This document shows, piece by piece, positions 1 to 14,579 of a DNA stretch of 14,579 nucleotides. The notes beneath the pieces are model-generated. The model saw nothing but the letters and a program-made list of their open reading frames with translations. It was not told the origin of the DNA and did no database searches. Where the stretch lies: contig CBFFSA010000088.1 of assembly GCA_965644495.1 (NCBI GenBank), positions 1-14,579 on the forward strand, read 5' to 3'. Positions within the stretch are counted from its first letter, which is position 1. The number at the start of each line of letters is the position of its first letter. Source of the stretch: Perkinsela sp. CCAP 1560/9 (Eukaryota; Protista; Euglenozoa: Kinetoplastea). The translations under genes and the position numbers were made by a program.

Positions 1-2313
1 CATAACTATCGTCACGATCAAGTTTACGAGGCTTTGGTTTTTGTTCAACTTCTTCCTCTATACAAAACGGAAAATTAAGAAAAATAATAAAATAAAAAAT
101 AAAAAATAAAAAAAAAAGGGGGGAAAAAAAAAATAATGAAAAAAAGAAAATGAAAAGAATTACCACCAGGAACGACAACACCCATAGCACGCAACCTATC
201 TTTTGTTTTCTCAGAAAGTTCTTTCTTATTAGCTTTACGAAAAGAAGGAAGAGGTTGATCAGTAGTAGGAGCAGAAGGACTCGAACTTGCAGCAATCCCC
301 AACTCCTCCAAAACCTTCAACTCATCCAAAAGTTTGTCTTCTTTCTCTCCAAAACTTGATGATAATCCTGTTGGTGGTAGTACTCCTGTTTCTTCTGCTG
401 TTGCTTCTGCCAATTTCTTCTTCTCTTCTTCTTGTTTCTTCTTTTCTTCTTCTTGTTTCTTCTTCTCTTCTTCTCTTTTCTTTTGTTCTTCTCTCCTCTC
501 TTCTTCTAACCTCTTCTCCTCTTCTTCCAATCTCCTCTCTTCTTCTTCTTGTCTCCTCAACTCCTCTTGTCTCAACCTCTCTTCTTCTTCTCTTTGTTGC
601 TCCGCAGCTAGACGTTGCTCTTCCTCCATCAAAGCCTCCAATCTCTTCTGTTCAGCCAACTCCGCTTGTCTTCTCTCTTCTTCAGCCCGCCTCTCTTCCT
701 CCTGTGCTCTCTTCCTTTCTTCTTCAGACCTCCTCATTTCCTCTTCAAATTTTTCTTCAGCCTTCCTCCTCTCTTCTTCAAGGGCTCTCCTCCTTTCTTC
801 CTCTTGTTTTCGAGCGATATCGTTTATTTGTGACTTGGGTCTTCGTGGAGACTCAGAAAGAGAATTTCCCACTTTGGTTGGTTCCATCATTGATGCAGAA
901 GCTCGATTAAACCCTCGATTTTGTGTCACACAAAACCGAGAATGTTCTTTCACCTTCGAAACAGGAATCTGTTGCTTACAGAGTGAACAAGTCAAAGCAC
1001 CTAAAGATTCCATACTTGCATGCGAAAGGGCAGGCCGTTTGGGCGGTTTAGCAGGGGCGCCTGCCCTTCCTGGACTTTCCAGAGTGGGTGAATTTAATTG
1101 ACCAGGAGGGGCACGAGGTGGCAACGATGGTGGTGGTCCCCTCGCCGAATCAGGAGCATCACCCTGAGAGGAACGAAGATTACGAAGATGTGAAACGTCA
1201 GATTGTGTTGGGCGACCTTGCAAAACTTCAAAACCAGAAAAGGGTTTGTCTCCGCGGCGGATTTCGATTGTGTTGATCCCTGCCAGAATTAACATGATGT
1301 TTTCATCAGGATCCGCTTTTCTTGGGAGGACACGACCTGAAAAGAGTGAAAATAAATATTAATGAATGTGGTGAGATGGTGAAGGATATTATTCAAAAAA
1401 TCTTATTCAACAACAACAAAAAAAAAAAGATACGAACCGAAAGTATCTGATTTTGGACCATTTGGAGCAGGTAAGATGTGAAAAGAAAGTGTATCATAAT
1501 CCAACTTCAACTTCTTTGCAACTTCGTAAAGAAATGCTTCAATAATCGTCTCTCCATCTGTTGCCACTGCTGACTTACTCGCAGTTTCCTCCCACACTCG
1601 AATGACTCTTTTTGGTAGGACCTTTTTCTAAAGAAAAGAGAAAATGTTTAGAATTTTTTTAATTATTGTTTAAACCACTCAAAAAGAAAAAGAAAGAGAG
1701 AGGAGAGAAAAGAAAACCTGTAAACGCCTCGAACCTCGATTCCCTCCTGAAGGAGCTCCCTCCATCGTCGCTCCACTTTCGGTACGAGAAACAGGCACTC
1801 CTGAACCTTCAGTTTTAATGATTGATTGAGAATTTTTGAATGATGTTGATCGTCTGTACGCCTGGATGATTGGGGTTTTTTAGTTATAAAAATAAATGGG
1901 GGGGGGGGGGTAGAAAGGAGGCATTTTTCACCAATAATAAAAAAAAGGAAATCAAAAAGAGAATAATTTTTTTTTTCAAATAACAGAGGGACAAACAATA
2001 ATGACCCCCCATCGATTTAAACTTGACAAACAATCACAAAATCAACACAAACAAAACCAACACAAACAAAAAACCTTTTTCATTTCAACATTCGCCGCAT
2101 CTTTTCGGAGTGTGTTTTCTGTTCCATCTTTGATAAGTTGTGAAACTTGACGTGTGAATCTGTAGTAGACCATAAGAAAAGAGAGAAAAATAACAAGATA
2201 ATAATAAAAAAAGAAAAGAAAAAAGAAAAAGAAAAAGAAAGAAAAAGAAAGAAAAAGAAAGAAAAAAAAAAGAAAAAAAGAAAAAAAGAAAAAAAGAAAA
2301 AAAAAAAAAAAAG

Positions 2314-2408
<95 letters not shown>

Positions 2409-3519
2409 TCTTTGTAACACCACCAGAACAAGCCTGCCTCAAAATAGTCATCCAAGCAGCCATACTCTCTTTCGTCTCAGCACAAACAGCAGTTGTCTTC
2501 TTTGGATCAGAAATATAAAACATGTGAGGAGGAAGTTTGTCATGTTTTACTCTTGGTAATTCTACACTTGTTGTTAACCCAACTTGAATGGCTCCTCGAG
2601 GTTTTTTACTCTGTTTTTTTTTGTTTGTTTTTTTTTTTGTTAGATTTTTATTTTTGTTTTATTATTATTTTTTCTCTTTGTTTTTTTATTTTCTCAATTT
2701 TTTTTTCAAATAATTATATTTCTATTCATAATAAGAGAAATCCTTTCACATTAAACAATCAAGGCAACAACCAATTTTATGAGACAATCTATCTAAAAGC
2801 TAACCGAAGATTGATTCTAAACTCTTCTCCTTTCTCTCTTCTTTCGACATATTTTTCAAGAAACTCCAATTCAAATAAATAAATAAATAATAAATCAAAA
2901 GAAATAAAACAAAAGAAATAACAAAACAAAAGAAATATAATAAAATAAAAAAAAACAAAACAAAAAAATAAAAACCATTGGACGATCATAATATTCCAAA
3001 GTTTTTTCCTTTAAAACAAACCATTTCATATCCCATCCTTTCCCTCCAGTTCGTTGTTTTCGAAGATATCCCTCAAATAAAACCCCCTTTTTCTCTTGTG
3101 ATTGTTTTCCCTTCTCTTTCTCTTTCTCTTTCTCTTTCTCTTTCTCTTGTACTTTTCCTTTTTCTTTGTCGTGTGTCTTCTTCTCTTTGTCGTGTGTTTT
3201 CTTCTCTTTCTCTTTCTCTTTTTTGTCCTGTTGATTCAAGGGGGTAAGAAAAGAGGGATAAAGAGAAGGAGAAGAAAGAACAAAAGAGATGAAGAAGAAG
3301 AGTAAGAGAAAATAAGAACAAAGGAAATGAAAGAGAAAAGAGGGACAAAAGAAAACAAAGAGACAACGAGACAAAGAGACAAAAGAGACACACGAGACAA
3401 AAGAGACAAAAGAGACACACGAGACAAAAGAGAAAAGAGACAAAAGGGAGAAAAGGTGAGGGTGAGAAACAAAAGAGAAAAGAGAGAGAAAAGAGAGAGA
3501 GAGAGAGAACGTGAGGCAT
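1..3519 (-). CDS. Multi-exon PH + RA-like + C2HC zinc finger + single-alpha-helix signalling adaptor (3' end beyond the left window edge, >=704 aa)
   Basis: Inferred exons (minus): 3519-3511 (MPH), 3227-2976, 2610-2408, 2159-2075, 1861-1718, 1627-1438, 1336-164, 57-<1. All 7 introns are GT..AG with compatible phases (0,0,2,0,0,1,1), giving one stop-free frame: MPHDKKEKEKEKKTHDKEKK...VLFEGYLRKQRTGGKGWDMKWFVLKEKTLEYYDRPM/SKKPRGAIQV...AETKESMAAWMTILRQAC...EEEVEQKPKPRKLDRDDSY. The 9-nt first exon is the least certain part. Confidence 0.85.
405..816 (-). other. E/R/K-rich charged single alpha helix (SAH) / coiled coil, ~135 aa
   Basis: Repeating EEERRR / EEERKR / QEEEKKK blocks with no Pro or Gly. 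Confidence 0.8.
930..989 (-). other. C2HC zinc finger, UBZ4/Rad18-type spacing
   Basis: CSLCKQQIPVSKVKEHSRFC = C-x2-C-x11-H-x3-C. Confidence 0.7.
1257..1615 (-). other. Ras-association / ubiquitin-like beta-grasp domain (split by intron 1437-1337)
   Basis: KRVIRVWEETASKSAVATDGETIIEAFLYEVAKKLKLDYDTLSFHILP...GRVLPRKADPDENIMLIL matches the RA/FERM-F1 layout by eye: beta-beta, T-x-x helix ending KKL.L, beta, R.L..DE.I. Confidence 0.6.
2200..2403. repeat. Intronic poly(A)/(GAAAAA)n tract (poly-U in pre-mRNA), with ~90 uninterrupted A at 2314-2403
   Basis: Read directly; lies in intron 2407-2160 of the PH gene. Confidence 0.95.
2425..3087 (-). other. PH domain (split by intron 2975-2611)
   Basis: Classic PH pattern: EGYLRKQ...W..KWFVLK..TLEYY...KPRGAI...FYI......A.T.ESMAAWMTILRQA, with the invariant C-terminal helix Trp. 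Boundaries approximate. Confidence 0.9.
3361..3510. repeat. 9-bp minisatellite (GAGACAAAA / GAGACACAC units) grading into (GA)n
   Basis: gagacaaaa gagacacac gagacaaaa gagacaaaa gagacacac gagacaaaa; in intron 1 of the PH gene. Confidence 0.85.
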
Positions 3520-4033
3520 TGTGAAAAGAAGAAAAAAAAAGATCCACAAAAAAAAAAAAAGACAAAATGAAAAAAAGTTTGTTGGTTTTTTTTTGGTCAC
3601 CAAAACAAACACCAAAAACATCCTACTACCTTTCCCAAACTGAAAAATCAAACGTAAAACTCCCTTTGAATCGACTTTGATGCATTTTTGAAAGAATAAA
3701 GGTTCGTACAACCGACAATTGGTCCTAAATTGATTTTCAAAAAAAAAAAAGAAAACTTTAGAAAAACGCTTCAAATTTTATTGCGATCCCAATAAAATTT
3801 TCGATCTTTTTCTTTTTATGATCTTTTGTTTTTTTTTTTAGAAAATCTTTATTTATTGGGTGATTTGATGCACAACAAAAAAAGAGAGAAAATCCGGTTT
3901 TCTCTCTAACGGTTGAAAGGAAAAGGGGGGGCACGAAATAAAAAGGGAGAGAAGGAGAGTGAAGGAGAGTGAAAGAGAGCGAAAAAGGTATGTGGAAGAA
4001 GAAGAAGGAGAAATAAAAAATAAAAAAATTAAT

Positions 4034-7000
4034 TTAGTCCACCTGAAAAGTCAACTTTCTTTGAATCGGAGCAGATTCAGTATCAATACAAAACGAAATC
4101 TTATCATCCTCTTTCATCTTCCCATGGCTCAAAGTACGAGCCCGAATTCTCTTGTCTTCGCTCTTTTCTTCCTCCTCTTCTTCAATTGCTTCTTCTTCAC
4201 CAGAACTTCGCATAATACGATCAGCATCCTCAACTTTCATTAACGTTTGGTTCCTTACAATATTCTTCTTCATTCCAAACATACTCTTTGTCCTCGTCAA
4301 TTGTCTCTGAAGTTGTTGTGGGTTTGAAGTGGGAGGGACATTTTCGGGGGGTTTTCCAATAGTATCAAGATCTCTCAAATTGGCAAAGGCTGCTTGTTTG
4401 GAGACATTTCGATCTATTAACTTGATAGAAGGCCTTCTCATTAACAACAATGGTTTCGCTTTTCGGCCGCTCTTGAGAGGTTCTCGTTGTGGCTCAACAG
4501 GTGGTAATTCAATGCTCATATTACGGTGTTCCTTCTCAAATCCTTCTTCATTCGAAGTCTCCATCATAACATCGTTGAGTCTCAAAAGAATTTCCGAAAA
4601 AGGTGGTCGTCGTTTGGGTTCTTGATTCCAACAATCTTCGATGAGACTTCGGTAATGGCGACTACATCGATCGGGAATGGGAGGTCTCGCTTTATTCAAG
4701 ACTGTCTCTTGAATCTCCCACATGAACTCAAACTCTTCATATGGTTTTGTTCTCACCAACATCTCCCACATAATAATCGCATAACTATAAACATCCACTT
4801 TCTCGGTATAAGGAAGACAAGAAAGAATCTCAGGAGCCAACCAAGTGGGGTTATCGACAACTCTTTCTTGTAAATCAGGTGAAAGAAGAAGCTTCCTCGA
4901 TAATCCAAAATCTGCTACCTTTGCAATTAACCTTTTTCCGATTCCTGTTTTCTCTTCCGTCAACAAAATATTGGGGCTCTTAATGTCTCTATGAATCAAA
5001 TGATTTTTGTGCAAAAACTCCATTCCAAGCGCAATATCCGTCGCAAAATGGACCCGCAAATCCCAATCGAGAACATTTTCTTTGTTGTAAATATAGTCGT
5101 ACAATGTCCCGTATTGCATAAACTCTAGAACAATACAGAAAGGCTCCATAATGAACCCTGGAAAAAAGAGATATTCAATCTTCAAATATATGGTTTTCTT
5201 TTTCTTTCAAAAAATAATAAAAAATAAAGAAAGTATCTCGAAATATTATTGCATTCAAAAGGCTCACAACAATGAAAAATAACAATAAGAACAAAGAATC
5301 AATTATTCACACACACAAAAAAAGAAAATAGAAAATAGAAAATAAAACCTTTTAAATCGACAATACGAGAGTGTTGCATCGTACTAAACATGGAAACTTC
5401 CCGTCGAAACTCATCAAACACAGACAACATTTGATCATTTTGTTCCTCTTCACCTTCTCCACTTTCTTCATCACTATCATTCTCCAAAGAAGCCATCTAT
5501 ATAATTGAAAAAGAAAAGAAAAAAAAGTCCATAAATTGAAAAAGAAAGGAAATGAGTGAATGAATATTGAAGAAAAAAGAAAGAGGAAATAAAAGCGGAA
5601 ATAAAAGAGGAAATAAAAGAGGAAAATAAAAGAAGAAATAAAAATGAAAAAATATGAAAAAATATGTTTAAAAAAAAAAGACAAACCGAGGGTAATACGA
5701 GCTGTTTTACGGCAACATATTCACCCTTCCAACGAGCACGATAAACTTTTGCAAAAGCACCTTCTCCAATTTCATCCAGTTTTTCAATGTCTTCCCATCG
5801 AATCCCTTCACCTCGAACAAGCCTCAAACTCATGTCTGGTACTAATTTACTCGTCAGAACAACAGTCCCAGATTTTCGGCAAACAAGAGTTTCCTTTCCA
5901 GCTGCTACAGCCACTTGACACTCTCGCAAACTGAACGAAAAGGGCTTCGGGTCATCATTTAAGAGGCAATGAGAACACGGCACTTTCACTGTCATCGGAA
6001 TCTTCAGCTTTTCGGTTAATAACATATCCATGTTTTCAGTCATAACAGAGAAGTGGGAATTACTGTTTTCATCACCATCCAGCCTTAACTTGATCTGTCT
6101 ACCACTCTCTGACGTCTGCAATAAAACTTTTGTCTTATCCTCATCACAAGTGATCAGAATCCCTGCTTGCCAATGAGCATCAGGGGTCCATCCAGGAATC
6201 TGCATAAACTGAACGAGGAGCTTTGGGAAGAAGGTTGGGGGGGGTAAATACTCCAAGAAATAGTCTCTTCCGTATTTTCCCACACTTGGTTCGTTCTCCA
6301 GCGTTCGTCCGCCCATTCTTGACATCACTCTTCGAAGGCTCGTCGTCTTTGGCAGGATCGCCATTTTTGGTCTGTCTTTCTCTAATAAAGAGGGGATGAG
6401 ATAGCCTTTTGCTGTTGGGGAACACGTCGGGCCACCCTCGGATGCGGCTCGTGCCCTTGTGCTTTGCGGGGTCCCAGGTTCTCTGTCTTCTTTGGGTTTC
6501 ATTCGGCGTCTCATATAAGTTGCTGGAACAGACTCGATCTCATAAATCAACCCTGCATTACATAAACTCTTCTTAATAAAAGGCAAGAACTTGGTAGGAA
6601 ACTCTGGCGGTGACCAAACTAATGGCGCATGCTGTTCTAATAGAATCGCACCCACCACGACCTTTCGATCATTTTTGACGAGTGTATTGTACATATTGAT
6701 CATCCACTGAGGATCCAAAACAATAATGTCATTGTCAACATCTTCAGCATAACGAACAATCCCTAACTTATGAAGAAATTTTACGGCATTTTTGGTATCA
6801 TCCACTCCCACTTCTTTTGCTATGTGAGAGAATGAGTCAAAGTTGACAGTTGAGAAAGTGTGTTGTGATGCGTGTCGAAATGCTTTCATCTGGAAAGAAA
6901 AAAAAATTGTGAATTCGCTGCTCCTTAGACCTCCAATAAAAGAAAAGAAAAAAGAAAAGAAAAAAGAAAAGAAAAAAGAAAAGAAAAAAGAAAAAAAAAA

Positions 7001-10000
7001 AAAAGAAAAAAGAAAAAAGAAAAAAGAAAAAAGAAAAGAAAAACCTTTGCTTCGAGATATAAAAACGGGACAGAAACTTGAAGAGGCATTTCGGGATGAC
7101 TCACAGTTAACTTAATGATCGAGTTGACTACCTCATCCATTCCTCTCTCTGTTTTTAGGCTCACAGGACAATAGCTTCGAACCAATTCCATTTCTTCTGG
7201 GCACCGAGCCTTATTCTTGATTTGGTTAAACACACTCTTCACATACCCAGCAGAACACATTCTATCTTCCCAATGTGTTCCACAAATGATGAGTGGAGAT
7301 CCAGGAGCATACGCCCCAAGGATATTTAACCAACTGTGGACGTCTTCTAACTCTTCGGTCTTAGTTAAGTCGAACGAGAGGAGATAAATCACCCAGTCTG
7401 TGAATAAAAAGAGGCGGTGGCAAGGATCAATTCCAGAACCACTGTGAGAATCAATAACACTCGTATCCCAAATCGAAAACTCAATGTAATCATCCAGCCC
7501 AGAATACTCCATCAAGGAAGTTTTCACTCTCCATTCGACAAGCTGGAGTCTTCTGGAAGCTTTACTGGCTGTAAAGTCCTGGGCTGTCACAATATTTGTC
7601 GTTGGGCTTCCAGACGCATCAGCAAGACCAGTTGCCAACCCTTCGTTTGAAGAAGATGAGGAAGACGTTGTCCCTCGCCCGGTTGTCCTGAGCGCTTTTC
7701 CTCGACTTTTCCTTCCGGTGTTCAGAAGCGCAGCAGCCATCTTTCGATCTGTGTCTCCCAACAGGACCACCTTCACTCGATAAATACTCTTTGTTGATTC
7801 TTTTCCAATTTCAAGCTCGCGAAGCCGCTTCAAAAGCTCCTTATCTTCTAACTTTAAAACATCTTTGGGAAGATTACGCAACGGATTCCCACCTATCCTC
7901 AAAGTTTTGATTCCAGTTAAATATGTGACAGCATACAATGGAAGTTGGGTTATTCGATTGTTGCGGACATCGAGGGTGCGAAGGAGCTGAAGTCGTTGAA
8001 TTGAATCTGGAAGGGCTCCGATTTTGTTATTTGCAGCATAAATATGTCGTAAGCGAGATAAGCGACCTAAGTTATCAGGGAGGTTGACGAGTACGTTATC
8101 GTTGATAACGAGTTCTTCGAGCATTTGCATTTGGGTGACGGCATCCGGAAGAGATCGAATCCCGTTGTGTGATAAATTGAGTACAGTTGTTGCACCTAAA
8201 CAAAAAAATGAATAAAACAAATTGTTGACTGCTTGGGGGGAATTGGGAAAAGTAAGGGGAAAGTAACAAACCAAGAATCTTAAAATTCAAAGTTGGGAGA
8301 AGTTGATTCATATCCTTGAGGTCTCGACCACGGATATTTAATTCTGTGTCGCGACGATCAAGATACTGTGTTATTTGGCGATTCGCTTCTAAGTAACCAG
8401 CATATTCCTCAATCAATTCAGGAGGAAGACCGCGTACAGCTAGGCAAGTTTGGGGGGGAAACAAAGGAGGGGGAAGAGATATATACATTTTGGCTTGTGG
8501 GGTTGAGGGTCCAGGTTTTGAAATAGTTATAGAAGGGACTGAAGCGCTGGATGCGCTCAGAGGAGAGGATGCATTGAGAGAACTTGCGTTTACTGAGGAA
8601 TTGAAGAAAGGAAGAAAGGAAACTTGCGGATTTGAAGTTGATAAAGACTTTGTGGTTGGAGTTGAAGGCTGAAGTTGGGAAGAGGAAAAAGCCTGGGGCT
8701 CGGATGACGATATAGAAACAGAAGAGGAAGAATGGGAGATTGATGGATTAGTGGTTGAGGCAATCGCAGCTGAAGATGAAGATTGGACCAGAGAGGGCGA
8801 AGAAGCCTCGCTAGTGGAAGAAGAAGGAGGGGTCATTAAAAATTCATAAATGCTCTCGTCTGAACCGCTTTCTTCGGCAGAAAAAAGTGTCAACTCATCC
8901 ATCACCAAATTCGGTCGCAATAAAGGTAGGAATCCTTTAGCAGCTTTATAGTGTATCTTATTGTTATGTAAATAAAGACGTCTTACGCGTGAAGTGGTCT
9001 CAAGTAAAGGTCCGAGAAGTTGAAGGTCTTCGTTTGGATTTGCTAAACCCTCATGTGACAGGTCAATCACTTCTACCTCTGTTTCACTTGAACAAACAGC
9101 CCTCACAAATATTTTTAAGAGCTTCTTCTTCAATTTGAGACCCCTTAAACAAATCTTGAGTAAAAACTTGTCTCCTCGTTCAAGACGCGAAATAATATCA
9201 GGAAAATCATCAACAGCCCCTTCAAAATTCTTTGACAGAAACGAAGTCTCTGAGGGCGACTCACCTCTGCTTCTTCCCAGAGAACTGGTCTCTTTGGATT
9301 TCAAACCCTTCTCTTTTTTAGAACCAAACAAAGAAGGCCGTTTCAAAAAAGAGGCTTTTCTTTTTGTTGGAGAACCAGTTTTGCTGATACTCGGTTGGGA
9401 AATTAGGGGTCCAACACCGCTGTCAGTTAGGAGGTTTTCAGAGGAGGGAGATGAAGATACAGTGTTTAGTGAATGGCGGTGTTGGTTGGCCTGTGCTTTT
9501 TGTAGCTCTGGGGTGCCCCCTGTGTAGGTCTTTCTGTACGCCTTTCCCTTTTGGAGTGTCTTTTCAGATATTTGGGTTGGATAAGAACTGTTTGTGCCAC
9601 TTGGAGAGGGAGAGGGAGGTTTTGAAGAGGGAGTAGGTGAAGAAGAGACAACTGAAGATGATGCGGAAGAAGCCAAGGAGCTTGTTCCATCGAGTAAAGG
9701 GTAAGAGGGAAAATGTTCATTACTTGAAGAGGCCATCGCCTTATCAACATGAGTTTTCAAATTAGATCCTGAAGTCGACCTCTTTTTGGAGGGCTTTAAT
9801 GAGAGCTCAGGCTGTGGGTGGTGATGGTCACAAAAAGAGAAAGAAAAAGAAAGAAAGAGAAAAAGAAAGAAAGAGAAAGAAAAAGAAAGAAAAGGGGAAA
9901 AAGATTGTTCAAAGGAAAAGAAGGACAAGGAAACAAGGAAGATCTAAGAGAAGAGAGAGGGAGAGGGAGAAGACATAGCAACACACGAACCTTTGTTCCA

Positions 10001-10209
10001 GAGCTATGGGAGGAATTTCGATGGCGAGAGCGAGAGCGAGAGAGGCGTTTCTTCTTTTTCTCTTTTTTTGATGACAAATCATCTCCAGTTGATCTCGTCA
10101 GCTCATCTTCTGGGTCGCATTGTTGTTCAAAGAATGAATTTGAGTTATTTCGTGGAAAGGGAGAAACAGATGAAACAGATGAAACAGTTTCTGATGTGTC
10201 TGAATCCAT
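4034..10209 (-). CDS. ROCO-family LRR-ROC-COR serine/threonine (TKL) kinase, Dictyostelium Pats1/Roco-like, ~1794 aa, degenerate ROC GTPase (called ROCO-1 here)
   Basis: Inferred exons (minus): 10209-9991, 9811-8272, 8195-7045, 6889-5687, 5496-5349, 5157-4034; 5385 nt in total. All introns are GT..AG with matched phases (0,1,0,0,1). LRRs (LNLSHNGIRSLP, LDVRNNRITQLP, LRIGGNPL), ROC (EFSIWD...IYLLSFDL...SWL...APGSPLIICGTH...VS), COR (AVKFLHKLGIV..IVLDPQWM..YLIPSLL..FFPKLLV..HWQAGI..VPCSHC..LVPDMSL), kinase (GEGAFAKVY, VAVK, FRREV, HRDIKSPN, DFG, NPTWLAPE, DVYSY, CW.QEP.RRP). Confidence 0.93.
4570..5803 (-). other. Tyrosine-kinase-like kinase domain, catalytically intact (spans 2 introns)
   Basis: Gly loop, beta3 Lys (VAVK), alphaC Glu (RREV), HRD+K, DFG and APE are all present. 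Confidence 0.95.
5583..5643. repeat. ~12-bp tandem repeat (GAGGAAATAAAA)x~5 in intron 4 of ROCO-1
   Basis: gaggaaataaaa gcggaaataaaa gaggaaataaaa gaggaaaataaaa gaagaaataaaa. Confidence 0.8.
6940..7043. repeat. (GAAAAGAAAAAA)n low-complexity repeat in intron 3 of ROCO-1
   Basis: Read directly. Confidence 0.85.
7100..7785 (-). other. ROC domain of ROCO-1 (degenerate)
   Basis: RVKVVLLGDTDRKMAAALL at the P-loop position; IWDTSVID at the WDFAGQ position; GTHWED and VSLK at G4/G5. Confidence 0.85.
8880..9215 (-). other. N-terminal RNase-inhibitor/tropomodulin-type LRR block of ROCO-1
   Basis: IISRLERGDKFLLKICLRG...VEVIDLSHEGL...LLETTSRVRRLYLHNNKI..AAKGFLPLLRPNLVMDELTL: ~28-aa LRR spacing, distinct from the ~23-aa LRRs next to ROC. 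Confidence 0.7.
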
Positions 10210-11412
10210 TCTTTAAAGAGAATGCTCGTGTTCTGGCCCACAGGATAGGCTGTTGTCAACAAGGAAAAACAATTAGTTTGTGTTTCCTCCAAACAAATGG
10301 TCATCAGACTTTTCAGCTGAAAACAAGGAACAAAAAAAAACGCTCCTTCCTGATTTTTCCTCTTTCTTTCTTTCTCTTTTTCTCTTTGTTTTTATGAATG
10401 CACCCACCCACCAACCACATTCTCTGAATATATTCTTGACCTTTTTTCTCGAACTCTCTTCTCTTTCATTCTCTGAACGAACATTGTTTGACAACACTTT
10501 TTTGCAAAAAAAAAAAACAAACCAAACAATATCAGAGATCAACAACAGAAAACCATTTGCTGAAAGCAAAAATATACAAAAACACAAAACACAAAAAGAA
10601 AGAAAAAGAAACAAACACTACACAAGAACAAAAAAAAAAATAACAAAAGAAAGAAAAAAAAAAAAAACAAGCAAAAAACAGCCGTTTTCCTTCTTTATGA
10701 CGTCATCTATTTCTGTTTTAAAAATTGGGATTATTTAAAAAGACCCTATTGCGGAATGTTCCAAAAGCTGTTCTCTTTTGCGAGGTCTGTTGGCGAACAA
10801 CAACAAAAGGGACAAAGATGTGTGACCAAGCTACCACATAACTTTGTCAAAGATTTGAAATCTTTTTTTTTTGTGGAATTCCAAACATGTTTGGAATTTT
10901 TTTTCAAAAAAAAATTGGCCATCGATTGTTTTTACCTTTCCTGTGTCTTGTGTCCGGACAAACAAAAAATGTCTCAAAACTGAACAGTTTCATTCTCAAA
11001 ATAAAGTTTTCTCCTTTTTCAGAAAAACTTTTCAGAAAAGTAGTTTTTTTTCTGAAACAAAAAAAAAAAAGAGAAAAAAAAAAGAGTTGTTCCATGAAAA
11101 AAATATGAACGCGTTCATATTTTTCGGATTTTTCTGGATTTTAGCCATCCAGCCGATGCTAACCGAAAAACCCAGAAAAACAGAAAAAAAGACAAAAAAG
11201 CCAAAAACAGAAAGGAACTAAAAGGTTTGTCAAAAAAAAAACAGAGAAGACAGAGACGAGACCATCCCATACCCACGGTTCCGAAAACAACTTTACTTGG
11301 CACATTGAGATCGATTGTGGTTCACCTCTTCTCTTAAAGAAAGGGGTTGGTGTCCAGTTCTTTTTTTTATATTGAGAAAACGAGTTGGTGAGATATCCAT
11401 CTCTCGAAACCA
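10210..11412. promoter_or_regulatory. Divergent (putatively bidirectional) promoter region between the two ROCO genes
   Basis: ~1.2 kb AT-rich, apparently noncoding spacer between oppositely oriented ATGs at 10209(-) and 11413(+); contains poly(dA:dT) tracts and dyad elements. Confidence 0.7.
10877..10898. repeat. Perfect 22-bp palindrome AATTCCAAACATGTTTGGAATT
   Basis: The sequence equals its own reverse complement (checked base by base); flanked by T tracts. Confidence 0.95.
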
Positions 11413-14400
11413 ATGGAAACCGAACCGCTCGACGCGTTAACCTACATCCGAAAGGGTGGTAATCATCCAAAGACTCCTCCTGGAAGATTGGCTGAGCTTA
11501 CATCTCCTGATCGACAATTAAGGGCAATTGCAACTCGACCAAACAGACTTTCGAGAACAAGCGAGATTGAAAAACCTTTTTCGCCTGACTCAATCGCTGC
11601 CAAGATACCTGAGGAGATCGAGCGAAACCTTCACGAAACCTTCAGTAAGGGAGATAGGCCTCTTCGAGCACAGAGTGAAATGGCAACCGATGGCCCCCCA
11701 AAATCCTTGTCTTATGAACCCCTTCGACCCTCCAAAACAAAGATCCCAAAAAAGCATCCATCAGAAGGAAAAGAATTACACCAATTAAGCTCTCCTCTTC
11801 CAATAAGTGGTGAGATTGCAAATGCTCAAGCGATGCACCAGATCGAAGAGTTGAGTTATTTCTTGAGTGTTGAGCAAAAAAGATGCGCAAAGTTGATCCA
11901 GCTCTGCCAGGAAAATGGAGTTCAAATCCCCCCTTCATTGCTCGAACCACCAGTTCATCGAAAGGCGACTATTGTTGGGAAAGCGGAGCCAAGGTCAAAA
12001 AATGGAAAATTGGGAACAAAATCAAAGAGAGTAAAAACGCAAAAAACGAAAACTGCTGGAATTGAGATACACGATTCAGTTGGGGATTCCGGTGCAGAAC
12101 AAATGAAACCGCTTATCGAGGAAGTGAAAGAAAAAATCCAAGGAAGCGAGATTGCTGGCGCAATTTTGACGAAGAATTTGAAGAGGCTCGAAACTCTTTT
12201 GCAGCTTTCAAATCGTAAAATCAACGTGTATCTTAATATCACTGAGAGAGAAGGGGATGTAGAAGAGGAAGGGGGGATTGGAGAACAACAACAGGAGAAA
12301 GAAGGACAACAGGTGGAGAAGGGAATAACAGATCAAGAAGAAAATAATCCATTTTCAAGGGACAGAGGCTCATTGAAGCGTGCAATGGGAGCGGTGTCTT
12401 TATCACATCGAGACCGATCATCCACAGCGAAAGATCGCCGGAGTTTTGTGACTCCACTTTCTTTGGCTTGTAGTCTCCCTGATATGTATCCTTTTATTGA
12501 CCTTCTTCTTTCGCATGGCGCTTCAGTCAGTACACCTCACTCTCCTTTCTCTCCACTTCATGTCGCGACGTATTATGGAACGATGGAGGTTATTCAACTG
12601 TTGTTTAATCACGGCGCAGATTTACAAGAGCACACTCGATTCAACATTCCTTCGAACCCATCTCCTATTCAATTGTGCCGTGCTCGTCCAACGAAAGATA
12701 TCATTCAAAAACAAATACTCGGGTTTTTCAGAGCTGCTCTGACCATTTCTCATAACGAAGACAAAAAATCTTTGTCCCTATCGAAGATGGATCTCGCAAC
12801 TTTGCCACGTTCTGTTTTGAAATGCCGAGATTTAGATTCTCTTGACTTGTCAAAGAACAGGTTAATGACAATACCCCCATCTCTTTGTTCAATTCGGAGA
12901 CTCAAGAGCGTTGATTTAAAAGGAAATCCTCTTTCGCTTGTACCGCCGCTCGTTCGTGACCCCTCCAATGGGATGAAGATGATTCATTTTTTTCGTGATG
13001 CTGAATCTCATACTCCTTCTTATCATTGGCCTTACGCTCGTTGTTTCTTATTGGGGGGTCAAAAATCTGATCGAGTTACTATAACCAAAATTCTAAGTGC
13101 TGAATGTGCGCGATCGAATGAAATACCGCTTGTAAGTTCCTCAATTGATGTGACTGAGTTAGTTATCCCCATCTCTGAATCTCATGAAATTAATATGGCG
13201 ATATTTGATTTTGATTCGCGCTCTCTTGACCATCAAGCTTTTCGATTCTACTTTGGGGATGCAACTCTCTACTTGCTTGTTTACGATTTAAACTCTGCTG
13301 ACCCACTTCAAGAATTAGAAGGATGGCTATCACACTTGTCAGAATGTGTTACGAATCCTTGGGTTGTGCTTGTTGGTGTCTCGTTTGAAGAGTCGCAGTT
13401 CGGCCAATATACAGCGGCTTCGATTCAAGATGCGTATGACAAAGACCCCCGTATTAAGGGCCGTATTTTGATTCGTGGAAAATCGAAAGAATATATGCTA
13501 GAGTTATTAAAACAAATTCAGATGTATTGCGCGAAACAACCATCATTGAAAAAGGAAATTCCTCCCTCTTTTCTTCTGCTGTCTCATTACATTCGAAGTC
13601 TCCGATCAGGAGCGATGCTTGAGGCTGTGGCTCCGCAACTGTCACTTGAACCTCATCCCTCTGTATTGGAATGGGACGAGTACTTAAAATTAGCAGAAGC
13701 TGCGCATATCCACCCAAAACAATTAGCTGAAGTGACGAGGTTGCTCAATTTTAGTGGGATTATTTGTTCTCCAGAATTGGGTGAAGATGGCTCATTGCTG
13801 GTCGATTTGGATCTGGCTTTGGCATCTGTTGAAGGAGTGTCGGAGATGTCGGACACAATTCGGGGATTTGGTGGTGTAATTTCTGGAAAAGAATTGCTTG
13901 ATTATTTAAAAGATTTTGGTTGGCAAGCAAGGTTCTGTGTTTTACGGTTGATGGAAAAGTACGGTTTTTTGTATCGTTTGGGGTCGACAGGAATTTATTG
14001 TGAGTATCTACCCGAGCCAAGTCTTTATGATCTTGAAAGGAGTAGTTCACCAACAATTGAAATTGATGAACAACTTGAAGGAGAAAAAAAGGTTGGGAGT
14101 CCTCCAGATGATAGAAGAAGAGAAAGAGAAAAATCGATGGTTCGGCAGAAGAAACTCCAAGGCCTCGGACATTGCCCTCCAAAGCAGATTAGGTCACCTG
14201 AGAGAGTACCAGCTTCTCAACCGAATATCTCCCCTCCAACAGTTCGATCCTATTCTCCCCCGAACCCATGCGCAAAAAAAGACTCTCTTGCGAGTCGTCG
14301 AGAAAGTTCTTTTCGCTCTCCACAACTCATCAGGCAGAAGAAGGCCAATCCTATCTCGCAGATGAGGCGTTGCATAGCTGAACAAAAGGGGGTTGAGGAA

Positions 14401-14579
14401 GGGGGAGTTTTATCTTCCAAGATGGGGTCTCCTTCAAAAAGAAGGAAATATGAAAAGGTTTTGATCTTTTTGGAGGTTGAGAAAGCCAAATTCTCGATTC
14501 GTGTGGGGCTTCGTGTTTCCAAAAAAGCAACAATCAAAGAGTTATTGAAGTTGGCGGATGCGAAGAGGGGGATTTCGAT
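11413..14579 (+). CDS. Second ROCO-family protein: ankyrin repeats, LRR, degenerate ROC, COR-A, S/P-rich insertion, ubiquitin-like domain; C-terminus beyond window (>=1055 aa; called ROCO-2 here)
   Basis: Frame +1 has no stop from the in-frame TGA at 11389-11391 to the window end; first ATG at 11413 (ccaATGg; METEPLDALTYIRKGG...). Ankyrin: TPLSLACSLPDMYPFIDLLLSHGASVS, SPLHVATYYGTMEVIQLLFNHGADLQ. LRR: LSLSKMDLATLP, LDLSKNRLMTIP, VDLKGNPL. ROC-like: ARCFLLGGQKSDRVT, MAIFDF, LYLLVYDL, LEGWLSHL, VVLVG. COR-like: KEIPPSFLLL, LEWDEYLKLA, VTRLLNFSGII, LRLMEKYGFLY. Missing from the ORF track, presumably because it has no stop in the window. Confidence 0.92.
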   Translation, partial: METEPLDALTYIRKGGNHPKTPPGRLAELTSPDRQLRAIATRPNRLSRTSEIEKPFSPDSIAAKIPEEIERNLHETFSKGDRPLRAQSEMATDGPPKSLSYEPLRPSKTKIPKKHPSEGKELHQLSSPLPISGEIANAQAMHQIEELSYFLSVEQKRCAKLIQLCQENGVQIPPSLLEPPVHRKATIVGKAEPRSKNGKLGTKSKRVKTQKTKTAGIEIHDSVGDSGAEQMKPLIEEVKEKIQGSEIAGAILTKNLKRLETLLQLSNRKINVYLNITEREGDVEEEGGIGEQQQEKEGQQVEKGITDQEENNPFSRDRGSLKRAMGAVSLSHRDRSSTAKDRRSFVTPLSLACSLPDMYPFIDLLLSHGASVSTPHSPFSPLHVATYYGTMEVIQLLFNHGADLQEHTRFNIPSNPSPIQLCRARPTKDIIQKQILGFFRAALTISHNEDKKSLSLSKMDLATLPRSVLKCRDLDSLDLSKNRLMTIPPSLCSIRRLKSVDLKGNPLSLVPPLVRDPSNGMKMIHFFRDAESHTPSYHWPYARCFLLGGQKSDRVTITKILSAECARSNEIPLVSSSIDVTELVIPISESHEINMAIFDFDSRSLDHQAFRFYFGDATLYLLVYDLNSADPLQELEGWLSHLSECVTNPWVVLVGVSFEESQFGQYTAASIQDAYDKDPRIKGRILIRGKSKEYMLELLKQIQMYCAKQPSLKKEIPPSFLLLSHYIRSLRSGAMLEAVAPQLSLEPHPSVLEWDEYLKLAEAAHIHPKQLAEVTRLLNFSGIICSPELGEDGSLLVDLDLALASVEGVSEMSDTIRGFGGVISGKELLDYLKDFGWQARFCVLRLMEKYGFLYRLGSTGIYCEYLPEPSLYDLERSSSPTIEIDEQLEGEKKVGSPPDDRRREREKSMVRQKKLQGLGHCPPKQIRSPERVPASQPNISPPTVRSYSPPNPCAKKDSLASRRESSFRSPQLIRQKKANPISQMRRCIAEQKGVEEGGVLSSKMGSPSKRRKYEKVLIFLEVEKAKFSIRVGLRVSKKATIKELLKLADAKRGIS
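12451..12680 (+). other. Ankyrin repeats of ROCO-2 (2 clear plus degenerate copies)
   Basis: TPLxxA...LLLxHGA and SPLHxA...G...VIQLLFNHGAD consensus. Confidence 0.9.
13030..13535 (+). other. ROC domain of ROCO-2 (degenerate)
   Basis: Follows the LRR cap and precedes COR; strand pattern kept; G1 = GGQKSDRVT, G3 = DFDSR, G4 = GVSFEE. Confidence 0.8.

Follow-up and report, generated by a model that had tools for sequence, protein, structure and literature searches.

Two dissimilar ROCO kinase genes with predicted pseudo-GTPase ROC domains, kept head-to-head in paramoebid amoebae

The window analysed here, an entire contig of 14.6 kb (14,579 nucleotides), carries two divergent genes, ROCO-1 and ROCO-2. 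With moderate confidence, we read them as two old and distinct paramoebid ROCO kinase genes with pseudo-GTPase ROC domains that have been kept back-to-back, most likely within one signalling pathway. This suggests a co-regulated kinase pair that is controlled otherwise than by its own GTP switch. The pairing part of this reading is argued from linkage alone.

The window is Paramoeba-like amoeba DNA within an assembly that is mostly that of a kinetoplastid symbiont, with two 18S genes, no G-alpha and one ATP synthase beta gene of the kinetoplastid type. ROCO-1 and ROCO-2 are the only ROCO genes in this assembly, and a search of its contigs did not find the remainder of ROCO-2. Because the assembly is almost devoid of host DNA, a genome-wide ROCO count is uninformative and was rejected as a control for adjacency by chance; the case for more-than-chance adjacency therefore lies in the conserved linkage described below. 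JGI metagenome scans yielded no paramoebid orthologues, and one candidate relative (P0148) was discarded as a generic LRR match. Database searches and structure folds were run exon by exon, joined protein models being used only for pairwise comparison and for the tree; the trees are quick trees. That the pair is a misassembly or consists of decaying pseudogenes is extremely improbable: the contig is small and stray and its end truncates ROCO-2, but an independent DNA contig extends from one gene into the other, transcripts are spliced, the frames are open, dN/dS is far below 1 and the pair is present in other assemblies, which together refute this explanation.

Both genes belong to the ROCO family by architecture, with a ROC domain followed directly by COR, N-terminal LRRs (plus Ank) and a C-terminal TKL kinase, the kinase of ROCO-2 being known from its two orthologues. 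The positions of all features are listed in Table 1. A preliminary description of the sequence had reported two divergent ROCO genes about 1.2 kb apart with different N-termini. Their start codons indeed lie 1,204 bp apart; ROCO-1 begins with an RI-type LRR cap, which is conserved in orthologues and has no Pfam match in the window copy, and ROCO-2 has Pfam-supported ankyrin repeats.

Table 1. Features of the ROCO-1/ROCO-2 locus (window coordinates).
Feature	Position	Strand	Remarks
ROCO-1 coding region	4034..10209	-	six coding exons, 1,794 aa
ROCO-1 coding exons	10209-9991, 9811-8272, 8195-7045, 6889-5687, 5496-5349, 5157-4034	-	
ROCO-1 5' untranslated exon	10523..10616	-	matched by 93 loose letters of the spliced contig; outer end approximate
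ROCO-1 RI-like LRR cap	8831..9253	-	conserved; 50-54% identity in orthologues
ROCO-1 ROC (predicted pseudo-GTPase)	7099..7791	-	canonical-ROC profile E 5e-23; model pLDDT 79
ROCO-1 G1, GDTDRKM	7738..7758	-	shorter by one residue; Met in place of the Mg-binding Ser/Thr; GDTDGKM in orthologues
ROCO-1 G3, WDTSV (orthologues WDMSV)	7456..7470	-	DxxG glycine gone
ROCO-1 G4-like, GTHWED	7264..7281	-	guanine-specificity Asp shifted, or Glu instead
ROCO-1 COR-A	6530..6862	-	PF16095, above cut-off
ROCO-1 COR-B	5834..6271	-	PF25497, above cut-off
ROCO-1 TKL kinase	4568..5790	-	spans three exons; VAVK, HRD, DFG and APE intact; RD type
Spacer between transcript 5' ends	10617..11211	.	untranscribed, about 0.6 kb; candidate divergent promoter
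ROCO-2, 5' 1,055 codons	11413..14579	+	single frame that starts with ATG 11413 and stays open up to the contig end; gene continues beyond
ROCO-2 ankyrin repeats	12448..12627	+	Pfam Ank and Ank_3, above cut-off
ROCO-2 short LRR block	12766..12942	+	Pfam
ROCO-2 ROC	13024..13542	+	profile E 2e-14; alignment; model pLDDT 88
ROCO-2 COR-A-like domain	13543..13992	+	structure model and Foldseek; 34-43% identity to orthologues
ROCO-2 COR insert	14440..14579	+	first half of a conserved block of ~85 aa between COR-A and COR-B; alignment

The introns of ROCO-1 are all GT-AG, its frame contains no internal stop, and the first intron was verified by a spliced transcript contig. An alternative start at 9736, which would widen the gap to 1,676 bp, was rejected because the orthologues and the spliced contig place the start at the position listed. 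A further GT-AG intron (10250-10522; splice sites read from the sequence) interrupts the 5' untranslated region. The protein consists of a low-complexity N-terminus, the RI-like LRR cap, a Ser-rich insert, LRRs, ROC, COR-A, COR-B, a TKL kinase and a tail; Pfam detects LRR, Roc (22 bits, below cut-off), COR-A, COR-B and the kinase. The cap aligns with that of the Mayorella orthologue (E 4e-7).

The transcript contig of ROCO-2 is 7,147 nt long, starts at 11212 and extends 3.8 kb beyond the contig end. Pfam detects Ank, LRR and Roc (23.7 bits) in the window; COR was detected there by structure only, and COR-B is above cut-off in an orthologue. The inserted domain noted in the preliminary description corresponds to the conserved block in COR. 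It is probably ubiquitin-like (beta-grasp): its look-alikes in the Atlas are mostly ubiquitin-like families, with scores of only 0.76-0.80, and the insert gave no match in Pfam or PDB. Past the window end, both orthologues terminate in an intact-looking non-RD kinase containing a Gly loop, the VAIK lysine, the helix-C Glu, the catalytic Asp/Asn and DFG, with an N-lobe interrupted by about 370 residues. The earlier sensor/executor proposal, read as a ROCO-2 sensor that depends on the kinase of ROCO-1, is not supported in that form, given these orthologous kinases and the extent of the window's own ROCO-2 transcript.

The G1-G5 motifs of ROC domains bind the nucleotide, and COR forms the dimer interface (PMC6337361). 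The two ROC domains have degenerated differently, as first noted from the sequence, with GDTDRKM and WDTSV in ROCO-1 against GGQKSDR and FDFDS in ROCO-2. G1 (GxxxxGK[ST]) is intact in 81 of 83 other ROC domains and DxxG in 73 of the 83; both are lost in ROCO-1 and in ROCO-2, and the losses are common to every orthologue of either partner that covers the motif. The ROCO-2 G1 has no GK in three species, its G3 lacks the Gly (with Asn for Asp in orthologues), and its G4 is lost. The G2 Thr and G3 DxxG of a functional Roc GTPase are absent from both proteins. An alternative ROCO-1 P-loop further on (TGRKS) was rejected, being unconserved and inside helix 1 of the model.

The G-domain fold is kept in both predicted structures, although the use of canonical ROCO alignments makes these models lean towards that fold. 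Both models have the full strand and helix order and match Roc, Rab and Rho in Foldseek; the top match of the ROCO-1 domain is LRRK1, and that of ROCO-2 matches LRRK1 (E 2e-15) and also MbRoco2. In the ROCO-1 model, the helix begins three residues past strand 1. Both domains are well supported as pseudo-GTPases by their sequences, and we infer that neither can run a Mg-GTP switch. The ROC of ROCO-2 very likely binds no nucleotide; in that of ROCO-1, where the P-loop Ser/Thr, the switch-I Thr and the switch-II Gly are gone, a loose pocket for guanine may persist.

ROCO-1 might go further and still bind or hydrolyse nucleotide in a non-standard way, leaving ROCO-2 as the only true pseudo-GTPase. 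It retains the P-loop lysine (GK in orthologues), a G4-like T[HN]WED motif shared with its orthologues, a normal-looking G5 (VSLKT) and extreme conservation. Its loop is nevertheless one residue short with Met for Ser/Thr, the switch-I Thr and DxxG Gly are missing, and in the window copy the Gly preceding the Lys is an Arg, all of which make such activity unlikely.

The degenerate motifs are under purifying selection, as indicated by dN/dS in ROCO-1 and by open frames with 27-44% identity in ROCO-2. ROC is the most constrained domain of ROCO-1, with dN 0.006 against dS 0.79 (dN/dS about 0.008). ROCO-2 evolves much faster by sequence comparison: in the same species pair, its ROC is 27% identical versus 78% for ROCO-1, and its COR-A 34% versus 71%. 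The best-conserved parts of ROCO-2 are its LRR and Ank repeats (46-57%).

The two proteins show little similarity to each other, as initially noted (at best 21% over 127 aa, E 6e-6), and their nearest sequence relatives are amoebozoan ROCOs from Mayorella, Stenamoeba and Vermistella. Both amoeba proteins are related to LRRK2, the Parkinson's kinase. In the tree analysis, ROCO-1 groups with Mayorella P0109 (SH-aLRT 99) and ROCO-2 is a long branch. The partners are not each other's closest relatives, an exclusive clade of the two being rejected (p-AU 0.019); a clade that includes P0109 is not rejected (0.16). The sequences thus identify ROCO-1 and ROCO-2 as members of different subfamilies rather than recent duplicates.

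The head-to-head arrangement, whose conservation in relatives the preliminary description had left to be checked, recurs in two further paramoebid assemblies, ERZ24894578 (L016) and ERZ25074155 (L019/L024/L025). Linkage is thereby shown in three assemblies, two of them closely related, with background synteny checked on one flank. It persists although synonymous sites are saturated between the window and locus L019 of ERZ25074155. The gene downstream of ROCO-1 differs among assemblies (a PH-domain gene versus ATP synthase), and the linkage of the pair has outlived this other flank of ROCO-1. L016 and L025 have ordinary downstream neighbours in common as well, which indicates that micro-synteny is common at that depth. 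In a more distant subfamily member, the divergent neighbour is aprataxin and no ROCO.

Both genes are transcribed, as two transcript contigs from one run, which carry no expression levels. The spacer contains two perfect palindromes (10877-10898 and 11099-11124) that are not conserved in relatives and so do not count as support for a shared promoter element. In ERZ25074155, a 3-kb DDE transposon sits between the ROCO-1 and ROCO-2 orthologues, which argues against a tight shared promoter.

These observations bear on whether the linkage is merely passive, the genes having lost GTP sensing independently, performing separate jobs and staying together only because closely spaced divergent pairs would seldom be separated. 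The different subfamilies and very different rates fit this explanation, as do the unconserved, transposon-tolerant spacer and the ordinary neighbours shared by L016 and L025. The ROC of ROCO-1 is already partly degenerate in Mayorella and G3 loss recurs within its subfamily, so both losses may be unrelated to the pairing. P-loop loss is rare, however (2 of 83 ROC domains), yet both neighbours show it, and their link survived the turnover of the other flank of ROCO-1. Passive linkage is accordingly a real possibility, if a rather doubtful one.

If the two kinases instead serve one pathway, as we favour, ROC-COR would form a fixed scaffold that links the LRRs to the kinase and would also provide a surface for dimerisation, and the near-invariant ROC of ROCO-1 could be a protein-binding or locking surface. 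Input would come from outside, plausibly from a free small GTPase that the probable ubiquitin-like insert of ROCO-2 would bind, or alternatively from ligands of the Ank/LRR repeats. As both partners are kinases, trans-phosphorylation or parallel output would be expected, and not a dead sensor driving an executor. A stricter version, improbable in our estimation, would make the two proteins, both without an internal GTP switch, an obligate COR-linked heterodimer in which ROCO-2 reads an outside signal, such as a GTP-loaded small GTPase recognised by its insert, and the kinases activate each other.

In paired plant NLRs such as RRS1/RPS4 and RGA5/RGA4, the genes are head-to-head and one partner evolves faster and has an extra domain. 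Non-RD kinases are linked to immune receptors. An obligate heterodimer of this kind, in which ROCO-2 would sense a foreign or stress ligand and activate ROCO-1 through COR-COR contact, is consistent with the conserved head-to-head arrangement, the asymmetric ROC and COR-A rates, the inserted domain and non-RD kinase of ROCO-2, and the proposal of ROCOs as receptors in Ectocarpus (PMC3341825). ROCO-2, however, has kept a complete kinase of its own, and the LRR and Ank repeats that would presumably contact the ligand are the most conserved regions of this protein. It is also a stable orthologue whose LRR block has not expanded, in contrast to the birth-and-death ROCO clusters of Ectocarpus. We consider this arrangement distinctly unlikely.

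How the ROC GTPase cycle controls LRRK2-type kinases is still debated (PMC6337361). Natural ROCO kinases that have lost the switch residues would allow a direct test of the role of ROC-COR without nucleotide. Within Roco proteins, the DxxG region has been described as the best-conserved segment (PMC6337361); in ROCO-1, conservation is highest in a ROC that has lost the switch residues. Should the heterodimer prove true, the principle of linked pairs would reach a family of kinases and a group of protists in which we found no description of it, and the module would be both a protist equivalent of paired receptors and an LRRK-type kinase that naturally works independently of GTP. In our literature search, neither pseudo-GTPase ROCO proteins nor a conserved head-to-head ROCO pair were the subject of any paper.

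Other pseudo-GTPases include CENP-M and the dynein light intermediate chain. The pseudo-GTPase domains of p190RhoGAP (PMC6523970, PMC9840978) likewise combine a small-GTPase fold with degraded motifs and are conserved as a scaffold; the predicted pseudo-GTPase ROC domains described here differ in being coupled to COR and a kinase. LRRK1/LRRK2 and the Dictyostelium Roco proteins (Pats1, GbpC, Roco4 and QkgA) share the same (Ank)-LRR-ROC-COR-TKL kinase order, and the best structural matches are LRRK1 (8e05/8e04), LRRK2 and MbRoco2 (4wnr). In contrast to these known ROCO kinases, both proteins have lost G1-G3, and ROCO-2 also G4; ROCO-2 additionally has the COR insert and the long insertion in its kinase N-lobe. 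The resemblance to RRS1/RPS4 and RGA5/RGA4, read from the genes alone, lies in the head-to-head order and in one faster-evolving partner with an extra domain, whereas both ROCO partners have intact-looking kinases. As Pfam detects no NB-ARC/NACHT core in ROCO-1 or ROCO-2, the pair is not classed with the NLRs. The LRR-ROCO candidate immune receptors of Ectocarpus are likewise linked LRR ROCO genes of a non-animal eukaryote; they lie in expanded tandem clusters that undergo rapid birth and death and shuffle their LRR exons (PMC3341825), whereas ROCO-1 and ROCO-2, dissimilar orthologues that carry kinases, form a stable pair.

The starts of ROCO-1 and ROCO-2 are separated by 1,204 bp and their proteins share just 21% similarity across 127 aa, in agreement with the preliminary description of two dissimilar, divergent ROCO genes about 1.2 kb apart. 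ROCO-1 matches the Pfam LRR, weak Roc, COR-A, COR-B and TKL kinase profiles, and the part of ROCO-2 within the window matches Ank, LRR and weak Roc; database searches and folds were performed per exon, and joined protein models were used in local comparisons only. An unspliced 9.5-kb contig from run X1, possibly the source sample, spans both genes and continues 4.75 kb beyond the window. Contigs from run X2 are RNA-like: one joins 9991 to 9811, matching the modelled ROCO-1 splice exactly, and a second, for ROCO-2, is 7,147 nt long, begins at 11212 and passes the window end by 3.8 kb. Both genes are therefore transcribed; the 5' ends of these contigs, which report presence without levels, lie ∼0.6 kb apart.

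Positions of the features in the window, in the loci of relatives (L) and in assembly GCA_965644495.1
Feature	Location	Position	Strand	Remark
ROCO-1 coding region	window	10209 to 4034	minus	six coding exons, 1,794 aa, without stop
ROCO-1 untranslated exon	window	near 10523-10616	minus	same X2 spliced contig
ROCO-2	window	11413 to contig end	plus	open frame throughout
Gene downstream of ROCO-1	window	1-3519	minus	multi-exon; PH domain, weak UBZ-type zinc finger, long charged helix; relatives have another neighbour
Perfect palindromes in spacer	window	10877-10898; 11099-11124		22 bp; 26 bp; sole arms of at least 8 in the window
DDE_1 transposon, pogo/mariner-like	L019 (also L022, L023)	843-3878		∼35-bp terminal inverted repeats; open 679-aa transposase
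Secreted esterase/depolymerase-like gene after ROCO-2	L016; L025	11298-13000; 18829-21104		followed in L016 by a G-alpha gene
ROCO-2 kinase insert	L016; L025	6490-7600; about 15000-15900		low-complexity, ∼370 aa
18S genes	C58; C11	32767-34872; 510796-512820		38% GC; 50% GC

The divergent pair is real and conserved. The best relative of ROCO-2 (P0001, 33% identity) lies in assembly ERZ24894578, where a ROCO-1 orthologue, present as its 5' end, is placed divergently upstream with its first intron at the same position. On a 523-kb contig of ERZ25074155, a complete ROCO-2 orthologue lies divergently upstream of the ROCO-1 orthologue, confirming in a second assembly the head-to-head order under check; two further ROCO-1 orthologues are on contigs that end before the gene's 5' end. 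Synonymous sites are saturated between the window and ERZ25074155. The gene downstream of ROCO-1 differs between the window, L017 and L019/L021, so in this single comparison the link outlived the one testable flank; the genes downstream of ROCO-2 are common to L016 and L025. No common sequence was found among the spacers of the window and its relatives. The ERZ25074155 spacer holds a 3.0-kb multi-copy DDE transposon ∼150 bp upstream of the ROCO-2 start, with copies on many contigs of that assembly. The window palindromes, of which 0 of 300 shuffles yielded one, were not found in orthologous spacers and are possibly transposon footprints or strain-specific elements.

Both ROC domains match the canonical profile (E 5e-23 for ROCO-1, 2e-14 for ROCO-2), and their AlphaFold models (pLDDT 79 and 88) contain the complete series of G-domain elements, with LRRK1, LRRK2 and MbRoco2 as closest structural matches, a fold assignment biased towards the canonical by the alignments used. 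Motifs G1–G5 bind nucleotide in Roc, the DxxG region being its most conserved part (PMC6337361). In ROCO-1, G1 (GDTD[RG]KM) is short by one residue with Met for Ser/Thr, the switch-I Thr is absent and G3 reads WD[TM]SV; a G4-like T[HN]WED is present and G5 is normal. ROCO-2 is without GK, the switch-I Thr-Asp-Gly, the DxxG Gly and G4, and in both orthologues Asn replaces the DxxG Asp. Our own search matches supplied 83 other ROC domains, a set that the query is expected to enrich for degenerate ones; of these, 81 kept G1 and 73 DxxG. The degenerate motifs noted earlier are common to orthologues of both proteins. When two relatives are compared, dN is 0.006 (dS 0.79) in the ROCO-1 ROC, computed with a variable loop filtered from the alignment, and 0.038 (dS 0.95) in the kinase. 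Since the losses are shared and ROC dN is below kinase dN, the sequences argue that the losses are not decay. Both ROCs are very probably unable to run a Mg-GTP switch; the proteins are ROCO-family by architecture and, as predicted by motif, not functional Roc GTPases.

On COR-B plus kinase trees, the sister of ROCO-1 is a Mayorella protein (P0109) of the same architecture, whose ROC is partly degenerate (G1 ends GKR, no DxxG). The two sit within an amoebozoan subfamily in which G3 loss recurs. Several amoebozoan-type ROCOs, mostly of this subfamily (P0037, P0111, P0131, P0132, P0109, P0104 and P0121), keep the P-loop lysine and have lost the DxxG glycine, which suggests stepwise, repeated switch decay in this lineage. 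A more distant member of the subfamily has aprataxin as divergent neighbour. ROCO-2 forms a long branch near HRDLRSPN-type ROCOs. The trees reject ROCO-1 and ROCO-2 as exclusive sisters (p-AU 0.019) but do not reject an ancient duplication that predates the divergence from Mayorella (p-AU 0.16).

ROCO-2 had been proposed as a sensor paired with ROCO-1 as an executor with an active kinase. Both of its orthologues continue through COR-B into a non-RD TKL kinase with a GEGGF loop, VAIK, helix-C Glu, HKDLRSPN, DFG and APE, a result that does not support that division of roles; judged by its orthologues, ROCO-2 is also a kinase gene. The insert in this kinase separates the VAIK lysine from helix C and holds a short conserved motif, FWKR.KATSPGSPV, mid-way. 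ROCO-2 also carries a conserved inserted block of ∼85 aa between COR-A and COR-B, putatively ubiquitin-like: most of its named Atlas look-alikes have such folds (PI3K p85B, kindlin F0, plexin RBD, TUG-UBL), at lead-only scores. Compared across one species pair, ROCO-2 has changed far more than ROCO-1 (ROC 27% vs 78% identity, COR-A 34% vs 71%, LRR 52% vs 67%).

The window makes up an entire contig, C88. Genes on large contigs of the assembly lack introns, and T-rich GT-AG introns occur on the window and a few other small contigs. Together with the two 18S genes, in keeping with an amoeba host and its kinetoplastid symbiont, a single divergent ATP synthase beta and no G-alpha found in the assembly, this is what an assembly of a Perkinsela-type symbiont containing a little host DNA would show. 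Paramoeba hosts are intron-rich and their symbiont intron-free (PMC5601477). A Paramoeba aestuarina protein falls in a 90% identity cluster with the gene adjoining one ROCO orthologue, and we infer a paramoebid host for the window. ROCO-1 and ROCO-2 are the only ROCOs found, a count that says little about abundance because the assembly is mostly symbiont.

No description of pseudo-GTPase ROCO proteins or of such a divergent pair was found in the literature searched. Functional coupling of the two proteins has about an even chance; an obligate heterodimer is unlikely and an immune sensor/executor pair more improbable still. The two are not an NLR-type pair. A nucleotide-blind ROC-COR would stay in a single state and require an outside trigger, and the ROCO-2 COR insert is a candidate reader of a free small GTPase, which would liken it to the engagement of LRRK2 by Rab proteins seen in PDB entries.
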